Shown here piece after piece: positions 1-64,000 of a stretch of DNA of 64,000 nucleotides; position 1 is the stretch's first letter; the number at the start of each line of letters is the position of its first letter. A program made the translations under genes and the position numbers. The notes beneath the pieces are model-generated. The model was not told where the DNA came from. It did not search any database and saw only the letters and a program-made list of their open reading frames with translations. Source of the stretch: a virus. The stretch spans positions 1 through 64,000 of IMG/VR virus record IMGVR_UViG_3300043251_000023. The stretch is one strand, 5' to 3'.

Positions 1-151
1 GGAGATTGTCGAGGCCATGCGGGCGGACTGGCCGGAGGGTGCCTTGTGGCCGCTTACGCGCGCGGTAATCATCGAACGCTTTGCCCGCTGAGCCGAAAAT
101 ATCCCCACCTGTTCTTGCCCGGACTCGCCGACTCTGTTACGCCCCGCCGCC

Positions 152-367
152 ATGAGCGAGCCTGAGCAAATCGAAGACGAAGAGATCGAACTCGTCCCGG
201 TGCCGATGCGCCCGGAGACGCGCGCTGCGCTGCGCCGGTTTGCCGAACGGATCGGTGAGCCGCCCGGCATTGCGGCCGGGATGCTATTCGAAGACCTGCT
301 CGAGGATGAAGATTTTTGGGAAGCGTTCGAAGACTCGACCGAGGTCGAGCCGCAAACCCTTAACTGA
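152..367 (+). CDS. small hypothetical protein, possible ribbon-helix-helix DNA-binding protein
   Basis: 71-aa ORF with a VPVPMRPETRAALRRFAERIG strand-helix-helix-like pattern. Confidence 0.4.
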   Translation: MSEPEQIEDEEIELVPVPMRPETRAALRRFAERIGEPPGIAAGMLFEDLLEDEDFWEAFEDSTEVEPQTLN

Positions 368-378
368 GGAGAACGGCG

Positions 379-771
379 ATGGCGAAAAAAGGCGATCCGA
401 AGGAAGCAGTCCGCAAGGTTACATCGGCGCGCAAGCTGAAGGAATTGCTGGCGTCGGCCAGGTCGGTGCGCAACGATATTTCCGAACTGTCCGGCGGGTT
501 CGGCTCGGAGATCAAGCTCGCGGTGGAAAAGAACCACCTCCACCGCAAGGCGTTCCGCGCCGCCATTGCCGAAGACCGGATGGAGCCGGAAAAGCTCGCG
601 GAATATTACGAACAACTCGACTATTACCGCGACGTCTTGGGCCTTCTCGAGCGGGCACAGAACGCGCCGAAACTGCCGATGGGCGAAGCCACGGAAGGCG
701 AAGAGGAAGGCGAGACCGGCAACGGCACGGTTCATTCGTTCCCGGCGCCGAAAACCGTCGCGGCGGAATGA
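379..771 (+). CDS. GapR/DUF2312-like nucleoid-associated protein (distant)
   Basis: GAGGAG RBS; KAFRAAIAEDRMEPEKLAEYYEQLDYYRDVLGL resembles the GapR C-terminal helices as recalled. Confidence 0.5.
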   Translation: MAKKGDPKEAVRKVTSARKLKELLASARSVRNDISELSGGFGSEIKLAVEKNHLHRKAFRAAIAEDRMEPEKLAEYYEQLDYYRDVLGLLERAQNAPKLPMGEATEGEEEGETGNGTVHSFPAPKTVAAE

Positions 772-1238
772 AGGTCCTGGGCATCGATCCAGGGTTAAGC
801 GGCGGTCTCGCGGTCGTCGAAAGCGGCGACCGCCCCCGGATAATCGGGATTATCGATGTCCCGACGACCGGGGAAAAGGCAAAGCGGCGGGTCGACGTCG
901 CCAAGGTTCTCGCCTTCCTTTGGGAACATCGGCCCGACCACGCCATCATCGAGCGCGCCCAAGCCATGCCGGAACAGGGCGCCAGCTCGGGCTTCATCTA
1001 CGGCCGAGCGGTCGGGGCGCTCGAAGCGATCGTCGAAGGGATGCAGGTCCCGCTAACGGTCATCGAGTCGACGGCATGGAAAAAGGCCCACGCCCTCATC
1101 AAGCGGGGCAAGGAAGACAGCCGGCAGCGGGCGATCAAACTCTTCCCCGCCGCGGCCGGTTTTGAGCGAAAGCTCGATCACAACAGGGCTGAAGCGGCGC
1201 TGATCGCGTGGTACGGGGTGATGCTGCTGAAAGGTTGA
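768..1238 (+). CDS. RuvC-like Holliday junction resolvase
   Basis: MKVLGIDPGLSGG start, IIE motif, DHNRAEAALIA C-terminus; ATG overlaps the upstream stop (ATGA). Confidence 0.85.
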   Translation: MKVLGIDPGLSGGLAVVESGDRPRIIGIIDVPTTGEKAKRRVDVAKVLAFLWEHRPDHAIIERAQAMPEQGASSGFIYGRAVGALEAIVEGMQVPLTVIESTAWKKAHALIKRGKEDSRQRAIKLFPAAAGFERKLDHNRAEAALIAWYGVMLLKG

Positions 1239-1240
1239 CC

Positions 1241-1801
1241 ATGTCGAGACACCACAAGACGCCGCCGCCGTACCGGCCGGAACCGCCGAAGCCGAACAAC
1301 TCGGCGGTCGTCATCGGCATCCTGGCTTTGCTTCTGCTTTTCGGGATCATTTTTTGGCTTTACGAGCCGCCGGCGCCGAAGCCGGTCCCGGCATTGCCGC
1401 CGATCAGCGGGCCGGTCGAACCGCCGCCCGTTGCGGAACCGGCCCCGGTTGTTGCGCCGGAACCCCCTCCCGTTGCGCCGGAGCCGCCCGCTGTTGCGCC
1501 CGAACCGGTTTCACCTCCGCCCCAGGAACCGGTTATTCCCGAAATCACACCGGTTCCCCCCGAAACCGCCGCGCCGCCGCCGCCGGACTTGCCCAATAGC
1601 GGCGTAAGCGCCGCGCCGCCGCCGGTAGCCATCCCCACAACGCCCTTGGCGAGCCCGCCCGTTGCCCATCCGGCCGCCCCGCCCCGACACAGGGTTCATC
1701 CCCGCCCGACGCACCGCCACGCGCCCCGACGCGGACGTGGGGGGTGCCAAGCGTGCCGGGAGCCGATGCCGGCGGACGAGTATTGCTGCGGGGTCTATTG
1801 A
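1241..1801 (+). CDS. proline-rich single-pass membrane protein with Cys-rich tail
   Basis: one hydrophobic helix (AVVIGILALLLLFGIIFWLY), VAPEP repeats, CQAC...YCC end. Confidence 0.55.
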   Translation: MSRHHKTPPPYRPEPPKPNNSAVVIGILALLLLFGIIFWLYEPPAPKPVPALPPISGPVEPPPVAEPAPVVAPEPPPVAPEPPAVAPEPVSPPPQEPVIPEITPVPPETAAPPPPDLPNSGVSAAPPPVAIPTTPLASPPVAHPAAPPRHRVHPRPTHRHAPRRGRGGCQACREPMPADEYCCGVY

Positions 1802-2415
1802 TGCTGCTCGACGCGCTGCCTAAACGGCACTTTGGGGCGATCCTCGCGGATCCTCCCTGGCATTTTCGCTCCCGAACGGCGCTGCAATCATCAAACTGGA
1901 CCAGCCGCCGGGATGCCGAAAAACATTTCGCCACCATGGGGCGGGAAGATATAGCGGCGCTGCCGGTAGGCGACTACGCCGCGCCGGACGCGCATCTTTT
2001 CCTTTGGGTGACTGGTCCCTGCCTTCCCTACGCTTTCGATGTGATGAAGGCGTGGGGCTTCCGCTATTCGGCGGTTGCCTTCACTTGGGTAAAGCTGAAG
2101 CGATCACACGACGCGCTTCAACTTCGCGTCCTGCCGACCATCGAGGGCGATCTTCATGTTGGGCTCGGATTGACCACGCGGAAGAACGCCGAATTTTGCC
2201 TCCTTGGACGGCGCGGCAATGCCAAGCGCCTGTCCAAAAAGGTGCGCGAAATTATCCTTTCGCCAGTACGCGAACACTCGCGCAAGCCTGAAGAGGCCGC
2301 AACCCGCATCGAGGAATACTGCGCCGGCCCTTATCTTGAATTGTTCGCCCGTTCCGAGCGTCCCGGATGGATTTGCCGCGGCGACGAGGTCGGCAAGTTT
2401 TCCGCCGCCGCCTAG
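1801..2415 (+). CDS. MT-A70 family adenine methyltransferase
   Basis: ILADPPW, HLFLWVT, HSRKP and LELFAR motifs. Confidence 0.9.
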   Translation: MLLDALPKRHFGAILADPPWHFRSRTALQSSNWTSRRDAEKHFATMGREDIAALPVGDYAAPDAHLFLWVTGPCLPYAFDVMKAWGFRYSAVAFTWVKLKRSHDALQLRVLPTIEGDLHVGLGLTTRKNAEFCLLGRRGNAKRLSKKVREIILSPVREHSRKPEEAATRIEEYCAGPYLELFARSERPGWICRGDEVGKFSAAA

Positions 2416-2593
2416 TTTCCATCCCGGAATCGAATCGGCTATAGTCCCTGAGTCGGCAGGCCAGCCGGCTTCTACGGGCGGGATTTGAGCTTGGGTCTCC
2501 ACCCCGGCTCGGCCCGCCCGCCCAACGCCCAGTGGAGGGGCAAATGACCGTGACAATTCACGCCCGATTTTCGCCCGCGCCGACGAGGCGCTG

Positions 2594-3064
2594 ATGAGCG
2601 ATCATTTTCGATCACATTGGGAACGCCGACTCGGCCGCTGCGAAAGCCCGATCGAATCGATGCTATTGGAGCAATTCTGCGCTGCGGCGGTTGAATGGGG
2701 TTACGACGTCGGCCGCGCAGTCAAGGTCCAATCCGAAACCATAGTCGTTAAGCCGCAAGCGCATGTAGATCGCTGGCGCGTCGACTTCCTGATCACCTTC
2801 GACTTTTTCGGAAGTCTGATCGAGATCATCGTCGAGTGCGACGGCCATCAATGGCACGAACGGACGAAATCGCAAGCCACGAAAGACCGCTCGCGCGACC
2901 GCGCGCTTCAATCTCTCGGCTATGAGGTTCTGCGGTTCACCGGCTCAGAGATAAACGCGGCGCCAGCTCGATGCGCCTTCGAAGTTTTGGACCGCATCAT
3001 GGAGTTTCAAACCGCGTGCTTTGTCCACGCCGTCGAAACGGCAGAACGGAAAGACGCGCGATGA
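2594..3064 (+). CDS. DUF559/Vsr-like endonuclease
   Basis: ESPIE...RVDF...VECDGHQWH...DRSRDRALQSLGYEVLRFTGSEI. Confidence 0.85.
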   Translation: MSDHFRSHWERRLGRCESPIESMLLEQFCAAAVEWGYDVGRAVKVQSETIVVKPQAHVDRWRVDFLITFDFFGSLIEIIVECDGHQWHERTKSQATKDRSRDRALQSLGYEVLRFTGSEINAAPARCAFEVLDRIMEFQTACFVHAVETAERKDAR

Positions 3065-3753
3065 TCGATGACGATCGCCTTCCGTGGTTCCATTGCTTCC
3101 CGTCGAAGTGGCTTGATGCTCTCGGCGGTCTGCCGGCAGACCAGAAGCTCGTCTATTCGATCATGCTTTTACGCATCTACGACGCCCGCGGCGCCTGCAT
3201 GGACTCGCTCGACGCGATCGCGACCCGCTGTGGGATCAACAAGAGGCGCACGACCGACGCTTTAGACGCTCTATTCAGAGCCGGAAAATTGGTTCGAATC
3301 GAGGGCGGAATCCATAACCCAAGGGCCATCGAACATATCGAGCGCGGCAATGCCCTCCGGGCGGAGCGCCAAAGGGCCGGCGCGGGAGGCGGCAAGAGGG
3401 CGGCGGAAATTCGCAAGCAAAATCAAACAGGGCCGCCTAGCAAAGCTATAGCTAGAGGCAAGCAGAAAGAGAAAGAGGTAGAAGACTCCTTATTCCCTAA
3501 CGGGAATAAGGCGCCGGTTTTGAAAAACGGAAACACTGAAGAGGCCGATCTATTCCGCCGTGGAAAGGAAATACTCGGCCCAGAAGCGGGCGGTCTTATC
3601 AAAAAGGTTTTGAAAGCCAAAGATGGGAACGTTCCGCAGGCGCGAGCCGCAATCGAAATGGCCGTCGGAAGAAACAATCCGCGCGAATACATCGGCGGCG
3701 TGATCAGAGCCGGTAACAGAACGCACGACGACACTGTGGATGGCCGCCTATGA
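3061..3753 (+). CDS. putative replication initiator (YdaU/DUF1376-like N-terminus)
   Basis: LPWFHCFPSKWL...L...QKLVYSIMLLRIYD N-terminus; located directly before the primase-helicase. Confidence 0.6.
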   Translation: MIDDDRLPWFHCFPSKWLDALGGLPADQKLVYSIMLLRIYDARGACMDSLDAIATRCGINKRRTTDALDALFRAGKLVRIEGGIHNPRAIEHIERGNALRAERQRAGAGGGKRAAEIRKQNQTGPPSKAIARGKQKEKEVEDSLFPNGNKAPVLKNGNTEEADLFRRGKEILGPEAGGLIKKVLKAKDGNVPQARAAIEMAVGRNNPREYIGGVIRAGNRTHDDTVDGRL

Positions 3754-4061
3754 TCACCGCCGGCGAGATTCTGCGTGAGCATCGAATCGTCCTACGAGAT
3801 GAGACGATCGGCCGTCACTACGCGACCTGTCCGCAATGTTCGGCGAAACGGAAGCAGGCACACCGAAAGCTGAAATGCCTCGGCGTGACAATAAACGGCG
3901 ACGGCTTGAACTGGGGATGCAATCACTGTGGCTGGACAGGAGGGGGATTCTATGACCGGAAAAACGTTAGGCGCGCTGGGAGTGGCAGCGTTCGAGCATC
4001 GGGGCATATCTCCGGAAACGGCCGGGCGGTACGGGATATATACCGCGCGCCGGACCGATGA
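3750..4061 (+). CDS. primase zinc-binding domain encoded as a separate ORF
   Basis: CPQCS...KCL.V...WGCNHCGWTG zinc ribbon typical of T7 gp4/Twinkle N-termini. Confidence 0.75.
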   Translation: MITAGEILREHRIVLRDETIGRHYATCPQCSAKRKQAHRKLKCLGVTINGDGLNWGCNHCGWTGGGFYDRKNVRRAGSGSVRASGHISGNGRAVRDIYRAPDR

Positions 4062-5469
4062 TGGTGGTCTTGAACCGCACGAAAAAGGCAATGTCGTCGT
4101 CTTTCCGTTCTCCGACCGAGGCGCGGTCGTCAACGAAAAATATCGCGCGCCGTCGAAGAAGTTTTGGCAGCGCGCCGGCGGCAAGCGAACGTTCTGGAAC
4201 GCCGACGCTTTAGACGATCCGGCACTCGAGGACGGTCGAATGCCGCTGGTGATCACCGAGGGAGAGATCGACGCCCTGTCGGCGATCGAGTGTGGTTTTC
4301 CGCTCACCGTATCGGTTCCGGACGGGGCGCCGGGAGTGCCGGAAGGCGAAGAACCTGAGAACCTCGCGCCGCTCGACCCGAAGGCAGAGGATTCCGGAAA
4401 GTTCGAGTTTCTGTGGAACAACCGCGAGCGACTGGCGCGCGTCAAAAGGTTCGTCCTTGCCGTCGATAACGACGGACCAGGCAGACGATTGGCGGCCGAA
4501 CTCATGCGCCGGCTTTCCGCAGCCCGCTGCTCGTTTGTGATCTATCCGGACGGCTGCAAGGATCTCAACGACGTGCTGACAAAGGGCGGCGCCGAAGAGG
4601 TCGCGCGCGTCATCAATGCGGCTAAACCGTATCCGGTTCGCGGTCTTTATCGACTTTCGGAATTTCCGCAAAACGGCGCGCTGCCGACTTTTAGAACCGG
4701 ATGGTCGACGCTCAACAACAATCTTCGCTTATTCGCTGGCGAGTTCATGGTCGTCACCGGCATTCCTGGACACGGCAAATCGACATGGGTTTTGAACTTG
4801 CTTGCTGACGCCGCCGATCTTCATGGATGGCGTTCGGCGATCTTTTCACCGGAGATGCCGACTGTTCCCCAGTTGCGAGACAAGTTGCGGCGCATCACGC
4901 TTCGAGGTCCGATCGAGGGGTCGAGCCACGATATGATCGCCGAGGCCGACGAATGGATTGAGCGAAATTTCGTCTTCATTGATGTCGACCCGACCGGGAA
5001 GGACGATGAAGAGTATGATCTGGATTGGGTGCTTGATCGCGCGACCGACGCTGTTCTGCGCGATGGCGTCCGTGTGCTGGTGATCGACCCTTGGAACGAG
5101 ATCGAACACGCCAAGCGGCGAGACGAGACGATGACGGATTACATCGGTCGCGCCATCCGCGCGATGAAGCGATTTGCGCGTCTATATGAAGTTGCCGTGA
5201 TCGTGGTCGCTCATCCAACCAAAGACGTCGCCAAGGAGGGAAAAAGCCGGCCGCCGACGCTTTATGACATCGAAGGTTCGGCACACTGGTTCAACAAGTG
5301 TGATCATGGAATCGTCGTCGACTGGCCGGATTCAAACATCGCCGAAAGCGTGATCCGCGTCGCAAAGGTTCGATTCGAGGAAAGCGGCGAACGCGGTCAG
5401 GTGCGGTTAAAGTTTGACAGGTATTCGGGCCGGTATGATCTGTTGATCCGCGAGGAGACGCCGCCATGA
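3952..5469 (+). CDS. TOPRIM primase + SF4 (DnaB/T7 gp4/Twinkle-like) helicase
   Basis: ITEGEIDALS and DNDGPG TOPRIM motifs, KDLND, Walker A TGIPGHGKS, VIDPWNE, VAHP; GGAGG RBS before ATG 3952. Confidence 0.92.
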   Translation: MTGKTLGALGVAAFEHRGISPETAGRYGIYTARRTDDGGLEPHEKGNVVVFPFSDRGAVVNEKYRAPSKKFWQRAGGKRTFWNADALDDPALEDGRMPLVITEGEIDALSAIECGFPLTVSVPDGAPGVPEGEEPENLAPLDPKAEDSGKFEFLWNNRERLARVKRFVLAVDNDGPGRRLAAELMRRLSAARCSFVIYPDGCKDLNDVLTKGGAEEVARVINAAKPYPVRGLYRLSEFPQNGALPTFRTGWSTLNNNLRLFAGEFMVVTGIPGHGKSTWVLNLLADAADLHGWRSAIFSPEMPTVPQLRDKLRRITLRGPIEGSSHDMIAEADEWIERNFVFIDVDPTGKDDEEYDLDWVLDRATDAVLRDGVRVLVIDPWNEIEHAKRRDETMTDYIGRAIRAMKRFARLYEVAVIVVAHPTKDVAKEGKSRPPTLYDIEGSAHWFNKCDHGIVVDWPDSNIAESVIRVAKVRFEESGERGQVRLKFDRYSGRYDLLIREETPP

Positions 5470-5616
5470 GCGCGTGGGATGAGAACAAGAAAACATGGGT
5501 GCCGGAGCGGCCGATTATCGAGCGTTCCGACGACATCCGCGACGTGATGGAAGGGCCGATCGTCGGCGCGCTGGTATCGGTATTTCGCCAACTCGAGGAA
5601 ATGGGAGCGAAGCGCC

Positions 5617-5835
5617 ATGGTCGCGATCAATGAATCCGTGATCTACAAAAGCATGGCGGGCGAGCCTTGGGATGCGACAGTCGTCCGCGTCGGTCCTCCG
5701 GGATATGTCGACGTCACGCTTTCCGGTCCGTTCCTTCGTGAGCCGTTCGAACTTCACGCCGTTCGGTGGTACGACGATCCGGACGAGCCGAAGTCCGGAG
5801 CGCGGCCATGCGGGAAACAATATTCAGGAAAATAG
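5617..5835 (+). CDS. hypothetical protein
   Basis: 72-aa ORF with GGAG RBS, in operon order. Confidence 0.45.
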   Translation: MVAINESVIYKSMAGEPWDATVVRVGPPGYVDVTLSGPFLREPFELHAVRWYDDPDEPKSGARPCGKQYSGK

Positions 5836-5847
5836 TTTTTCTGGGTC

Positions 5848-5877
5848 TTGACGGCGTTCGCTTAAAACGCTTACATA
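5848..5877 (+). promoter_or_regulatory. putative sigma70 promoter with an inverted repeat in the spacer
   Basis: TTGACG (5848-5853), then AT-rich TTACATAAAA from 5871; GCGTT-N7-AACGC dyad at 5854-5870. Confidence 0.5.
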
Positions 5878-5883
5878 AAATTT

Positions 5884-6096
5884 ATGACCGCAGCAGACGT
5901 GCGGAGAATGTTGCAACGGGCTTGTGAAAGAGCCGGGAGCCAACGCGCATGGGCGCGTGAGCATTCGGTTTCCGTTGTTTACGTCAATGACGTTTTAAGC
6001 GGAAACCGCGAGCCTGGCCCTGCGATTTTACAAGCGTTTGGGCTGGAAGCGGAGCGGCGCACCACATATAGGAAAAAAGGGCAACCAAATGGCTGA
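5884..6096 (+). CDS. Cro/Xre-like helix-turn-helix protein
   Basis: GSQRAWAREHSVSVVYVNDVLSGNREPGPAILQAFGL HTH pattern. Confidence 0.8.
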   Translation: MTAADVRRMLQRACERAGSQRAWAREHSVSVVYVNDVLSGNREPGPAILQAFGLEAERRTTYRKKGQPNG

Positions 6097-6718
6097 GCGC
6101 ACCATCGAGATTCCTGAAATCAAACTAGACCGGATCACCGTCAAGGTCGTTGGCACGTCGCCGCTGCTCACGAATCGGTTCGGCGAAAACGCCATTACGT
6201 CCATCGAAAACAAACAACAGAAAAAGGCCAAGGGCGTGAAGGAGGCGCGCGACCCCCACGCGGAGTTTGTCGAAAAACTGCATGTCATAAAAGCAGGTAA
6301 AAGCGATCTTGATGGCACGTTCGGCTATCCGTCCATCGGCATCAAAAAGTGTCTTGTCGTTGCCGGTGGGCGGTTCGCCGACGAAAAGATGACGCATCTG
6401 CGCGGCGCGATCAACATTCTCGGCAGCCTCATCGAAATCAAATCGCCACCCCCGACCATGCGGACGGACACCGTGCGCCTGCAGGGCGGCGTGACCAGCA
6501 TCGCCTATCGGCCGTCGTTCTGGCCGTGGGAAATGGAAATTCCGGTTGTGTATAACGCAGGCATCATCGGCCCCGCGCAAATCCTCAACCTTTTCCAGAT
6601 TGCCGGTTTTGCGGTAGGATTCGGCGCATGGCGCCCCGAACTTAACGGCGTGTTCGGCCAGTTCGTTTTGAAGGATTCCGCCGAAGTCCAGACGAAAGGA
6701 CGGGCCAAGGCGGGATAA
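6089..6718 (+). CDS. stand-alone RAMP/Cas7-like RNA-binding protein (Vipr-like guide-binding effector)
   Basis: N-terminal strand ITVKVVGTSPLL, YPSIGIKKCL, YRPSF.PWEMEIPV and a C-terminal glycine-rich loop AGFAVGFGAWRPELNGVFGQF; no other cas genes; directly followed by the pentamer array. Confidence 0.8.
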   Translation: MAERTIEIPEIKLDRITVKVVGTSPLLTNRFGENAITSIENKQQKKAKGVKEARDPHAEFVEKLHVIKAGKSDLDGTFGYPSIGIKKCLVVAGGRFADEKMTHLRGAINILGSLIEIKSPPPTMRTDTVRLQGGVTSIAYRPSFWPWEMEIPVVYNAGIIGPAQILNLFQIAGFAVGFGAWRPELNGVFGQFVLKDSAEVQTKGRAKAG

Positions 6719-7251
6719 AACACAAGAGCAGACTCGATTTGCTATGCGTTGAACAGACCTTAAGACAGTCAACGAGCATCTGTAGCGAAAAGAAAACAGG
6801 CGCATAGATCGGAGCGGACTCGACAACACTACACAACAAGAGAAAAGTTTAATCCATTTGCCAATAGAGGAGATTAGCAAACTAAGGACGCGACGAGAAT
6901 CGAGAACACGCGAAATGCTTTGTCCATTTGCTATAAGAAAAGCTGAGAGCAAATTTGCGTAGCCTAGCCTTGACACGCAAAGCATCGACGTGAGAACCGC
7001 TGAAATGAAAAGTTTAATTCCTTTGCCATCTGAATGGAGCCGACACGAGGCGAGGCGCGGAGAAAACCCGTGACGACAAATGAAAAGTTTAAACAATTTG
7101 GGCATTTGATAAGAAAAGCTTAGCTGTGACGACAATGGACAACCGAACAACCGAGAAGAAATGTTTTTGTTTGGCCCTTTATCAAAAGAGCCGATTTGCG
7201 TTGCAGAGACGCGCGTAGAAATGTCGTCACGACAATCGAGATGAAATGTCT
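6715..7251 (+). repeat. array of seven tracts of 5-nt units (NG[A/C] or AC[A/C] triplet + variable NN), mostly separated by conserved NGAAA-WGYTT + ~10-nt ...TTTG linkers
   Basis: by my count 71 of 91 core pentamers have G at position 2, 15 more start AC, and none has G at position 3; phase is unbroken over 6781-7090; linkers AATCCATTTG 6851, TGTCCATTTG 6921, AATTCCTTTG 7016, AAACAATTTG 7091, degenerate at 7167. Confidence 0.92.
6715..7251 (+). ncRNA. putative multi-guide precursor RNA (gapped-code guides) for the adjacent RAMP protein
   Basis: the variable dinucleotides of six tracts decode to conserved transposase or mobile-element protein motifs; transcription and processing are not shown. 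Confidence 0.75.
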
Positions 7252-8307
7252 ATATCGATCAAAGAGTATTTTGCGCTGGCTGGAACGTCGTTCACCAACG
7301 ACGATGCGCGGGTTATCGGCCCGGTTCTCCAAGAGATTGCCACCGATGGTAGCGTGACCGCAGAGGCGGTCGTGCAGGCCGCGCATTCCGCAAATAGCCC
7401 ACTGCGCAGCTATTTCGAGTGGGACGACAAAAAGGCTGCTCACCAATATCGAGTCGGCCAAGCCAACTACATGATAAACGCTGTCCGCGTGCGCTTTGTC
7501 AGCGCCGGCAAGGAATATGCGACGCGCGCTTATCGGGTTGTCACCAAGCAGTACGAAGGCGACGCGGCCGGATGGGATGAAGACGAGCGATCCGTCGAAA
7601 TCGTGCGGTCGCCGAACGATGAAATCTTGGCCGCGCTGCGGGAGGTTGATGCGTGGCGCGTCAAATATGCTCACCTTTCCACCTTCCAGAATGCCAAATC
7701 GTTTTTGGTGCCGATCTTCAACCAGATTGCCGAGTTCCGCGCGGATTTGGCTGGCAAAGAGGCTATGCCCATAGACGGGGCGCTCGGCGAGCTTACCCAA
7801 TGGGTTCAAAAATATGGCGACGCCGATGCCGTGTCCGCCTCTGCTCTCCTTGGCGAGCACATTCACTACATGGTGGAGGCGATCAACGAGTCCTGGGAAA
7901 ACTTTGGACGCTTCAAGCATGATCCGGCATTGCGTCGGTCTCTGGTGGAGGAAGAAAACGAGGAATTGCGCGAGCGCGTCCGGATTTTGGAGGAGATGTT
8001 AAACGGGAAGGAAAGTCTGCCGCCGGAATTGAGGTTGACCGCAAGCGAGGAGCGCGTCGTGTCAGCCCTGCTGTCGCGAGACGTTATGACCAAAGAGGCC
8101 ATTTCGATGGCGCTCTATTCCGACCGCCCCGATGTTGCGCCAGAATTAAAAATTGTCGACGTATTCGTGTGCAAAATCAGAGCGAAGATTGAATCGCACG
8201 GGTTGAAAATCGAAACGCATTGGGGACGCGGCTATTCGATGCCGGCGGAGAGTAAGCAAGAGCTGCGCGGCATGATCGCCGCGCGCAAAGAGGCCGCAGC
8301 GGCATGA
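7246..8307 (+). CDS. RAMP-associated partner domain fused to an OmpR/PhoB (CtrA-like) winged-helix DNA-binding domain
   Basis: N-terminal VTAEAVVQAA...SPLRSYFEWDDKKAAHQYR motif; C-terminal LTASE...LYSDRPDVAPELKIVDVFVCKIRAKI...IETHWGRGY. Confidence 0.75.
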   Translation: MSISIKEYFALAGTSFTNDDARVIGPVLQEIATDGSVTAEAVVQAAHSANSPLRSYFEWDDKKAAHQYRVGQANYMINAVRVRFVSAGKEYATRAYRVVTKQYEGDAAGWDEDERSVEIVRSPNDEILAALREVDAWRVKYAHLSTFQNAKSFLVPIFNQIAEFRADLAGKEAMPIDGALGELTQWVQKYGDADAVSASALLGEHIHYMVEAINESWENFGRFKHDPALRRSLVEEENEELRERVRILEEMLNGKESLPPELRLTASEERVVSALLSRDVMTKEAISMALYSDRPDVAPELKIVDVFVCKIRAKIESHGLKIETHWGRGYSMPAESKQELRGMIAARKEAAAA

Positions 8308-9038
8308 AACCTTTGCGTCGATTTGCAGATCATGGCGACGCCGGCGCGCCTTACTCACTGGCCCCGTCGCATATCGCCGCGCGGCTTGGCACAAGCCTTT
8401 ATCGCGAAGGGCGCCTAGGCTTCCCCAAGGGCAAAACGCTCCTAACCAGCGGCCATAACAATCGCAAGATCGGCGCCGTCATCCAAAAGGGTAGATGGAA
8501 GGGCTACCCGGTCTTTACCTTGACCCTGGAGGAACGCGCCACCTGTCCGCGCTCATGCGCGCATTGGCTCGATTGCTACGGTAACAAGATGAACTGGCCT
8601 ACTCGATGGATGAATGACGCGGACCTGATACCGACAATCGGTAGGAACCTATCGGATTTATCGAGAAACGTCCCGAATTTCGTTATCCGGCTTCATGTCC
8701 TTGGCGACTTTTATTCAGTCGCCTACGTCGAGCAATGGGCGCGATGGCTCGATGAATTTTCCGGCTTGCACGTCTACGGCTACACGGCTTGGCAGCCGGA
8801 TACTGCGATCGGTCGCACCGTCGCCGCACTCGCGGAAGCCCGCTGGGATCGTTTTGCGGTTCGCACGTCGAACGGCGTCGTGGCCGAACGCACGACTGCC
8901 ACGATCTACGAGGCCAACGCCAGCGGCCAAATAAATGGCGGCACGGTCTGTCCGGTACAGACAGGAAAAACCGAATGTTGCGCGACGTGTGCTTTATGCT
9001 GGCAGACGCAGAAGCGCATCATCTTCCTGGCGCACTAG
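8304..9038 (+). CDS. GP88-like Cys-rich phage protein
   Basis: TCPRSCAHWLDCY, IRLHVLGDFYS, C-terminal CPVQ...CCATCALCW. Confidence 0.6.
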   Translation: MKPLRRFADHGDAGAPYSLAPSHIAARLGTSLYREGRLGFPKGKTLLTSGHNNRKIGAVIQKGRWKGYPVFTLTLEERATCPRSCAHWLDCYGNKMNWPTRWMNDADLIPTIGRNLSDLSRNVPNFVIRLHVLGDFYSVAYVEQWARWLDEFSGLHVYGYTAWQPDTAIGRTVAALAEARWDRFAVRTSNGVVAERTTATIYEANASGQINGGTVCPVQTGKTECCATCALCWQTQKRIIFLAH

Positions 9039-9398
9039 GCTGGCGTTATATTGAATCTCCTCGACCCGCCATCCCGCCCGCACCAAGGTATTCGCATAAT
9101 CCGCCAGGACGCGCCGCAGCGCGACCCTCCCCGCCTCGGTGATGACGGTGTGCGTCGGCCGGAAGACCTTGGTCGGCCTCCCGCTCGGCTTCGCCGGTCG
9201 AATGAATCCGCGGTTGACCAGTGCGGTTAGGCTTTTTTGAATTTGGCAGGCGCGATCGCGTTCGAACGGATCGACGATGGAAACCGACTGGATGATCGGG
9301 ACGAAGCGCCCGTCAACATGCTCCATCAGCAAATCCCGCATCCCCGCGGAAACGTAATCTTCCTTGTTGTAGCGGAGCCGCTTGCGCTGAAGTGCCAT
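8994..9398 (-). CDS. hypothetical protein, possible winged helix
   Basis: SLTALVNRGFI...ITEAGRVAL pattern; AAGGGAAAAG purine-rich RBS. Confidence 0.5.
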   Translation of the reverse strand: MALQRKRLRYNKEDYVSAGMRDLLMEHVDGRFVPIIQSVSIVDPFERDRACQIQKSLTALVNRGFIRPAKPSGRPTKVFRPTHTVITEAGRVALRRVLADYANTLVRAGWRVEEIQYNASLVRQEDDALLRLPA

Positions 9399-9778
9399 GG
9401 CTTTTCCCTTTTCCTATACTTATCCCCAGGGCACATTAGGCTCGTTTCGGGGCGGCCGTCCAGCGGGACGGGGGACTAGCGCGGCGTGATTTTTAGCCCT
9501 ATAGTGGGAATCGGTACGGAATGGGAAGGCAGCGACAATCGACAGGTTAACCGTCAGATGGATGACTTAGACGAACTCGAAAAAATTGCGGCCCAAACCG
9601 ATTGGCACCCTGGCCGATCAAAGGCGAATGGCGGCCCAAAACGCGGCCGGGCGCCGAAGCCGAATGTGGGGAGCGCTCGGCAGCGTTTACGGCGAGCACA
9701 GGCGGCAAGCCTTTCGATGAAGCGTCGCAGAGAAAAGTAACAACAAGTATGTCGCCAACTTAGAGGTAGGAGGACACC

Positions 9779-10075
9779 GTGAAAGCCAATCAATACTGGA
9801 CACCATATTGGTGCGGGACGCCGGACACGCTCGCCGATTACCTCAACGAACAGCCGCTCGCGCGGCTAGGACCTTACCTGCCTCAAGCGGGAAGTCTCTG
9901 TCAGGACCGGAAGCCTTTCGACGATCCTGACCTTGTGACAGGGCTATGCCAGCGGCACCTAGGAGACGCAACGCCGCCGTTCTTTCATCTGGAATACGAC
10001 GCCGGCAAGGTGATCGGCATGAACAACATCGCCTGCGGTCTCGCGCCTTACCTGCCGCCATACTCCGGGTGCTGA
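9779..10075 (+). CDS. hypothetical protein
   Basis: AGGAGG RBS before GTG. Confidence 0.5.
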   Translation: MKANQYWTPYWCGTPDTLADYLNEQPLARLGPYLPQAGSLCQDRKPFDDPDLVTGLCQRHLGDATPPFFHLEYDAGKVIGMNNIACGLAPYLPPYSGC

Positions 10076-10354
10076 CCAATGAAAGAGCCAGCACAAGTCA
10101 TCGCCGATGCAATCCGAACAAACCTGCATCAGCCTCACCGCGCCAAGGAAGCCGCTCAGGCGGTGATTGGCGCGCTGGCGTCCGCAGGCTTCGCGATTAT
10201 TCCGCGGCGCCCCGGTAGGAGCCGCCTGGTCGTAGAGCGCAATCCAGGACCGCGCCCTTTGATGACCAACGCAATAGCCGGCGACCAAGGACGGCGCGGC
10301 GTTTTTACAGATGAAGACGCCGAGTGATACGGAATTAGCAGAAAGGAAAAGAGC

Positions 10355-10567
10355 ATGACGATACAGGCAACTGAGGCGATAGATGTGGCACGCGCGCTGC
10401 ACCGTCTCTCGTATCTCGAAATGATGGACCTCGCCGAATCTCTCTGCGGCACCATCAGGCAGCGAGAAGAAGATGGCGAGAAACCAGACTGCACCGACCG
10501 AGACACTATGGCCGATATTCTCAGGTGGTGGGCCGAGTGCCGCATCGACGCCGTGGAGAGTGAGTAA
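10355..10567 (+). CDS. hypothetical protein
   Basis: purine-rich RBS; stop overlaps the next start. Confidence 0.5.
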   Translation: MTIQATEAIDVARALHRLSYLEMMDLAESLCGTIRQREEDGEKPDCTDRDTMADILRWWAECRIDAVESE

Positions 10568-10779
10568 TGAAGATCACCATCGATAAGAACATTCCACGGC
10601 CGAATTTTGGCTACGAACTACCATTTGGACAGATGGAGATTGGCGATTCGTTCCTACTGCCCAAGGGTGTCTCGCAAGCCTACGCAAGACAGCTCATTGC
10701 CCGATTTCAAAAGGGCAAAACAACACGATTCTCGTTGCTCAAAGTCGATGATGGTTATCGTTGCTGGCGCGTCGCGTAA
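10567..10779 (+). CDS. small phage DNA-binding-like protein
   Basis: IDKNIPRP...PFGQMEIGDSF...GYRCWRV, a recurrent small phage protein pattern. Confidence 0.6.
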   Translation: MKITIDKNIPRPNFGYELPFGQMEIGDSFLLPKGVSQAYARQLIARFQKGKTTRFSLLKVDDGYRCWRVA

Positions 10780-10825
10780 AACGCCGACTTATGACAGATT
10801 AGCGTCCAACTTTTCGGAACATAAA

Positions 10826-11116
10826 ATGGGAAATGTGATCCACAAAACTGTGCCGATCCAAGTGTGGGCCGAGGTTGATGAAGGCATCGCCGACATGGTG
10901 CGCTATCTCAACACCATCCCAGGCGTCCGCACACATTCAAGCTGCCAGGGCACGATTGGTGAAGGCGGTCCCGAACCTTATCCGCCCTATGTCATGGTGA
11001 CCTGGGATTCGGATGAAACACTCGCGCGGCTAAAAGCCGAGTTTGACATGAGCGACTGCGACGGCGAATGCGAAGGCCAATACGGCTGTGCTTCCCCTCG
11101 CACATCAACGAATTGA
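10826..11116 (+). CDS. hypothetical phage protein
   Basis: VDEGIADMVRYLN...TH.SCQG motif. Confidence 0.5.
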   Translation: MGNVIHKTVPIQVWAEVDEGIADMVRYLNTIPGVRTHSSCQGTIGEGGPEPYPPYVMVTWDSDETLARLKAEFDMSDCDGECEGQYGCASPRTSTN

Positions 11117-11623
11117 GGATTTGGGGATGAGTCCCGGACTGGTGAAAAATGACAGGCGGACCAGGAACGTGCGCGACGCCTCGCGCCAGCCGTCATTCGT
11201 AGTCGCTGGCTCCGTAACCCAGCCATCCCCGCCAGAAAAGAGATCGCCGGCCACGAGGCCGGCGTCCCAGGTAACTCCTACAGCGTCCCGTAGGAAGCGG
11301 ACACCCGTCGTCCGGGGCCGTATGTGGTGAGAACATAGCATGACGCCCGCCACCCTGCAACTCAGAGAAATGGCCCGTGCGATCCGGGAGGATCGGATTT
11401 CTAGAGGACTGTCCGTTGACAAATACTACGATCAGGTTCTTGGCCCTTATTTGGACGGACTTCAAGATCGAAGCGGCGGCAGATGTTCGGCAATGACCTA
11501 CTACGACGGCAGACCGTTTCGGCAATGCCTCAGAGCGGTGAAATCTGCCGGACTTTGCTACCAGCATCTGATGCTTCGACGTGAGGTTGACGGCTAACTT
11601 CTGCATAGCATGGGATTTTTTAA

Positions 11624-12109
11624 ATGGACGCGCTGGACCACAATGCCTTCGCTACTAGCCTTGCGGACTATCTCAAAACCGCAGGCCCGCGACGACGGCT
11701 CACTTGGGAGAACATCACGTTCAACTGCGGTGACGGCGCGGATGCCTATAGCTGTCGCCCTGACGTGTTTTCTATCGTGCCGGCGCTCGATCCTCAGCAC
11801 ACCCGGCCATGGACATGCGAGGTCAAGGTCTCGCGTGCTGATTTTCTCTCCGATGTGCGATCTGAAAAGTGGAAACGCTACCGGCGCTTTTCTTGTCGCA
11901 TCTGGTTTGCCGCTCCGGAACAGATGATACGCCCAAACGAATTGCCGGAAGGCGTCGGGCTTCTAGAATTTCGCAAGCCGGAATGGGTGCCGGTAGTGCG
12001 CCCAAAATTCTGCAAGGGCTGGGAGTTGTCAGGCCGCGATCTAATGCGCCTGATCCTAGGCAAGTGGGGCACCTACGCCGACCGTCTTGAAATGGAAAAG
12101 GCCGCCTGA
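11624..12109 (+). CDS. MmcB-like PD-(D/E)XK nuclease
   Basis: RPDV...EVKVSRADFLSD...KWKRY...WFAAP. Confidence 0.75.
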   Translation: MDALDHNAFATSLADYLKTAGPRRRLTWENITFNCGDGADAYSCRPDVFSIVPALDPQHTRPWTCEVKVSRADFLSDVRSEKWKRYRRFSCRIWFAAPEQMIRPNELPEGVGLLEFRKPEWVPVVRPKFCKGWELSGRDLMRLILGKWGTYADRLEMEKAA

Positions 12110-12140
12110 CAATCGGCGACATACTGAGGTTTAGCATGGA

Positions 12141-12180
12141 CCTAGGCCCACTTGACACCTAGGCCCGAATATGCAATACT
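12141..12180 (+). promoter_or_regulatory. sigma70-type promoter with a CCTAGGCCC direct repeat flanking the -35
   Basis: TTGACA 12152-12157, 17-nt spacer, AATACT 12175-12180; CCTAGGCCC at 12141 and 12158. Confidence 0.65.
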
Positions 12181-12223
12181 CCATAAATCGGAAGGGCAAT
12201 CCTGCCCGCTGATGGAGAGACAG

Positions 12224-12601
12224 ATGGAACGGTCAACAGCAATTAAGAGGCTCGGCAAACTCCTTGGTAAAAACTTTGGCTATCGCATCAATGACAAGGC
12301 ACCCACACAAGAAGAGCGCGCCGCAGCGAAAGAAGCACTCAAACCGGCTTGCGCGGAACGGGATGCTCTAAAGGAAAAGCGCGACGAACGACATCGAGCA
12401 ATCCTAGCGGCAGACGCGGAGTACCAAAATCTTCACGCCCAGCACAGAGCGGCAACCGAGCGCGTGGATAAGCTCGGGTCTGTAACTCGCCACTACAAAA
12501 TTACGGTCGGCGTCTCGACAAGCATTTTCTTCCGCATCATGGCCGAAGGCGATTCGTGGGAGGAAGTCATTGCCGTTCTGACGAAGGAAAGGGCCACCTA
12601 A
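12224..12601 (+). CDS. hypothetical coiled-coil protein
   Basis: GGAGA RBS; lies downstream of the promoter above. Confidence 0.55.
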   Translation: MERSTAIKRLGKLLGKNFGYRINDKAPTQEERAAAKEALKPACAERDALKEKRDERHRAILAADAEYQNLHAQHRAATERVDKLGSVTRHYKITVGVSTSIFFRIMAEGDSWEEVIAVLTKERAT

Positions 12602-12805
12602 ATGTCCCCTGCTCAATTTCGTTCCGCACTCGACCGCCTCAAACTCAGTCAGCTTGGGGCGGGTCGGCTGTTCGGCGCGGAAAGCGAGCGCACCCCGCGC
12701 CGGTGGGCATCGGGCGAACGGGCGGTTCCTAAGTCGGTTGCCATCCTGCTTCGCCTCATGCTCGCCGGCAAAGTCACAACGAAAGATATTGAGTCCGTAC
12801 AATGA
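12602..12805 (+). CDS. Xre-family HTH regulator
   Basis: QFRSALDRLKLSQLGAGRLFG..ERTPRRWASGER.VP. Confidence 0.8.
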   Translation: MSPAQFRSALDRLKLSQLGAGRLFGAESERTPRRWASGERAVPKSVAILLRLMLAGKVTTKDIESVQ

Positions 12806-13277
12806 ACCTCTCCGCTTTGATGGAATCCTACCGCACCGACCCGGTGTCGAACTTCGCCAAGCTCGAATACTGCACGCGGCGGGTGATGCCATGAACCTCC
12901 CCGCCGACAAAATCCCAACCGACGCCACGGCATTCAAGAAATGGGCCGATGCCGCCTGCACTGATTGGCCTGGCGGACTGCAAGTCCTCGCCTATCGCGC
13001 TTGGCAATGGCTGGACGGGATGAAGTTTAGGACAGCCGCAGACCATGAGGCGTTTATGACTAGGTACAAGCAACACATCGGGCAATCGTGAAGGATCACC
13101 GCCATGGACAGCGAAGATGCGGTTGAGAGAGACTTCAAATCTGGCGGTCTGAGTTACATCGACGCAATCGAGCGGCTTCAAGGGTTAGGTGTCGAACCTC
13201 ACAAGGCAGAAATGAAAGTATGCCAATGGGATGACGACAACGAAGCTGAGAAAGTAGGACCCTAAATGGATTGGAAC

Positions 13278-13413
13278 ATGAACTATCTGGGGCGCAGGTC
13301 CACTAGGCCAACCAAAAGGAGCGGAGCCGACAAGGGCGGCAACTTCCGCAAAGGCCAACAGCAGAGGTGTCCCGGTTCGATCCCGAGCGCGGCCTGCGTC
13401 TCAGATAGTTCAT
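13278..13413 (+). ncRNA. candidate structured non-coding RNA
   Basis: 23-bp closing stem (13278-13300/13391-13413) with three G-U pairs; inner hairpin; T-loop-like GGTTCGATCCC. Confidence 0.5.
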
Positions 13414-13726
13414 ACCGCGCCAGCCGGGAGAACACCCATACCGTGCAGCGGATGCGGATGGAAAAGAGCAGCGAGAAGGTGGCGTGATATGTACGAGCTT
13501 TGCTTGCCCGACTGGCCAGTTGGCCCTCAAATAAACCAAGCATGTTGCACAGAAGCGGGACTATGTGCAGCCCGAGCCTCGGACGGTAGCATCAGGTCAC
13601 GGCGGCAGGCCAGTGAGGATACCGAGGACGACGGCGGTCTTGTTGGAAGTGACCTTCTCGACCGTTCGTTAGCCGCCAACTTTTACCGACTGCTGCGTCG
13701 TTACTCGCCAACTTCACGAGGATGAA

Positions 13727-14332
13727 ATGATCGCCGCGCTCTTTGTCGAAACCAACGGATGCTACTTCGGCTTGCCGAACGTGGACCCGTGGGACGAGCA
13801 GAGAGACGCGCGGCACTACGCCGGCCCGCATCGCGTAGTTGCGCATCCCCCGTGCGAGCGCTGGGGACGCTATTGGGGCGGCGGCCCTAGCGCCAAGGTC
13901 AAGCGCATCAAGGGAAGCGACGGCGGCTGCTTTGGCGCAGCGCTCGCGTCTGTGCGTCGCTGGGGCGGCATCCTAGAGCATCCCGAAGCAAGCCATGCTT
14001 GGAGCCATTTTGGCCTGAATAAACCACCTCGTAAGGGCGGCTGGGTTGTTGCCGACTTCTGCGGCGGATGGACCTGCTGCGTTGAACAGGGGCACTACGG
14101 GCATCGAGCTCGCAAGGCAACATGGCTTTATGCAAATGGCATCGAATTGCCGTCGCTGCGCTGGGGATCGTGTGGACCGAAGGCGCGTCTAGATGGCGGC
14201 TGGCACCATGGCGATACCGAGCGATATGCCGGCCCGCGTTTAAAGGCCAACGAAACTGCCGCGACGCCAATCGAGTTTCGCGACTTGTTGCTTTCGATGG
14301 TTGCGCCGCTCGCAATGGCAAGAGCAGGCTAA
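13727..14332 (+). CDS. putative divergent DNA cytosine methyltransferase-like protein
   Basis: IAALFV start, VVAHPPC (PC motif), LEHP, GHRARKATWLY. Confidence 0.5.
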   Translation: MIAALFVETNGCYFGLPNVDPWDEQRDARHYAGPHRVVAHPPCERWGRYWGGGPSAKVKRIKGSDGGCFGAALASVRRWGGILEHPEASHAWSHFGLNKPPRKGGWVVADFCGGWTCCVEQGHYGHRARKATWLYANGIELPSLRWGSCGPKARLDGGWHHGDTERYAGPRLKANETAATPIEFRDLLLSMVAPLAMARAG

Positions 14333-14350
14333 CACGGGGTTAACAGGCAC

Positions 14351-14629
14351 ATGACCGACATCCGACCACCCAATTACATTCCGACGCTCGATGAGGCGGT
14401 GCGCTACATTCGCAGCAATCCGGCTGTAGCATGGGAGATTTTGCGCGAGCAAATAGGTCTAGCCACAGAGGCCGAAGCCGTTTCCGATGGCCGCCTTCGT
14501 GAATTGTGGAAGCTCAACGGCGGCGCGGTTGGCAAAGGAAACCGCGCATGGATTGAGGTTGACCTGCTCCCGCGCCTTCTGCGCGAGGTTGTAAGCGCCG
14601 TCGTCCGGGCGGCAAGGCATGAGATTTAG
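14351..14629 (+). CDS. hypothetical protein
   Basis: 92-aa ORF in operon order. Confidence 0.45.
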   Translation: MTDIRPPNYIPTLDEAVRYIRSNPAVAWEILREQIGLATEAEAVSDGRLRELWKLNGGAVGKGNRAWIEVDLLPRLLREVVSAVVRAARHEI

Positions 14630-15090
14630 GCACAGTAAGGACGCTAGCATGGAAAAGAAACCCCACAAAGTTATGACCCGCGAAGAATACGCGGCAATGC
14701 CAATCCTCGGCTGGCATGAAGTCTGCCGCGACGTGGATGGATTTGGGGGTATAGGCGTTCGTTTCTTAGAACAAAAACGGTCGCGCGGCGGCTCCAAGGT
14801 TTCGATTATCGGCAAAGGATGGTCGACTCGCAGGCGTTCAAAATATTTGCAGCCCGTAAAATCACGGGGTTAACGCTTATGCGCTGCAAGATTGACGGTT
14901 GGCTTAACAATGACAACTGCACCGTCGCGTGCGAGTGCCACCTTGACCCACGCAACAATGGTCGGCAGGCAGGCCCCCTGATGGTCCGACACATCATCGA
15001 CGGCCACGAGGTTCTGTTGCCGGCAGACGCGCAATTCGACCGCGATGATCTTGGCGGCACGTATTGAAAACAGGCACAGTCAGGACGTTA

Positions 15091-15885
15091 ATGCCCAGAA
15101 TCGAGACCATAGGCGCCGCGACACTCTATCTCGGAGACTGCGGCGAGATATTGCCGACGCTCGACGGTATAGACATCGCCGTCACTAGCCCGCCCTACAA
15201 TCTCGGCAGCGCGCCTTGGGCTCACCTGGGGCACTGGAAGCCCGGCAATGCGGCCGGCGCAGGGGGACGAGCAAAATGGAAATCGGGCGCCAGCAGCGAC
15301 GGCGTCGCCTACGGCGAGCATGACGACACAATCCCATGGGCGGAATACGTCGCATGGCAGCAATCCATCGTGTCTCTGATCTGGGATGCGCTTGCCGATA
15401 ACGGCGCGCTGTTTTTCAACCACAAGCCTCGCGTGATAGGCACGAAACTGTGGACCCCTTTAGAGCTGATCCTGCCGCCGGCGGAGTTGCGCCAGATCAT
15501 AGTGTGGTCGCGGCCGGGAGGAATGAACTACAGCCCAGCCTCGTTCGTACCCACGCATGAATGGATTTTATTGCTGGCAAAGCCTGCATTCCGCCTCAAG
15601 TCGAAGGGCGTTTCAGGCCTCGGCGACGTGTGGCCCATGCGCCCGGAAAAGAACGAGCATCCGGCGCCGTTCCCGATCGATCTTCCGGCGCGCGTGCTCG
15701 AAGCAACCGCGGGTAAGACCGTCCTTGATCCGTTCATGGGTTCTGGCACGACGGGCGTTGCCTGCGCCCGCACCGGCCGAAGGTTTATCGGCATCGAGAA
15801 AGACCGCCGCTGGTTTGATCTTGCCTGCGAGCGAATTGATCTGGCGTCACGTCAGCCCGACATGATTGCTGAAAACAGGCACTAA
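15091..15885 (+). CDS. beta-class N4-cytosine/N6-adenine DNA methyltransferase
   Basis: LYLGDC, VTSPPYN, HPAPFP, VLDPFMGSGTTGVAC, FIGIE. Confidence 0.92.
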   Translation: MPRIETIGAATLYLGDCGEILPTLDGIDIAVTSPPYNLGSAPWAHLGHWKPGNAAGAGGRAKWKSGASSDGVAYGEHDDTIPWAEYVAWQQSIVSLIWDALADNGALFFNHKPRVIGTKLWTPLELILPPAELRQIIVWSRPGGMNYSPASFVPTHEWILLLAKPAFRLKSKGVSGLGDVWPMRPEKNEHPAPFPIDLPARVLEATAGKTVLDPFMGSGTTGVACARTGRRFIGIEKDRRWFDLACERIDLASRQPDMIAENRH

Positions 15886-16060
15886 CCGCCGATGCAGCGA
15901 GATTTGAAATGGCACTTCTGGAAGTTCGTGCACAACGCTCTAATCCACCCGTGGCTTGCGCTACCGTGGGAACCGCGGTGGGCACAACGAGCGCACGACT
16001 GGACCGCGAAGCGGTGTGAAGGCGGCGGTTAACCGCCGAACAGCATGGAGACCAAATAAA

Positions 16061-16351
16061 ATGGCGCTCAGCAAGCGAGATAAAGCCAACGCCGCTCAAC
16101 TCAGGCTATTGGTTTCGATGGTCGCTGACATCAAGGCACTCGTGGTTGCCAAAAAGCCACTGCCGGAAATCAGTCTCAAGGTAGTGCCGGAATGGTGTCG
16201 CAACAACCCAGGACGGGCGGCAAAGACCATCACGCTATTGCGCGACGCGCTTATGAGAACCATCGGGCACTGTGACCGAGCAAAGCATAAGGACAGCAAA
16301 TATCGCGATGAGCGTGATGCCATTGTGGATGCCCTTGGTGGCCCGCGCTGA
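16061..16351 (+). CDS. hypothetical protein
   Basis: GGAG upstream of ATG 16061. Confidence 0.45.
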   Translation: MALSKRDKANAAQLRLLVSMVADIKALVVAKKPLPEISLKVVPEWCRNNPGRAAKTITLLRDALMRTIGHCDRAKHKDSKYRDERDAIVDALGGPR

Positions 16352-16392
16352 GAAAAACAGACACATACCCGTCCAAAGCAGGGAGATTGAAA

Positions 16393-16764
16393 ATGCCGCG
16401 GAATATCTCTTTCGCCATGACGACCGAGCAGGTCCGCAAGCGCACCAAGACAGTGACTCGGCGCATGGGCTGGAAAAACCTTAGGCAGGGCGAAGTCCTC
16501 ACGGCTGTCGTCAAGTGCCAGGGCCTCAAGAAGGGTGAGAGGGTCGAGACATTGGCGACGATCCGAGTGAAGGACGCGCGCCGGGAATTTCTCGACCGCA
16601 TGGAGGCCGATCCGGTCTACGGCTTGCAGGAGTGCGCTCGCGAAGGTTTCGATTTTTCTCATCCGATGGGTACGCCAGCCAGTTTCATCGACGGTTTCTG
16701 CGCATCACATAAGGGCTGCAGGTCGGACAGCATAGTGACGCGGATCGAATTCGAATACGTCTAG
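16393..16764 (+). CDS. ASCH/PUA-like domain protein
   Basis: MPRNISF...KTVTRR.GW...AREGF...VTRIEFEY. Confidence 0.7.
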   Translation: MPRNISFAMTTEQVRKRTKTVTRRMGWKNLRQGEVLTAVVKCQGLKKGERVETLATIRVKDARREFLDRMEADPVYGLQECAREGFDFSHPMGTPASFIDGFCASHKGCRSDSIVTRIEFEYV

Positions 16765-17008
16765 CGACATATCAGTAGCAGGGAGATTAAAATGACGGAT
16801 GCCGAACTTTCGGAGTTGAGATACGCAGAACGCAACCACGGTAGAAATTTTGTGACTGCACTCGAAAACGAACCGCACAACATCATTATCAACAGCCTTA
16901 CCGAACGCGGCTTCTTTCGTGACGGCGGCCCATCGGCATCTGGCCGCTGGCGTGAACTCACACCGCTCGGACGTTCGGCACTTGGCCGTTAATCAGTAGT
17001 TTTCCGCC

Positions 17009-17473
17009 ATGACCGACTGGCAGATCAGATCGATGGAATTGGGGGATGTTCCGGCTGCGATCGCGGTTGGTCAAATGTCATATGGAGACGAAGTTGTTCC
17101 GCTATTCAACACCAACATCGAGAGTGACTTGCTGGATGCCTTCTCTACCGCGGCCAAGCGCCCGACCTATTTTGTTGCGGAACATGACGGGGCGCCAATT
17201 GGCTTTGCCGGATGGTGCAGGAGTTACCTGACATGGAAGGTTGCCGTTTTTAGTTACTGCCACATTCTTCCTACATGGCAGCGTCTAGGCTTAGGGCGGG
17301 CGTTCGTCGAAACTCGTCTAATGGACATTCACAATCGCGCCCCGGAAATCACAATGATACTCGTCAATACATGGGCTACAGACATCTATAGACGCTACGG
17401 CTTTAAGTCTCTCGTTTTCGACGACGAGGCGTTCGACGAGGGGCACTTGATGAAGATGATGTTGGCGCAATAA
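17009..17473 (+). CDS. GNAT acetyltransferase
   Basis: ILPTWQRLGLGRA acetyl-CoA motif; YRRYGF. Confidence 0.8.
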   Translation: MTDWQIRSMELGDVPAAIAVGQMSYGDEVVPLFNTNIESDLLDAFSTAAKRPTYFVAEHDGAPIGFAGWCRSYLTWKVAVFSYCHILPTWQRLGLGRAFVETRLMDIHNRAPEITMILVNTWATDIYRRYGFKSLVFDDEAFDEGHLMKMMLAQ

Positions 17474-18122
17474 CATCACATAAGCAGGCAGACGCCATGA
17501 ACGATCTTACCGACGAATGGAAAATCCCGGAGCAGCATCCCATTTTCAAGATCGGGCCGCTGTCCTACTACTGGCTTTGGATTAATGAAGGGACCGAACA
17601 CCAGCACAGAGGCTTTGTGCTCAACTGGCACACGCGCAAGCGAATGATCTACTTGACCGACTGGACATGGTGGCGACCGTTCAAACTATTTCCCCTCGCC
17701 ATGATTGCGAGCCTCGACATAACGAACAGGCGCTAAACCCCCAACAGCAGGCAACTCCAATGGCAACGCCAAATGTAACGATGGAAACAAGGGCTGCCGC
17801 CGAAGCGGTCTATTTTTTGTGGCAGACGTTTTCGCCCAGCGACGCCCCGCGGTCGCTTCAACAATGGGTCGATGCGCTAGAGAAAAAATGGCCCGATCTT
17901 TCCGCATCGCTTTTCACCGCAGCTCGGGACGAGTAACGATGACAATATTGGGAATCAATTGTGCTGTGTGTGGCAAGCCCTGCAAGTGGGTAAGTGCCGA
18001 CTCGAACGGCATGGCGCCAAACAAATTCGGCGGCTGGTATTGTGAGCCATGCGATACCTATTCCGAAACCGATGTGGGAGTGGAAGAATAACGCCGAGTT
18101 AACGCCCAAATGAAAGCCGTCG

Positions 18123-18536
18123 ATGTCTAGGCACCACATGAAAGCGAGCGCCAAAAAGAGGGTCAATATCTTCGACGCCTGCGAGCGCGCGGGCAAGGTG
18201 ATACTCGATGCCGGCTTTGAGTTTCGGTATCAGTCCAAGATCACCGAGACCAAATACTACGGCCTGCCCGGTCGTCCGCATAATATCCGCGTGTCGTGCC
18301 ACAAGTCGAAACGCGGGCCGATAGGGATGCCGGAGACAGTCGCCAAGATCACGTTTCACGCTGGCGGTTGCGAGACGCCGAACTGCATCGCTATCTCGGA
18401 CGAGGCATTCGAACACATGGTTGCTGTCGCGATTGGCTTCTACGTCATGAAATCGAACGGACCAATGCGGTCAAGTTGGAACGGTAAGAAGGGCACATGG
18501 GAAGCATCTCATGGCGCTGCTACAATTTCCGTCTAA
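18123..18536 (+). CDS. hypothetical protein
   Basis: YY...IRVSCH motif; one of a run of short tandem ORFs (16792-16992, 17497-17736, 17760-17936, 17939-18091, 18559-18840, 18830-19111, 19132-19392). Confidence 0.5.
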   Translation: MSRHHMKASAKKRVNIFDACERAGKVILDAGFEFRYQSKITETKYYGLPGRPHNIRVSCHKSKRGPIGMPETVAKITFHAGGCETPNCIAISDEAFEHMVAVAIGFYVMKSNGPMRSSWNGKKGTWEASHGAATISV

Positions 18537-19583
18537 TCCCTGAACAGCAGGAAGAACCATGAGAACCGATGAGGCAATGAAGGTCGAGACCATTGCGCAG
18601 CTTCACGATACGGCCTGCCATGAGGTCGCGCGCCTCACTGAGCTCCGCGAATCAGACGCGAAGGTGATCGCGGCGTTGAGGGCAACAATTCTGAACATCG
18701 GCGATCTTGCGGACAAGGCCACTCATGGCGGCGGTACTACTTTCTTGTATGGCGTCACACTGCGGGATATTATTTTCCGATGCGCTACGGCGTTATCGCC
18801 GACAGGTGAGCAGACAGCAGGGAGAAGCAATGATGTTTAAGGACGTGCTCTTTATCGACAATCCTCGTTCGTGGCCGCCGTGTGAGCCAGCGTCCGATCC
18901 GGACTGGATCAAGCACGTTCATTGTGACAGCGCTCGATGGCATACGCCGTCATGGGGCTTGTATCATAGCTGGCGCGGTGAGCGCGCGATTGAGCGATGT
19001 TCGCAGGCTTGTTGTATCGTCAACAAAATAGCCGCTGAACAACTTGCTGAAATCGGCATAAAGGCCACCTTTGTCACACACAAAGACGGCAAGATACTTC
19101 CGCGTTCATAAGCGATTAGCCGGGAGAACCCATGAGCACAGCAGAACAGATTGTTAATCGAGCGCTCCAAAAAGTCGGTCGCGATCCTCGCATCGATCCC
19201 AAGCCAGGTGATATCGTGCGCTCGGATTATCCGTCGATTGGCGAGCGCCATGTAATCCATGCGAACGAATGTGGCGTTTCCTATTGGCGCATTCGGCCTA
19301 ACGGTAGGCGATATGATGGGTACTGCCTCCCCGGCATTTGGCAAAAATGGTGCCGAGGCCATAGGGCCGCTATCATCCAAACAGGCGGTTAATGGCCAAT
19401 AAGCACGGAGAAAATCATGGGCTACAAAATGTCGCTCTATTCTTGCACCTGCCGGATGAACTCGGTCAATTCGGCGTCGCTCGATCCGCCCGAGCCGATC
19501 CTTGATCCGTGGTGCCCGATCCACGGCAAAGACCCTGATGTGGAATACGAAAAACGACGCGACGACGCGCTGTGGGATCGGAA

Positions 19584-19886
19584 ATGAGCGATCTTGCTCT
19601 CGCCCTCGACTACAATCCCTTTGACGGGGATTTTGGTGATGTCGGTGATCGCGAACTACGCGACAAGATCGTGCAATTCAGGAAGCCACGCCGATGCCAT
19701 TGCTGCGGTCATAACGTCAAGCCGGGCACGACCGGGAGAAGCCTTACCATGCTGTGGATGAGCGACGGGATTATGTCCTACGCCTACTGTCACGAATGCA
19801 CCGAAGCGCAAGCCAAGTCGTGGACCGATGAAGGAAGGGCGCTCGACAAACGCTTCGCTCTGCGCGGCCGAGCAAAAGCCGGTTAA
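19584..19886 (+). CDS. zinc-finger hypothetical protein
   Basis: RKPRRCHCC...YCHEC. Confidence 0.55.
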   Translation: MSDLALALDYNPFDGDFGDVGDRELRDKIVQFRKPRRCHCCGHNVKPGTTGRSLTMLWMSDGIMSYAYCHECTEAQAKSWTDEGRALDKRFALRGRAKAG

Positions 19887-19975
19887 CAAGAGATCAGCCT
19901 CTTGCCTCCAGCCCCTGTTCCCACTAAAAGCCCGGCTAGTGGCGTAACGCAGTGATGCGTGAGTCCCTTTTCCCC

Positions 19976-20015
19976 GAGGCGGTCCGGAATAAACCCCGGG
20001 CCGCCTTTCCTTTTT
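19976..20015 (+). terminator. putative intrinsic terminator ending the accessory region
   Basis: AGGCGGTCCGG/CCGGGCCGCCT hairpin followed by TTCCTTTTT. Confidence 0.5.
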
Positions 20016-20486
20016 CAGGGATCCGCCGCTAAGATCGTTCGCATGGGAATCACCATAACCGCCGACGAATCCATGGTGCCCCCGCGCCCGACTGCGCTCG
20101 TCCTGACCTGCGACGGGGACCATGGCGACCTCTTCGGTACGATCACCGGAACGTTCATGCACGCCGACGGCTTTGCCGCCGAGCACGCCCTTGCCATGCG
20201 CGCCGGCTGGAAAGAGCGGGACGGCAAAGGCCGGGGGCGTCCATGGCTATGCCCGCTCTGCTCAGGAAAGTAGCGCCCCGATCGTCACCGCCCAGACCGC
20301 GACCGTCGCCAAGAACGCCGACAGGGCGACCAACTCCTCCGGGCCCAGCAATATCCAGATCATCCACAGTTTACGCATGGCTATCCTCGTTAAGTGAACG
20401 AGAATCACCGTAGCCCCGAAGGGTTTAAGCTTTCCTAATCAGGAGCCCTCGCCAAACCTATCCGAACCTATATGCTCGGAGACGCT

Positions 20487-21134
20487 ATGGATGAGACCCT
20501 TAAATCCCCGCCAGAGGCCCCGGGACGGCCCACAGAGGCCCTGCCCGTTGCGCCAAAGCTGACCAAGGCAGGTCGGCCGCGCAAAAAAACGGGCCCACCC
20601 AAGGGCGTCCGGCCTGGCGGCAAACAGAAGGGGTCGAAGAACAAGGCCACGCTCGCCCGGGAAAAGCAGGTGCGGGAGGAACTTGAGCGGCTGAAGGCGC
20701 AAGAGGCGGCCGCGCAGGCCGCTATCGCGGCGGAGGTTGAGAAGGCAACGGGCAAGCCGCCGGTATCGGGCAAGGACGTGCTGATCCAGCTTGTGAGCGT
20801 CTACATGGGGCTGACGGCGCTTTACCAACCGTGGGCGCAGTGGAGCGTGGTCAACGGGGTGCGCACGAACTCGAACCCAAATTATGACGAGGCCATGTTC
20901 CGGCACTATTCAGCGATGGCGAAGGAAACCGCGGCGGTCCTTACGCCGTTCCAGCACCCGCGCTATTCGGCGATGGTCGTCGGGGCATCGGTCGTCACCA
21001 AGGTCGAAATCGACGGCGGCTTCCCGTCCGATTTCAGGGCGCCGGTCGGGCTCGGGACCGTGTTGCCAGCCCTCACCGTGATTTCAGCAGAGGATGAGGA
21101 ACCGCCGGCGTTGCCGAAGGTCGTGAACGAATGA
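20487..21134 (+). CDS. terminase small subunit (probable)
   Basis: GGKQKGSKNK motif and LTPFQHPR; directly upstream of TerL. Confidence 0.65.
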   Translation: MDETLKSPPEAPGRPTEALPVAPKLTKAGRPRKKTGPPKGVRPGGKQKGSKNKATLAREKQVREELERLKAQEAAAQAAIAAEVEKATGKPPVSGKDVLIQLVSVYMGLTALYQPWAQWSVVNGVRTNSNPNYDEAMFRHYSAMAKETAAVLTPFQHPRYSAMVVGASVVTKVEIDGGFPSDFRAPVGLGTVLPALTVISAEDEEPPALPKVVNE

Positions 21135-21198
21135 GGGCTTTCGTGCGAATGCTGGTCGAAGGGTGTCGTCTCCGCCGTGCACAGCGGAGATGGCGCCG

Positions 21199-22545
21199 AT
21201 GAGCGACGTCGGCATGGTGCCGTTCGAGGCGCAGACCGCCCGCGTGACGCTCCCCACGTTCCACCCCGCCCAGGCGAAGCTCCGCTGGCTCATGTCCCAA
21301 GCGCCCTACGTCGTGGCCCGCTGCGGTCGCCGGTGGGGCAAGAACGTGATCGGCGAATCGGTGGCGATCGATGACGCCGCGAAAGGCCGCTACGTCGGCT
21401 GGTTCGCCCCGGAGCGGAATCGGCTTCTCGAATCCTACAACGTGATCGTCGAGGCGCTCGACCCGATCAAGAAAAGCTCGGACAAGACGCACGGCATCAT
21501 CCGGACGATTACTGGCGGCCGCGTTGATTTCTGGTCGCTCGAGGACGAGAACGCTGGGCGCTCCCGAAAGTATCACCGTGTCATCGGCGACGAGATCGCT
21601 TTCACCAAGCCCAACACGATCGATATCTGGACCAAGTCGATCAAGCCGACGCTTCTCGACTACGGCGGCCGGGCATTGATGATGTCGAATACAAACGGGA
21701 TCGACAGCACCAATTTCCTATATGCGCTGTGCCATGACGCCGCCTACGGGTTTGTCCAGTTTCATGCGCCGACCCAATCAAATCCGTTCCTGCCTAGAGA
21801 GGCCGTGGAGGCGTTGCAAAGGGACAATCTGCCGCTGGTTTATCAGCAAGAGTTCCTCGCAGAATTTGTCGACTGGTCAGGATCCGCCTTTTTCTCGCGG
21901 GATAAGCTGTTGGTGAATGGCGAGCCGATGGATATGCCGATCCGCTGCGAAGCGGTCTATGCGGTCATTGATTCTGCCACGAAAACCGGCAAGACGAACG
22001 ATGGCACCGGCGTGGTGTTTTTCGCCCTAATCCGCAATCACATCCGGCCAGTCGGTGTGGACGGCCAAGTCGGCCCTGCCTATCGGCTAGTCATCGTCGA
22101 CTGGGATCTGGTCCAGATCGAAGGCGCGCTGCTCGAGACGTGGTTGCCGACGGTCTTTCAAATCCTCGGCGACCTTGCGGCAAAATGCCAAGCCAACCGC
22201 GGAAGCCTCGGCGTTTTCATCGAGGACAAATCGTCGGGCATGATCCTGCTGCAGCAGGCGCGACGTCGCGGCTGGCCCGCGTTCCCGATCGAATCGCCGC
22301 TGACAAAGGTGGGCAAGGACGAGCGTTGTATTTCGGTTTCTGGCTACGTTTACCAGGAGCTTTGCAAGATAGCGCGCCCGGCCTACGACAAGGTCACAAA
22401 TTACAAGGGGACCGTGCGGAATCATCTTCTCGGCCAGGTCGTCGGTTTTCGGGTCGGGGACAAGGATTCCACACGCGAAGATGACCTGACCGACTGTTTC
22501 GCGTATGGTCTGGCGATCGCGCTTGGAAACGCAGAGGGATTCTGA
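21199..22545 (+). CDS. terL: terminase large subunit
   Basis: Walker A RCGRRWGK, Walker B VIGDE, QQEFLAEF, nuclease IDSA...D and DDLTD. Confidence 0.92.
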   Translation: MSDVGMVPFEAQTARVTLPTFHPAQAKLRWLMSQAPYVVARCGRRWGKNVIGESVAIDDAAKGRYVGWFAPERNRLLESYNVIVEALDPIKKSSDKTHGIIRTITGGRVDFWSLEDENAGRSRKYHRVIGDEIAFTKPNTIDIWTKSIKPTLLDYGGRALMMSNTNGIDSTNFLYALCHDAAYGFVQFHAPTQSNPFLPREAVEALQRDNLPLVYQQEFLAEFVDWSGSAFFSRDKLLVNGEPMDMPIRCEAVYAVIDSATKTGKTNDGTGVVFFALIRNHIRPVGVDGQVGPAYRLVIVDWDLVQIEGALLETWLPTVFQILGDLAAKCQANRGSLGVFIEDKSSGMILLQQARRRGWPAFPIESPLTKVGKDERCISVSGYVYQELCKIARPAYDKVTNYKGTVRNHLLGQVVGFRVGDKDSTREDDLTDCFAYGLAIALGNAEGF

Positions 22546-22908
22546 TGTGGACGACGGCTTTCGTCATCGCTTTCCTCGCCGCGCTGTGGGTCGTGTGGGC
22601 GCTGATCTTCTGGGGCAAGGCGCCGAACGCGACGGAGGTCGCTGGGCGGCGCCTCGTCAACCAGGCCCGGCGCCGACGGCCGTTCTGATTCAACAGGGAG
22701 AGACTACGATGGACGACAGGGAAATTCGCGTTCGATGTATCGAAGCTGCGGTGAAGATGGCGGAATCAGTTAGGGCGAGCGGATATATCGCTTTTGACCC
22801 GCTCGACAAGGCCAAGCAGTTCTATGCCTGGGCCACCGAACCGGCACCGAGAATTATCGATCTAATGGGCGTGAAGTCGCCCACAGATGCCGCAGAGAGG
22901 AGCGCGCA

Positions 22909-23268
22909 GTGACCGAATCTCCAATGAACGGCGCTGCTACCGAGGAGCAAGTCCTCCCCGCGCTCCCCGATGCCCAGGCCGCGCCGAAGGTCGACCCGAA
23001 CGCCGCGATCGACGCGCAGCTCGGGCCCATCGTCGGCGTCATGGTCCGCGGCATCATGTCGGGCGCAACCGGGATTTCCCCGGCCATCATCCTCAATGCC
23101 ATCGCCCGGCAGACCGGCAAGATGCTGGCGCTGAGCGTGGCCGGAAATCCGGTCGACCAGGTCGCCAAGGCGCGGCGCGATTTTGCGGACTCATTCCGCG
23201 ACGGCCTCGCCAAGGTCTCGATTCTGCAGGCGGGGAACCTGCCGCAGCAGCCACCGCCCCGAGGATAG
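22909..23268 (+). CDS. hypothetical protein
   Basis: GAGGAG RBS before GTG; lies between TerL and portal (as does 22709-22912). Confidence 0.5.
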   Translation: MTESPMNGAATEEQVLPALPDAQAAPKVDPNAAIDAQLGPIVGVMVRGIMSGATGISPAIILNAIARQTGKMLALSVAGNPVDQVAKARRDFADSFRDGLAKVSILQAGNLPQQPPPRG

Positions 23269-23271
23269 CGA

Positions 23272-24837
23272 ATGTTCGGCCAGATCGACGTCAACGGCTC
23301 ATCGCTCGGCAACGCTCTTTCCGAGATGCTCACCTTCCCCGATATTGAACCGGGTGACCTCCCATCTTATGAAATATGTAAAACCATCTGGTTATTCCAC
23401 GTACTCGGGAAAAAATTAGTTGAAGGCCCGATCACGCTCGCGCAGTCGCAACCGCGCGAAATCGCTATTCCAGATTCACCAGAGGACCACGTCCGCGATC
23501 AGTTCGTACGGCAATGGGAAGCTGACCGTTGTGATGAAGTAATTTACAACGTGGTGTCAGTCTCGCGGGCCTATGGCATTGGTACGCTGGCAGTCGTGGC
23601 TGAAGGCGTCGACCCAAGTGAGCCAATTGAATCTGACAAGCTCGCCGACCTGCAAATCGCATTCTCCGTCTTCGACCCGCTGAACACCGCGGGTAGCCTC
23701 GTGCTGAACCAGAACCCGAACTCGATCGATTTCATGAAAGTGACGGCGATCTCGGTATCGGGCAAGCCTTATCACCGCTCTCGTACCGTTACGATCATGA
23801 ACGAGCGGCCGGTCTATATCGCCTACACGCCGTCGGCGTTCGGTTTCGTGGGGCGGTCGGTATTCCAGCGTGCGCTGTTCCCGCTAAAATCCTTTATCCA
23901 GACGATGCTGACCGATGACCTTGTGACCAAGAAGGCTGGGGTGTTCATCCTCAAGCTGTCGACGGCCGGGGCAATTATCGATCAGATCATGCAGGCGTCC
24001 GCTTCGCTTAAGAGGTTCTTCATCAAGATCGCGACTATCGGCAACGTGATCTCCGTCGGGAAGGACGAGGAAGTCGAGACGCTGAACATGCAGAACATCG
24101 ACAAGGCGTTTGGCATGGCGCGGACGAACATTTTGGAGAACATCGCGACGGCGGCGGACATGCCGGCGATCATTTTGAAGCAGGAGACCTTCGCGGAAGG
24201 CTTTGGAGAAGGCACCGAGGACGCGAAGATGGTCGCGGGCTTCATCGATTCGTTCCGCCGCCACGTCGCCCCGGTCTATTCGTTCATGGACCGGATCACG
24301 ATGCGGCGGGCTTGGAACAAGGATTTTTACAAGACGATCCAGAAGAAATTCCCCGAGGCTTACGGGGATATGCGCTACGAGGATGCGTTTTATCAGTGGT
24401 CGCAGTCGTTCACGGCGAAGTGGCCGAACCTGCTGACCGAGCCGGATTCGGAAAAGGTCAAGACCGATGACGTCAAGCTGAAGGCGATCATCGCGACGGT
24501 CGAGGTCTTCGGCCCGATGCTCGACCCGGAGAACAAGGCGACACTGATCGGGTGGGCGCAGGACAACATCAACCAGAACAAGCTAATGTTCCAGGAGCCG
24601 ATGATCCTCGACCTGGAGGCGCTGAAGAACTACGAGCCGCCTGTCCCGGCTACGGAGCCCAACGAGCCGAAGCCGTTCGCGGCGACCGATTCGGCTACCG
24701 CCCGCTCCGTCCGCCGCCGCGTCATGCGCAAGCTCGACGACGCCGAACTCGACGACCTTGTGACGATGATGAGCCAGAACCCGGCTGGTCTTCCAAAGCC
24801 AAACGGCCACATCAAAGCCCTGGCGCCGCCGAACTAG
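23272..24837 (+). CDS. portal protein (DUF1073-like)
   Basis: 521 aa after TerL; SRAYG, IATAADMP...GFGEGTED motifs. Confidence 0.85.
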   Translation: MFGQIDVNGSSLGNALSEMLTFPDIEPGDLPSYEICKTIWLFHVLGKKLVEGPITLAQSQPREIAIPDSPEDHVRDQFVRQWEADRCDEVIYNVVSVSRAYGIGTLAVVAEGVDPSEPIESDKLADLQIAFSVFDPLNTAGSLVLNQNPNSIDFMKVTAISVSGKPYHRSRTVTIMNERPVYIAYTPSAFGFVGRSVFQRALFPLKSFIQTMLTDDLVTKKAGVFILKLSTAGAIIDQIMQASASLKRFFIKIATIGNVISVGKDEEVETLNMQNIDKAFGMARTNILENIATAADMPAIILKQETFAEGFGEGTEDAKMVAGFIDSFRRHVAPVYSFMDRITMRRAWNKDFYKTIQKKFPEAYGDMRYEDAFYQWSQSFTAKWPNLLTEPDSEKVKTDDVKLKAIIATVEVFGPMLDPENKATLIGWAQDNINQNKLMFQEPMILDLEALKNYEPPVPATEPNEPKPFAATDSATARSVRRRVMRKLDDAELDDLVTMMSQNPAGLPKPNGHIKALAPPN

Positions 24838-24889
24838 ACTTAGGCCCTCGAATGGGCTAAAAATCCCATGTTCAACAGGGAGAGGCGCC

Positions 24890-25267
24890 ATGATCCACGA
24901 AAATATGATGTTTGCCGATTTCAGCGAAGCTAATCGGCTACGCTGCGAATCGTCGGAAGGCTTTAACCACAAACTTTCCGATTGGAGCACATCCGATTGG
25001 ATGACGGCTATCATGGGAGAACTTGGTGAGGCGGCGAATGTCGCCAAAAAACTTAACCGTATCCGCGACGGAATCCCCGGCAACAAAGAAACCGAGAAAG
25101 AATTACGCGGTAAACTCTTCAGTGAACTCGGCGACACATTTGTCTATCTCGACCTGCTTTGCCAGTCGCTCGGCTTCACCATTGGGGAAGCTGCTTGCAT
25201 GGTATTTGAACGCAAATCGCTTGAGATCGGCTATCCTCGATCCTTGCAAAAGGTTCGCAGAGAATGA
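24890..25267 (+). CDS. MazG-like nucleotide pyrophosphohydrolase
   Basis: GELGEAANVAKK...ELGDTFVYLDLL. Confidence 0.85.
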   Translation: MIHENMMFADFSEANRLRCESSEGFNHKLSDWSTSDWMTAIMGELGEAANVAKKLNRIRDGIPGNKETEKELRGKLFSELGDTFVYLDLLCQSLGFTIGEAACMVFERKSLEIGYPRSLQKVRRE

Positions 25268-26489
25268 GCGCGCCCGGCAGCGGGGACGACGCGATCACGC
25301 TCAAGATGGCGGATCGCATCCGCAAGCTGGCGGTAGACGGCTACGTGCGAATCGAGGGCAACCGCTGGATTTTGACGCCGAAGGGCTGGGCGGTCCTCTT
25401 CGCCGAGGCGGAGCCGCCGATGTACAAGCCGAAGGGGAAGTCGCCGTGAGCAGTGCTCTGATCGTTGGCCTTTTTATCGGCGGTATTTTTTCCGCTGTGG
25501 TTCTATGGATTGACCATCAAGAGGCCATCCGTCACGAAAAATGGCATCGAGATTTTGGGGTGGGGAAGTTGCCATGACTGAAGCAGCGTGGATGACAGAA
25601 TTGATAAATGAGGCCCGAGCGATCAGCGCCCGGACAGACGCGACGATACGCGACCGGCGGAGTTTTGATCAGCGATGGCTGCGTTATAAAGCGCGGCTGG
25701 CTGAGAAAGAACGCGCAGAAAAAGAACAAAGAACTCGGATAAAATGGCCAGCGCCTAGAGAATTGGCTGCGTCTCGGCAGGTAATTTCCGAGTGGCGCGT
25801 GGACGATTCCGGTAATAGCTTTCGCTTCAATCGAGGGATTTGATGAATCTGGGCTGGCTACAGACACCACTCTCGAAAATCCGTTTTGTGCGGCGCCAAA
25901 ACCACCACAAAGCGGACCGCCCGCCCGGACCTAAACTACCAATTCCGGCACAAGCCGGAGTCCGTACCGGCCCGGAAGACCGGAAAATAGGGGTGTTCTG
26001 ATCGAGAAACCGATCTAACACAACCGCGCGAGCGGCGCATTCGCAGGATGAGGCCCTAGTTCTGGCAGGCCCATACCAGTGGGTTCCTTGATAGAAATAT
26101 CCAGGAGGCTGGGGCCTCATTTGCGAAGGAGTTAAGTATAGAAATCATGACCGCCAAGATCGTCCGCTACCCCGACCCGGACCGAAAGAGCCGCCACGCG
26201 GACTCGGTCGACCGCGACCTCGCCGACTCGGCGATAATCATCGTCCTGCCGATCATCCGGATCGAGCGGTACGCGGAGCCGAAGCCGCGCGTGAGGCGCA
26301 AGGCGCGAAGGAGGGAAACGTGAGCGAACGACCCCATTGCTGCAAAATCGGCTGCGATAAGCGCGCCGAATACGAAGTTCGATATGGTGTCAAACCGGAC
26401 GACTATGTTCACGCCTGTCTCGAACATATACCGGATTTGATGACGGACGCAGCGCGCCACTACATTGATAGAATCGAGCCGCCACGCTG

Positions 26490-27482
26490 ATGCCGAAGCA
26501 GCAGACCTTCCAGGACGTCCTCGCGGCCGCGATCAGCGATCTCGTAACGCACGGCTACGATTCGGCGGAGCGCGTCGAGAAGTGGGTCCGCGAACTCCGC
26601 ATGGCGGCCGAGCGGTCGCTGATCTCCGCGGCCTCACTCGAACAGCAACTCCGCGACGGCCTAGCCGCCGTCTACCGCCGGATGGTCGATCAAGGCGGCG
26701 CGCTCCGCTACAACCCCGGCGTCGAGCGGTTCACGCTGGAGAAACTCCGGCCGGCGCTGCGGGGGGAGTTGGACCGGCGGATTCTCGCGTCCGCGAATCT
26801 CATCAAGCTCAACCGTGCGCAGGCAATCGACAAGACGCTGCAACGCTTTCAGGGCTGGTCGACATCGATCCCGAAGGGCGGCGTGTCCGGCGAATCGCGC
26901 GCAGAGGTCAAGGCGAACGTCCGCAAGTCGCTCGCGTCGCTGACGTGGGAAGAGCGCCGAGTTGCCATCGATCAGGGCGCAAAACTCGTTGCGGCAATCA
27001 ACGATATTATCGCCGTCGATGGCGGAGCCATCGCAGGTTTCTGGGTGAGTCATTACAAACAGCAAGGCTACAATTTTAGGCCTGACCATGCCGAACGAGA
27101 TTCGCGAGAGAACGGCGGCCAGCCTTTCCTCATCCGAGACAGTTGGGCCGCGCGCGCCGGGTTCGTGAAAAAGGGAAAGTTGGGATATGCCGACGAGGTC
27201 ACCGCGCCAGCGCAAGAACCCTTCTGCCGGTGCTATTTTCGATTCGCGTACGCATTAAGAGATTTGCCGCCCGAGATGCTGACAGCCAAAGGCAAAGCCG
27301 CGCTCGCCTCCGTCCGTGGCGGCGAGGAAGTCCGTTCCGCCCGGCAGGCCCGCGCCGATTCGGCAGGTCCAGAGGTGGCCCCGAAGATCGGTCCCGAGGC
27401 GGAGCGGTATCGGCTGCAGAAAATGGTGGACGGCCTGAAGCGGGATTATGCGAGGATTTACGGGGGGCTACCGCCCGTCTAA
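26490..27482 (+). CDS. head morphogenesis (Mu gpF/SPP1 gp7-like) protein
   Basis: W...RPDHAERD...PAQEPFCRC; located after the portal. Confidence 0.8.
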   Translation: MPKQQTFQDVLAAAISDLVTHGYDSAERVEKWVRELRMAAERSLISAASLEQQLRDGLAAVYRRMVDQGGALRYNPGVERFTLEKLRPALRGELDRRILASANLIKLNRAQAIDKTLQRFQGWSTSIPKGGVSGESRAEVKANVRKSLASLTWEERRVAIDQGAKLVAAINDIIAVDGGAIAGFWVSHYKQQGYNFRPDHAERDSRENGGQPFLIRDSWAARAGFVKKGKLGYADEVTAPAQEPFCRCYFRFAYALRDLPPEMLTAKGKAALASVRGGEEVRSARQARADSAGPEVAPKIGPEAERYRLQKMVDGLKRDYARIYGGLPPV

Positions 27483-27684
27483 AATCGGCGAATCAACAGG
27501 GAAAATTTCCAATGCAATCTCTACTAGATGCGATATGGCAGGAAAGGCACCTTGTCGGGGTGGCCGCTGGCTATACGATATGCAATGCCTTTCACGGCAA
27601 CCTTGATCTTGTGCCGCTCAATATCGCCATTTCAATCGGTTATATTTGGGCCGTTCATCGCTGGCGCCCCTACAAGTTACTGCA

Positions 27685-28260
27685 ATGAGGCTCCGCGACA
27701 CGAACAAGCACCAAGACCTCGGCGAACTAAAGACGTTCGTCAATCTCGCGGTCGAACTCGACGTCCGGCGCTATCTCGAAATCGGAAGCCGCAACGGCGA
27801 CTCGTTCTTCGCGGTGATGGCGAACCTCCGGCCGGGCGCGTTCGGCATGTCGATTGACCTGCCGGAGAACGCGGAGACGATGGGGCGCATGGCTGCGACG
27901 CTTATCGAACTGCGCAACATGGGCCAGCGGACGGCCTTGCTCTATGAATCATCGCGGGAAACGTCCGCGTTGTGGGCGGCGAAGGCGAACGCGCCGTTCG
28001 ATCTTGTCCTGATCGACGGCGACCATACCTACGGCGGCGTAATCTCGGACTGGACCGATTATCAGGCGTTCGGGAAGGTCGTGGCCGTGCACGACATCGA
28101 CGCGCCGGCGGGATGGAAGTCGAGCGGCTTGCCGAACGAGGTCGGGCGGTTCTGGCGAGAACTCAAATCCGGCCTTCACACGCCGCCGCGCGCCGCGCAC
28201 GAGGCCCGCGAGTTCATCACGCCCGGCTCGAAGATGGGCTATGGGGTTGTTTTCCGATGA
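27685..28260 (+). CDS. class I SAM-dependent methyltransferase (Methyltransf_24-like)
   Basis: YLEIGSRNGDS, FDLVLIDGDHTY, VAVHD. Confidence 0.85.
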   Translation: MRLRDTNKHQDLGELKTFVNLAVELDVRRYLEIGSRNGDSFFAVMANLRPGAFGMSIDLPENAETMGRMAATLIELRNMGQRTALLYESSRETSALWAAKANAPFDLVLIDGDHTYGGVISDWTDYQAFGKVVAVHDIDAPAGWKSSGLPNEVGRFWRELKSGLHTPPRAAHEAREFITPGSKMGYGVVFR

Positions 28261-28727
28261 GCCGCAAATTCACCGTGGAGCGGATCGACCTCGGCGAAGC
28301 CAATGTTTTCGTGGTTGCCTATCATCGGCATCACAAGCCCGTAGTCGGGCATCTTTTCTCGATTGCGGCAGCAACCGCAGATTCGCTCGATGGTGGCGCC
28401 AGGAAGATCGTTGGCGTAGCGATTATCGGCCGCCCAGTAAGCAGACACCGCGACGACGGTGTGACGGCCGAAGTAACCCGGCTCTGCACTGACGGCACCA
28501 AGGACGCCTGCTCGTTCCTCTACGGGGCCAGCGCCAAGGCTTGCTTCGCCCTCGGCTTCAAGAAGGTCGGAACCTACATCCTCGCCAGCGAGCCGGGCAC
28601 GTCGTTGATGGCGGCGGGCTGGCGCATGATCGCGGAAACGCCGGGGCGAAGCTGGTCAGTACCGTCGCGCCCGCGCATCGATAAGCATCCGCTGCAAAAA
28701 CGGCTGCTGTTCGAAGCGCAAGTCTGA
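28257..28727 (+). CDS. XF1762-like (Mom/GNAT-related) phage protein
   Basis: HRHHKP, GVAIIGRPVSR, EVTRLCTDGT.ACSFLY, E.GTSL.AAGW. Confidence 0.75.
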   Translation: MSRKFTVERIDLGEANVFVVAYHRHHKPVVGHLFSIAAATADSLDGGARKIVGVAIIGRPVSRHRDDGVTAEVTRLCTDGTKDACSFLYGASAKACFALGFKKVGTYILASEPGTSLMAAGWRMIAETPGRSWSVPSRPRIDKHPLQKRLLFEAQV

Positions 28728-28740
28728 CTGGGGAATTAGG

Positions 28741-29691
28741 ATGCGCGAGGTCTTCATTTCGATCCCGGCGTGGGGCCGCCACTACGTCGAGATGGCGACC
28801 CGCTACACGCTGCCGGCGATATGGGCGTCGCTACTGGCTTGGGATCGTGATGTCCGGGCAACGTTCATCGTCCACACCGACGAGCGCACGCTGTTTCGAA
28901 GGTCGGTCCCCGGCCTGCGGATAGACTTCCGGCCGGTCCAGCGAGGCATAGGGGCGGGCAATCTCGGGGACTGGGTCGCGTTCGAGCGCGCGCACCGGGA
29001 AGCAATCGAGCGAACGCCGGCCGGCGCGCTCCTCGTTCTCCTGAACTCCGACACCGTCGTGTCGATCGAGACCATGCGGGTCGTCAATGCCGCGCTGCGC
29101 GGGAACGTCAAGGTCGGCGTTTCGGTCGGCATCCGAACGCTGATCGACGGCAACGTCTGCCCTATAGGCGTGACCGCGGACGTCCTGGCGCGGTGGTGCT
29201 GGTCGCACCGGCACCACCTGACCGACGACATGCTGTGGGGAACCGGAGCCGCGCAGCAGCCGACGCAGATGTTCTTCCAGCACGACGACCATGACCGGGA
29301 CGTCTCGATGCACTGCTTCCACCTGACGCCGATGTTCATCGTCAAGGACCGGGAATTGAAGTTCGGCGGGACCATCGACGACGGGATGCTAGCGAACTAC
29401 GACGACCACGAGATCGCCTATTTCCGAGACCGGCCGTTCGTGATCGCGGAGCTTTCGCCGTTCGACAAGCATCACCCGCACGGCAAGCCCTTGACCAGCG
29501 TCGAGGCAGTGACGATGGACGGAACGCGCCAGGTCCATCCTGCACACTTGCGGAATTTCAAGCAGCAGTTCACCGTGTTCGGGAAGCCGCCGCTGCATCC
29601 CGCCGCGCAGGCGATCATCGGGGCGTTGGAGAAGCTCAATGCGCGAAATGCGTCTGACCGACCAAGAACTCCAGGCGCTCGTCGCGCCTAG
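28741..29691 (+). CDS. hypothetical protein, glycosyltransferase-like; paralog of 38841-39785
   Basis: IPAWG..Y, VHTD, LLNSD, GTIDD motifs shared with the paralog. Confidence 0.5.
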   Translation: MREVFISIPAWGRHYVEMATRYTLPAIWASLLAWDRDVRATFIVHTDERTLFRRSVPGLRIDFRPVQRGIGAGNLGDWVAFERAHREAIERTPAGALLVLLNSDTVVSIETMRVVNAALRGNVKVGVSVGIRTLIDGNVCPIGVTADVLARWCWSHRHHLTDDMLWGTGAAQQPTQMFFQHDDHDRDVSMHCFHLTPMFIVKDRELKFGGTIDDGMLANYDDHEIAYFRDRPFVIAELSPFDKHHPHGKPLTSVEAVTMDGTRQVHPAHLRNFKQQFTVFGKPPLHPAAQAIIGALEKLNARNASDRPRTPGARRA

Positions 29692-29965
29692 GCTCGTCGC
29701 GCGGCTGCGCAAGGCCGGCTTCAAAATGGGGCGGATGGAGGCCGAGTTTCCGTCGGCGATGTTTGTCCCGATCAGTCTCGATCTCGTCGGATGGTGCAGT
29801 TTCACACGGGACGCCGACGGATTCTGGACGATTCAGCAGGACGAGGCGCGGATCGCGGAGGTCGTCGCGGACGCGCACGAGATGCACTACGAGGCGATCA
29901 CCGGGCGGGAAGCGCCGCGGGCGTCTTAACGTTCCGGCGCGATGATCGACGGCGGCGGGTCGGTA

Positions 29966-30448
29966 TCAGGCGGCGGCCCAGCCGGCATTCCCCGACAGCG
30001 CGCTGTGTCGCTCCCCGAGGCCGCGAAAGGGCAGATTGGCGCCCCCTCCGATGAGCGCGTCACCGGCGACCAAGATCAGGGCGATCAGGGCGATGACGGT
30101 AATTACGAAACTCACCGCCTGAACGATTGGCGGGCTGAGTCCCATGTTGGCGGCGAGCCATGTCAAGAACAGGTCGATCAGGAACAGGACGACGATCAGC
30201 ACCAAGACGGCGACCGCGAAGATAACGATCGACTGCGGGGTCGCGGAGACGCCGCCTCCTCCGAAGCCAAGCACGCCAGCGATGGCGATGATGAACGCGA
30301 TCAGGATCAAGCACCCGACCACGATCTTCGCGATCTTGGCGAGGAACGGGTCCTTGGCGACTCGGTCGATGGTGAGGAAGAAGATAGCGCCGACCGCAAA
30401 CAAAACGATGATGGTGATCAGGAAGCCGAGCAACCCAGAGCCGTTCAT
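29966..30448 (-). CDS. four-helix integral membrane protein (internal duplication)
   Basis: two similar hydrophobic hairpins; GGAGG RBS on the minus strand. Confidence 0.7.
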   Translation of the reverse strand: MNGSGLLGFLITIIVLFAVGAIFFLTIDRVAKDPFLAKIAKIVVGCLILIAFIIAIAGVLGFGGGGVSATPQSIVIFAVAVLVLIVVLFLIDLFLTWLAANMGLSPPIVQAVSFVITVIALIALILVAGDALIGGGANLPFRGLGERHSALSGNAGWAAA

Positions 30449-30546
30449 GGCGCATCCTCCAGCGGGACACGCATAATTTTGTCGCTCCCGCGAACTTGTG
30501 GTAGGAACCATCATACCACCTTTTAAGTTCCAGAGGGTTGGGGACC

Positions 30547-30822
30547 ATGCCGCTGACCGCCAAGGGCGAAGAGATCAAATCCGCGCTCACCAAGGAGTAC
30601 GGCAAGGAAAAGGGCGAGCAGGTCCTCTACGCGGGCAAGAACAAAGGCACGTTCACTGGGATCGATTCCACCCCCGCCGGCCTAAATACCGTCATCGACG
30701 CAGTCTGCTCGATGTGCGACAGCATCGACAAGATGACCGCGCGGCTCGGAGCGCACTGCGACGACCGGCGGGTGATCGGCGGCGTCGGGCATGACGCGAC
30801 GAACATCAAGGTCGTCTCGTGA
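30547..30822 (+). CDS. small head-module protein
   Basis: MPLTAKGEEI...YGKEKGEQVLYA.KNKG motif. Confidence 0.6.
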   Translation: MPLTAKGEEIKSALTKEYGKEKGEQVLYAGKNKGTFTGIDSTPAGLNTVIDAVCSMCDSIDKMTARLGAHCDDRRVIGGVGHDATNIKVVS

Positions 30823-32744
30823 AAGCTGCCGGGATTTTGCTCGTATCGATGAATGGAAACGCTTTGTTTCTCCGGCGGACCGCGAGCGCGCCCGATTGCC
30901 CCGCGTGTTGGGATTTTCCCGGTGGCGGCCAAGAAGGCGACGAGACCGCCGAGCAGACCGCGATCCGCGAGACCCGCGAGGAGATCGGCCACGTCCCCGA
31001 CGGCATCAGAATCCTCCACACCCGAACCCGATCCGGCTCCGCGCTGCAAGGCGTGGCTGGTCCCGGCGCGTCGCCGCTTGGCAACCCTGTTGACGGCGGC
31101 GCGCCGACGGCCCCTTCGATTGTCCCAGCGATGCCGGTCGATGTGGACTACACGACGTTCCTGCAAAAAGTGACGAACGAGTTCGTGCCGGAGCTCAACG
31201 ACGAGCACGACGGCTACGCCTGGTCGCCGATCACGGCGCCGCCCGAACCGCTGCATCCCGGTTGCCGGATCGCGCTCGAGCGTCTGTCGATGGACGAACT
31301 CGACGTCGCGCGGGCGATGGTCGACGGTCGCCTCGTCTCGCCGCAACGCTATGAAAACGTGACTTTGTGGGCGATTCGCATAACCGGGACGGGTGGTTCG
31401 TTCCGGCCCAAGGTCGAGGAATTTGTCTACCGCGATGCCGACATCCACCTGACCGAACGGATGCTGGCCCGCTGCAACGGCCTCCCGGTGATCTTCAAAC
31501 ACCCCGCCAAGGCGCTCCTGAACAGCGAGGAGTTCGCTAATCGTATTGTGGGGACCATTTTTTTGCCGTATGTTGCCGGCGATGAGGTCTGGGGCATCGC
31601 CAAAATCTACGACGATGAAACCAACCGGCTCTTAGACGAGGAGAACCTTTCCACCTCACCCGGCGTGAACTTCAAGGACTTCAAGGTCAATCGAAGTCTG
31701 CGCATGGAGGATGGTTCGAAGGTTCTCATCGAAGGCAAACCGAGTCTCGTCGACCACGTCGCGATTTGCGAGTTGGGCGTCTGGGACAAGGGCGGCGACC
31801 CGAGCGGCATTCGTTCCGAATCACGAGAGGACACAGCGATGGCTGACGAAGCGAAAAAGGAAGAGGCCAAGGACGATGCCGCGAAGAAGGATGCGGTCGC
31901 AGAGCAGCCCAAGATGGACGCCAAGAAAGACGCTGCCAAGGACGACGCCGCCCGCAAGGACGCGGACGCCGGCAAGTCCTTAGACGAAAAGCTCTCCCAC
32001 GTTCTCGATGCCGTCACCGGGTGCATGGACGCCGTGAAACGGGTCGACGCCCGGATGGACGCGATGGACGAGGAGAAGAAGAAAGCCGACGCGGCCAAGA
32101 AGGACGAGTTCCCGGACAAGAAGGAAGAAGCCGAAAAGACCGCCGCCGACAAGGCGAAGAAGGACGCGGCCGACAAGGAGGAGGAAGAAAAAAAGAAGGC
32201 CGACGCCGCCAAGAAAGACGAGGAAGACAAGGCGAAAGCCGATACCGCCGGTCTGGGCGACCGGATCGCCGCCGTCGAGCGCGCCGTCAAGGCGACCGAC
32301 GCGAAGATCATGCCGATCCCGGACGACGATCATTCCCGCCTCGCCGACGCTTGGGCAATCGCTGACGATGCCTGCCGGGCGCTGGGGATGAACGGCCCGC
32401 GCGCGATGCCGGGCGAGACCTCCGCGCAGTTCCGGCGCCGGGTGGTCAAGCTCCTCAAGCCGCACAGCGCGACCTGGAAGGACGTCGACATCGCCACGGC
32501 CGCCTATGCCGACGAAGCGATGTTCGCCGTCGTCGAGAAGCAGGTCCTCACCGACGCTGCGAAGGCGGCGCGCGACCCGGCCAATGTCGCCGGCGACCAG
32601 CTCCGCATGATCGAGCGCAAGGCGGACGGCCACACGATTCGCGAGTTCGTCGGTCGGCCGGCTGCCTGGATGAACCAGTTTGCCGGGCCGGTTCAGCTCC
32701 GCGGCGAGGGCAAGTTCCTTACCGACAATCTCGGCAAGAACTGA
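30819..32744 (+). CDS. NUDIX domain + DUF2213-like prohead protease + scaffold fusion
   Basis: Nudix box PGGGQEGDETAEQTAIRETREEIG; HP...STSP...DHVAIC.GVWD; D/A/K-rich scaffold tail. Confidence 0.85.
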   Translation: MKAAGILLVSMNGNALFLRRTASAPDCPACWDFPGGGQEGDETAEQTAIRETREEIGHVPDGIRILHTRTRSGSALQGVAGPGASPLGNPVDGGAPTAPSIVPAMPVDVDYTTFLQKVTNEFVPELNDEHDGYAWSPITAPPEPLHPGCRIALERLSMDELDVARAMVDGRLVSPQRYENVTLWAIRITGTGGSFRPKVEEFVYRDADIHLTERMLARCNGLPVIFKHPAKALLNSEEFANRIVGTIFLPYVAGDEVWGIAKIYDDETNRLLDEENLSTSPGVNFKDFKVNRSLRMEDGSKVLIEGKPSLVDHVAICELGVWDKGGDPSGIRSESREDTAMADEAKKEEAKDDAAKKDAVAEQPKMDAKKDAAKDDAARKDADAGKSLDEKLSHVLDAVTGCMDAVKRVDARMDAMDEEKKKADAAKKDEFPDKKEEAEKTAADKAKKDAADKEEEEKKKADAAKKDEEDKAKADTAGLGDRIAAVERAVKATDAKIMPIPDDDHSRLADAWAIADDACRALGMNGPRAMPGETSAQFRRRVVKLLKPHSATWKDVDIATAAYADEAMFAVVEKQVLTDAAKAARDPANVAGDQLRMIERKADGHTIREFVGRPAAWMNQFAGPVQLRGEGKFLTDNLGKN

Positions 32745-32797
32745 TCGCGCTTTTCAACAGGGTCGAAGGCTAGAGAACTGAAACTCAGGAGAACCAG

Positions 32798-33700
32798 ATG
32801 GTCGCGTCCGTCACCTTCCAGCCCTACCTGCAGAGCGGCGGCAACGCTGGTCTCTTCAACGTTCAGTCCAGCGGCTATCGGCAGGGCACGGCGATGCCCG
32901 ATCCCTCGACCCGCTATCGCTTGCGGGGTGGCATCTTGGCGACGACCGAGACGCTACCGATGTGGGGAGGGGTCGGCGTCTACGCGAACGTCCCTGGCGG
33001 CGGCTATCCCGGAACGCAGGGCGTTCCTGGTTCCCCGAGCGGTTCTCTCGGTCCGATCCTCGGCCGCGCTACGGCGCTGACCGGTACCACAAAGCTCGCC
33101 GGCTTCTCAGTCTTCGACGAAGCCTACGGCATGATCACGTCGCCGCAATCTCCGGTCCCGCTGGCTGGCTCCGGAATGCAGGTCAACTACTACCCGCTCG
33201 GCTCGCTGGCGCGCATCGTGGTCGCCTGCGATCCGTCCCTGACGTCGCTCCGCGGTGGCACGACCTACCAGCCGGCGGTCGCGTGGGACTTCACGAACCA
33301 GCTTCTCATCCCCGAACTCGGTACGCTCGTGATCTCGTCCGGCACCTACGTCTCCGCCACCGGCGTGATCACGCTGACGATGGCGGTCGCTCCCACCTTC
33401 AGCCCCGGCGACTCGCTCACTCTTGCATCGCTCACCGGCACCGGCGCCTTTGCCACGCTCGACGGCACCTGGACGGTTCTGACCGTTGTTGGTTCCGTGG
33501 TCACTTTGCAGGGTCCGGTCGCGGCTGGCGCGGCGACGATCACCGGCGGCAACGCCACGGTCGGCGGCTCGGCCAGCCAGGCGCTCCCGGTCAACGTACT
33601 CGACATCAATCCGTCGAACTCCGAGACCGTCGTCTACAACTCGACGACCGGCTTCGCGACGTACAACTATTCCGGCGCCGCAGCCCTTATCCAGATTTGA
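32798..33700 (+). CDS. capsid decoration/minor capsid protein
   Basis: between scaffold and major capsid; LPMWGGVG, PQSPVP, WDFTNQ. Confidence 0.7.
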   Translation: MVASVTFQPYLQSGGNAGLFNVQSSGYRQGTAMPDPSTRYRLRGGILATTETLPMWGGVGVYANVPGGGYPGTQGVPGSPSGSLGPILGRATALTGTTKLAGFSVFDEAYGMITSPQSPVPLAGSGMQVNYYPLGSLARIVVACDPSLTSLRGGTTYQPAVAWDFTNQLLIPELGTLVISSGTYVSATGVITLTMAVAPTFSPGDSLTLASLTGTGAFATLDGTWTVLTVVGSVVTLQGPVAAGAATITGGNATVGGSASQALPVNVLDINPSNSETVVYNSTTGFATYNYSGAAALIQI

Positions 33701-33752
33701 GGACAGCAGAACGTCAGGCGTCAATCGTTTAACGGAACGAGGAAAATAGACC

Positions 33753-34775
33753 ATGTCGATTCAGGCGCACGCTTACACCACGTTGAACCCCTCGTTCATC
33801 GAGCCGGAGTTTCTCATCCAGTACAGCCAAGCGTCGGGCTTCATCGACGTCTTGGCCGAAGGGCAGATGCGGGTTCGTCTCTCCGAGGACGACCTCATCG
33901 TCTACATGAAGCAGATGAACTTCCGGGCGAAGATCGCGGCGAACACGGCGGGTTCTCAGGAACTCCCCGGCGTCGACATCTTGGCGACCATGATCTCGGC
34001 GCCGACCTACCTCCTCCAGGTCCGCAACCAGTACAATCACCACGACGTTGCCGCCGGTTCCCGGTGGGGCTTCGCGGTGCCGGAGGCCTACCGCCTCGGC
34101 GGCCGGCAGGCGAACTACCAGCTCGCCCGCGACGCTTGCCTCTTCGGCATGAACCCGCAGAACGGCGAGGGCCTCATCAACGCGACCGGAGCGACGGCGA
34201 TCAATCTGCCGCCGGACACATTCGGCAACTCGACGGTCGTGACCTACGACAACGGCCAGATGGCGTTCTTCATCGCGCAGCAGGTCCTCAACATCAAAAC
34301 GCGGACCTATCAGCTCGGTCTCGGCAAGAAGATCACCATCCTCGGCCCGCAGCGGACGCTCGGCTTGTTCGAGTACAACATCGTCCAACTCGTCCAGTAT
34401 CAGCGGCCGGGCGCCGGCACGACCTCGACTGCGGGGACCGTCAAGGAAATTTTGATGGCGAACGGCGACACGCTTATCTGGGCCTACGACGACACGCTGA
34501 TCGGCGCGGGCGCGGGCGGGACGGACGCGATCATCATCTGTATGCCCGAGGTCGACAAGCCGAAGGGCGACCAGCCCGTGAACACGAACATCTTCGCCAG
34601 CTTGCTTCCCGGTTCGAAGGTCTGCCTGACGCAATACTGCGACATGGCGGCCCCGCGCGAGATTGTCTCGCCGATGGCCGGCGGCGCTACGGATTTCCTG
34701 CAGGAATGGAGGATCTCAAGCGGCTGGGCAGCGCGAGCGCAGGCTTTGACCGTGCTCAGCGCGCAATATCAATAG
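33753..34775 (+). CDS. major capsid protein
   Basis: 340 aa in the canonical position; LFG...GLIN motif; strongly biased codon usage. Confidence 0.8.
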   Translation: MSIQAHAYTTLNPSFIEPEFLIQYSQASGFIDVLAEGQMRVRLSEDDLIVYMKQMNFRAKIAANTAGSQELPGVDILATMISAPTYLLQVRNQYNHHDVAAGSRWGFAVPEAYRLGGRQANYQLARDACLFGMNPQNGEGLINATGATAINLPPDTFGNSTVVTYDNGQMAFFIAQQVLNIKTRTYQLGLGKKITILGPQRTLGLFEYNIVQLVQYQRPGAGTTSTAGTVKEILMANGDTLIWAYDDTLIGAGAGGTDAIIICMPEVDKPKGDQPVNTNIFASLLPGSKVCLTQYCDMAAPREIVSPMAGGATDFLQEWRISSGWAARAQALTVLSAQYQ

Positions 34776-34875
34776 GCCCAGTGAGGGTCTCCGAGGGAGC
34801 CTAGTGACTTCCGAGGCGGTGGGTAGCTAGGCACCCGCAGGCCGCCTCACTATTCAACAGGGGAACGAAAGCGTC

Positions 34876-35454
34876 ATGGCAAAGCTCTATATCGCAAATG
34901 TCAGCCGCCAGAATCAGATCGTCTGCTTCCGCCTGGACTACGGGCCGGACGGCGAATTGAAGGATACCAATCGGCGTTTTGAGCCCGCGCGCCAGCAAGA
35001 GATTCCGCCCGGTCGGCAAGTCATGATCGGCGGCGACATGCACATGCGCCAGATCGAGGACATCGTTAAGCAGCTTCAGCCTTACGGGCTGGTCGGCGCG
35101 CTTGACGCTCCGCGGCAGCGCGCGATCGCTCCTTTGGTCTTCAACGTGGTCAACCCGGTCACGGCGAAAGTCATGGAAAGCGTCCGCGACACGAACGCGG
35201 AGCTTCTGACCGCCGACGGCCACGAGCGGCGCCAGAAGGCCGCCGTCGCGACGAACGACATCGTCCAGACCACGGTGGCGCAGCAGTTCGCCGAGGTCGG
35301 CATCGAGGATAAGCCCGCCGACCGGACGGACGTGACGTTCGAGCAGCAAGAGCAGAGCGAGGCCGGGGAGAAGACCATCGCGGAGGGCTACCGCGTTGAG
35401 GCCGGCGCCGCTGCCCCGCCGAAGAACAAGGGCGGGCGTCCCCGCAAGAAGTAG
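34876..35454 (+). CDS. hypothetical head-associated protein
   Basis: follows the capsid gene; basic GRPRKK tail. Confidence 0.55.
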   Translation: MAKLYIANVSRQNQIVCFRLDYGPDGELKDTNRRFEPARQQEIPPGRQVMIGGDMHMRQIEDIVKQLQPYGLVGALDAPRQRAIAPLVFNVVNPVTAKVMESVRDTNAELLTADGHERRQKAAVATNDIVQTTVAQQFAEVGIEDKPADRTDVTFEQQEQSEAGEKTIAEGYRVEAGAAAPPKNKGGRPRKK

Positions 35455-35457
35455 CGC

Positions 35458-35988
35458 ATGACGGCCCCACAGCCCACGCTTGCGGGGTTCCAGGATTTCA
35501 TCGTCAACACGATGCAGATCAGCACGACGGTCCTACCGTCGAGCTCGCCTGTTATTCCATTCGCGTTTTCGGTCGCGCTCGCCATCGTCAACCAGGCGCT
35601 CCAGTGCGTTCCGGTTCCCTCGACAGACGCCGCCGGCGTTTCGCTCAATTCCGGCGGCTACACGATCTACGCCCTCGCGGTTTACAATCTCGCCGGATCA
35701 AACCTCCTGGCCTACGCGCAAGACCTTCCCGATGCTCCGGTCGTCAAGGGCAGCGGCGATCCTGGCCTGCCGTTCTTTGCTTGGACGCGCCAGCAATGGC
35801 AGATCAACGCTTTCGTGTCCGGCGTCGTGCAGTCGACCGCCGATGAATCAACGTCGATGTCGCTGGTCGTGCAAGATGCTGCTAAGATGTTCACGCTTGC
35901 CAACCTTCAGCAGTTGAAGGACCCATATGGTCGGCAATTTCTTGCGCTATCGCAAAGTTACGGGCCATCGACGTTCGGCATCAGTTAA
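35458..35988 (+). CDS. head-tail adaptor (DUF4054-like)
   Basis: GVVQSTADES.S...PYGRQFL motif. Confidence 0.65.
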   Translation: MTAPQPTLAGFQDFIVNTMQISTTVLPSSSPVIPFAFSVALAIVNQALQCVPVPSTDAAGVSLNSGGYTIYALAVYNLAGSNLLAYAQDLPDAPVVKGSGDPGLPFFAWTRQQWQINAFVSGVVQSTADESTSMSLVVQDAAKMFTLANLQQLKDPYGRQFLALSQSYGPSTFGIS

Positions 35989-35997
35989 GGAACCGCT

Positions 35998-36288
35998 ATG
36001 ACCGCGACATCATTCGGCAACGCCGGACTCGTCAATACGCAGCTCAACATCAACCAGCCCATGGTCCTAAAGGCATCGGCTGGGGGAGTGCTGACGGTGA
36101 ACGTCACGGTCGCCGGATCGACCGCCGGTGCCATCTACGACTCGCCAACCACAGGCGGAAACGGGACCGGAAGTCTCATCGCGACGCTGCCGAATACGGT
36201 CGGTCCGATCAACATCGCGTTCCCCTGCCAGACCGGCATCACGGTCGTCCCGGGCTCGGGGCAATGCGTTTCGGTTGTTTACCAATAG
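35998..36288 (+). CDS. small beta-rich virion protein; paralog of 39804-40103
   Basis: NINQP...GAIYDS...GITVVPG.GQ...V.Y shared with the paralog. Confidence 0.55.
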   Translation: MTATSFGNAGLVNTQLNINQPMVLKASAGGVLTVNVTVAGSTAGAIYDSPTTGGNGTGSLIATLPNTVGPINIAFPCQTGITVVPGSGQCVSVVYQ

Positions 36289-36298
36289 GCGGGTAGTG

Positions 36299-36808
36299 AT
36301 GCCCATACTTCATCTCGGCGTGATCGACATTGCGTACATTGCGCCGCAGCCTACTGGCCCGCAGCGGAAAGCGCCGAAGCGTGTCCCGAAGAAGCCGCGG
36401 GCAAAAATCCACGCGAGATGGCGGGCAAAGTACGCAAACCTGACGACTGGCGACGTGGCTGAGATACTCGAGGCCAAATATCATATCTTTCAAAATTTCT
36501 ACCAGATCCACGAGCAGGACGTAGCGAACGACGTGACCGATTCAATGCAGGGCGCGGTCGAGAGTTATCTCATGGGCGCGCCGCTGAACCTCAATCCGTT
36601 CGGCTCGGCAACGTCGTCGATTGAGAACCGGATGAAGCAGTTCTTGGCGAACAGCGAGATGGAAAAGATCGGCTTCCCCGGCGTGCCGACGCAGGCGGCG
36701 CTCGAAGGTTTTAATCCGCGGTTCAAGAATCCGCGCACCGGCGTTCGCAGACCGTCGTTCATAGCGACAGGCTTGCTACAGGCGTCGATGACGGCGTGGG
36801 TGGACTGA
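36299..36808 (+). CDS. neck/tail completion protein
   Basis: VAEILE..Y; RPSFIATGLLQAS C-terminal motif. Confidence 0.65.
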   Translation: MPILHLGVIDIAYIAPQPTGPQRKAPKRVPKKPRAKIHARWRAKYANLTTGDVAEILEAKYHIFQNFYQIHEQDVANDVTDSMQGAVESYLMGAPLNLNPFGSATSSIENRMKQFLANSEMEKIGFPGVPTQAALEGFNPRFKNPRTGVRRPSFIATGLLQASMTAWVD

Positions 36809-36809
36809 C

Positions 36810-37841
36810 ATGGCCGGCGCACAGGAGGCCCTCACCGCGAAGAACCCGATGGCCGCCGATCTGGCGGCCGGGGTCGAAGCCTTATCGCGCGTCCAGGAGA
36901 TCACGTTCACGCGGTACATCCGGCTCGTGTTGCCTATCGATGGATTCGTATTTTGGGTGAACGCTTCAATCGTCAGCCGGTCGGCGCTGGTAAATGCAGC
37001 CCTCGTGAACAAGGTAGAGCCGAATCAGTCTCCCGAAACGGTCGTCGATGCGCCGACGTTCAATGCCAAAGGATCGCTGCACTACGCGACGGACCTGCGG
37101 CAGGAGGCCGGCGAGTATTACGGCGCGGAGCGGATGGTCTTCACGGCCGAAGAGCCGGTGAACGATCTTTCGGCCATTGCGCCGGGGACGCTGTGGATTG
37201 GCGAGTTTGAGGGCAAGCGGTTTGCGTTCTCGAGCCGGTCGTCGTTCTACATGCAGTCCGATCTTTTTCACTACGTCGGGTTTGCGGTTTATCCGGACAT
37301 GGAGACGCAGATTATCGACGACCTCTCGGGCTTCGACTCGACGAACGTGATCGTCTCCAACAGCCTCCCGGCGTGGCTGGCGCTCAACGGCCGCAACCCG
37401 GTCTATGGCTTCAACACGCTCGGGATCACGCTTTTCCCGTCGTTCCTGTCCCCGCAGAACGAGCCGCCGCCGTTCGGAACGGTCGACATCCCGCCGGAGT
37501 CCACTGAGGCTTTGGCGTCGGCGCCGACGATTGACCCGGCAACCTCGACGCATGTCCAGCTTTGCGCGGAGACGGTCAAGATCACGCTATGGGGCACGCG
37601 GAATTTCAGGGCGCTCGATTTTGTCGATGCCGTCTATCAGTACAGTTCCGACTTTGAGCCGTTCGGGATTATGAACATGCCGGTGGTGCAGGACGAGAAA
37701 CGGACGCAAGCCGAGCTCGGGACCATTGCGATGAAGAAGTCCGTGACTTTCAAGGTGAGCTATTTGCAGAACCGCATAAACGACATCGCGCGGCAGTACA
37801 TCGCCAGCGCGATCCCTTCGTTCTACATCGGCAAAGCCTAG
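36810..37841 (+). CDS. head-closure/tail-terminator-like protein
   Basis: 343 aa in the neck region; LPIDGFVFWV. Confidence 0.55.
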   Translation: MAGAQEALTAKNPMAADLAAGVEALSRVQEITFTRYIRLVLPIDGFVFWVNASIVSRSALVNAALVNKVEPNQSPETVVDAPTFNAKGSLHYATDLRQEAGEYYGAERMVFTAEEPVNDLSAIAPGTLWIGEFEGKRFAFSSRSSFYMQSDLFHYVGFAVYPDMETQIIDDLSGFDSTNVIVSNSLPAWLALNGRNPVYGFNTLGITLFPSFLSPQNEPPPFGTVDIPPESTEALASAPTIDPATSTHVQLCAETVKITLWGTRNFRALDFVDAVYQYSSDFEPFGIMNMPVVQDEKRTQAELGTIAMKKSVTFKVSYLQNRINDIARQYIASAIPSFYIGKA

Positions 37842-37891
37842 CTTGTGGTTTCCCCGGCCGGCGCGGTATCCTTGCCGAAGGGGTTGCCGTC

Positions 37892-38692
37892 ATGGACATT
37901 GCTGATCCGACGAACGTCGTCGCGCCCGCCTATCTCGGGGCGATGTGGTTTGATTCCGCTTCCAACGTTTTTTATCAGGCGCGCGGACTCACTGCGGCTG
38001 ACTGGGTCTTCGTCCCGCCGGCGGACATGGTCGGGTCGTTCGTTAAGATTTACGACCAGTTCTACGGGCTTCCCGAAGACGACCCCAAGAACGCCGATGC
38101 CGCAACCAGATACGGCGACGCCAAACTCGTTCGGGATACGATGGCGCTGTCCGGTGTCGAGGTCCTTGGGCTTGGGGGTCTGCGCTGGCGCGCGGCGAGC
38201 GGGACCGAGGTCTTCCAGGTCCGGCTTCACTTTCACAAGGTCGATGGGTTTATGCTGTTCGCCGGCTTTGCCAAGGAGGCGCGGGCCTATGCGATGCCAT
38301 CCGGTGTCGGGTTCGAAATGTCGAACGGATTCCTGCGGTTCAATGGCAACAGCAAGGAAATCGCGCCGGGCGAGATCGTCATCTTACGAATCGAGGGGGC
38401 AGTCCATTCTGCCAAGGCGTTCGTCAACGACGAGCCGCTCGGAAAGGTCACGGTCACGGAGGTCCCGCCGATCCCCATCGTCGCACTTTTCGACGTCGGC
38501 CCCGGCCCGCGGCCTGTGGCGCCGGGATATGAACACGCGCTAAAGCGGAATGTGGAGCGATCACGAGATTCAGCGGTCAATGTTGGCGCGCCGCTGGACG
38601 GACAATCAAAGCGCCGACCTTTTTCGGAGATAGAACCCGATGAGCGACCAAGAAGTGAAGGCCATGATCACCAAGGCGGCCAAGGCCGATAA
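37892..38692 (+). CDS. hypothetical protein
   Basis: 266-aa ORF; its 3' end overlaps a short ORF at 38640-38789. Confidence 0.45.
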   Translation: MDIADPTNVVAPAYLGAMWFDSASNVFYQARGLTAADWVFVPPADMVGSFVKIYDQFYGLPEDDPKNADAATRYGDAKLVRDTMALSGVEVLGLGGLRWRAASGTEVFQVRLHFHKVDGFMLFAGFAKEARAYAMPSGVGFEMSNGFLRFNGNSKEIAPGEIVILRIEGAVHSAKAFVNDEPLGKVTVTEVPPIPIVALFDVGPGPRPVAPGYEHALKRNVERSRDSAVNVGAPLDGQSKRRPFSEIEPDERPRSEGHDHQGGQGR

Positions 38693-38840
38693 GTCGGATG
38701 ACGCCTTGCGATTCTCTCAGGCGGCCTGCAATGCCGCAAATGCGATGTGTTCGCTGGCGAGCGCGAGCAAAATCAAAACCGAAAAGTGAAACGAAGGGGC
38801 CGCTCTCCGTTGGGGCGGCCCCGCCCAATCGGTGCAGGGA

Positions 38841-39785
38841 ATGATCCAGCACGGCATCAAGCGGCGGATGGTGATCGCCGTCCCGGCCTGGGGCGACTAC
38901 GTCAAGGTCTTCCTCGGTCCCGTTTTGCGCAGCCATAGGGCGGCCATAGCCGAGCTTCAGCGCGAGACAGGCGGGACGGTCGATATTCGGTACGTCGTCA
39001 TGACGGACGCACCGGAGGCCGTTGCTAGGGCACTAGGGGGCTATCCGCTGACCCTCGTTCCGCTGCCGGCGTCGTCGGGGTTGGTGTTCCAAACTCTGTG
39101 CGACGGCCACCGGGAAGCCATAGAGGCGGCCCGGGAGGGCGACCGGGTCGTTTTACTGAACGCCGACATCATGGTTTCGACCGGCGCCTTCGCGGCTATC
39201 GAGCGCGCCTTTCGCCGCGGCAAGCGGGCGGTCGTCTGCGGCGGCACCCGGACGCTGCTCCGGCCTTGGCATCGCTACCCGCCACCGCTGCCCGGCCGCG
39301 CGTTGGCCTGGTGGGCGTACCAGCACGCGCACCCGATCACGAAGCTCATGTTCTGGGGCACCGGAACAACCGGCTATCCGTGCACGGTCTATTTCAGGAA
39401 GGGCGACAACGTCGTCCTGAGAGGATTCCACATTCACCCGATCGCCATCGTCAAGGACCGCGATCTTCCGTTCTCAGGCTCGATCGACCTGAACCTGATG
39501 GACAACTATCGCTTCGAGGAGACGCATCTCGTCACTGATTCGGCCGAACTGGCGATCGCGGAAATCTCGGCGGAGTGGAAGAAGCACGACGATTCCGGGC
39601 GGCCTTTCGACGTCGCGACAATCACGGAGTGGGCGATCAGGGGAGCACGATCATCGCACTGGTGGAATTTCCGCCATCGTATTATGATCGCCGGCGACGC
39701 GGAGGCCGACGCAGGGGACACAGCGGTCGCCGAGGAAGTTCTAAGGCTCTGTCCCTATACCGCTGCCCTCAAGGCGGCGCTCTGA
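38841..39785 (+). CDS. hypothetical protein, glycosyltransferase-like; paralog of 28741-29691
   Basis: VPAWG.Y, VMTD, LLNAD, FHIHP..IVKDR.L.F.GSID. Confidence 0.5.
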   Translation: MIQHGIKRRMVIAVPAWGDYVKVFLGPVLRSHRAAIAELQRETGGTVDIRYVVMTDAPEAVARALGGYPLTLVPLPASSGLVFQTLCDGHREAIEAAREGDRVVLLNADIMVSTGAFAAIERAFRRGKRAVVCGGTRTLLRPWHRYPPPLPGRALAWWAYQHAHPITKLMFWGTGTTGYPCTVYFRKGDNVVLRGFHIHPIAIVKDRDLPFSGSIDLNLMDNYRFEETHLVTDSAELAIAEISAEWKKHDDSGRPFDVATITEWAIRGARSSHWWNFRHRIMIAGDAEADAGDTAVAEEVLRLCPYTAALKAAL

Positions 39786-39803
39786 CACAGAGGAACTGCC
39801 GCC

Positions 39804-40103
39804 ATGCCGCAAGGCCCCATTCAAACCTTCGATTTCACGGATGGCAACAAGGTTGCCTTCAACGTCAACCAGCCGATTGCGCTGTCCGGCAGAATGCTCG
39901 CCAGCATCAACGTGGTCACGGCCGGGACCGGCGTCGGCACGATCTACGACTCGGCGTCGACGGCGAACTGCACCACGGCGAACGCGGTCTGCCCGATCCC
40001 TGACACTGCCGGCGGTGTCTCCGTGGCCCTCGGTATTCCGGTGCAGAACGGCATCACGATTCAGCCCGGCGCGGGGCAGATGCTCACGGTGGTCTACCGC
40101 TAA
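39804..40103 (+). CDS. small beta-rich virion protein
   Basis: GAGGA RBS; paralog of 35998-36288. Confidence 0.55.
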   Translation: MPQGPIQTFDFTDGNKVAFNVNQPIALSGRMLASINVVTAGTGVGTIYDSASTANCTTANAVCPIPDTAGGVSVALGIPVQNGITIQPGAGQMLTVVYR

Positions 40104-40142
40104 CGCGGCTTCTGATTCGCCCTCGAAGGGAAGGCCGCCGAT

Positions 40143-41789
40143 ATGTCGAATCCCATAGTTTCCGTAGCGGTGAGCGTACAGATTGCGCCGTCGCCGTCGA
40201 CGCTGCAAAAGCAAGGCGCCTTCATCTCGCAGGGGTCTACGAACACGTCCCCGGGAACGATGTCGCTGCTGACGCAGTATTCGGGGCTCGCATCTTTGCT
40301 CAAGGGCGCGCTGGCGATCTCATCGCTGACCTATGCGGGAGGGACGATCACGGCGATCACGGCGACCCCGCACGGCTTCGCTATCGGCGACACGATCGAA
40401 CTGACCATCGCGGCCGCGGCCCCGTCCGGCTACAACGGCACGTTCCTCTGCCAGATCACCGGCACGTCGTCCTTCGCCTACGTCGTCCCGTCGAACCCCG
40501 GCGCCAACACCGCGCCCGGCACGTACACCGAGGAGGACGTCGCCGAGCTCGTCGCGATGGCGACCACGTTCTTCGCGCAGGGTTCCGCGCAGGCAGTCTC
40601 CGTCCTTGAACTTGGGCCCGGCAACGCCTCCGACGGCGTGACCTTCCTGACGGCCTGGATCGCCGCGAACCCCGGGACGTTCTATTCCTTCCTCGTTCCC
40701 CGCTACTGGGACGGGAACGCCTCGTTCCTGACGATGCTCGGCAACTTCAACGCCACGACGGCGAAGGTCTACTTCTTCGTCACGACGACGCTTGCCACCT
40801 ACGGGCTCTACACGTCGCTCCAGAAGTGCTGCGTGCCCCTGATCGAGGCGCCGGCCTACGGCGCGTGGGCGGCGAACGCTCTGACCGCACTGTCCTTCAG
40901 CGCCGGCTCCGGGGCGGGCAACGTCACCGCGACGACCACGACGGCCCATGGCGTCCTGCCGGGGCAGTATTTCACGATCTCGGGCTGCGTCCCTGCGGGC
41001 TACAACGGGACCTTCCTGGCGCTGCCCGGCACGACCGGAAGCACGCTGGTCTACGCGGTCGCCGCGAACCCCGGACCGGAGACGACGCTCGGCACGCTCG
41101 TCGCGAGCCAGTACACGTCGGGCGGCATCCCGGTCACCGAGTTCAGCCTCGCCTCGGTCTTCTGGGTGACGCTCAACTACAGCCCGTCGTCGACGAACAA
41201 GGTGACGCAGCTCAACCAGGCCTTCGTGGTCGGGGTGACGCCGTTCCCGCTGCAGGGCAACGCGGCGCTTCTGACGACGCTCAATGTCGCCGCGATCAAC
41301 GTGATCGGCACCGGCGCGCAGGGCGGCATCTCGAACACGCTCGTCCAGGGCGGTTTCACCAAAGACGGCAATCCGTTCAAGTATTGGTATTCGATCGACT
41401 GGGTGCAGATAAACCTCGCGCAGGCGGTCACCGCAGCGATCATCAACGGCGCGAACAACCCGCAAAATCCGGTCGACTACAACCAAGCCGGCGTGAACGT
41501 CCTCCAGCAGGCGGCGGTGACGACGATGACCACCGGCGTCGGCGACGGTCTCGTGCTTTACCCGATCAAGGGAACGACGCTCAACGCGGCCTCCTTCCAA
41601 GCGGCGCTCGACGCCGGGACCTACAACACAAACACGCTGGTCAATGCCGATCCTTTCGCGAGCTACGTGGTCGAAAACCCGAACGACTACGGGCTCGGGC
41701 GCTATAACGGCATCTCCGTCGTTTACACGCCGCTGCGAGGGTTCCAGACCGTGCAGATCAACGTGACCGTCAGCAACTTCGCGGGATGA
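40143..41789 (+). CDS. contractile tail sheath protein with two inserted beta domains
   Basis: WYSIDWVQIN...YNQAGV sheath C-terminus; two HG..G...TI.G..P.GYNGTF inserts. Confidence 0.8.
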   Translation: MSNPIVSVAVSVQIAPSPSTLQKQGAFISQGSTNTSPGTMSLLTQYSGLASLLKGALAISSLTYAGGTITAITATPHGFAIGDTIELTIAAAAPSGYNGTFLCQITGTSSFAYVVPSNPGANTAPGTYTEEDVAELVAMATTFFAQGSAQAVSVLELGPGNASDGVTFLTAWIAANPGTFYSFLVPRYWDGNASFLTMLGNFNATTAKVYFFVTTTLATYGLYTSLQKCCVPLIEAPAYGAWAANALTALSFSAGSGAGNVTATTTTAHGVLPGQYFTISGCVPAGYNGTFLALPGTTGSTLVYAVAANPGPETTLGTLVASQYTSGGIPVTEFSLASVFWVTLNYSPSSTNKVTQLNQAFVVGVTPFPLQGNAALLTTLNVAAINVIGTGAQGGISNTLVQGGFTKDGNPFKYWYSIDWVQINLAQAVTAAIINGANNPQNPVDYNQAGVNVLQQAAVTTMTTGVGDGLVLYPIKGTTLNAASFQAALDAGTYNTNTLVNADPFASYVVENPNDYGLGRYNGISVVYTPLRGFQTVQINVTVSNFAG

Positions 41790-41800
41790 GGAACTGAAAC

Positions 41801-42250
41801 ATGGCTGGCAGCGGCAATCCCCTCATTGCGCAGGGCTTCCTCAACAGGGTTCGAGGTTCCACGGTTTGGGCGAATTTTCCCGCGCTGAACGTCACCGCTC
41901 CCTATCTCGATAAAGAGGGCATCAACCTTCGGCTCGAAGGCGAGATGTCGATGCAGCACGGCACGATGTCCGGACTCGTTCAGTCGCCGGAACCATACGT
42001 CCCGGTGTCCGTCGTCATCGCGCTGTTGAAGACGCAATCCTTGTCCGACTCATACAAGGCGCAGTTTGAGACAAACTCCGTGCTAGGACCGGGCACCGTG
42101 TGGCCGGACGTGTCGAGCGGCCTATCGCAATTCAACCTTCACAACATGTCGATCCAGAGTGTCGGGGATCTTCTCTTCAACGGCACCACGCCAATCTTCG
42201 CGATTACTTGTCGCGGATTTTACGTAGTCAATAATTCCCTGTGGAATTAA
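41801..42250 (+). CDS. tail tube protein
   Basis: 149 aa directly after the sheath gene. Confidence 0.7.
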   Translation: MAGSGNPLIAQGFLNRVRGSTVWANFPALNVTAPYLDKEGINLRLEGEMSMQHGTMSGLVQSPEPYVPVSVVIALLKTQSLSDSYKAQFETNSVLGPGTVWPDVSSGLSQFNLHNMSIQSVGDLLFNGTTPIFAITCRGFYVVNNSLWN

Positions 42251-42284
42251 AGGCTTACGCGACTAAATCAACAGGGGTCTTCCT

Positions 42285-42989
42285 TTGCGCATTGATCGCC
42301 GCTTGAACCTCGTCGTGCCGGTTTACGGCGAGGAAGTCCCAAAGCTCGACGCCGACGGCAAGCCGGTGATGGAAAACGGCGAGCCAGTGATGGATCGGCC
42401 AGTGATCGCGCAGGTTCACTCGACGCCGCTACCGGCCGAAGTCGTCGACCGCTATTTCATGATCCTGGCGCAGACGTTCTCCGCGATCTTCTCGAATGGC
42501 CTTGGAGTCCTCGGCGGCCCAGCGGTGGCGATGAAGCTGCTGCGATCGCTCTCGCGGGATCAGAAGATATGGGACGACGACCCGCGCACCGGTCTGGTGG
42601 GCGTCAAGAAGGGCGTCGTCGACGAGATCGAACGCCTGACGACGGTGAACGTCCCGGACGGTTCTGGATGGACGCCGGTCCCCTTGGCGATCGCGGTGGA
42701 GCGAAACTTCATCTCCGAGGAGGACAAGGCGGAGGTCGAGAACGCCATCGTTTTTTTTATTGTCGGTTCGGCCACGCTCGCGCGCGCGCAGCGCAAGGAG
42801 ATGCTGACGGCGGCTGCGGGTCTGTGGGGTGCGCGAACGTCGCCGTTGAGCTCTACGGAGTTCACGGATTCCTTGAAGACGTCGACCGGGACCGTCAGTT
42901 CTGGCGAGAAGTCCCCTGCTCCTGCGCCAAGCGCGCCCGGACCTGCGAATGCGATGGTGGACGGGAAACCTGCGTCGCTGCCAGTCTGA
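42285..42989 (+). CDS. tail assembly chaperone (candidate -1 frameshift extension to 43111)
   Basis: between tube and tape measure; in-frame T TTT TTT slippery site at 42752-42758. Confidence 0.65.
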   Translation: MRIDRRLNLVVPVYGEEVPKLDADGKPVMENGEPVMDRPVIAQVHSTPLPAEVVDRYFMILAQTFSAIFSNGLGVLGGPAVAMKLLRSLSRDQKIWDDDPRTGLVGVKKGVVDEIERLTTVNVPDGSGWTPVPLAIAVERNFISEEDKAEVENAIVFFIVGSATLARAQRKEMLTAAAGLWGARTSPLSSTEFTDSLKTSTGTVSSGEKSPAPAPSAPGPANAMVDGKPASLPV

Positions 42990-43112
42990 CCTTCGCCGCC
43001 GGGGAAGGCTTCGCGGAGTTTGTGAGCGAGGTCGAGGGCTTCCGGTACGCGACCGCGGCGGAATGGCGTGATAGGCTGCTCCTCGCTCTCCTGATGAAGA
43101 AGGGGACGTGAC

Positions 43113-43394
43113 GTGGGAAGCCGCCTGCCATTCATCGGCGCGCGCTACGAACGCAACTGGCCGACAAAATGGCCGGCGCCGGTTGAAGGTTTACCCGTCC
43201 GCGTGACGATCTTGAACAACGCCGCCCCGCTCTATTTTGGCTGCGAGCCGTGCGTCTTGGTTCTGATGCCCTGGGATTTTCCTTGGCCCGAGCCGGAGTG
43301 GCGAACGACGGATAAAGTGCGCCTTCCTCTTGATCGTTTTCTAAGCGAATATCACCCGATAGAAAACGTCGTGGCGCTGCGCGAGGAGGCTTAA
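43113..43394 (+). CDS. hypothetical protein inserted before the tape measure gene
   Basis: 93-aa ORF, GTG start. Confidence 0.4.
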   Translation: MGSRLPFIGARYERNWPTKWPAPVEGLPVRVTILNNAAPLYFGCEPCVLVLMPWDFPWPEPEWRTTDKVRLPLDRFLSEYHPIENVVALREEA

Positions 43395-45068
43395 ATTCCT
43401 GTAAAATCGCTGATCGACATCGACTTGAACGATCAGAAGTTCGTCGCTTTCAAAAAGCTGCACGATCAATACACGGCCGCACTCGCGAAGGCCCCGGCCC
43501 AATGGTCTATGGTCAATGCTGCAATCGGAAAGACCACAGAATCGACGCGCAAGCAGTTGACGGTCACCCGCCAACTCGCGGCGGAAGCGGCCAAGGTCCC
43601 GGCGTCGCTCGAAGCCGCGGTCGTGAAGTGGACGGCAATCGACCGAATCACCCGGAACGTCGCGGGGACGGTCGGCTCGATCGCGCAGTCGATCTTCCGC
43701 ATCGGGGCGGTGACCGGCGTGGTTGGGGGTCTGTTGGGGCTGGGAGGCCTCTTCGGCATCGATCGGATGGCCTATGGCGTCGCGGCGGGGCGGCGCTCAT
43801 CGCTCGGCCTAGGCCTCGGCTACGGCCCGCAGCAGTCCTTTGGCGCGAACTTCGGCCGGCTGGTCGATCCCGAGTCGTTCCTGTCCGCCGTCGCCGGGGC
43901 GAAGTTCGACGTTAACCAAAGGGTCGGCCTCCTCGGCGCCGGGCTGACGCAGGCTCAAATTAACGGCGATACCGCGCAGACCGCCGTCGCGTTGCTCGAC
44001 AACCTTAAACGGATCGCCGACACCACCAATCCGGCTCTTTACGGTCAAGTCATCCAAGCCCGCAGGATGGGAAATTTCGTTTCCACCGAAGACTTGAACC
44101 GCCTCCACCAGACATCGGCGGCTGAATATCAGCAGGTGCGCGCAGGGTTTTACGCGAACGTCGGGAAGAACAACGTTCCCGGAGACGTACTCAAGGGCTG
44201 GCAGGACTTCACGACGCAGTTACAGAACGCCGGCAACTCGATCTTCAACACGTTCGTTCGGGGATTGGCCCCGCTCGCTCCGGGTCTGACGCGGCTGTCG
44301 GACGCGGCCGAAAAGACAATCCACAGCTTCATGGCGTCGCCCGCGCTCGGGGATTGGATCAAGAAGGTCGACGTCGGGCTCGAGAAGTTCGCCGGCTACG
44401 TCGGCACGCCGGAATTTCAGAAGAGCGTCGAATCGTTCGTCGAGGGACTTTCGAAACTCGCCTCAACGGTATGGCGGTTCGTCCAATGGTTCGGCGGCGG
44501 GACGGGCGGTGCGCACGTCGCGGACCGTGCCAAATGGGCGCGGCTTCACGGTATGGGCCTCGAAACGTCAGGGGAGATGCGCGCGCGCCGGGCGGCCGGA
44601 ACGGAAACCGCGCTCGGGCAACTCGGCCGCATCTTCGGGATCGGCGGCGGCACGATGACGATGGATCAGCTCATGGGCGTCGTCCGCAAGTCCGAGGCGA
44701 GCGGCGACCAAGCGGTGAGCCCAGCGGGCGCAATCGGCCGCTACCAGATCATGCCGGGGACCGGGGCGATGTACGGCGCGAGCCCGCAGCAACTCATGGA
44801 CCCGGCGACGAACGAGGCGGTGGCGCGGAAGTATCTCGCGTCGCTGGTCCAGAAGTACCACGGCGACACGCAGAAGGTCTTGGCCGCTTACAACTCCGGG
44901 CCGGGACGGGAGGACGCCGTTCTCGCCGGCAAGTCACAGATGCCGGCGGAGACCGCGCGCTACGTCGACCGCGCAAAGGGGCTTGACGGCTACGCGCCGA
45001 CGGTGGTGACCATCGAGACCAAGGCCGGGGCCGATGTGGCGGTCAGTATCAACGGATTGAAAAACTAG
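43395..45068 (+). CDS. tape measure protein with C-terminal lytic transglycosylase (SLT) domain
   Basis: Ala/Gly-rich helical body; SE.SG...SPAGAIGRYQIMP...LAAYNSGPG; start placed at ATT 43395 behind GAGGAGG. Confidence 0.8.
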   Translation: MPVKSLIDIDLNDQKFVAFKKLHDQYTAALAKAPAQWSMVNAAIGKTTESTRKQLTVTRQLAAEAAKVPASLEAAVVKWTAIDRITRNVAGTVGSIAQSIFRIGAVTGVVGGLLGLGGLFGIDRMAYGVAAGRRSSLGLGLGYGPQQSFGANFGRLVDPESFLSAVAGAKFDVNQRVGLLGAGLTQAQINGDTAQTAVALLDNLKRIADTTNPALYGQVIQARRMGNFVSTEDLNRLHQTSAAEYQQVRAGFYANVGKNNVPGDVLKGWQDFTTQLQNAGNSIFNTFVRGLAPLAPGLTRLSDAAEKTIHSFMASPALGDWIKKVDVGLEKFAGYVGTPEFQKSVESFVEGLSKLASTVWRFVQWFGGGTGGAHVADRAKWARLHGMGLETSGEMRARRAAGTETALGQLGRIFGIGGGTMTMDQLMGVVRKSEASGDQAVSPAGAIGRYQIMPGTGAMYGASPQQLMDPATNEAVARKYLASLVQKYHGDTQKVLAAYNSGPGREDAVLAGKSQMPAETARYVDRAKGLDGYAPTVVTIETKAGADVAVSINGLKN

Positions 45069-45346
45069 CCGTTTGGGTGTCTCATCTGGTGGATCGCCTC
45101 GCTCCGCTCTTTCAGCCACTTGTCTTTGGCGCGATCCAGCATCATCGGATCAAGCGCAAACGCGATGCCTTCGCGTGTGAGCCAGTTCCAGCCGAACTCG
45201 GCGTGACAATAGCCAAGTTGGCAAAGCTCACCACGGCCCTGCTTTGAGGGAATGTCGCCGTCCTCAGTGGGGCCGAATAGGAACAGCTTTTCGAATACTT
45301 CCTGCGCGGCGCTCGACATTCCAAAAATAGTTTCACGAACGGTCAT
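45065..45346 (-). CDS. hypothetical protein (moron-like)
   Basis: GPTEDGDIPSKQGR.EL motif; CAACAGGGAGA leader on the minus strand. Confidence 0.6.
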   Translation of the reverse strand: MTVRETIFGMSSAAQEVFEKLFLFGPTEDGDIPSKQGRGELCQLGYCHAEFGWNWLTREGIAFALDPMMLDRAKDKWLKERSEAIHQMRHPNG

Positions 45347-45402
45347 GTGCGATTCTCCCTGTTGCGTGCTAAGGATAGCGCGACCGTTCCGAGGACGCCA
45401 CC

Positions 45403-46143
45403 GTGGGAATCTCCGCCGGCTACGATGCCTTCCGTCTCAGCTTCGAGATCAGCCCGATCATCCTGACCGGCGGCATCGCGACGCTGATTCCCGGCGGCGC
45501 TCTTCCAATAATTTCCGTCACGGAGAGCCTAAACTTCGTCGACGGCCTTCTGTCTGGTGGCGAAGACCTCGACCTCGACGACTTCTTCGCGCACTTCGTT
45601 CCGATTCCCGGTTCGTCCCTCATCGACCAGCAGGTCGCGAAATACCCGCTGGCGAATCAGACCGTCGCAGCGAACGCGGTGATCACGCAGCCGCTCACGA
45701 TCTCTATGAGAATGATTTGCCCGGCCAAGGGTCCGGGCGGCTACGCGACGAAGCTCGCGACGATCATGGCGCTGCAGGCGGTCTTGAAGCAGCACAATGC
45801 TTCTGGGGGAACCTACATCGTCGCGACGCCGTCCTATTTTTACACGAACTGCCTCATGGTCGGGATGAAGGACACGTCGAACAGCGGCAGCGCGCAGGCG
45901 CAGAACACATATCAACTCGACTTTGAGCAGCCGCTTTTGACGCTCGCCGCCGCGCAAGCCGCGCAAAATAATCTGATGTCGCAGATCACGTCGGGCGTGC
46001 CGATTAACGGCGTGCCTTCTTGGAGCGGCCTCGGACCACCGACCGGAAATCCACAAAGCATCGCGGCAGTTGGAACCATCCCCGCCGCATCAAACACGGC
46101 TGGGACCGGCATCGGCGTGCCGCTCATCGGAGGTCCGTCTTGA
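45403..46143 (+). CDS. tail tube initiator/baseplate hub-associated protein
   Basis: follows the tape measure; YP.ANQ.VAANA.I.QP. Confidence 0.6.
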   Translation: MGISAGYDAFRLSFEISPIILTGGIATLIPGGALPIISVTESLNFVDGLLSGGEDLDLDDFFAHFVPIPGSSLIDQQVAKYPLANQTVAANAVITQPLTISMRMICPAKGPGGYATKLATIMALQAVLKQHNASGGTYIVATPSYFYTNCLMVGMKDTSNSGSAQAQNTYQLDFEQPLLTLAAAQAAQNNLMSQITSGVPINGVPSWSGLGPPTGNPQSIAAVGTIPAASNTAGTGIGVPLIGGPS

Positions 46144-46649
46144 CCACCTTCATCAACTTCACGCCGTCGGCCGTCCAGCCGTTCCAGTTCAGCCCAACGC
46201 TCGACGGGCAGCAGTACAACGCCATCATCACCTGGAACATCTTTCGCGGGCCGAACAACGCGACTTTCGGATTTTATCTGAATTTGTACGATTTGAGCGG
46301 CAATCTGATTGTCGCGCGCGCGCTGTCTGGAAGCGCCATCGGCCTAAACCTTCAAGCGTTATCGTGGGCGAACGGCATCGTGACCGGCACGACAGTCACT
46401 CCGCATAACTTCAAAATCGGCAAGTCCATTCCGCTCGCGATAACCGGTGCAGTACCCGATGGCTTCAATGGCGTCGCGCAGTGCTACATCATCAGTCCGA
46501 CGAGTTTCACCTTCCCGCTCGCAACAAATCCGGGCGCGGCGACTGCGTTCGGATCGGCATCATACGATGTCGACTTAACAGGCGGATATTTTGTCACATC
46601 GCGGATCGTTTACCGCGCGCCAAACAGACAATTTGAAATCTCACCTTAA
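46140..46649 (+). CDS. baseplate protein with an inserted beta domain
   Basis: FQFSPTLDGQQY...TWN; TTVTPH...ITGAVPDGFNG insert. Confidence 0.6.
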   Translation: MTTFINFTPSAVQPFQFSPTLDGQQYNAIITWNIFRGPNNATFGFYLNLYDLSGNLIVARALSGSAIGLNLQALSWANGIVTGTTVTPHNFKIGKSIPLAITGAVPDGFNGVAQCYIISPTSFTFPLATNPGAATAFGSASYDVDLTGGYFVTSRIVYRAPNRQFEISP

Positions 46650-46919
46650 TGTCTGCTCCGCTTGCAATCTCTGCAGGAAACGCCAGATCGCCTTATAGCT
46701 TCCGATTCCTGTCAGTGCGATCTGGTGGGCGTTGAGTCCGCTTCGGTGAAGTTCGATGATCCGATCGTACCAACCGGGCGCTTTCTTTCGATAGCGACGG
46801 GATACCTCCCGCGTTGTTCCGTAATCGTATTTGCACGATGTGCATCGGCGCTGATTGCGCCTGATCCGATAGACCTTGGAACACCCGCATCTCGGGCAGC
46901 ACTCATTCTCCAGACCCAT
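46641..46919 (-). CDS. IS1595-transposase-like zinc ribbon + HTH, without DDE domain
   Basis: CPRCG...C..C zinc ribbon; GLNAHQI...SYKAIWRFLQRL resembles the IS1595 N-terminal region. Confidence 0.6.
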   Translation of the reverse strand: MGLENECCPRCGCSKVYRIRRNQRRCTSCKYDYGTTREVSRRYRKKAPGWYDRIIELHRSGLNAHQIALTGIGSYKAIWRFLQRLQAEQTLR

Positions 46920-47857
46920 GTTCGCCTCTGATGTTCGGTCATCCCTGTGGCTGCGCTGAGAAGATCAAGAAGTTGGCGCATAGTAGCATCGACGTTTTGC
47001 CCGCGGCATTTGAACATAAACGTTAATTCACTGCGTCCTCGATCTACATCTAAACAGGCATCAAGCATCAATAGAGCGGCGTTCCCCATCGACTTCTGAA
47101 AATCGCGCCTCCGCATCATTGATGTGTATTGGCGTTCGGTAAGATCACCGCGTTTCTGATAGTGCAGACCACCGCGCGGTTCCGACCAATCAATGCTGAC
47201 GTTTGGCTGGATCGCCGCCGCCTCCATATCCCACTGCCAAGACCGGCCGGCGCGGAGTTGAAGCGCGGTGATCTTTTTTTCTGCATAAAGCTGCATGAGA
47301 ATGTCGCGTTCGGATGGCGCGACAAGCTTACCGCCATCTTCGGATTGATAATGCTCTACATTGAATTGCTGCCGCTCTGCCACATCAGCCATTGGGAAAG
47401 GCTGGTCTGCAAAGTCAGGTTTGTTGTCCCTCGGACGGTTTGCTAGATATTGCGCAACACTCTCAGCCAACGCCGACTCCATCGGGGTCCGTGGCGACTG
47501 CGGCTTCTGTGTGCGCTTCTGCCTCTTCCACCATCCGGGATGATCGGCCATGAACTGCTCCCATTGGGCGGGGAGCATGTCGCCCTTCAGATTATTGCAC
47601 TCTCTGCAGCACGGCACTAGCTGCGTGCCGCCAGCGGACGCGGGTACATAATGATCGCGCGTCGCGGCGACGCGCGAATGCGACGAAGTCCTCTCCATGA
47701 GTCGTTTGCAATAAGTGCACGGAAGCCCCTCGCCTTTGCGACCGCGAAGATTGAGCGGCGGCTCAACAAAGAAAAATGTTTTTGCTCCGGTGTTGCGGTC
47801 GATCTCTTTATAAAGAGGCTTGCGACCGTGTCCGTGCCGCGACGTTCTAGTGCCCAT
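46712..47857 (-). CDS. HNH-domain protein with an unknown C-terminal domain
   Basis: CTYC...TRDHYVP.S.GG...CCRECNNLKGD; the last ~70 codons overlap the next ORF. Confidence 0.7.
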   Translation of the reverse strand: MGTRTSRHGHGRKPLYKEIDRNTGAKTFFFVEPPLNLRGRKGEGLPCTYCKRLMERTSSHSRVAATRDHYVPASAGGTQLVPCCRECNNLKGDMLPAQWEQFMADHPGWWKRQKRTQKPQSPRTPMESALAESVAQYLANRPRDNKPDFADQPFPMADVAERQQFNVEHYQSEDGGKLVAPSERDILMQLYAEKKITALQLRAGRSWQWDMEAAAIQPNVSIDWSEPRGGLHYQKRGDLTERQYTSMMRRRDFQKSMGNAALLMLDACLDVDRGRSELTFMFKCRGQNVDATMRQLLDLLSAATGMTEHQRRTWVWRMSAARDAGVPRSIGSGAISADAHRANTITEQRGRYPVAIERKRPVGTIGSSNFTEADSTPTRSH

Positions 47858-47953
47858 AGAGAATCCTCACCATCGCCAGTTCCAAGAAACTCGCCGCCAT
47901 CGATGGCCGGCGATAACAAAGCGCCGCAAGCAGGAAACAGCAGGCGGTAGCCA

Positions 47954-48985
47954 TCAGACACTCTCTGTCCAAGGACGATCTTCCGTGCCGAGCATCGGCT
48001 GATCAAAAGATATGCGAGGCCCGGCGCCATCGTATTTTAGGGGCAGCGTTTTGAAATGCTTGGTGATGTACCTCCCAACAGCATCGTTTAGGTCGCCGAC
48101 TGCAATATCGCCGGACAGCAGACCCACAATCATGTCCTGACAGACATCCGCGCGGATGTGCTCGGGCCAGCTATCAGGAACGGCACCATTGACCAGCAGC
48201 ACGAGATCGCGAGCACCGTCCGGCTTTTCGGGATCGTGCGCCATGAACGGATAAAATAATTGCTTGCTGCGAGCGATACCGCGTTCACGGTCGCGATAGT
48301 CTTGGCCCGCATTTTCGTGAGTCGATATGCGCCATTCGGCGCAGTCAATGCGGTCGCTAAATCGGTCAACGCGCTGCAACTCCCAACAATGTTGGCCACC
48401 GACCATCTTCACATATTCGGTTAGTCCCTCGATATTTTTGGTGACCGACGGATTGTCGTACAGGCGCCACAGAAAACTCCAAAGATGAGGCTTACTCGGC
48501 GGTCTCAGCGGCCCGCAGAGCTGCGAAAAGGCGGCGTTATTTACGAGCTTGAGACCATCGCTCATAGTCTCCGCTTCCGCCGCCATCATCAGTAATATAA
48601 AATTCCACATGCGATGAGCGCGCCCGCGGTTCATGGCGCCGCGATAAAGCAACAGCGGCGCAAATGTTTTTTCGATGCCCGGTCGGATGATCAGGTCCGA
48701 CAGATAGTTCATTCCGGGATTTGTTGCCGTTCCCGTAGAATACCAATGGTAAGGGCCCTTGCTCGAATTGAGCGCGCGAATCTGCTCCGGGCTCCGCTCG
48801 ATGCGCGGCTTGCTTTGACCCCCAGGGACTCCGAAGTGAAGTCGAAACCAGCCGCGCGTTCCGGTTTGGCGACCAATGCGATTGTGGATAGCCTCAACGC
48901 GCCCGCTTTCCGTTAGCGGGCCTGGCGCGATCCAGATGCCGCGAGCAATCTCGCGTTCCTGTGGCGTTATTTCTATGCTCGGCAT
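47954..48985 (-). CDS. hypothetical protein, sigma-region-2-like C-terminus
   Basis: 343 aa with GGGAG RBS; RADVCQDMIVGLL...ISFDQPM. Confidence 0.55.
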   Translation of the reverse strand: MPSIEITPQEREIARGIWIAPGPLTESGRVEAIHNRIGRQTGTRGWFRLHFGVPGGQSKPRIERSPEQIRALNSSKGPYHWYSTGTATNPGMNYLSDLIIRPGIEKTFAPLLLYRGAMNRGRAHRMWNFILLMMAAEAETMSDGLKLVNNAAFSQLCGPLRPPSKPHLWSFLWRLYDNPSVTKNIEGLTEYVKMVGGQHCWELQRVDRFSDRIDCAEWRISTHENAGQDYRDRERGIARSKQLFYPFMAHDPEKPDGARDLVLLVNGAVPDSWPEHIRADVCQDMIVGLLSGDIAVGDLNDAVGRYITKHFKTLPLKYDGAGPRISFDQPMLGTEDRPWTESV

Positions 48986-48998
48986 GGTCTTAAGTCTC

Positions 48999-49153
48999 CC
49001 TTGCGCTCCGGCCGATCAAGCCTGGAACGCGGTTCAAGGGTCACATCGCTGCGACACCGGGCGCAAGGAAGCAGGGGAAGTGGTGCCGCGTTCTGGGTCG
49101 CGTTGATCGCCGCGATGTCAGTTATGGTATAGAAGGACAGAATAGAAGTCCAG
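48999..49153 (-). promoter_or_regulatory. promoter and structured leader of the minus-strand insert
   Basis: minus-strand TGGACT-N17-TACCAT; two crossing helices, one reaching the RBS. Confidence 0.55.
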
Positions 49154-49163
49154 CGGGGCTGAT

Positions 49164-50192
49164 TTGCGCTACTACAGGATCGTCATTACTTCGGCCTCGG
49201 GAGACGTAATTTCCCCACCCGGATTCGCCGGTCTTCTGGGCGGGGCGACCTACACGAGTTTCGTAAATAATCAAACACTTCCAGAGGCTTGGGACATTGA
49301 ATTAGATATTCCCGTCATCGACGCGGCGACCAGTCAAGGCTTCGCGAACGCGCGCGTTTGGGGGATTTCCAATCAAGAAATCGGGCAGGCGAACAACCTC
49401 AACGGCAAGAACATCGCGATCTATGGCGGGATGCAAAAGGGGCTTCCGCTTGCGAACCCGGCGCAGTCCGGCCTGCTCGTCCAGGGGAACATCTTCCAGT
49501 GCTTCGGCAACAACATCGGGGTCGACCGGACGCTCGACTTCGTCATCCAGCCCGGAACGGCGACCGCGAGTGCGCCCGGCGGGACGGGATCGCTGAAGAC
49601 GCCGAAGAACATCGTCCTCCTTTGGAAGGCCGGGCAGACGCTCGCGACCGCGCTCGCCACGGCCTTATCGACGGCCTTCCCGGGCGTGCAGCAGCAAATC
49701 TCGATTTCCGCGAACCTCGTGCGCCAGGCCGACGACGTTCACGTCGTGCCGACGCTCGAACTTTTGGCGCAATACTGCCGACAGGCCAGTTTTGACATCG
49801 TCAAGACGTCCGGCTACGCGGGCGTCAGCATCACCTATTCCGGGAACACGATCTCGGTCTCGGACGGCACGTCGGGGACCGCGGTGGCGGGGACGACGCA
49901 GATCGCGTTTCAAGACCTCATCGGACAACCGACCTGGATCGAGGCGCCGAACATCCAACTTAAAACGGTGATGCGCGCCGATCTCGCGGTGGGGAACCAG
50001 ATCATGCTGCCGCCGACGCAGATTATCAACACGCAGCAGGCTAGTTCGGCGCTCGTGAACCAGCAGGTTTCCTTCCAGGGCGGCTTCAGCATCGTCAGCC
50101 TTCGGCACGTCGGCCACTTCCGGCAACCGTCCGCTGATGCGTGGGTGACCGTCATTGAAGCGGCGCCGAATCAGGTCGCGGCGGCCGCATGA
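49164..50192 (+). CDS. baseplate hub protein
   Basis: MRYYRIVI start; DLIGQPTWI; HVGHFR...W.T. Confidence 0.7.
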   Translation: MRYYRIVITSASGDVISPPGFAGLLGGATYTSFVNNQTLPEAWDIELDIPVIDAATSQGFANARVWGISNQEIGQANNLNGKNIAIYGGMQKGLPLANPAQSGLLVQGNIFQCFGNNIGVDRTLDFVIQPGTATASAPGGTGSLKTPKNIVLLWKAGQTLATALATALSTAFPGVQQQISISANLVRQADDVHVVPTLELLAQYCRQASFDIVKTSGYAGVSITYSGNTISVSDGTSGTAVAGTTQIAFQDLIGQPTWIEAPNIQLKTVMRADLAVGNQIMLPPTQIINTQQASSALVNQQVSFQGGFSIVSLRHVGHFRQPSADAWVTVIEAAPNQVAAAA

Positions 50193-50761
50193 GCAGTTCG
50201 CAGAAAGTCCCTGTCGCGCGGTCGCTCGAACTCTTCGCGAACCGCAAGGTCCGCGGCGCGCTGGCAACCTTGGGCCAATCGCTCCCGGCGACGGTGGTGT
50301 CGATTACCGGGGGGATCGTCACGGTCAAGTTCGCGCTGACGTCGCCTTACACGCTACCGAACGTGACGGTCCCGATTGTTGGGTCGGAGTACGTCCGCCT
50401 CCCGATCCAGGCAGGGTGCCCCGGCTTCGTCATGTCGGCCGACGCTTATCTCGGCGGCATGTCCGGCCTCGGGGGAGGAACCGCGGACCTTTCCCCGCGC
50501 GGCAACCTCTCGATGCTGGTCTGGACGCCGATCGGCAACAAGGCGTGGCAGGCGGTGATCGACGCCAACGCGATCGAGCTTTACGGACCGGACGGCGGCA
50601 TCATCCGAACCGCGGACAAGACGAGCATCGTGAGAGTTTCGTCCGCCGGCACTACGGTGACGCTCCCCGTCGGCGGCAATTTCGTGGTAAGCACGTTGCC
50701 GGTTGCCCCGGGACCGCCGGGGACGCTTTGGAACGATGGTGGCCAAGTGATGGTATCGTGA
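50189..50761 (+). CDS. baseplate spike (gpV/Gp138-like)
   Basis: LPATVV...LPNVTVP...RLPIQ.G. Confidence 0.7.
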   Translation: MSSSQKVPVARSLELFANRKVRGALATLGQSLPATVVSITGGIVTVKFALTSPYTLPNVTVPIVGSEYVRLPIQAGCPGFVMSADAYLGGMSGLGGGTADLSPRGNLSMLVWTPIGNKAWQAVIDANAIELYGPDGGIIRTADKTSIVRVSSAGTTVTLPVGGNFVVSTLPVAPGPPGTLWNDGGQVMVS

Positions 50762-50762
50762 A

Positions 50763-51110
50763 ATGCGAACTTTTGGCCGCGTGGTCAATCCAGACGGAAG
50801 CAAGTCGTGGGTGGAAGTCACCACCGATGCTAACGGTTTTGATGACGCCGTGTGGATCACCACGCTTTGCCAAAACTTCCTATTGAATCTCAACGAGTCT
50901 CCGTTCGACGCCAACTGGGGATTGCCAGCGCAGCAATCCGTCCTTCAGCAGGTCCAGCCTGACTATTACGTCGCGCAGATTCAGCGGCAGTTTGCGCAAT
51001 ACTTCGCGAGCCTGATCATCTCCAAGGTGCCCGATGTGACAACGCCGACCTATAACGTGGCAGTGACCACAAATCAGGGCTCAAAAATTATCGTCCAGGT
51101 GCCGACATGA
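50763..51110 (+). CDS. baseplate wedge/sheath initiator (gp25-like)
   Basis: LNLNESPF..WG.P; directly precedes baseplate J. Confidence 0.65.
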   Translation: MRTFGRVVNPDGSKSWVEVTTDANGFDDAVWITTLCQNFLLNLNESPFDANWGLPAQQSVLQQVQPDYYVAQIQRQFAQYFASLIISKVPDVTTPTYNVAVTTNQGSKIIVQVPT

Positions 51111-52561
51111 GCAACACGGACTTCGAGTTTCCGGTCGTCATCACGTCGGCTGGGGTCCAACCGACGCCGCCAGCGACAATTCTCGCCGAACTTATCGCAA
51201 ACGTCAGCGCAACGAATCCTGGATATACGGCAGTTTTGCCCGGATCATTGATTCGCGATGTGTCGACTACGGAGGTCGGCGGCATCGCCCTGATCGACGC
51301 GGCGCGGGTCGAGACGCTGAACTCGATCTCACCCTACGCGGCGAACGACTTCCTGCTCTTGGAGCTCGGGCAAATCTATATCGGGCCGGGGGCGGCTCCG
51401 GGCGTCCCCACGAACACGTCGGTCTCGGTCGTCTTCACCGCCATAGACCCAAATACCAGCGCGCCGCTCGGCGGCCAAGTGATCGCGGTCGGTTTCACGG
51501 TTTCCGACGGGACCTACCAGTACATCGTCCAGGACGGCGGGGTCACGTCCTCGAACGGTCAAAGCCTGCCGCTGTTCTGCATCGCGACGGTCTCCGGTTC
51601 GTGGGCGGTCCCGTCGGGAAGCGTGACGCAACTCGTCACGGCAGAACCGCCGGACGTCAACCTGACGTGCTCCAACCCGCAGCCGGGCTTCGCCGGTCTC
51701 GCCGCGGAGACGACGGAGCAATTCCGCGCGCGCGTCCTGATGGCGGGCCAAGCGATCGGGACCGGGACCGAATCGCTCCTCAAGACGCAGTTGTTCCAGG
51801 TTTCCGGCGTCCAGCAGCGGCTCGTCTCCGTGCGCCAGCAGGGGGCGGCTTGGGAGGTGATCGTCGGCGGCGGCGACCCGTATCAGGTTGCCGGGGCTAT
51901 CTACGCCTCGGGGGTAAACATCGCCGGGCTGGTCGGATCGACGCTTTCGGTGACGAACATCACCAATGCGAACCCCGGGGTGGTGACGACGAACCTCAAC
52001 CATGGCTTCGCGACCGGGCAAGTCATAACGATGGCCGGCATCGTCGGGATGACGCCGCTCAACGGGATACCGCTCACGATCACGGTTCTGACGGAGAAGA
52101 CCTTCAGCATCGGCGTCGACACGACGGGTTATCCGCTCTACGTCAGCGGCGGCGTGGTTTCCCCGAACCTGCGCAATGCCACGCCGAACATCCGGGACGC
52201 GCCGGACCTTTACACGGTCCCCTTCGTCATCCCGCCGCAGCAGACGGTGACGATCGCGGTGACCTGGAACACGACGCTGCCGAACTTCGTCTCGCAGGCG
52301 GCGGTCGCGCAACTCGCCGCCACGGCAATCGCGGCCTACATCAATGGGATCGAGGTAGGGGCCCCGATCAGCCTGCTCGAGCTTGGGACGACGTTCGCCG
52401 CCGCGGTGATTTCCGTCATCGACCCGTCGACGATCTCGGTCCTGACGTTCGTCGTTTCGATCAACGGGGTCTCGACGGCGCCGACCGGACAGTTAGTCCA
52501 GGGCGATCCGGAGAGCTATATGTTTTCAACGGTCGCCGGCATCGCCGTAACGCAGGTCTAG
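51107..52561 (+). CDS. baseplate J-like protein
   Basis: G...ETTEQFRARV, WEVIV.GGD...VA.AI; contains an FCCH-like insert (ITNANPGVVT...HGF.TG). Confidence 0.85.
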   Translation: MSNTDFEFPVVITSAGVQPTPPATILAELIANVSATNPGYTAVLPGSLIRDVSTTEVGGIALIDAARVETLNSISPYAANDFLLLELGQIYIGPGAAPGVPTNTSVSVVFTAIDPNTSAPLGGQVIAVGFTVSDGTYQYIVQDGGVTSSNGQSLPLFCIATVSGSWAVPSGSVTQLVTAEPPDVNLTCSNPQPGFAGLAAETTEQFRARVLMAGQAIGTGTESLLKTQLFQVSGVQQRLVSVRQQGAAWEVIVGGGDPYQVAGAIYASGVNIAGLVGSTLSVTNITNANPGVVTTNLNHGFATGQVITMAGIVGMTPLNGIPLTITVLTEKTFSIGVDTTGYPLYVSGGVVSPNLRNATPNIRDAPDLYTVPFVIPPQQTVTIAVTWNTTLPNFVSQAAVAQLAATAIAAYINGIEVGAPISLLELGTTFAAAVISVIDPSTISVLTFVVSINGVSTAPTGQLVQGDPESYMFSTVAGIAVTQV

Positions 52562-52562
52562 C

Positions 52563-53636
52563 ATGGCGAGCCCGGTCTCCCTTTACGCGCCAGCGGCGAC
52601 CGTCGTCACGGTGGGCGGCCAGCCGATCACGGCGGCCTATGGGCCTTTGCTCGGCGGCTTCATCCAGAATCCGTATAGCAACATCGACCAGGGGACGATC
52701 TTCGCGGAGCCGCTGTTCGTCAGCATCGATGGCCCTGCGGCGCTCTCCGACACCGGAACGACGACACGCCTCGAGGCCGGGGGCATTTTTCAGATCCCGC
52801 CGGGGCTAACCGGGAACGTCAGCGTCAACGCGGAAACCTCCGGGCACAAGTTCTCTGGGGTGGTCTTCCAATCTTCGACCCCGTTCCCGCCGACGCCGCA
52901 ACCCGGCACTTTCCCGCCGTCCGAGCCGACGGTGGTGACGACCGTCATCCCGTCCTACCTCTACCAGCAATACCAGGACGACGACGATCTCCAGGCTTTC
53001 GTCGAGGCTTACAACGCCCTGGCACAGGGTTACGTCGACTGGTTCGTGAACACGCCGCTTCCGGTCTACACGAACGCCCTGATCGCCGGGCCGCTTCTGG
53101 ATTGGGTTGCCGGCGGCGTCTACGGCATGATTCGGCCAGCGCTTTCCTCCGGGCGCAACCGGGACATCGGCCCAGTGAACACCTACGGGCCGAACACGCT
53201 GGAGCCCAACCGGCGGAAGGAAATCGGCCCACGGAACGTCGTCGCGACCTCCGACGATGTTTTCAAGCGGATAATGACGTGGAATTTTTACAAGGGGGAC
53301 GGCAACGTCTTCGACATCCGGTGGCTGAAGCGGCGGATCAAGAGGTTCCTGATCGGCCCCAACGGAACGGCGCCGAACGTCGATGAGACCTACGAAATTA
53401 GCGTGACCTACGGCAACGGAGTCATCGCGATTCGCATCAGCGTCGGAACGCGGACGGTCACCGGCGGCGCGCTGCCAAATCGTTTCGGCTGCAATAGGCT
53501 GACGCCGAACGCGCTGAAAACCTTGTTCGTCCCGTCGCCGACGGTTCCTTTTCCGCTCGCGCCGGTACTGCAACAAGCACTACAGTCAGGCGTGCTACAA
53601 ACTCCATTCCAATATGCTATAACGATTGCGGTCTAG
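52563..53636 (+). CDS. baseplate wedge protein (DUF2612-like) with an extra N-terminal domain
   Basis: YLYQQY.D, LLDWVA..VYG..R, DDVFKRI. Confidence 0.7.
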   Translation: MASPVSLYAPAATVVTVGGQPITAAYGPLLGGFIQNPYSNIDQGTIFAEPLFVSIDGPAALSDTGTTTRLEAGGIFQIPPGLTGNVSVNAETSGHKFSGVVFQSSTPFPPTPQPGTFPPSEPTVVTTVIPSYLYQQYQDDDDLQAFVEAYNALAQGYVDWFVNTPLPVYTNALIAGPLLDWVAGGVYGMIRPALSSGRNRDIGPVNTYGPNTLEPNRRKEIGPRNVVATSDDVFKRIMTWNFYKGDGNVFDIRWLKRRIKRFLIGPNGTAPNVDETYEISVTYGNGVIAIRISVGTRTVTGGALPNRFGCNRLTPNALKTLFVPSPTVPFPLAPVLQQALQSGVLQTPFQYAITIAV

Positions 53637-53647
53637 GAGGGCAGGCA

Positions 53648-54280
53648 GTGTCCATATTTTTGATGGCGAATAATGCGTCGAGCACGCTCGCCGCGCCCAT
53701 ATCGAACTCCGCGACGACGGTCTCGCTCGCGGTCGGAACGGGAGCGCTGTTTCCCAACCCTAGCGCCGGCCAGCAATTCCCCCTCACCTTCAACGATGCC
53801 GCGACCGGGCTTTTGACGGAGATCGTCTATTGCACCTCGAGGGCCGGGGACACGCTCACCATCGTCCGGGCGCAGGAAGGAACGACTGCGCAGGCGTGGC
53901 TGGCGGGAGACCTCGCGGCGAACCTCATCACGGCAGGATTGCTCGCGGCCTACCAGCAGAGCGCGGCGCTCAGCCCGGCGCGGACGGTCACGGCCTCCGG
54001 GGCCTTCGCGATGAGCACGGCCGATGCCGGCGGAGGCGTCGGTCTTGACAGGATTGTCGGCCCTGCGGTTTCCTCGACCACGCTCCCGGTCTCGACCGAT
54101 GGGCAAACCTACTGGATCGAGGACCTCGCCAGGAACTTCAACGCCTATCCGGTGACGGTGACATTTCCCGGGGGAACGACTGGACCGAACGGCGCCGCGA
54201 CGGTCACGCTCAATGTCAACGGTCAGTGCGCGCAGTTCCGCTTCTACGCCGACAGCAACATTTGGAGTTTCCGACCATGA
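53648..54280 (+). CDS. proximal tail fibre protein
   Basis: ANNASSTLA...EIVYCT.R.GDTLTIVRAQEGT. Confidence 0.7.
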   Translation: MSIFLMANNASSTLAAPISNSATTVSLAVGTGALFPNPSAGQQFPLTFNDAATGLLTEIVYCTSRAGDTLTIVRAQEGTTAQAWLAGDLAANLITAGLLAAYQQSAALSPARTVTASGAFAMSTADAGGGVGLDRIVGPAVSSTTLPVSTDGQTYWIEDLARNFNAYPVTVTFPGGTTGPNGAATVTLNVNGQCAQFRFYADSNIWSFRP

Positions 54281-55674
54281 CGAAGAGAATCGCCGCCTTT
54301 GCGGCCGGTCTTTTCCTTCTCCTCGCCTTCGCCTTCCCGGCGGCGGCGCAGTTCGACCAGGCGTCCTACGCCGGGACCGGAGCGGGCTCCGCGAACGCGC
54401 AGACCATCACCTTGCCGAACGCCACGCAATACAGCGATCTTCTCGGCGTTCTGATCAAGTACATTCCCGGCGTGACGAACACGGCCGCGGCCACGCTCGC
54501 CGTATCCGGTAACGGCGGTGCGCTGACCGGCGGTCCCATCTCTTTCCGCAAGCCGTCCATCGGCGGTCTGGTCGCCCTGACCGGCACCGAACTGATCGTC
54601 GGGCAACCCGTTTGGATCATGTACGACGGGACCTATTTCGACGTTCTGAGTGTGACCAGCAGCACGGTGACGGCCGCGAATCTCGCAAACTCGGCGCTCG
54701 GTTTTATGCCAGTCAATTCTCAGCTCAATGCTGCGGTGTCGGCTAACGCGCTGACGATCTCACTGTGTTCGGCCAACTCCGGCAGCAATACGTGCATCAA
54801 TCCAAGCGCGACGAGTCCGGTCCTGATCCCGTTCCGTGATTCCACGATTGCCTTTGGTGATCCGACTATCGTTCCGGTCACTGGCGCGCTCAGCTTCACC
54901 ATCGCGTCTGGGCAAACGATGGGCTGCGTCAATAACCAGATGTGCCGGCTCTGGATTCTCGCCTTCAACAATGCCGGGACGGTCCAGCTTTGCGCGTTCA
55001 ACGCGCTCAGCGGAACGTCGGTGGCGCCGATCAACGAGGGCGTCCTGCAGACGAGCCAGTCCGGCACTTCAGGCGGCTCGTCGGCGCAGCTTTATTACTG
55101 CAACGCCTCGGCGGTGACGAACAAGGCGGTCCGCATCCTCGGCTACGTCGAGATCAGCGAGTCCACGGCGGGGACTTGGGCGACCGGGCCGACCTACGTT
55201 CAGTTGTTCGGCCCGGGCGTGAAGAAGCCCGGTGACGTAGTCCAGCGCATTTTCTCGACTAATAGCACTTCGTATTCGTCGACGACGTCCTACGCGGCGG
55301 CGACGAATTTCAACCAAGCCATCACGCCGACGTCGGCGGCAAACCCTGTGTTTGTTCATGCAGAAGCCAATTACCAGACGACCGCGAACGACGGCAGCAA
55401 CGCTCAGATCGGCCGAACGAGTTGCTCGAATCTGGTGGGGAATAATGCGGTGCTCAGTGGAAGCACCGCCGTGATTGGCATGGCGCCAGTATCGGCCATC
55501 GACTCCCCAAACACCACCTCGTCCGTCACTTACGTTCTGTGCCTGAAATCGTCGGTTAATGGCGCGACCGCGTTCAACAATAATACCGGCAACATCAGTT
55601 CGATGTCGGTCGAGGAGATTATGGGCGCGCTAGAACCGGCGAACGACGACCAACCGCTCCGCATGGTGGGCTGA
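54277..55674 (+). CDS. tail fibre-like beta protein with a signal-peptide-like N-terminus
   Basis: MTKRIAAFAAGLFLLLAFAFPAAA-Q; Ser/Thr/Gly-rich. Confidence 0.6.
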   Translation: MTKRIAAFAAGLFLLLAFAFPAAAQFDQASYAGTGAGSANAQTITLPNATQYSDLLGVLIKYIPGVTNTAAATLAVSGNGGALTGGPISFRKPSIGGLVALTGTELIVGQPVWIMYDGTYFDVLSVTSSTVTAANLANSALGFMPVNSQLNAAVSANALTISLCSANSGSNTCINPSATSPVLIPFRDSTIAFGDPTIVPVTGALSFTIASGQTMGCVNNQMCRLWILAFNNAGTVQLCAFNALSGTSVAPINEGVLQTSQSGTSGGSSAQLYYCNASAVTNKAVRILGYVEISESTAGTWATGPTYVQLFGPGVKKPGDVVQRIFSTNSTSYSSTTSYAAATNFNQAITPTSAANPVFVHAEANYQTTANDGSNAQIGRTSCSNLVGNNAVLSGSTAVIGMAPVSAIDSPNTTSSVTYVLCLKSSVNGATAFNNNTGNISSMSVEEIMGALEPANDDQPLRMVG

Positions 55675-55675
55675 C

Positions 55676-56002
55676 ATGGCAGCGACTCCCGTCACGCCGC
55701 AACCGGCGCTCAACTCTCAGGTCGCCGTCGGCGGAACCGCGGTGAATGTCTTCGGGCCGGCGCCGAATGGCGGCTATCTCCAGAACCCGGCGTCGGCAAA
55801 CGATCAGGGCATCGGCGCTGCGGAAGACTTGATCGTCAATCCAGTCACCGCGGCAGTCGCGCCCGGCGTCGCCGGCGGCGTCAATGGAACGAACTTCCGC
55901 ATCCCCCCCGGCGGGGGATGGAATCTCATCGCTGGACAGACGACTCCTACTTCGATGAACGCGGCAACGTCGGGCCACAAGATAAGCGGCGTGTCTTATT
56001 GA
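55676..56002 (+). CDS. small virion protein, paralog of the N-terminus of 52563-53636
   Basis: VGG...GG..QNP...DQG...NA.TSGHK.SGV present in both. Confidence 0.6.
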   Translation: MAATPVTPQPALNSQVAVGGTAVNVFGPAPNGGYLQNPASANDQGIGAAEDLIVNPVTAAVAPGVAGGVNGTNFRIPPGGGWNLIAGQTTPTSMNAATSGHKISGVSY

Positions 56003-56012
56003 GGAACGAAAA

Positions 56013-59000
56013 ATGCTGAATATCGCGCGCGCATTTGCGTTCCTTGCCGTCGTTGCATTCGGCGGTTCCGCCGTTGCACAACCTGGTCCGGGACAAAATA
56101 GCGGCCCGGTCCCACCGCCGTCGCCTTGGCTCTATGCGGCGCCGCAGATTTATCCCCCGACTGGATCTTGCGTGACGATGCCGCAGACCGTGCCAGGCGG
56201 CTGCCCGGGCGCAGGCAACGCGATCAACGTCTCTGGCGGCTATTATCTTAACGGCGTTGCCCTTGATAGCATAAGCAGCGTCACGCCTCCTCTAAGTGTC
56301 AGCTCTGGAGTTCTCAGCATTCTCAATGGGACCTCCATTGCCAATCCCGGTACGGGAACGCTTGAAGATTTAGTGCCATCGCAGACGATCACCGGAACCA
56401 GCAAAGTTTACGCCACGGTCGATCTCTGGAAGCGGACACGACGTTCCAATTCCGGAACGGCGATGACCGACACGCTACCGGCTTCTTCGGCAACGGGCAT
56501 GGTCAATGGCGCCCGCATTGAGATCAAGAACGTGGATGCTTCGGCGACGGACACGGTCAGTGCCGGCGCCGGGACGACAATCATTGGCGGGGCATCCTTC
56601 TCGCTCCAGGCAGGCCGCGACCTAGAGTTGACCTATGACCTCGCAAACACGACGTGGCGAGCGGAGGCCAATACCGATACCGCGGCGCTCATCAATCAGC
56701 CGAACTTCTACAGCGCGGACAACTATTTTGGTTCGGGCCGTCCAGTGTGCGACCCGCGTGCAAAAGGGGCAGTTGGCAACGGGAGCACAGACGACAGCGC
56801 GGCGTTCAAGGCTTGCCGCGTGGCACTTGATGCTATTGGCGGCGGCGTTATCTATGTGCCGCCAGGGAATTACTGTCTAAAGACCGCCGACGCGAACAAC
56901 GCGGTCATCGCAATTTCGGCAACGCCGATCACGGTCATCGGCGCCGGCATCAACGTCTCAAATCTATGGACCTGCGGTACCGACGTTACAATCGGTTACG
57001 CGAATATCGTTGGCGCCGGCTTCTTGAATTTGAGCTACCTGGGCAAAGGGGGTCAAGGTAACCCTAACGACACCACCTTTGGTGCTACGTCGCCAGCTTT
57101 CAAATTTGATACGTCATGCGGTATTTGTCGGATCAGTTACGTGCGCGGCTTTGGCGGCCTCTATGCTCTGCAAAACCTTGGCTTTGATAGCTGGGTATCG
57201 GACTTCTCATTCGGCTACACTTACGGCAACGCGATCATGTATGAGGCTGGCAACGGCCATCGGGTGGAACATGGCGCGCTGGATCAAAATTGGCCGGTCG
57301 TTCTGCCGAACCAAAATTCAGTCACGATCAGCGCGTGGCAAGCGACGCATTCCTACAGCGGCAACGGCGCTTCGAACACGAATGTCGTTTCGACGCAAGG
57401 CTACAATATTCAGCTTGTGAGTGCGAGTTGCACTAGCGGCGGTACCGCGCCGCCCTTGAATAATTACGGAACTGTGATTGTGGATGGGTCCTGTTCCTGG
57501 CAACTCGTCGGCAACACGACCTATTACGGGGAGGATTGCGACGGGAATTGCGCCGAACTTATCCTGCATGGCGAGGTCGATCTGAATTGCGGCGGCTGCA
57601 CATACGACTTCGCCATGACGAACAACAATGCTGGAACCGCCCCCAACGTTGTGACCGTCGACGGATCAAGCATCGGGCAGGCCATAATCGCACCTATCGG
57701 GCTGCTCGCCGGGTCAGGGTTTACGCTGTCGAACAGCCATATCGCGACCTCCGTACAGGGTGGGGCGTTGGGCCTATACGTCCCGGCAAGCGGCTTCACC
57801 GGGGACGCGTCCATTGTCGGCAATAGATTTAGCGGGGGCGGCGCGTGCATCGGAATTGGCACTGCGCCGTCTGGACAGGCCGGATATACGATAACCGCTA
57901 ACCGGTTTTTAAGCTGTTCCCAGGCTATCGATTATTTCAATACCGGGGCGGCGCTGCACATTACGGCCGGTCACAATACGATGGTCGGCGTCAGCAATGC
58001 GTGGGTGTCGCCCGCCGGCTCAAGCTATTACGAATTCACCAATAACGATGTGGGTGGAGCGGCAGTCACCTTCACGAGTGGGGACGCCAACAAGAAGATC
58101 GCCGGCAACGACGGTTCGGCAACGCCTGTTAGTAACGGTGGCACTGGTTTAGCTACATTGACAGCGCACGCGGTTCTGCTCGGCGAGGGCGCCGGTAACG
58201 TCGCCTTTGCCACCATCGGCACCGGTGGCAGGCTGTTGATCGACCAGGGCGCGGTCGATCCCGTCTTCACCGCGATGAGCGGCGACGCCGCGCTGGCAGC
58301 GAGCGGCGCGCTAACGCTGGCGACAGTGAACGGCAACGTCGGCACCTTCGGCGGCGCCAACGCCATCCCGAGCATCACCGTCAACGGCAAGGGCCTCGTC
58401 ACCGCCGTCTCGACCGTGGCGCCGAACCCGACCCAGGTTAACGGCGTCTCCTTCGGCGCCGCACCGATCGGCACCAACACCGTCTGCGTTGCGACCAGCA
58501 CCACTGCTTGCGCTTGGAGTTCGGTGCCGAACGCGGCGCTCGCCAACTCGACGATCTCGGGCGTCTCGCTCGGCGGCAGCCTCGCGGTGCTGAGCTACGG
58601 AACGCACCTGACCAACGGGGCCGGGGCCGGCTCCTACAACGGCTCCGCCGCGTCAACGCTCGCGACTGACGCGACCAACACCAACACGGCGTCGACCATC
58701 GTCGCCCGCGACGGCTCCGGCAACTTCTCCGCCGGGACAGTCACGGCCAGCCTGACGGGGCACGCGTCACTGGACCTCGCGCTGACCGGGGGGGCGATGT
58801 CGGGCAACATCGCGATGGCCGGCAACTCGCTCACTGGAGCGATGGGGCTGAACGGCGTCGAGACGATTCTCAGCGGCGGCAACATCGGCTTCGGCACCGA
58901 GACCAACCCGCAGGCGGCGTTCGTCTTCAGCGCGAACACCACGACCGGCATCACGTTTCCGGTCAACACGAGCGGGCTCTGGTCGATCAGCGCCAACTCC

Positions 59001-59702
59001 GGCAACGTGCCGGGGTTCAACGCCCTGGCGTTTGCCACGAACGGCAGCAACTTCTTCTTTCGCGCCGACGGCACCGCGGCGAGCCCCACGGCGCTCGCGC
59101 TCAACGACAACATCGGCGCCATCACCTGGGGCGGCTACGCCGGGTCCACCGCCGGCTACGTCTCCAGCAAGGCCCGCATCGCGGGCATCGTGATCGACGC
59201 CTCGGGCTACGGCACCTCGACGCAGGGCACCGGCATCGAGTTCGACGCCACGCCGTCCGGCAGCACCACCCGCGCCCAGGCCGGTCGCTTCATGGCGGGC
59301 TTCATCGTGGGCACCGGCACGACCGACCCCGGCGCCGGTAATGAACTTGTCGGTGGTCATATCCTAGCAACCGGAACGGCGCCGACGATTTCTGCCTGCG
59401 GCACCGGAACGCCGACGATCTCCGGCGGCGACAACTTCGGGACCGTGGTGGCTGGCACTGTCGCCACGTCGTGCGTCGTCAACTTCGGAGCGACCTGGGG
59501 TGCCGCCCCGCGTTGTGCCGTCTCGTCGGGAACAGCCATTGCTTCTTTGACTGTCAGCGCCACGACGACGCAACTGACGATCACCGGGACCGCGCTCGGC
59601 GGCGACACGATCAACTGGGTCTGCGGGAGCACCGCCAGCCTGGAACCGAATGGTTCGCCGGCCAACGACAATGCGCCACCGTGGCTATCCAAAGCCGCTT
59701 GA
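56013..59702 (+). CDS. tailspike/fibre with pectate-lyase-like beta-helix (putative depolymerase)
   Basis: GAVGNGSTDDSAAF...GGVIYVPPGNY beta-helix start; signal-peptide-like N-terminus. Confidence 0.8.
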   Translation: MLNIARAFAFLAVVAFGGSAVAQPGPGQNSGPVPPPSPWLYAAPQIYPPTGSCVTMPQTVPGGCPGAGNAINVSGGYYLNGVALDSISSVTPPLSVSSGVLSILNGTSIANPGTGTLEDLVPSQTITGTSKVYATVDLWKRTRRSNSGTAMTDTLPASSATGMVNGARIEIKNVDASATDTVSAGAGTTIIGGASFSLQAGRDLELTYDLANTTWRAEANTDTAALINQPNFYSADNYFGSGRPVCDPRAKGAVGNGSTDDSAAFKACRVALDAIGGGVIYVPPGNYCLKTADANNAVIAISATPITVIGAGINVSNLWTCGTDVTIGYANIVGAGFLNLSYLGKGGQGNPNDTTFGATSPAFKFDTSCGICRISYVRGFGGLYALQNLGFDSWVSDFSFGYTYGNAIMYEAGNGHRVEHGALDQNWPVVLPNQNSVTISAWQATHSYSGNGASNTNVVSTQGYNIQLVSASCTSGGTAPPLNNYGTVIVDGSCSWQLVGNTTYYGEDCDGNCAELILHGEVDLNCGGCTYDFAMTNNNAGTAPNVVTVDGSSIGQAIIAPIGLLAGSGFTLSNSHIATSVQGGALGLYVPASGFTGDASIVGNRFSGGGACIGIGTAPSGQAGYTITANRFLSCSQAIDYFNTGAALHITAGHNTMVGVSNAWVSPAGSSYYEFTNNDVGGAAVTFTSGDANKKIAGNDGSATPVSNGGTGLATLTAHAVLLGEGAGNVAFATIGTGGRLLIDQGAVDPVFTAMSGDAALAASGALTLATVNGNVGTFGGANAIPSITVNGKGLVTAVSTVAPNPTQVNGVSFGAAPIGTNTVCVATSTTACAWSSVPNAALANSTISGVSLGGSLAVLSYGTHLTNGAGAGSYNGSAASTLATDATNTNTASTIVARDGSGNFSAGTVTASLTGHASLDLALTGGAMSGNIAMAGNSLTGAMGLNGVETILSGGNIGFGTETNPQAAFVFSANTTTGITFPVNTSGLWSISANSGNVPGFNALAFATNGSNFFFRADGTAASPTALALNDNIGAITWGGYAGSTAGYVSSKARIAGIVIDASGYGTSTQGTGIEFDATPSGSTTRAQAGRFMAGFIVGTGTTDPGAGNELVGGHILATGTAPTISACGTGTPTISGGDNFGTVVAGTVATSCVVNFGATWGAAPRCAVSSGTAIASLTVSATTTQLTITGTALGGDTINWVCGSTASLEPNGSPANDNAPPWLSKAA

Positions 59703-59740
59703 CCGCGCTATTCTTGAGTTCGTCAACAGGGAAAACCACC

Positions 59741-60223
59741 ATGCGAATCATCGCCATTGCTCTTGCCGCCATCGCCATTGTGACGCCAGCCGCCGCTCAA
59801 TCTCCAAAGCCACTCACCGTCCTGCAATGCCTCACCGTTCTTAAAGGCCTCTCCGCTCTCGGCTGCGTCGGCGAACAACTCGACGGGACGTGCACGCCCG
59901 ACGCCAAGCAGTACAAACTCGGCGCGCTCCGGCTGACCACCGGCCTGAATATCTCGCGCCTTCAGGACTTGGCGAACACGGTCCAGCGCGCGCAGAACGG
60001 CTTCAACTCAGAACTGCCGCCGCTCGATCCGAAGGCCTTCGATGCCGACAAGGTCGCGCGCGGCAACCAGATTCAAGCGAACTGGAACAAGATTATCGAC
60101 GCGGAGTGCCCGGTCCAGCCCGGCCACATCAAGGCGTCCGACTTGAAGCTCGGCGATGGTCCGGACGAGAACGCGGTCCCGCCGTCCGTACTTGGGGCGC
60201 TGGCGCCGATCATTGACCCCTGA
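59741..60223 (+). CDS. secreted-type hypothetical protein (possible fibre chaperone)
   Basis: signal peptide MRIIAIALAAIAIVTPAAA; VLGALAPII end. Confidence 0.55.
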   Translation: MRIIAIALAAIAIVTPAAAQSPKPLTVLQCLTVLKGLSALGCVGEQLDGTCTPDAKQYKLGALRLTTGLNISRLQDLANTVQRAQNGFNSELPPLDPKAFDADKVARGNQIQANWNKIIDAECPVQPGHIKASDLKLGDGPDENAVPPSVLGALAPIIDP

Positions 60224-60236
60224 CCGGGAGGCAAAA

Positions 60237-61067
60237 GTGCAGCATCCTTTTCAAGTTCTCAGCCCGGAATACACGCATCTGCTCGCGCAGATGAAGATCA
60301 CGCGAGTCGCTGACGTCGACGCGACGGCGGAGAGGTTGCTGAAGTATGTCGACGCCGGACATTACGATGCTGGGTGTAAGGCAACCGGAGTCCCGATCAT
60401 CGTCGCCGCCGCTTCCTTCGAGCGGGAGGCGTCGTCAAACTTCAACCTCAACCCGGCGCAGGGATGGCCGCTGCACGAAAAGTCGAAATGGACTCCCTAC
60501 AATGGCCCATTTGACGATTGGACGACGGCGCAGATCGCGGCCTACAAGATCGACGGCCTTGACAAGATCGGAGCCGCAAACTGGTCATGGGAATACGGTT
60601 GCTATGAGGAGGAGGGATTCAACGGGTGGGGTTACCGCGCGCACGGCATCCCGTCGCCGTACCTCTTCGGTGGGACCAATATCCAGAAGCCTGGAAAGTA
60701 CACCTCAGACGGCCGCTTCGATGCGTCCGTGATGGACACGCAGCTTGGGGTGATCCCGATCATGCTTCGGATGGTCCAGATCAGGCCGTCTCTCGCGCTG
60801 CCGTTTCCTTTCCCCGCCGCCACAGCGAGCCCGGTTGTCGTCCCGGTCCCGACGCCGGCGCCCGTCGGGCTGCAGAACGCGGAGATGCTCCAGAACGCCT
60901 TGAATGAACTCGGCGCCGACCCGAAACTCGCCGTGGACGGCAACTTCGGAAGACAGACGCGGCGCGCGCTGATCGCTTTCCAGGCCGCGAACGGTCTCGA
61001 ACCTGATGGCTTGGCAGGCCCGCTCACCTGGAAAATTATCAACTCCAAGATCGCGATGCCGAAGTAA
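60237..61067 (+). CDS. endolysin (lysozyme-like domain + PG-binding domain)
   Basis: REAS, E.FNGWGY...SPYL.GGT...GKY.SDG; VDGNFG.QT.RAL..FQ..NGL.PDG.AGP.TW. Confidence 0.85.
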   Translation: MQHPFQVLSPEYTHLLAQMKITRVADVDATAERLLKYVDAGHYDAGCKATGVPIIVAAASFEREASSNFNLNPAQGWPLHEKSKWTPYNGPFDDWTTAQIAAYKIDGLDKIGAANWSWEYGCYEEEGFNGWGYRAHGIPSPYLFGGTNIQKPGKYTSDGRFDASVMDTQLGVIPIMLRMVQIRPSLALPFPFPAATASPVVVPVPTPAPVGLQNAEMLQNALNELGADPKLAVDGNFGRQTRRALIAFQAANGLEPDGLAGPLTWKIINSKIAMPK

Positions 61068-61083
61068 TCAACAGGGGAAGCCG

Positions 61084-61452
61084 ATGCAGAACAGCGAATC
61101 CTGGAGCAACACGCAGAAGATTCTCGCGTTCGTCATCGTCGACGCGCTGATCGTCGTCATCCTGATTTGGATATTTCACCCGCCAACCGGAGACGCCGCG
61201 TCGAACTCCGTTCTCAATGTCCTCGTCGGCGCGCTGGTTGGGATGGCCGGCATGGTCGCCACCTTTTATTTTGGTTCGTCTCAGGGCTCGAAGGACAAGG
61301 ACCAGGCGTTGATCGGCGTCGCGACTCAGTCCGGAACAGGGAACGGCGGCGGTTCGACCTCGACCGCGACGGTGACGGCCCCGAGCGCGACAAGTCCTGG
61401 CTCCGCCACCGTGACCTCCACCGACCCCGCAACCCCAGCAAAGGCAGTCTGA
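61084..61452 (+). CDS. holin-like membrane protein
   Basis: two TM helices and FYFGSSQGSKDKD; follows the endolysin. Confidence 0.75.
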   Translation: MQNSESWSNTQKILAFVIVDALIVVILIWIFHPPTGDAASNSVLNVLVGALVGMAGMVATFYFGSSQGSKDKDQALIGVATQSGTGNGGGSTSTATVTAPSATSPGSATVTSTDPATPAKAV

Positions 61453-61455
61453 CTC

Positions 61456-61611
61456 ATGAACCCCGCACTCACCGCCGTCCTCGCCAACAACAAGGCCGAT
61501 GTTCTTGCTATCGTCCAGAAGATCGGCCTAGAAACCATTATCGAACTGGCCCCACACTTTGCGGCCATCTTGGCCACTGCGCAGGCGGCGTCAGTTCCGA
61601 AGACCGCCTGA
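61456..61611 (+). CDS. small hypothetical protein
   Basis: 51-aa ORF directly after the holin. Confidence 0.4.
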   Translation: MNPALTAVLANNKADVLAIVQKIGLETIIELAPHFAAILATAQAASVPKTA

Positions 61612-61707
61612 CGATTTCTGTTAGGTGTTGTGCCGAAGACACAGCCTCGGCGCGACTCGGCGTGTAGGATGCCCCCGTAAATTTTCAACAACAGGGGAGT
61701 CATCCCA

Positions 61708-62514
61708 ATGACGCGCAAGTTTCTCCTGGCGACGACCGCGCTCGTCGCTCTGAGCGCCTCCGCTTTCGCCGCCGATCTTCCGTTGAAAGCACCGCCTGCC
61801 GCTCCTGCTGCTGCCGGTTCCGGCTGGTACGTTGGCATTCTCACCGAAGCCGACGTTGCTCAATCGAACGTGAGTGGCACGAACGTATTCGCGACCAGCC
61901 TCGCCAGCGGTAATCTGACCGCAACCGGCGGCGCCGTGGGTGGCGAGTTCGGCTATATCGGGAATGGTCCCATCGGGTGGTATCGACTTCAGGCCACTGG
62001 CGAATGGAGCGACATTTCTGGCGCCGAGACCGTTCAATCGACGGCAACGACCAGCGCGGCGAGTGCAGCCGTTGCGAGCCGATGGTCCGCGACCCAAGAG
62101 TTCGACATCGGCTTCGAGTGGATTCAAAAAATCTACGCGGCGCTACCGACTCTCGGCGTCATCAACTTCCCGACGTTTACTCCGATCACGCCGACAGTCC
62201 CCGTCGGGGCACCGCGCCAGTACGTTGGCGTCGGCATCAAGGAAGCCGGCCTAACCGGCACCTTTGGCGCCGCTCAGGGTACCTCTGTCGGCGTCTACCC
62301 GATGATCACCGGCGGCTTCATCTGGCCAACGCTCAACGCGGCCGGCAAGCCGAACGGTGGCGCGATCGACGCCTCCGCCGGCGTGGCGTTTCCGGTCAAG
62401 GGATTCACCGTGGGGAACGCCTTCGCGACGGATGGTGCCCCTCTGACGCTCGGCGCTGGCGCTAGCCTCGGCACGCAGTACTGGACCCGGCTGAGCTACC
62501 AGTTCGGCCTGTGA
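61708..62514 (+). CDS. outer-membrane beta-barrel (rhizobial porin/Omp-like)
   Basis: signal peptide + AADLPLKAPP...GWYVG; C-terminal RLSYQF. Confidence 0.8.
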   Translation: MTRKFLLATTALVALSASAFAADLPLKAPPAAPAAAGSGWYVGILTEADVAQSNVSGTNVFATSLASGNLTATGGAVGGEFGYIGNGPIGWYRLQATGEWSDISGAETVQSTATTSAASAAVASRWSATQEFDIGFEWIQKIYAALPTLGVINFPTFTPITPTVPVGAPRQYVGVGIKEAGLTGTFGAAQGTSVGVYPMITGGFIWPTLNAAGKPNGGAIDASAGVAFPVKGFTVGNAFATDGAPLTLGAGASLGTQYWTRLSYQFGL

Positions 62515-62548
62515 GACTGGAACTCTTCGGCCTAGTCGCCTAATCTTG

Positions 62549-62578
62549 AGCCGTCGCGAATCCCTCGCGGCGGCTTTT
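62549..62578 (+). terminator. putative intrinsic terminator
   Basis: AGCCGTCGCGA/TCGCGGCGGCT hairpin followed by TTT. Confidence 0.45.
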
Positions 62579-62601
62579 CAACAGGGAAAGGGAGAAATCC
62601 G

Positions 62602-63111
62602 ATGTCAGAGTTCACCGATCAGAGGCGCAAGATTTACGACGCGGCAGCGGCGTTCATTAGTCAGTTCGGCGAGGGCGCCAACAGTATCTGCGATCAGATG
62701 GCGGACGCGGAGGCCAAGTTCGAGGAGCAGACCGTCGTCATCGCGTCGCAGAACGAAACGATCAAGTCGCTGCAGGAAGAGAACGAACGCATCACGGCCG
62801 ATTTTCAAGTCAGGATTGACCTGCAGGAGCAGGAGATAACAGCCCTGCGGAGCCAACTCGGGCAGAAGAGTAAGGAGTTCTCCGGGCTCTCGCGGACGGT
62901 CCATTCAATGATCATCAGCGCCAGGAACATCGTCTCCCTCGGCGCGCACGGTATGAACCTCGTGGCCCGCGACGCGGTGGGAGACAAAATCGTCACGCAG
63001 CTCCGCGGCCACCCGCAGCGGCAGACGACGGCAGAAGGCGCGTCGCTGAGTTCGGTCCTCAACGCCGCCGGGGAACGCCTTCCGACGGAGCGCGAGCGGG
63101 CGACCGGCTAA
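62602..63111 (+). CDS. coiled-coil hypothetical protein
   Basis: heptad-rich central region; GGGAG RBS. Confidence 0.55.
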   Translation: MSEFTDQRRKIYDAAAAFISQFGEGANSICDQMADAEAKFEEQTVVIASQNETIKSLQEENERITADFQVRIDLQEQEITALRSQLGQKSKEFSGLSRTVHSMIISARNIVSLGAHGMNLVARDAVGDKIVTQLRGHPQRQTTAEGASLSSVLNAAGERLPTERERATG

Positions 63112-63584
63112 TGCCGATCATTGTCCGATTCGTTCGCAGTATCGGGCTAGCCTCAGACGGCATCGTCGCCCTTGAAAAGACGGCGATGCCGTTTACGCCT
63201 TCGCACGTCGAGGCGCTCACGCCTGACGGGTTTCTCCTCGGCGCCCATCTATCCGGCGGGACGCAGAAGCGGCCGAGAGACTACGACGCGGGACAATTCA
63301 GCCACGAGTTATTCCTGACGCTAGAGGCGACCGATGACCAGGCGGCCGCCTTCTACGCCTTCCTCGATAAACACGTTGGCGAACCCTACGACTGGAAGGC
63401 AATCCTCGGCTTCATTTTGCCGGAACACGAACACACCCTTGATCACGCCATTTGCTCGGCCCTGATCGCGCTCGCGCTCCGGGCCTGCAATTACTTCCGG
63501 TGGCCGCTGGCTGCGCCGGCGCATTTGGTCGATCCCCGCGATCTCCTGCTCATCCTCAGCGCCCGCATGGCTGTGCCGATGTGA
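63111..63584 (+). CDS. permuted papain-like (YiiX/NlpC-P60-type) peptidase
   Basis: SHVE...G.PYDW...ICSALI (His before Cys). Confidence 0.65.
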   Translation: MPIIVRFVRSIGLASDGIVALEKTAMPFTPSHVEALTPDGFLLGAHLSGGTQKRPRDYDAGQFSHELFLTLEATDDQAAAFYAFLDKHVGEPYDWKAILGFILPEHEHTLDHAICSALIALALRACNYFRWPLAAPAHLVDPRDLLLILSARMAVPM

Positions 63585-63609
63585 AACCGGCCGATTCGTG
63601 GTAAACAGC

Positions 63610-63639
63610 GCCTCGGCCTTCACTGGCCGGGGCTTTTTT
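63610..63639 (+). terminator. intrinsic terminator
   Basis: GCCTCGGCC-TTCACT-GGCCGGGGC-TTTTTT. Confidence 0.7.
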
Positions 63640-63652
63640 ATGGGGCAGGTCG

Positions 63653-64000
63653 ATGGCGGACGATAAACCGGAGGACAACAGCATCAGAGAGTTGCGGGAA
63701 GCTGCCCGCGAACTCAAGGACGCCGTCGCTTTCGTTCGAACGCATCGCCGGGATTGGGCACCACAGGAAGGTTCGATCACGTTGCCACCAGAGGCGACGG
63801 GCTGGAATTTCACGACGTTCGAGAAATACATCAACCAGCGGTTCGGCGATCTTTCGCTTCAACTTCGGGAACGGTATGAGGCGCAGCAGACCGGCGTCAC
63901 CGCCGCGCTCGCCGCCGCCGAGAAGGCGGTCAACGCCGCGCTGATCGCTGCTGAGAAAGCGGTGGATAAGGCCGAAGGCGCGCAGCAACTCCGCAATGAG
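63653..64000 (+). CDS. hypothetical protein, truncated by the window end
   Basis: open frame to the end; ALAAAEKAV repeats. Confidence 0.5.
   Translation, partial: MADDKPEDNSIRELREAARELKDAVAFVRTHRRDWAPQEGSITLPPEATGWNFTTFEKYINQRFGDLSLQLRERYEAQQTGVTAALAAAEKAVNAALIAAEKAVDKAEGAQQLRNE

Follow-up and report, generated by a model that had tools for sequence, protein, structure and literature searches.

The systems called Viral Interference Programmable Repeat (VIPR) are CRISPR-like DNA silencers described in three preprints of 2026 (10.64898/2026.04.26.720920, which is also PMC13142463; 10.64898/2026.04.26.720927; 10.64898/2026.10.15.759431), with Escherichia phage SUSP1 and a Pseudomonas fulva prophage as the type II exemplars. 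According to the accessible portions of these texts, one SUSP1 Vipr protomer sits on each five-base unit of the guide, hiding three scaffold letters and presenting two free ones; the two free letters pair with two target bases, and every third target base is skipped. The SUSP1 filament binds dsDNA on either strand and blocks transcription. The same portions state that targets were inferred on both strands, that dsDNA is bound and that silencing works from either one (PMC13142463); they also describe an R-loop triplex (10.64898/2026.04.26.720927), and they place DNA-binding vap genes, winged-helix-like or HTH-like, in types II, VI and VII. In the accessible preprint text the VIPR systems are reported not to target their own carriers, and we found no account there of how guides are made. 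For Class 1 CRISPR-Cas complexes, the accessible part of 10.64898/2026.04.26.720927 likewise describes a fixed step along the guide RNA for each protomer, at which bases are flipped out.

Here we analyze a 64,000-nucleotide stretch (the window; positions 1 to 64,000 of IMG/VR record IMGVR_UViG_3300043251_000023) from the 73.5-kb genome of an uncultured soil myovirus. We conclude with high confidence that its 6038-8307 region is a VIPR system, a confidence that derives from a sequence match to Vipr, a Cas7-type fold, a pentamer array and a target code taken together. Systems of this kind are already known, and wobble-skipping and dsDNA reading have been in print since April 2026; what is new at this locus is that the guides target transposases and that a loop of the protein correlates with a letter of the RNA scaffold.

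Results

The vipr gene (6038-6718, + strand) encodes what sequence comparison and a predicted fold identify as a small stand-alone Cas7-like RAMP protein. Its longest open reading frame spans 226 aa; the true start is probably the ATG at 6089, since relatives are shorter (about 181-219 aa) and the family consensus begins with MAERT. As a single sequence in phmmer, the product matched PDB chain 36pp_D, 'SUSP1 Vipr protein', with E 8.7e-4, and a profile of 26 homologues reached E 4.9e-6, aligning positions 128-186 with chain positions 131-185. This match is confined to the C-terminal 59 residues and spans the YRP thumb and the G-loop, G.G.WRP, both of which are invariant across the 26 homologues (mean column identity 67%, with many invariant columns). 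An AlphaFold2 model (pLDDT 74.8, pTM 0.69) returned exclusively Cas7-type RAMPs as top matches in a Foldseek search of the PDB (E 4e-5 and up), while VIA-align wide paired it with Cmr4/Csm3 (Z 10.4, rmsd 3.6-4.3, 156 aligned). As modeled, the protein has the RRM core, G-loop and thumb of a small stand-alone RAMP. Pfam and PADLOC assigned it no family, and a protein collection held 171 homologues.

The gene 3' of the array (7246-8307, + strand) is a candidate vipr-accessory (vap) gene by Pfam, PHROGs and synteny. Its N-terminal domain falls in the function-unassigned phrog_15946, and at the C-terminus Pfam places an OmpR-type winged helix (Trans_reg_C, E 2.1e-8, residues 261-331). A PDB sequence search with this product gave only weak winged-helix and Trp-repressor matches (E at least 0.12), and its relatives in genome contigs amounted to one distant match. 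It lies directly after vipr and the array in eight relatives (L011, L012, L013, L014, L023, L026, L027 and L032), in which the order vipr, array, vap is retained. Searching viral contigs with the Vipr alignment recovered four already known relatives and no others, a phage DNA database contained no match for 6000-8400, and ARAGORN called no tRNA in L021, L026 or L002.

Between the two genes lies a vrRNA array (6719-7245, + strand) of about 100 H-G-A-N-N pentamers in three phase blocks, recognized by its periodicity and by comparison with relatives, and containing seven guide tracts as well as five tail motifs that are short and conserved. A first-pass annotation, made from the letters of the window, had proposed a scaffold triplet alternating with a free dinucleotide in a single polarity, and both periodicity and composition confirmed this proposal. 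The five-base units, in which three letters are constrained (not-G, then G, then mostly A) and two are free, occur on the + strand only: a search of the 73.5-kb genome for windows in which at least 5 of 7 phased positions hold GA gave 14 on the + strand, in 6 clusters, and 0 on the − strand. Four of the six clusters fall at 6726-7042, the other two being lone windows at 19556 and 32058. Counted over 321 pentamers from 4 related arrays, position 1 was G in only 6% of units, position 2 was G in 70%, position 3 was A in 64% and G in 1%, and positions 4 and 5 were uniform, corresponding to 0.25, 0.74, 0.65, 0.01 and 0.04 bit of information at positions 1 to 5. The same arrangement is found in the related phages L011, L012 and L032. 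Rfam returned no family for the array, a scan found neither a sigma-70-like promoter nor an intrinsic terminator in it, and it holds no tandem or direct repeat of the CRISPR type. Small reading frames after each 'GAAATG' were also considered and discarded, as indels between the units disrupt them.

An alignment of 14 tails from 4 arrays showed that the tail sequence is conserved. On the + strand, tail motifs follow guide 2 (6840-6867; GAAAAG, a T-rich stretch and CCATTTGCCA), guide 3 (6910-6937, overlapping the inverted repeat I1, 6926-6937 with 6943-6954), guide 4 (7000-7032), guide 5 (7075-7108) and, in a variant form, guide 6 (7156-7188); there is no tail between guides 1 and 2. RNAalifold predicted no pairs in the consensus of the 14 tails, and an AAAUG/CAUUU hairpin that had been spotted by eye was dropped on this result.

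The array consensus, H-G-A, does not match the GGY scaffold of the type II form. The methods section of the VIPR preprint, in its accessible part, lists the variant repeats NNNGG, YNNNG and NNNNG, so GGY is not required for membership of the VIPR class, and the scaffold found here fits the 'NNNNG' variant. Homologues of the protein at 37-41% identity adjoin canonical GGY-NN arrays and nearer ones adjoin WGY-NN arrays; one of these loci carries a hammerhead-like element, as published for other VIPR types. Comparing protein with array, we found that an acidic G-loop residue (D/E) co-occurs with G as the first scaffold letter at 10/10 loci with GG-core arrays and that A/C/S co-occurs with a non-G first letter at 8/8 loci, a correlation that spans about three lineages rather than many independent events.

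To decode the guides, we strung the free dinucleotides together, leaving one skipped base between neighbors, and scanned the resulting gapped patterns against viral contigs, so that guides were matched to transposase genes of other viral contigs and not to the window. Guide 1 (6720-6774, + strand, 11 pentamers) spells, in template sense, the motif R-T-L-G-V-T-Y-K-(S/R)-A-(W/C), and its pattern had 107 exact stretches in viral contigs, antisense in IS1595-family transposase genes. All 80 of the 80 sites that were fetched are antisense and in frame, the skipped base being codon position 3, and in the predicted frame the median open reading frame at these sites is 308 aa, against 27 and 62.5 aa in the alternative frames. 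Pfam, run on 2 of the 80, identified Zn_ribbon_IS1595 and DDE_Tnp_IS1595. Guide 7 (7182-7246, + strand, 13 pentamers) spells.-S-M-R-R-F-T-R-L-T-N-A-F, again in template sense; its pattern of 22 specified letters had 62 exact stretches in viral contigs, antisense in IS1-family transposase genes. The longest open reading frame is antisense frame 0 at 47/62 of these sites, and 3 of the 62 gave DDE_Tnp_IS1 in Pfam. The closing units of guide 7 extend into the following gene's ribosome site and its ATG. Inspection of the sites by eye (those of guide 1, and 25 rows for guide 7) showed a single gene family per guide. At full length, guide 1 scored 21/22 (shuffle maximum 17, wrong-register maximum 16) and guide 7 scored 25/26, figures that are partly circular since the target loci were picked with the patterns of these two guides.

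Independent tests on these loci are provided by guides 2, 3, 4 and 6 only. Guide 2 (6781-6845, + strand, 13 pentamers), which follows guide 1 directly, its phase slipped by one base, reads the coding sense of (S/R)-K-K-G-I-S-A-L-... at 23/26 and phase 0, against a maximum of 19 in 100 shuffles and at most 18 in wrong registers; its target lies 33 nt upstream of the guide 1 site in the same IS1595 genes. Guide 6 (7107-7161, + strand, 11 pentamers) reads Y-N-F-(C/W)-R-I-H-.-T in the coding sense of IS1-family transposase genes, at 19/22, phase 0 and +84 nt (shuffle maximum 17). An exact 20-letter scan of the collection with the window version of guide 6 gave 0 matches, and in the L011 copy a nine-pentamer window beginning one pentamer earlier scored 18/18. 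Guide 4 (6931-7005, + strand, 15 pentamers) matches imperfectly the coding sense of Y-K-.-A-.-.-L-L-H-.-I-R-E-A in IS1595 genes. Its score is marginal, 22/30 at phase 0 in 6 loci at the same place (+18 nt) against 21 for the best of 100 shuffles; a scan of the collection with its exact 22-letter core found 0 matches, and its gapped pattern gave one 3-mismatch match in the four relatives. Guide 3 (6861-6915, + strand, 11 pentamers) is tentatively placed in the coding sense of IS1-family genes by a weak match, 18/22 at phase 0 in 1/62 loci, 96 nt upstream of the guide 7 site, with a shuffle maximum of 17. At these neighboring sites, read in phase 0, the further guides score higher than every shuffle and each of the four wrong registers.

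Guide 5 (7026-7080, + strand, 11 pentamers) found no target: its scores were at shuffle level, and an 18-letter scan of the collection returned 4 matches with no common gene or frame, approximately what we estimate for chance. We thus assign guides 1 and 2 and, less surely, guide 4 to IS1595/ISXO2-like targets, and guides 6 and 7, perhaps with guide 3, to IS1-like targets. The first 15 bases of guide 4 are also those of guide 6, although the two differ in target family. The guides of L011, L012 and L032 match the same two transposase families.

These matches bear on several earlier claims. The first-pass annotation had assigned six guides to a strand with codon position 3 as the unread base. 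Codon phase 0 held for five of the six, and guide 5, which had been assigned to the template strand, failed. Mixed strandedness under one scaffold polarity was borne out, guides 1 and 7 reading the template and guides 2 and 6 the coding strand, with guide 4 marginally on the coding side. The skipped base is codon position 3 at 80/80 sites of guide 1, and for guide 7 the corresponding frame has the longest reading frame at 47/62. The further suggestion that synonymous drift offers no escape and that one guide covers a family stands as well: the guide 1 pattern fits 69 distinct strings at its 80 sites, and the proteins there are a median of 37% identical to each other. Skipped positions at these sites have an entropy of 0.8-1.7 bit; the fully specified read positions have 0, being fixed by the search pattern.

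We also looked for targets within the phage itself. No guide matched the phage's own genome above shuffles, across all tracts, and targets inside the phage were set aside in every register, self matches being no better than those of shuffles. The absence of a self-target means that the earlier decoding cannot rest on targets inside the window. Over the 400,541 bases of the four related phage genomes and 28 further loci, 0 matches scored at least 15/16 vs 1.7 per shuffle.

As a separate observation, the register that takes the GA/CA/GC letters themselves gave 19 self matches vs 7.2 ± 2.8. This excess consists of low-complexity matches rich in GA/CA/GC, putatively read as runs of D/E/A/Q/H codons.

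In guide copies common to the window and L011/L012, scaffold letters change and free letters are mostly spared. Guide 6 differs from its L011 copy at 4 scaffold letters and 0 free letters; guide 7 has 5 scaffold changes and 2 free-letter changes, the latter in its last two units only. That free letters are kept while scaffold letters drift in shared guides indicates ongoing selection.

Discussion

The locus resembles the described VIPR systems in most respects. It is phage-borne and places a small RAMP protein beside a long non-coding gap; the gap consists of tandem pentamers of three scaffold and two free letters, with a tail motif conserved in sequence after the tract; reading skips one base at the wobble position and addresses both strands; there is no self-targeting; a DNA-binding accessory gene is adjacent; and the guides aim at a conserved motif of another element's mobility enzyme. 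It differs in its scaffold, H-G-A instead of G-G-Y, and in guides 1 and 2, which abut without a tail. With respect to SUSP1 specifically, identity of the Vipr protein is detectable over 59 residues only, the residue corresponding to G-loop D177, which reads the first G in SUSP1, is alanine here, at residue 197 of the 226-aa frame, and the tails, at about 25-30 nt, lack predicted structure, whereas those of SUSP1 are ~40 nt with a pseudoknot. The targets differ too, being transposases of the IS1595 and IS1 families; insertion-sequence transposases do not appear as targets in the accessible main text and supplement of 10.64898/2026.04.26.720920 or the accessible main text of 10.64898/2026.10.15.759431.

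Class 1 CRISPR-Cas systems (Cas7/Csm3/Cmr4) share the RRM-based RAMP fold with its G-loop and thumb. Unlike them, this locus has a 5-nt step with 2 pairing letters in place of 6 nt with 5, lacks CRISPR repeats, Cas1/Cas2 and other cas genes, and carries guide information interleaved with scaffold rather than as a captured spacer. Cas1/Cas2, integrase and reverse transcriptase, none of which had been visible to the first-pass annotation, were likewise not detected in Pfam (78/105 called ORFs) or PHROGs scans, and no Cas family was found by Pfam, PHROGs or PADLOC.

We conclude that the 6038-6718 gene encodes Vipr as a minimal Cas7-like protein and that the 527-base gap at 6719-7245 would give rise to seven guide RNAs (vrRNAs), arranged almost back to back on the same strand as the genes and probably cleaved from a single transcript. 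The winged-helix gene 3' of the array would, from its position and domain, be the accessory vap. Vipr would act here as SUSP1 Vipr does, on a scaffold of not-G, G, A instead of GGY, and the guides target, in either sense and keeping to codon register, the best-conserved motifs of two transposase families, a combination that allows one guide to cover a whole diverged family. The first-pass annotation had taken mixed strandedness to indicate a DNA target; a dsDNA target would agree with the experiments of the VIPR preprints. The purpose may be to silence or immobilize, within the cell that the phage infects, insertion sequences or elements using such enzymes, which would parallel the silencing by SUSP1 of its satellite's recombinase.

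We weighed three other accounts. The array could be a true VIPR array whose transposase matches are landing pads, with Vipr filaments parked on host insertion sequences as decoys or for takeover. Insertion sequences are multi-copy, both target families are widespread, and satellite-borne solo vrRNAs redirect Vipr to repetitive host sites in the accessible text of 10.64898/2026.10.15.759431. However, the guides here adjoin their own vipr gene in a phage, not a satellite, and the motifs they spell are coding ones, matched to codon register whichever strand is read, as suits the silencing of a gene whose function has to be kept; a decoy has no need for wobble alignment. We regard the landing-pad account as unlikely. 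Still less probable is that the array is a relic or orphan, descended from real vrRNAs and no longer expressed or used. The scan found no promoter-like or terminator-like site, guide 5 lacks a target, and guides 3 and 4 are imperfect, but the vipr frame is intact, its family is well conserved across the 26 sequences, free letters are preserved as the scaffold drifts, and gene order persists in the eight relatives.

The trp RNA-binding attenuation protein, TRAP, recognizes purine-rich triplets spaced at intervals of about five bases along one strand of RNA. The array shares with TRAP sites short purine-rich motifs approximately every five bases, one of them over a start codon. On this account it would hold no guides at all; a protein would instead bind it, as RNA or DNA, at five-base intervals, whether as a TRAP-like translational operator for the gene at 7246 or as winged-helix sites or an origin. 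The GA periodicity resembles TRAP triplets, the last tract reaches the start codon at 7246, and the region lies after replication genes. This account predicts neither free letters that spell transposase motifs in frame, with 107 + 62 exact matches, nor a Cas7-like neighbor matching Vipr; moreover, no TRAP-like protein is present here and the variable letters match foreign genes. We consider it scarcely credible. A TRAP-like RNA operator, iterons and winged-helix sites had been first readings of the region and were abandoned, as the Vipr match and the targets explain the pattern better.

Taking silencing of transposases as the preferred reading, one scenario for the soil-phage clade is possible, though we hold it only tentatively. 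VIPR would serve as an anti-transposon weapon, its guides kept by selection on invariant IS1595 and IS1 transposase motifs on both strands. The scaffold alphabet would be evolvable, a single G-loop residue (acidic vs Ala/Cys/Ser) deciding whether the first letter is G. New guides would arise without acquisition machinery, through duplication of units, drift of free letters and shuffling between arrays by phage recombination genes.

The analysis independently confirms the published gapped code, by computation only, in a distant branch whose scaffold differs, and it shows that reading two bases, skipping the wobble base and addressing either strand is a general rule rather than one tied to GGY. 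A single loop residue that changes in step with the first letter of the scaffold offers a handle for engineering orthogonal Vipr/guide pairs. For the biology of these viruses, the targets suggest that phages may use RNA-guided silencing against the transposases of insertion sequences.

Identity of the locus

The seven-guide array at 6719–7245 (+) and its neighboring genes agree point by point with the published description of VIPR (Viral Interference Programmable Repeat), a system that, together with its logic, is already in print. According to the covered parts of three 2026 preprints (PMC13142463; 10.64898/2026.04.26.720927; 10.64898/2026.10.15.759431), Vipr is an ancestral RAMP of roughly 20 kD, and its guide RNA consists of 9–16 YNNGG units and a conserved tail; only the NN letters pair and one target base is skipped, the skipped bases being wobble positions. 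Both strands are targeted, the complex on dsDNA is an R-loop triplex, and the outcome is transcriptional silencing. These sources also describe repeat variants (NNNGG, YNNNG, NNNNG) and accessory vap genes, some of which encode winged-helix-like domains, and argue for the family-wide reach of one guide.

The array fills a 527-base gap between two plus-strand genes, 6038–6718 and 7246–8307. As a single sequence, the protein of the first matched the solved Vipr of Escherichia phage SUSP1 (PDB 36pp_D, "SUSP1 Vipr protein") at E = 8.7 × 10−4, and a profile of 26 homologs reached 4.9 × 10−6 across the YRP and G.G.WRP region. A TRAP-like RNA operator, our first idea, was dropped once this match was found. 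The nearest solved folds of the AlphaFold2 model (pLDDT 74.8) were all Cas7-type RAMPs: Foldseek returned Csm3/Cmr4 at E = 4 × 10−5 upward, and VIA-align (48,161 chains) ranked Cmr4 and Csm3 first (Z 10.4, rmsd 3.6–4.3, 156 aligned), with Cas7 proteins of types VII, IV and I next. The gene 3′ of the array encodes an OmpR-type winged helix, and such a gene comes after vipr in eight relatives.

The source record is a complete virus genome of 73,543 bases with terminal repeats, and the window covers the opening 64 kb of it; its sheath and baseplate genes identify a tailed phage, and the sequencing runs containing its DNA carry soil metagenome labels. Replication genes lie upstream of the gap (RuvC-like resolvase, MT-A70 methylase, primosomal protein, primase-helicase). 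Two DNA methylases (MT-A70, N6_N4_Mtase) and a Mom-like DNA modification gene, at 1744–2415, 15064–15885 and 27972–28727, suggest heavy investment in DNA modification. Within the plus-strand tail module, an HNH endonuclease and a second gene, both on the minus strand (46712–48985, G+C 0.56 versus about 0.62), look like an inserted mobile cassette, and a baseplate J-like protein (51107–52561) carries a ubiquitin-E1 FCCH-like domain (Pfam E = 2.9 × 10−15).

Scaffold of the array and its relatives

The first-pass annotation had described scaffold triplets alternating with free dinucleotides in a single polarity, a picture that both letter statistics and a strand-specific scan proved correct. Requiring GA in at least 5 of 7 phased positions at a five-base step, we found 14 qualifying windows in 6 clusters on the plus strand, 4 of these clusters at 6726–7042 and the other 2 being lone windows elsewhere, and none on the minus strand. 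Across 321 pentamers pooled from four arrays, this one and three relatives, G is avoided at position 1 (6%), position 2 is G in 70%, position 3 is A in 64% and G in 1%, and letter use at positions 4 and 5 is uniform. The array falls into three phase blocks, up to about 6776, about 6777–7106, and from 7107 until the following gene begins. At the junction of g1 (6720–6774) and g2 (6781–6845), a one-base phase slip (6775–6782) occurs with no tail motif between the guides, which address opposite strands of neighboring sites in the same gene; this junction may be the counterpart of the "staggered" arrays in the covered part of a VIPR preprint.

The order vipr, array, winged-helix gene recurs in four viral records and many metagenome contigs. 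Vipr homologs of 37–41% identity adjoin textbook GGY-NN arrays and those of 63–70% identity adjoin (A/T)GY-NN arrays, while the window's own clade has H-G-A-NN arrays; this locus differs from SUSP1 in its H-G-A scaffold and in an alanine in the G-loop. SUSP1 D177 hydrogen-bonds the first scaffold G (10.64898/2026.04.26.720927, part covered). The aligned residue is D/E in 10/10 loci with GG-core arrays and A/C/S in 8/8 loci with a non-G first scaffold letter. The second G is held in SUSP1 by R138 and W178, and their aligned counterparts do not vary. Across about three lineages, the D/E versus A/C/S split suggests rather than proves a link between the G-loop residue and the first scaffold letter.

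Two relatives carry further elements. At L030 (1131–1194, +), a Hammerhead_II-like element (34.7 bits, E = 6 × 10−4, just below the Rfam gathering score of 37) flanks GGY-type tracts located about 0.7 kb downstream of a vipr relative (58% identity, G-loop GDWRP), an arrangement matching published ribozyme-interspersed arrays. At L021, three elements (2830–3090) with a GGTTCAACTCCGG / GGTTCGACTCC core sit between (A/T)GY-NN tracts. By eye, we take this core to resemble a tRNA T-arm; ARAGORN called no tRNA in these elements.

Guides address transposase genes

No guide matched the phage's own genome in any register, nor four related phages and other loci (400,541 bases in total). Because g1 is common to the window and the related loci L011 and L012, with free letters kept and scaffold letters differing, we trusted its free letters and scanned the viral collection with its dinucleotides joined by one N. 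This pattern found 107 stretches; all 80 sites fetched were antisense, in a single gene family and a single frame, with a median ORF of 308 aa in the predicted frame versus 27 and 62.5 aa for the two alternative frames. The target motif, R-x-L-G-V-T-Y-K-T-A, belongs to proteins that carry the Zn_ribbon_IS1595 and DDE_Tnp_IS1595 domains (Pfam-named on 2/80). The 22 specified letters of g7 (7182–7246) found 62 stretches, against a chance rate that we estimate at once per about 1.8 × 10^13 positions, far above the collection size; the target spells M-R-R-F-T-R-L-T-N-A-F in IS1-family transposases (Pfam-named on 3/62). Tabulated over these loci, the skip falls on codon position 3, as had been proposed, at 80/80 g1 sites and at 47/62 g7 sites, where the antisense frame is the longest ORF; the other 15 have their longest ORF in another frame, in GC-rich DNA.

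One guide does span a diverged family, in line with the inference of the first-pass annotation. The g1 sites comprise 69 different strings among 80, with 0.8–1.7 bit of entropy at skipped positions and zero at fully specified read positions (fixed by the search pattern itself), and their proteins share a median 37% identity (150 random pairs among 71 of at least 200 aa). For g7, the 62 sites comprise 53 different strings, and the corresponding protein identity is 56%.

The remaining guides were scored on two locus sets picked with g1 and g7 only, with 100 order-shuffles and four wrong registers as controls. In the coding sense and phase 0, g2 scored 23/26 on IS1595 (−33 nt; shuffle maximum 19, wrong registers at most 18) and g6 (7107–7161) 19/22 on IS1 (+84 nt; 17 and 17). 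The score of g4 (6931–7005), 22/30 on IS1595 (+18 nt, coding, phase 0), is marginal against a shuffle maximum of 21 and wrong registers of at most 20, and that of g3 (6861–6915), 18/22 on IS1 at one locus (−96 nt, coding, phase 0; 17 and 17), is tentative. For g5 (7026–7080), the score was at shuffle level, with no sense, family or offset, and an 18-letter scan gave 4 matches unrelated to each other. Exact scans with the window's g4 and g6 gave none. Among nine-unit windows, shuffles reached at least 15/18 in 68 of 1,172 tests (586 windows on both locus sets), and scores of at least 17 were taken as signal; a nine-pentamer window of L011's g6 copy scored 18/18, and guides of L012 and L032 match a third site in IS1 genes, up to 18/18. 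The strand assignment of the first-pass annotation holds for guides 1 and 7 (template) and 2, 4 and 6 (coding, 4 marginally), and was not reproduced for guide 5, which it had placed on the template strand.

Origin and novelty of the guides

As remarked from sequence earlier, Cas1, Cas2, integrase and reverse transcriptase are absent among the 78 of 105 called ORFs scanned with Pfam, and the covered parts of PMC13142463, 10.64898/2026.04.26.720927 and 10.64898/2026.10.15.759431 gave no mechanism for guide making. In the arrays of close relatives, the outermost guides (first and last) are retained and those between them vary; within the array, g4 and g6 share their first 15 bases and g5 and g7 a 28-base stretch. 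These patterns fit duplication, selected drift of free letters and recombination at tails, none of them proven. The phage also has a RuvC-like gene, and its YqaJ-like exonuclease and ERF annealing protein (genome 68573–70346, −, outside the window; L230:5573–7346) could shuffle array units. GAAATG opens each tail motif and also surrounds the start codon at 7246 (7238–7250), so the last guide overlaps the ribosome site of the gene that begins there; array units may have been born by duplication of this junction.

The feature is genuine, and the first-pass annotation interpreted it well. For this locus, we infer expression, processing, binding and biological purpose. What it adds to the published system is an H-G-A scaffold with a G-loop alanine, transposase genes as targets, and a tail-less junction between g1 and g2.

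What the first reader, a model, noticed from the sequence alone, without database searches (positions are those of the whole stretch)
6781..6850. Guide 2 decodes (sense) to IS1595 motif S-K-K-G-I-S-A-L-Q-L-Q-R
NN series AG AA AA GG AT TC GC CT CA CT CA AG = [SR][KN][KN]G[IM]SAL[QH]L[QH][RS]. This is the motif immediately upstream of the guide-1 site in IS1595 transposases (recalled SKKGISALQLQR), on the opposite strand. Two independent tracts converging on adjacent conserved segments is hard to attribute to chance.
Basis: partly seen in the sequence, partly recalled or inferred. Interest (0 to 1): 0.85.

Follow-up and report, generated by a model that had tools for sequence, protein, structure and literature searches.

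The report
Phage VIPR guide aimed at IS1595
This stretch is a guide RNA gene of a phage VIPR system, a recently described relative of CRISPR that reads only the first two bases of each codon, and it is aimed at a conserved motif of IS1595-family transposase genes.

Summary
Window 6779-6843 (+) is 13 pentamers of the form NN + 3 scaffold bases (mostly AGA, CGA, GGA, ACA). All 4 are in frame in IS1595 transposases (PF12762). The neighbouring tract, 6713-6777, reads R-x-L-G-V-T-Y-K-T-A-W-F-M on the other strand, the next motif of the same gene. Only a 1-nt skip gives matches. The upstream 209-aa gene has a Cas7-like RAMP fold, and its family profile hits the solved SUSP1 Vipr protein. Relatives in actinophages sit beside canonical GGY/NN arrays. 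This is therefore a VIPR locus (Vipr + vrRNA array + vap-like gene), a kind described in 2026 preprints. Three things look particular to it:
- a non-canonical scaffold (H-S-M, with only the second G kept) that goes with a D-to-A change in the G-loop;
- IS1595 transposase genes as the natural target;
- two staggered guides that meet at one Arg codon on opposite strands.

Expression, processing and silencing were not tested.

The parts
6089..6718 (+). vipr gene: 209-aa RAMP (Cas7-like) protein, the predicted filament-forming partner of the guides
   Evidence: No Pfam hit; phrog_4652, unknown function. AlphaFold2 model pLDDT 76.7, pTM 0.71. The 10 best-ranked Foldseek PDB hits are chains of type III CRISPR (Csm/Cmr) effector complexes, E 1.3e-5 to 1.4e-4, prob 1.00. 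The family profile hits PDB 36pp_D 'SUSP1 Vipr protein', E 5.6e-6. Homologues at 32-33% identity in 34 phage records lie beside GGY/NN arrays in the two loci examined.
NN read antisense = R-x-L-G-V-T-Y-K-[ST]-A-W-F-M of IS1595 transposases. It begins at the stop codon of vipr.
   Evidence: Profile decoding score 37.1 against a control maximum of 23.7 (n = 15,210); the same tract scores 39.2 in L001 and 41.1 in L002. NN match of 80% or more in 5 of 30 independent IS1595 loci with a 1-nt skip, and in 0 with 0, 2 or 3 skips.
6779..6843 (+). vrRNA tract T1 (the finding, 'guide 2'): 13 pentamers. NN read sense = S-S-K-K-G-I-S-A-L-Q-L-Q-R. It is offset by 1 nt from T0 (staggered).
   Evidence: Profile score 39.7. 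26 of 26 NN bases match on L005, L006, L007 and L008. NN match of 80% or more in 5 of 30 independent loci with a 1-nt skip only.
6844..6863 (+). Conserved 3' tail box after T1 (AAAGTTTAATCCATTTGCCA); it recurs after each tract
   Evidence: Direct-repeat family D1, 4 copies with spacings of 70, 95 and 75 nt. Alignment of 12 tails from 3 phages shows conserved sequence but no consensus structure.
6864..6913 (+). Candidate vrRNA tract T2 (10 pentamers), target unknown
   Evidence: Same pentamer form. No site with 80% or more NN match in the loci held and none at 75% or more in the own genome. 0 exact hits in IMG/VR.
6934..7003 (+). vrRNA tract T3 (14 pentamers): NN read sense = Y-K-x-A-F-V-L-x-H-K-I-R-E-A, a third motif of IS1595-family transposases
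   Evidence: 24 of 28 NN bases match, in frame, on L069 (YKTAFVLSHKIREA) and L068 (YKSAFVLAHKLREA). The L069 ORF is PF12762, E 1.8e-41. Profile score 25.3, just above the control maximum of 23.7.
7024..7083 (+). Candidate vrRNA tract T4 (12 pentamers), target unresolved; it partly resembles GGKERNK of IS1595
   Evidence: score 19.6, within the control range. 0 of 301 genomes with up to 3 mismatches. 0 hits in IMG/VR.
7125..7249 (+). Two further, degenerate candidate tracts (T5 7125-7159, T6 7185-7249) in another register. The last one runs into the start codon of the next gene.
   Evidence: No target found.
7246..8307 (+). vap-like accessory gene (353 aa): N-terminal domain shared with the genes next to vipr in actinophages, plus a C-terminal winged helix
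   Evidence: Trans_reg_C, E 2.1e-8, residues 261-331; phrog_15946. BLASTP to UmaThurman gp41 E 5e-14 and to Saal gp52 E 3e-11.

Best explanation
The tract is the programmable part of a vrRNA, the guide RNA of a VIPR (Viral Interference Programmable Repeat) system carried by a 73.5-kb soil phage.

Shown here:
- A small RAMP protein gene (vipr, 6089-6718) is followed by an array of about 7 pentamer tracts, each ended by a conserved tail, and then by a vap-like DNA-binding gene.
- In each pentamer two bases (NN) vary freely and three are scaffold (H-S-M, mostly AGA, CGA, GGA or ACA).
- The NN series of T1 matches codon positions 1-2 of SSKKGISALQLQR in IS1595-family transposase genes. T0 matches the next 13 codons on the other strand, and T3 matches the following motif.
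- Only a one-base skip gives matches.

Inferred from the published work on the SUSP1 and P. fulva systems:
- One Vipr protomer binds each pentamer, hides the scaffold trinucleotide and presents NN.
- The filament pairs with double-stranded DNA while flipping out every third target base, which here is the wobble base. It forms an R-loop triplex and blocks transcription.

The phage would thus silence genes for IS1595-type transposases, on host-resident IS copies or on a competing mobile element that uses such a transposase. Synonymous mutations would not let the target escape.
For: Observation and target: (4 of 4 database hits in frame in PF12762 proteins).

Second and third guides on the same gene family.

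Skip rule: for both T0 and T1, 5 of 30 independent IS1595 loci have 80% or more NN match at skip 1, and 0 of 30 at skips 0, 2 or 3. NN series in shuffled order reach at most 20 of 26.

No self-target.

Protein: RAMP fold. The family profile hits the solved SUSP1 Vipr at E 5.6e-6, aligning YRP and G.G.WRP. Homologues in Gordonia phage UmaThurman and Mycobacterium phage Saal sit beside canonical GGY/NN staggered arrays.

Accessory gene: it is homologous to the vipr neighbours in those phages and carries a winged helix.

Turnover: phages with 98% and 91% identical Vipr keep T0 but carry other tracts after it.

Published mechanism: bioRxiv 10.64898/2026.04.26.720920 (Results, Discussion and methods sections read) and 10.64898/2026.04.26.720927 (Results part 1).
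Against: The scaffold is not the canonical GGY. In 82 pentamers the first scaffold base is A39/C19/T19/G5, the second G61/C17, and the third A60/C18/G0. The third base is therefore mostly a purine, whereas the SUSP1 pocket is reported to exclude purines.

No database gene matches all three guides perfectly, and no host is known. T1's perfect hits (L005-L008) match T0 at under 80%.

Targets of T2, T4, T5 and T6 were not found.

The tail shows no predicted conserved structure, and the array as RNA folds no better than shuffles (z = 0.02).

T0 has no tail of its own.

There is no expression data.
Confidence: 0.9

Rival explanations
1. The tract is a binding platform for a ring or filament RNA-binding protein in the manner of TRAP (triplets every 5 nt). 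In that case the NN dinucleotides are uninformative spacers and the IS1595 reading is a coincidence.
For: The form (a conserved trinucleotide plus a 2-nt spacer, 12-13 times) resembles TRAP sites; that resemblance is recalled, not tested. The RNA is predicted to be unstructured.
Against: The NN series finds IS1595 genes and nothing else, in frame, 4 of 4. Two more tracts read neighbouring motifs. The adjacent protein is a Vipr homologue, not a TRAP-like protein.
Confidence: 0.02
2. It is a VIPR array, but the IS1595-directed guides serve as decoy guides rather than as silencers. They would send Vipr filaments, the phage's own or a competitor's, to harmless multi-copy host sites, as reported for satellite-encoded solo vrRNAs that point to host REP elements.
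For: IS1595 genes are multi-copy in many genomes: up to 12 scored matches per genome, and 84 of 301 genomes carry one (the tally includes the unpublished G241). The decoy principle is described in 10.64898/2026.10.15.759431 (abstract and passages).
Against: These guides sit in the array next to the phage's own vipr and vap, not as solo vrRNAs in a parasite. T0 is kept in all 3 related phages. At least three guides converge on the most conserved coding motifs, which fits escape-proof silencing.
Confidence: 0.1
3. The array is a set of tandem duplicated translation-start regions or tiny leader ORFs of the downstream gene, or iterons of a replication origin. The tails would then be the functional parts.
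For: Each tail carries AAATG, and short ORFs of 8-22 codons start there (read). The last tail supplies the start codon of the 353-aa gene. The array lies about 1.2 kb downstream of the replication genes.
Against: The peptides are not conserved between units or phages. This does not explain the 5-nt period, the NN code or the IS1595 matches. No promoter-like sites were found.
Confidence: 0.03

Closest known systems
VIPR systems (Vipr + vrRNA + vap), type II of Escherichia phage SUSP1 and the P. fulva prophage; bioRxiv 10.64898/2026.04.26.720920 and 10.64898/2026.04.26.720927
   Same: A small stand-alone RAMP protein in a phage. Guides of 9-16 tandem pentamers with two variable and three scaffold bases, followed by a conserved tail. 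Targets read with one skipped base that falls on the codon wobble position. Targets on either strand. No self-targets. An adjacent DNA-binding accessory gene. Guide content turns over between close relatives.
   Different: The scaffold is H-S-M (AGA, CGA, GGA, ACA) instead of GGY; only the second position keeps G. The G-loop has A where SUSP1 has D177, the residue reported to read the first G. The vap-like protein has an added winged-helix domain. The natural targets found are IS1595-family transposase genes rather than satellite or prophage genes. No pseudoknot or other tail structure is predicted.
Non-canonical VIPR arrays: NNNGG, YNNNG and NNNNG repeats (10.64898/2026.04.26.720920, methods); GAC/NN, CAC/NN, WGT/NN and TGH/NN clusters (10.64898/2026.10.21.760802, passages only)
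   Same: A 5-nt period, a variable NN, a divergent scaffold trinucleotide and a Vipr-like fold next to the array.
   Different: In the papers' notation this array is M-N-N-H-G, closest to the NNNNG class. The trinucleotides named in the text I could read do not include xGA or ACA. The figures and data files that list all the motifs (fig. S17, data S4, Fig. S10) were not available, so this clade may already be listed there.
Staggered vrRNA arrays (fig. S18 legend of 10.64898/2026.04.26.720920) and the actinophage arrays seen here (UmaThurman, Saal)
   Same: T0 and T1 abut with a 1-nt register shift and no tail between them, like the register-shifted GGY/NN runs in L082 and L083.
   Different: Here the two staggered guides address adjacent sites of one gene on opposite strands, and their 3' ends meet at the same Arg codon. 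I found no statement of such a pairing in the text I read.
Class 1 CRISPR-Cas backbone (Cas7/Csm3/Cmr4 with crRNA)
   Same: RAMP fold with a G-loop, and one protomer per repeat unit of the guide as reported for Vipr. Periodic interruption of guide-target pairing. Best structural matches are chains of type III CRISPR (Csm/Cmr) effector complexes.
   Different: No CRISPR repeats or spacers and no other cas genes. The period is 5 rather than 6. Two paired bases per unit rather than five, and the target is shorter than the guide (3 nt per 5 nt).

Membership tests
VIPR system | Vipr protein: small (about 20 kDa) stand-alone RAMP homologue with RRM core, G-loop and thumb | tested here: met
   209 aa. 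AlphaFold2 pLDDT 76.7. The 10 best-ranked Foldseek hits are chains of type III CRISPR (Csm/Cmr) effector complexes, prob 1.00. The family profile hits PDB 36pp_D 'SUSP1 Vipr protein', E 5.6e-6, over 57 residues that include YRP and G.G.WRP.
VIPR system | vrRNA with 9-16 tandem pentamers that alternate a scaffold trinucleotide and a hypervariable NN | tested here: met
   T0 and T1 have 13 units each and T3 has 14. NN positions are near-uniform in base use, while scaffold positions 4 and 5 are 74% G and 73% A.
VIPR system (canonical, type II) | Scaffold trinucleotide is GGY | tested here: not met
   The scaffold is H-S-M. The discovery paper accepts 'a related consensus' and lists NNNGG, YNNNG and NNNNG repeats. 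GGY therefore defines the canonical types, not the family. This locus is a VIPR but not of the canonical GGY kind.
VIPR system | Target read with a 1-nt skip, with the skipped base on the codon wobble position and either strand usable | tested here: met
   5 of 30 independent IS1595 loci reach 80% or more NN match at skip 1, and 0 of 30 at skips 0, 2 or 3, for both T0 (antisense) and T1 (sense). All sites are in frame. This is a computational test only.
VIPR system | Invariable 3' tail with a conserved secondary structure | tested here: inconclusive
   The tail sequence is conserved in 12 units of 3 phages. RNAalifold predicts 0 pairs. T0 has no tail.
VIPR system | Adjacent vap accessory gene with a predicted DNA-interacting function | tested here: met
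   The 353-aa neighbour has a winged helix. Its N-domain is homologous to the vipr neighbours in UmaThurman and Saal. Which of vap1-6 it corresponds to could not be checked.
VIPR system | Guides do not target their own genome | tested here: met
   0 sites with up to 3 mismatches. No site with 75% or more NN match for T0-T4 and T6 in the 73.5-kb genome. No PF12762 in the genome.
VIPR system | vrRNAs are expressed, processed to about 100 nt and bound by Vipr; the complex binds dsDNA and silences transcription | not testable with these tools
   No RNA run holds the stretch. There is no biochemistry.
CRISPR-Cas | Array of direct repeats (about 25-40 nt) with contiguous spacers, plus further cas genes | tested here: not met
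   No such repeats were found. The neighbouring genes are replication genes, an HTH protein and the vap-like gene. PADLOC gave no hit for 3 neighbours. Pairing is non-contiguous.
TIGR-Tas | Array with an 18-nt period; dual-spacer guides and a Nop-domain Tas protein (recalled, not checked here) | tested here: not met
   The period is 5 nt and the partner is a RAMP. Only the use of both DNA strands is similar.

The most novel reading that the evidence does not exclude
This phage clade runs a relaxed-scaffold VIPR. Only the second scaffold G is kept, and the G-loop aspartate that reads the first G is replaced by alanine. Its natural job would be to police IS1595-family transposases, either host insertion sequences or a parasite element that moves with such a transposase. 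It would use pairs of staggered guides that clamp adjacent 13-codon sites on opposite strands, with their 3' ends meeting at one codon. That could match the 3'-to-3' filament dimer seen by cryo-EM for SUSP1. If so, this would be the first case of phage RNA-guided silencing of transposons. It would also give a natural experiment on how Vipr reads its scaffold.
Probability: 0.4. Interest if true: 0.65.

Novelty: new member of a known kind. Interest (0 to 1): 0.5.

Why it matters
VIPR was described only in 2026, and its natural targets are known for few clades. This locus adds four things.

1. A clear natural target outside phage and satellite genes. At least three guides in one array read the most conserved helix-turn-helix motifs of IS1595 transposases, which points to conflict between phages and transposons, or satellites that use such transposases.

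2. A scaffold variant paired with a specific G-loop substitution, D177 to A. This gives a direct hypothesis for how scaffold specificity is encoded and could be re-engineered.

3. A natural example of two staggered guides addressing both strands of one site.

4. It shows that a reader with only raw sequence could recover the code unaided, so such arrays can be found by periodicity plus codon decoding. Several actinophage 'hypothetical proteins' are probably mis-called vrRNA arrays.

Tried and rejected
I first read the tract as codon + GA/CA (triplets). All 12 triplets do translate to SKKGISALQLQR. But the third bases are simply A-rich scaffold, my rough estimate for agreement by composition alone is p about 0.05, and they match real genes in only 4-5 of 12 codons. 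I dropped this reading in favour of NN + 3.

I doubted on geometric grounds that one RAMP protomer could bind each pentamer. The published structures show that it does, so the doubt was withdrawn.

Searches that found nothing useful:
- Rfam gave only 3 sub-threshold matches, E 7.7-9.5.
- There are no tRNAs in the window.
- There are no promoter-like sites, and 1 terminator-like site on the - strand.
- PADLOC gave no hits for the 3 proteins sent.
- The tail-box pattern found 37 IMG/VR loci. Only the 2 from the contigs already known as L001 and L002 show the period (best window 9-10 of 12 pentamers, against 4-6 in the other 35).
- The search for related loci returned the same 4 relatives whether given the single protein or the alignment.
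- The T4 pattern gave 0 of 301 genomes with up to 3 mismatches.
- The T2 and T4 patterns gave 0 exact hits in IMG/VR.

Weak decodings not counted as targets: FPDEdAA, kCqdCRh and GGKerrg score within or just above the control range and are probably driven by GA-rich registers. An 8-residue BLOSUM scan gave many hits at noise level.

No RNA holder was listed for the stretch: 7 runs, all DNA.

The contigs of the 156 protein homologues therefore could not be inspected.

Supplementary files and figures of the four preprints were not seen. Data S3 and S4, fig. S17 and Fig. S10 may already list this clade, its motif or transposase targets.

The statement that IS1595 or transposase targets are not in print rests on three things only: search (0 papers with IS1595 + guide RNA + phage), and term look-ups in the main text of two of the four preprints. 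In the first, 'transposase' occurs once, in another sense. In the second it does not occur. 'IS1595' does not occur in either.

The tally of 84 of 301 genomes with PF12762 includes the unpublished genome G241. Its locus L072 was left out of the gene set, the profile and the 30-locus skip-rule test. It was still among the 81 loci scanned, where no listed hit fell on it. No other claim rests on it.

For the 23-gene profile I kept only ORFs that passed a zinc-ribbon plus DE[TSM] filter. That left 23 of the 34 loci considered. L006 and 10 others were dropped by the filter, and L050 duplicates L005.

Full report
WHAT IS THERE. The window is the first 64 kb of a complete 73.5-kb phage genome with direct terminal repeats. 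Between a 209-aa gene (6089-6718) and a 353-aa gene (7246-8307) lies a 527-nt intergenic region, 6719-7245. It is T-poor on the + strand and has a 5-nt period almost throughout. The finding's tract reads TCtgt AGcga AAaga AAaca GGcgc ATaga TCgga GCgga CTcga CAaca CTaca CAaca AGaga (6779-6843). In the whole window, runs of 5 or more NNN[GC]A pentamers occur 4 times on the + strand, 3 of them here, and never on the - strand. The region holds about seven such tracts. Each is followed by a conserved box, AAATG(A)AAAGTTT..CCATTTGCCA. Box-to-box spacings are 70, 95 and 75 nt, all multiples of five.

THE DECODING IS REAL. It found nothing in the phage itself with up to 3 mismatches and nothing in IMG/VR. 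It found one place in 596 Gb of prokaryotic genomes (about 0.004 expected by chance) and three metagenome contigs. In all 4 of 4 the match is in frame and reads SKKG[IM]SALQLQR. All four ORFs are IS1595-family transposases (PF12762, E 1.6e-24 to 1.5e-42; the zinc ribbon PF12760 is also present in the three that include the N-terminus). L006 and L008 are the same gene. The third bases of the tract's triplets agree with the genes in only 4-5 of 12 codons. So the dinucleotides carry the information and the wobble base is skipped.

MORE GUIDES ON THE SAME GENE FAMILY. I took IS1595 genes from 301 genomes of the class of the one genome hit. Of these, 84 carry PF12762 over the cut-off (the tally includes the unpublished G241, whose locus I excluded from the gene set, the profile and the skip-rule test). 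I then built a 23-protein profile. Scoring every register and both orientations of the arrays against it, with reversed and pentamer-shuffled arrays as controls (n = 15,210, maximum 23.7), gave these results:
- Tract T1 scores 39.7.
- Tract T0 (6713-6777) scores 37.1 in antisense as R-x-L-G-V-T-Y-K-T-A-W-F-M.
- The same T0 is present in the two closest phages, scoring 39.2 and 41.1.

T0 starts at the stop codon of the 209-aa gene and abuts T1 with a 1-nt register shift. T1 ends and T0 begins on the same Arg codon, on opposite strands, so together they cover 25 consecutive codons.

A third tract, T3 (6934-7003, 14 units, sense), matches 24 of 28 NN bases in frame on two other IS1595 genes, reading YKTAFVLSHKIREA and YKSAFVLAHKLREA. 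All three sites lie in the segment between the zinc ribbon and the DDE domain. Targets of T2, T4, T5 and T6 were not found.

THE SKIP RULE. I tested 30 IS1595 loci chosen only by their Pfam domain. T0 and T1 each reach 80% or more NN match in 5 of 30 loci when one target base is skipped per unit. They reach it in 0 of 30 with 0, 2 or 3 skipped bases. NN series in shuffled order reach at most 20 of 26. Three loci (L051, L076, L077) are matched by both guides.

THE PROTEIN PARTNER. The 209-aa protein has no Pfam hit and one PHROG of unknown function. Its AlphaFold2 model (pLDDT 76.7, pTM 0.71) matches chains of type III CRISPR (Csm/Cmr) effector complexes; these fill the ten best ranks, and type I, III-E and VII RAMP chains follow lower down (E down to 1.3e-5, prob 1.00). 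A profile of its family hits one PDB sequence above noise, 36pp_D 'SUSP1 Vipr protein' (E 5.6e-6), aligning ..YRP.F..W.. and G.G.WRP. tblastn finds 34 phage records at 32-33% identity: 27 Mycobacterium, 5 Gordonia, 1 Cyanophage and 1 Pseudomonas. I fetched two of them. The homologue lies beside long register-shifted arrays of canonical GGY/NN pentamers in both: Gordonia phage UmaThurman, L082 2618-2953, and Mycobacterium phage Saal, L083 1648-1846. The N-terminal domain of the 353-aa downstream protein is homologous to the genes next to the homologue in both phages (E 5e-14 and 3e-11). It also carries a C-terminal winged helix.

WHAT IT IS. These features are those of VIPR systems, reported in bioRxiv 10.64898/2026.04.26.720920. 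I read its Results, Discussion and three methods sections. It describes:
- a phage-borne ancestral RAMP (Vipr);
- vrRNAs of 9-16 pentamers with a constant GGY and variable NN, plus a tail;
- recognition of double-stranded DNA by the NN with a one-base skip that falls on codon wobble positions;
- targets on either strand, and no self-targets;
- transcriptional silencing of competing mobile elements;
- seven types, some with NNNGG, YNNNG or NNNNG repeats, staggered arrays and DNA-binding vap genes.

The structural companion paper (10.64898/2026.04.26.720927, Results part 1) shows one protomer per pentamer. The first G is read by H17 and D177. The second G sits between R138 and W178. The pyrimidine sits in a pocket that excludes purines. 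It also shows an R-loop triplex, and a class in which two filaments touch at their 3' ends. A third preprint (abstract and passages) shows escape-proof targeting of a satellite recombinase, and decoy guides. A fourth (passages only) reports 21 clusters with non-canonical trinucleotides.

HOW THIS LOCUS DIFFERS. In 82 pentamers the scaffold is H-S-M: first base A39/C19/T19/G5, second G61/C17, third A60/C18/G0. Only the second G is kept, and the third base is mostly a purine. In step with this, the G-loop reads G[FI]GAWRPE in this phage and its relatives L003 and L004. It reads GVG[DE]WRP in SUSP1, Saal and UmaThurman, which use GGY. So the residue reported to read the first G is alanine exactly where that G is no longer conserved. 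This is a correlation across few lineages, not a test. The tail is conserved in sequence but has no predicted consensus structure. As RNA the array folds no better than shuffles.

FUNCTION. It is shown that the guides match IS1595 transposase genes and nothing in the phage. Silencing by filament binding is inferred by analogy. Why a phage would do this is open. It may silence host IS copies, or it may immobilise a parasite element that moves by such a transposase, by analogy with the satellite recombinase case. A less likely possibility is a decoy function. Close relatives with 98% and 91% identical Vipr keep T0 but differ in the other tracts, which fits fast guide turnover.

VERDICT. The system is of a known, very recently described kind. 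This locus is a new member with a non-canonical scaffold and a target class that I did not find in the text I could read. Supplements and figures were not available and may change that.

Noticed in passing
L082 2618-2953 (Gordonia phage UmaThurman, NC_031249.1 about 33340-33675): Long register-shifted GGY/NN pentamer arrays lie directly after the Vipr homologue (gp39). They overlap the annotated 'gp40 hypothetical protein', which is therefore probably a vrRNA array called as a gene.
   Followed up: partly
L083 1648-1846 (Mycobacterium phage Saal, NC_023580.1 about 36629-36827): A canonical GGC/NN array in three staggered registers lies upstream of the Vipr homologue. The annotated start of gene 51 (locus position 1842) lies inside the array, while the protein match begins at 2001, so the annotated N-terminus is doubtful.
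   Followed up: partly
window 6779-7093: Tracts T1 to T4 all start in the same 5-nt phase (start coordinate mod 5 = 4), because unit lengths are 70, 95 and 75 nt. T0 and T5/T6 are in other phases. It is unexplained whether this reflects duplication history or a filament running through the tails.
   Followed up: no
window 7003-7260: Each tail contains AAATG followed by a tiny ORF (8-22 codons, not conserved). The last tail-like AAATG supplies the start codon of the vap-like gene at 7246, so the last tract overlaps the gene's translation start region.
   Followed up: no
L001 3692-3760 and L002 3688-3760: In the two closest phages T0 is followed not by T1 but by a shared non-periodic segment (..GATGTGCTTTG.AAGGACG.G.GGTCAACTGAA..) and then a tail. 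The window's T1 has replaced it, or the reverse.
   Followed up: no
L003 3689-3757: A more distant relative (62% Vipr identity) has a much shorter intergenic region with a short run of NN + xGA-like pentamers (CCgga GCctg CCgga GTcaa CCgga TCgca CCaca..). No target was sought.
   Followed up: no
window 7246-8307: The vap-like protein is a fusion. Residues about 27-152 match the 140-151-aa vipr neighbours of the actinophages, and residues 261-331 are an OmpR-type winged helix that those lack.
   Followed up: partly
window 2594-5469: The replication module lies upstream: an HNH-like protein, a DUF1376/primosomal-like protein, and a Toprim + DnaB-like primase-helicase. A 70-aa HTH protein sits at 5884-6096, just before vipr.
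   Followed up: no

Follow-up and report, generated by a model that had tools for sequence, protein, structure and literature searches.

A non-canonical VIPR array in a soil phage with a guide probably aimed at IS1595-family transposase genes

The closest described counterpart of the locus presented here is VIPR (Viral Interference Programmable Repeat), which combines the protein Vipr, a vrRNA and the gene vap (bioRxiv 10.64898/2026.04.26.720920, 10.64898/2026.04.26.720927). Vipr is a free-standing RAMP protein with an RRM core, a G-loop and a thumb, and vap is a neighbouring accessory gene whose product has a predicted DNA-binding or nuclease domain. According to the passages of these papers considered here, the canonical vrRNA has 9-16 tandem 5-nt units, each with a fixed GGY and a variable NN, and ends in a conserved 3′ tail. 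One Vipr protomer is assigned to each pentamer, and the NN pair with DNA while every third base of the target is skipped (10.64898/2026.04.26.720920). The third pocket of the SUSP1 Vipr is said to exclude purines, and perturbation of GGY, with GGY to GGA among the changes tested, abolished silencing; the papers also accept a 'related consensus' and NNNNG/YNNNG forms. In the assays described, double-stranded DNA was bound and repression was independent of the strand, and RNA targets gave mostly incomplete filaments. The natural targets named in these passages are satellites, prophage regulators and other VIPRs, and the systems come from enterobacterial and Pseudomonas phages. In one case, again taken from a partial view of the source, a phage VIPR is aimed at the excision recombinase of a satellite (10.64898/2026.10.15.759431).

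Our analysis concerns the first 64,000 nt (hereafter the window) of IMG/VR record IMGVR_UViG_3300043251_000023, a complete phage record of 73.5 kb. Between a gene for a Cas7/Csm3-like RAMP protein and a gene for a winged-helix protein we identified an array of degenerate pentamers (Table 1). The array belongs to VIPR, a system described only recently, and its apparent target class goes unmentioned in the VIPR main texts searched for it. Specifically, the tract named guide D is probably (about 0.82) one guide of a VIPR system aimed at IS1595-family transposase genes. A first-pass annotation made from the sequence alone had already proposed such a decoding for this tract.

Table 1. Features of the vipr locus, with positions in the window.
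Feature	Position	Strand	Remarks
vipr, 209-aa RAMP (Cas7/Csm3-like) protein	6089..6718	+	phrog_4652 (unknown function); no Pfam family
Guide A ('guide 1' of the first-pass annotation)	6716..6780	+	13 pentamers, register from 6716; overlaps the vipr stop codon
Guide B	6782..6841	+	12 pentamers, main register
Conserved handle 1, GAAAA GTTTA ATCCA TTTGC	6842..6861	+	Direct-repeat family D1, in pentamer register
Guide C	6862..6911	+	10 pentamers, pentamer register
Conserved handle 2, GAAAT GCTTT GTCCA TTTGC	6912..6931	+	D1 family
Guide D ('guide 4' of the first-pass annotation)	6932..7001	+	14 pentamers; positions 3-4 spell Y-K-C-A-F-V-L-L-H-K-I-R-E-A
Conserved handle 3, GAAAT GAAAA GTTTA ATTCC TTTGC	7002..7026	+	D1 family; weak predicted structure
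Guide E	7027..7081	+	11 pentamers
Handle 4 and distal phase-shifted degenerate units	7082..7245	+	Reach the start codon of the downstream gene
Short distal tracts (7 NN each)	7123-7157, 7183-7217	+	Within 7082..7245
vap-like gene, 353 aa	7246..8307	+	N-terminal phrog_15946; C-terminal OmpR-type winged helix, Pfam Trans_reg_C, E 2e-8

The 5-nt period extends over positions 6719-7245, where one phase is G in 73% of cases against 24% overall. Autocorrelation of G in the array reached 2.10 at lag 5, 1.79 at lag 10 and 1.68 at lag 15, and 0.35-0.42 at lags 1, 4 and 6. When 150-nt windows were ranked by G phase over the whole 64 kb, the top ones fell at 6876-6926 (73% G, mean 23-27%), so that the period-5 signal is real and unique to the array within the window. 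With position 1 of the main pentamer register set at 6722+5k, the pentamers of the 525-nt intergenic array begin with a fixed G (sometimes C), continue with A or C and leave positions 3-4 free; of 47 guide pentamers, 34 have G and 11 have C at position 1, and the same counts apply to A and C at position 2. A predominates at the position that corresponds to G1 of VIPR, and the fixed part is not GGY. Guide tracts of 10-14 units are each followed by a conserved handle of 20-25 nt, and the copies of the handle are spaced by 70, 95 and 75 nt, each divisible by 5. No stable structure was predicted for the handles: whole units gave z of +1.2 to +1.4, and an isolated handle gave -0.9 kcal/mol. Searches of the surroundings yielded no Rfam family in 5500-8000 at E up to 1 and no sigma-70-like promoter or terminator in a scan of 5700-7400, and ARAGORN found no tRNA on the array of a related locus (L010). 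Tandem Repeats Finder, for which the pentamers are too degenerate, reported nothing beyond a 16-nt unit.

The 209-aa protein upstream of the array is a RAMP/Cas7-like homologue of Vipr and, by analogy, would form filaments and bind guide RNA. Its AF2 model (pLDDT 77) resembled Csm3/Cas7 chains in a Foldseek search of the PDB (E 5e-6, probability 1.00, TM 0.45-0.5), and a C-terminal G-rich loop, GFGAWRP, is invariant across 32 homologues. Gp39 of Gordonia phage UmaThurman shares 32% identity with it (E 1e-32) and is followed by ~300 nt of canonical GGYNN repeats. An ORF of the E. coli Felixounavirus LNA6, flanked by three GGTNN tracts, was aligned to it by hhalign over 59 columns (probability 95%, E 2e-8). 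R141 and W181 align with R138 and W178 of the SUSP1 Vipr, which are said in the available part of the source to hold G2, while A180 takes the place of D177, given there as the holder of G1, the position that is not conserved in this array. Among 31 related loci, vap-like homologues lie 3-971 nt downstream of vipr in 21, and in 20 the window with the strongest period-5 G signal starts no farther than ~700 nt past the vipr homologue on its downstream side; among these 20, vipr homologues of 37% identity carry ~35 GGCNN units.

Guide D consists of the pentamers TATAA GAAAA GCTGA GAGCA AATTT GCGTA GCCTA GCCTT GACAC GCAAA GCATC GACGT GAGAA CCGCT. The series TA AA TG GC TT GT CT CT CA AA AT CG GA GC, as read in the first-pass annotation, is exact at positions 3-4 of these units, from 6932 to 7001; the span of 6931-7015 assigned to it there also takes in the beginning of the next conserved handle (7002-7015), which lies outside the guide. 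The annotation held that this series decodes in the sense direction to IS1595, that it fits a variant ascribed to rhizobial transposases, and that it addresses a lineage different from that of guide A. All three parts of this reading are supported, the second as to the existence of the variant. The match is in frame and on the coding strand, the skipped base falling on the wobble position, and the variant exists in the form YKCAFVLLHKLREA in one IS1595 representative (P0269) and in three viral contigs (L090, L091 and L101) at 26 of 28 bases. The exact form with isoleucine, YKCAFVLLHKIREA, was not found, and the nearest such forms were YKACFVLLHKIREA, YKTAFVLLHKIREA and YKVAFVLLHKIREA. The decoding correctly applies the published 1-nt skip rule of VIPR and adds no rule of its own. 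A guide dinucleotide that fits the targets is obtained from positions 3-4 alone (26 matching bases, at most 20 for other registers), and position 5 of the pentamer equalled the skipped target base in 113 of 429 comparisons, about as often as chance would give.

With a skip of one base, guide D matches IS1595-family transposase genes at 24-26 of 28 bases, whereas skips of 0, 2 or 3 reach at most 19. The NN correspond to codon positions 1-2 of YK[C/S/T/A]AFVLLHK[I/L]REA, a stretch of 14 conserved codons located, in one IS1595 clade, past the zinc ribbon and ahead of the DDE domain, and the codon offset was 0 in every IS1595 match. Transposases of the IS1595 family are marked by an N-terminal zinc ribbon and an ISXO2-like DDE domain. 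The ORF of one matched locus (L038, 24 of 28) carries the Pfam domains DDE_Tnp_IS1595 (PF12762, E 3e-35) and Zn_ribbon_IS1595 (PF12760, E 5e-12), both above the cut-off; the other target ORFs were assigned to IS1595 by homology and a zinc-ribbon search. Plasmid homologues of the representative mentioned above are annotated as 'IS1595 family transposase'. The first-pass annotation had asked for an IS1595 gene with no more than two mismatches, and seven loci have exactly two, namely L043-L046 and the three viral contigs named above. The best match remained at 26 of 28, with no perfect 28/28 target found.

Several controls bear on this match. The bacterial genomes come from Hyphomicrobiales, the order to which a Lichenihabitans MAG belongs. 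The 28-base gapped string occurred with up to three mismatches in ten of 75 genomes of one bacterial family, in four of them with two mismatches, while the backwards string gave no match in the same genomes, and ~0.001 would be expected by arithmetic. Against 150 IS1595 representatives, guide D agreed with the best in 13 of 14 residue classes and with 35 of them in at least 12, whereas 100 order-shuffled guides had best matches of 6.7 on average and at most 8 of 14. An exact core of nine NN matched once in 401 genomes, within an ORF with Pfam IS1595 domains. Allowing one mismatch gave six matches of this core in unrelated ORFs, MscL-like ones among them; chance would give about as many, and they were discarded. 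Among 30 IS1595 loci fetched independently of the guide, eight score 22-23 of 28. Homologues on viral contigs score at least 23 of 28 in 13 of 15 cases, over the 80% NN criterion of the VIPR papers, and the exact full pattern had no match in viral contigs. The phage itself offers no self-target (best 18 of 28 for guide D) and no IS1595 gene, and the gapped codon string of guide D is absent from the window at up to three mismatches, as expected for a target that is not self.

The first-pass claim of a different lineage is borne out by a quick IQ-TREE tree, in which the loci of guide D form one clade of 17 (SH-aLRT 95; 11 of its loci had been fetched with the guide pattern itself) and those of guides A and B fall in a sister clade. 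Five of 41 loci were dropped from the tree by an ORF filter (at least 180 aa, two CxxC pairs), including L078, the best locus for guide B.

If the published VIPR mechanism applies, the array would be transcribed together with vipr and cut into vrRNAs, on which one Vipr protomer per pentamer would flip out the fixed bases and present the NN. The filament would then invade double-stranded DNA, the NN pairing with two of three target bases and the wobble base being skipped, and the resulting R-loop triplex might block transcription. The likely outcome would be that IS1595-type transposases are silenced despite synonymous variation in the infected or lysogenic cell and the element is immobilised, in parallel to the published phage VIPR against a satellite excision recombinase, as far as that source could be consulted (10.64898/2026.10.15.759431). 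As the repeat is non-canonical and mostly GA, the 1-nt skip rule is extrapolated to this clade, with the target statistics as its ground.

These statistics also decide against the proposal that the match is numerology and the periodic tract a protein-binding scaffold without guide information, similar to the GAG repeats bound by TRAP. Three of the seven tracts tried match IS1595 and no target was found for guide C, guide E or either short distal tract, as a scaffold would allow, but ten matches against none backwards, shuffled guides at no more than 8 of 14 against 13 of 14, and the failure of other skips and registers are hard to reconcile with it. The matches are moreover always in frame, on the same motif and in one gene family, and independent arrays of related phages match the IS1595 family too. 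We consider the chance of a scaffold negligible and dropped a TRAP-like or decoy RNA scaffold, since the NN code matched targets. A somewhat less remote but still highly improbable variant is that the guide acts on the transposase mRNA in an antisense-type control and not on DNA. Cryo-EM images, in the part of the work available, let VIPR filaments pair with single-stranded RNA, and guide A, being template-strand sequence, could pair with mRNA. Guides D and B, by contrast, are coding-strand sequence, identical and not complementary to the mRNA, which leaves guide D the template strand of the DNA, and not the mRNA, to pair with. The binding of double-stranded DNA, the strand-independent repression and the mostly incomplete filaments on RNA in the published assays point the same way.

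Two other readings accept the machinery and the match and differ in what the match is for. IS1595 copies might serve as decoy or parking sites in the host instead of genes to be silenced. They are a multi-copy host sequence, and satellite solo vrRNAs are reported, in the portion of the paper seen, to redirect VIPR to host decoy sites (10.64898/2026.10.15.759431). Here, however, the guides lie in the phage's own vipr-vap locus and not on a satellite, and, in codon register, they hit the coding motifs that vary least, a mark of gene targeting that leaves no escape and not of a decoy; this reading is very improbable. Of greater weight, if still unlikely, is that the guides are an inter-phage weapon against competing phages or satellites with an IS1595-type transposase. 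The matching IS1595 subgroup is encoded by the 15 IMG/VR viral contigs referred to above, three of which reach 26 of 28, and of five IS1595-bearing phage records examined, two are complete with direct terminal repeats and none carries a Vipr of this family; the published natural targets listed at the outset would also suit such a role. On the other side, the IS1595 family is multi-copy in bacterial chromosomes, as is typical of insertion sequences: 57 of the 75 genomes in the matching family have zinc ribbons of this type, a single genome yielding as many as 16 matches (G441), and several genomes contain many matches of identical score. Insertion sequences also enter prophages, calls of viral contigs may include host flanks, and guides C and E have no match in the five phage records. 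Terminal inverted repeats, which bound elements of this family, were sought around the transposase genes of four loci, and only L090 has a candidate flanking pair of 15 nt.

The remaining guides were decoded by the same rule. Guide A (AA CA GC CT TT TA GT AC CC AG GT CG AT) matches the template strand of RMLG[VI]TYK[TS]AWF at 22 of 26 bases in three of 30 loci (L060, L067, L072), other skips giving at most 17; its 13-NN pattern was found in none of the 75 genomes at up to three mismatches. Guide B (AG AA AA GG AT TC GC CT CA CT CA AG) matches the coding strand of SKKGISSHQLHR in the IS1595 locus L078 at 21 of 24, with at most 16 for other skips, and reaches 18 of 24 in nine further loci of 30. 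Both fall on a stretch adjacent to the guide D motif, in the sister IS1595 clade. No target of guide C was found in the IS1595 loci or, as an exact match, in the viral contigs, and guide E had no exact match in viral contigs. Six matches of guide E with three mismatches in the 75 genomes lay in unrelated ORFs and frames, and one control match was obtained; they were set aside as chance. The 7-NN tracts gave no target signal in the IS1595 loci.

Arrays of five related loci (L003, L004, L006, L015 and L021) contain perfect ten-NN windows (20 of 20) against IS1595 loci, some of which fall on other conserved IS1595 motifs, (E)VDGAYFGG and YAQEASWREDNRR. It is conceivable, at slightly less than even odds in our estimate, that the non-canonical VIPR array of this soil-phage clade is a family-wide RNA-guided silencer of IS1595 transposases that uses several guides on both strands, each of which would cover an entire transposase clade by skipping the wobble base. 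On this view the guides of the clade fall on the best-conserved codons, namely the segment between zinc ribbon and DDE domain, DGxYFGG of the DDE domain and a C-terminal WREDNRR.

The analysis points to insertion-sequence DDE transposases as a new class of VIPR target, addressed at conserved motifs in codon register. If true, this would be the first virus-carried RNA-guided defence against insertion sequences, which could keep insertion sequences from invading the genome of the phage or prophage, or immobilise rivals that carry them. It yields the testable idea that phages keep transposons, or rivals bearing transposons, in check by means of a guide code tolerant of synonymous variation. The locus also supplies natural guide-target pairs that bear on the reach of the 1-nt skip rule beyond GGY systems. 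Its degenerate repeat has lost the first conserved G, and in parallel the residue aligned with the G1 contact has changed from Asp to Ala. The first descriptions of VIPR date from 2026, and relative to the passages of that work at hand the locus extends it to an uncultured soil phage with relatives in Hyphomicrobiales assemblies.

Measured against those same passages, the likeness to VIPR is broad. The locus is phage-encoded and has a small stand-alone RAMP protein, 5-nt tandem repeats of fixed bases and variable NN in tracts of 10-14 units that run into a conserved element, and a neighbouring accessory gene with a winged-helix domain. One base is skipped at the codon wobble position of natural targets, targets lie on both strands with no self-target, and the target is the mobility gene of another mobile element. 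The differences are that a/G/[A or C], for the most part GA, stands in place of GGY, with the first G not conserved; that Ala is aligned with the Asp that binds G1; that vipr and the vap-like gene flank the array; and that the handle is 20-25 nt long, in register, AU-rich and without a predicted pseudoknot, whereas the published tail is a pseudoknot. The targets, too, are different, being IS1595-family DDE transposase genes, a class of which the VIPR main texts searched (those other than 10.64898/2026.04.26.720927) make no mention in the parts available. Similar in repeat form are the non-canonical VIPR-like arrays with GAC/NN, CAC/NN, WGT/NN and TGH/NN units (10.64898/2026.10.21.760802), which are likewise period-5, non-GGY and located beside a Vipr-like fold; the passages on them give no targets, unlike the IS1595 matches here.

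The backbone of Class 1 CRISPR systems (Csm3/Cmr4/Cas7) shares the RAMP fold, one protomer per repeat unit and periodic base flipping, but has a period of 6 with five pairing bases where the present array has a period of 5 with two, and the locus is without a repeat-spacer array, Cas6, Cas5, Cas10, Cas11 or adaptation genes. Type IV CRISPR-Cas acts in silencing between plasmids and differs in its contiguous spacers and multi-subunit Csf complex. It resembles the locus in being borne by a mobile element and in what we infer here to be nuclease-free, RNA-guided interference with a competing mobile element.

The record as a whole comprises 73,543 nt, carries direct terminal repeats and is rated as a complete virus genome; its early region (positions 1-9000) encodes a RuvC-like resolvase, an MT-A70 methylase, a primase/helicase, a small HTH protein and a GP88-family protein. 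In the same region, 525 non-coding bases separate vipr, a RAMP (Cas7/Csm3-like) gene, from a vap-like gene, and this stretch shows a strict 5-nt periodicity. The autocorrelation of G was 2.10, 1.79 and 1.68 at lags 5, 10 and 15 as compared to 0.35-0.42 at lags 1, 4 and 6, and one phase consisted of 73% G in the best 150-nt windows of the 64 kb (6876-6926), the overall G content being 23-27%. A conserved element of 20-25 nt (GAAAWG..GTTTAATCCATTTGC), here termed handle, is repeated at spacings of 70, 95 and 75 nt, and since all of these are multiples of five, the pentamer register continues through it. The 47 pentamers of the tracts between handles (guides) carried mostly G at position 1 (34, with 11 C) and A at position 2 (34, with 11 C); positions 3 and 4 were free (NN) and position 5 was A-rich. 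No family was matched in an Rfam scan of the array, and in structure prediction its RNA folded less stably than shuffled sequences (z +1.2 to +1.4). An inverted repeat was found where handle 2 meets guide D, and a TTTGC...GCAAA pairing of similar kind lies 3' of handle 1; because the folded units were not more stable than shuffles, these junction repeats may be coincidence.

Features of the early region and the array between vipr and the vap-like gene
Feature	Position	Strand	Description
MT-A70 DNA methyltransferase	1744-2415		upstream of vipr, same early region
DUF559/MTES_1575 endonuclease-like ORF	2594-3064		upstream of vipr, same early region
vipr ORF, 209 aa	6089-6718	+	phrog_4652, family unassigned, without Pfam domain
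Guide A	6716-6780		register offset by 1 nt; sequence of the template strand for RMLG[VI]TYK[TS]AWF
Guide B	6782-6841		coding-strand sequence of SKKGISSHQLHR
Guide C	6862-6911		10 NN; in sense [IM]G[FL][KN][KN]RR[IM][DE]R
Inverted repeat, 12 nt, imperfect	6926-6954		ATTTGCTATAAG / CTGAGAGCAAAT; links end of handle 2 to first guide D pentamers
Guide D	6932-7001		14 NN
Guide E	7027-7081		11 NN; in sense S[IM]A[HQ]GGG[KN]RR[KN]
vap-like ORF, 353 aa	7246-8307	+	C-terminal OmpR-type winged helix

According to the main text of a recent preprint, phage-encoded Vipr RAMPs bind vrRNAs of 9-16 GGY/NN pentamers with a 3' tail, in which the NN recognise double-stranded DNA on either strand with one base skipped, usually the codon wobble, and binding represses transcription (10.64898/2026.04.26.720920). 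For guide D, the fourth tract in our parse, the first-pass annotation had proposed the NN series TA AA TG GC TT GT CT CT CA AA AT CG GA GC, which we recovered exactly at pentamer positions 3-4. The last nine NN, in a pattern skipping one base, were first searched against 401 genomes of the order (Hyphomicrobiales by NCBI taxonomy) of a Lichenihabitans MAG with a vipr homologue; this gave one exact match and six with one mismatch, and one for the reversed pattern. The exact match lies in frame within an ORF reading ...SYKACFVLLHKIREAM... that carries the Pfam domains DDE_Tnp_IS1595 (E 3e-35) and Zn_ribbon_IS1595. The six one-mismatch matches fell in unrelated genes, in a number agreeing with chance. 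With up to three mismatches, the full 28-base pattern was found in 10 of 75 genomes of the family of the exactly matching genome (reversed control 0), every time at one motif, YK[S/T/G]AFV[L/P][L/F]HKLRE[A/S], of IS1595-like ORFs. Six of these genomes had three mismatches and four had two, the latter bearing out the expectation that IS1595 genes would carry the gapped string with at most two.

The relation between guide and target depends on both skip and register. The best putative guide D target matched at 26/28 bases; with one base skipped the scores were 24-26/28 as compared to at most 19 for skips of 0, 2 and 3, and positions 3-4 reached 26 as compared to at most 20 for the other four dinucleotide registers. 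Position 5 equalled the skipped base in 113 of 429 cases (26%, as by chance). At the protein level, the best of 150 IS1595 representatives (P0269) agreed in 13 of 14 residue classes and 35 reached at least 12, while 100 order-shuffled guides gave best matches of 6.7 on average and 8 at maximum. Its motif, YKCAFVLLHKLREA, is the variant that the first-pass annotation had named, and it is also encoded on three viral contigs scoring 26/28. Among the viral contigs with the matching IS1595 subgroup 13/15 scored at least 23/28, and 8/30 IS1595 loci fetched by their zinc ribbon only scored 22-23/28.

Two further guides read the same gene family. Guide A matched at 22/26 in 3/30 loci (other skips at most 17), whose counterpart for guide B was 21/24 at a single locus, nine more loci giving 18/24 (other skips at most 16). 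Their sites adjoin in the same proteins and are read on opposite strands; together with that of guide D they span the segment between zinc ribbon and DDE domain, which we take to be a helix-turn-helix. In the array itself guides A and B stand back to back without a handle, with a 1-nt register shift at ~6781, and may form either a single two-tract vrRNA or two separate RNAs. In a quick maximum-likelihood tree of 36 ORFs (5/41 loci were dropped by the ORF filter), the guide D targets belong to one clade of 17 (SH-aLRT 95), nine of whose members come from the 11 loci fetched with the guide D pattern and the other eight from the zinc ribbon search. The guide A and B targets fall in its sister clade, in agreement with the earlier proposal that guide D addresses a different lineage from guide 1, here guide A. 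Guides C and E, both well formed, had no target in the IS1595 loci or in five phage records and no exact match among viral contigs, and two short distal tracts had no target in the IS1595 loci.

Arrays of related phages point to the same family. In L003, L004, L006, L015 and L021 (Vipr 62-98% identical) ten-NN windows matched the IS1595 locus set at 20/20 with one base skipped, the maximum for skips of 0 and 2 being 17-18. Some of these windows lie on further conserved motifs of IS1595: (E)VDGAYFGG, template strand, in L006 and L015, and YAQEASWREDNRR in L003. In the arrays of L001, L002, L005, L010, L020, L030 and L017 such windows were not above background. In L010 (3560-4150, Vipr 71% identical) hairpins resembling tRNA T-arms (CCnGGTTCRAnTCCnGG) alternate with vrRNA-like tracts, which suggests that tRNA-processing enzymes of the host cut the array RNA; no tRNA was called there by ARAGORN. 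Hammerhead-interspersed arrays are described in the main text of the preprint, which does not mention tRNA-like ones (10.64898/2026.04.26.720920).

Taking as observed the build of the locus, the homologies and the statistical agreement of guide and target in codon register, and following the published mechanism, the array would be transcribed together with vipr and processed at the handles; one Vipr protomer would bind each pentamer and present its NN for pairing, and an R-loop triplex would block transcription. The 1-nt skip rule is here extrapolated from GGY systems to a non-GGY clade. Guide D has the coding-strand sequence, so that its only possible pairing partner is the template strand of the DNA; this favours DNA over mRNA as the target. 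Natural targets named in the preprint's main text are satellites, prophage regulators and other VIPRs (10.64898/2026.04.26.720920), and a satellite is described as immobilised by a phage VIPR via its excision recombinase, in codon register (10.64898/2026.10.15.759431). Transposases as targets, insertion sequences and IS1595 are absent from the main texts of these two preprints and of a third (10.64898/2026.10.21.760802); the supplements of the VIPR preprints may already list the present clade or targets of this class.

The phage might silence insertion sequences as such or, as the main rival reading, competitors that carry IS1595 elements. Its own genome has no IS1595 gene (best guide D self-match 18/28). 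Phage records, including two complete ones, also contain target genes, and none of the five records examined encodes a Vipr of this family. The two complete genomes (L093 and L097, records G469 and G470; 98 kb and 85 kb, with direct terminal repeats) carry IS1595-family transposase genes matching guide D at 23-24/28, which may be IS insertions or resident phage genes. However, in the bacterial family with matches the target genes are common and present in many copies (57/75 genomes, as many as 16 matches in one genome), and we rate silencing of insertion sequences as such higher.

In Foldseek, an AlphaFold model of Vipr built from 32 homologues (pLDDT 77) matched backbone subunits (Csm3/Cas7) of CRISPR complexes of types III and VII, with probability 1.00, E-values as low as 5e-6 and TM 0.45-0.5. 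Sequence searches retrieved 156 relatives at E ≤0.001; the 120 listed had no Pfam domain and no name beyond 'hypothetical protein'. Of 31 related loci, some of which represent one contig taken from two collections, 20 have their strongest period-5 G window beginning at most ~700 nt downstream of the vipr homologue and 21 have a vap-like homologue downstream, and ~35 GGCNN units follow even 37%-identical Vipr homologues. Gordonia phage UmaThurman gp39 is 32% identical to Vipr (E 1e-32), with ~300 nt of canonical GGYNN repeats directly 3'. The CDS annotated there as gp40 (NC_031249.1, L087:2640-2963, 'hypothetical protein') is made of these pentamers over ~300 nt; the gene call is probably an error and the sequence a vrRNA array. 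In tblastn, Vipr also matched 27 Mycobacterium and 5 Gordonia phage records, 'hypothetical protein' being the annotation of every match listed. Furthermore, hhalign placed the Vipr profile on an ORF of E. coli Felixounavirus LNA6 (95% probability, E 2e-8, 59 columns) located among three GGTNN tracts. The locus therefore shows the traits of a VIPR system that are accessible in silico, with the two departures given below.

In the published structure, as its main text describes, one protomer binds each repeat in a gapped R-loop triplex with the target, H17 and D177 contact G1 and R138 and W178 contact G2, and the Y3 pocket excludes purines (10.64898/2026.04.26.720927). By the LNA6 alignment and the residue numbers of the cryo-EM paper, R141 and W181 of our Vipr occupy the G2-contact places and A180, in the G-loop GFGAWRP, that of D177; Ala180 is at least 90% conserved in the 32 homologues. 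An Ala in place of Asp would agree with only the second G being conserved in the repeat of this clade, and both changes together may be a protein-RNA co-variation explaining the non-canonical repeat. The published main texts describe vap genes accompanying vipr and NNNGG, YNNNG and NNNNG repeat variants (10.64898/2026.04.26.720920), as well as non-canonical fixed trinucleotides beside Vipr-like folds (10.64898/2026.10.21.760802). The present locus differs from the published GGY/NN systems in its non-canonical repeat and in a handle predicted to be unstructured.
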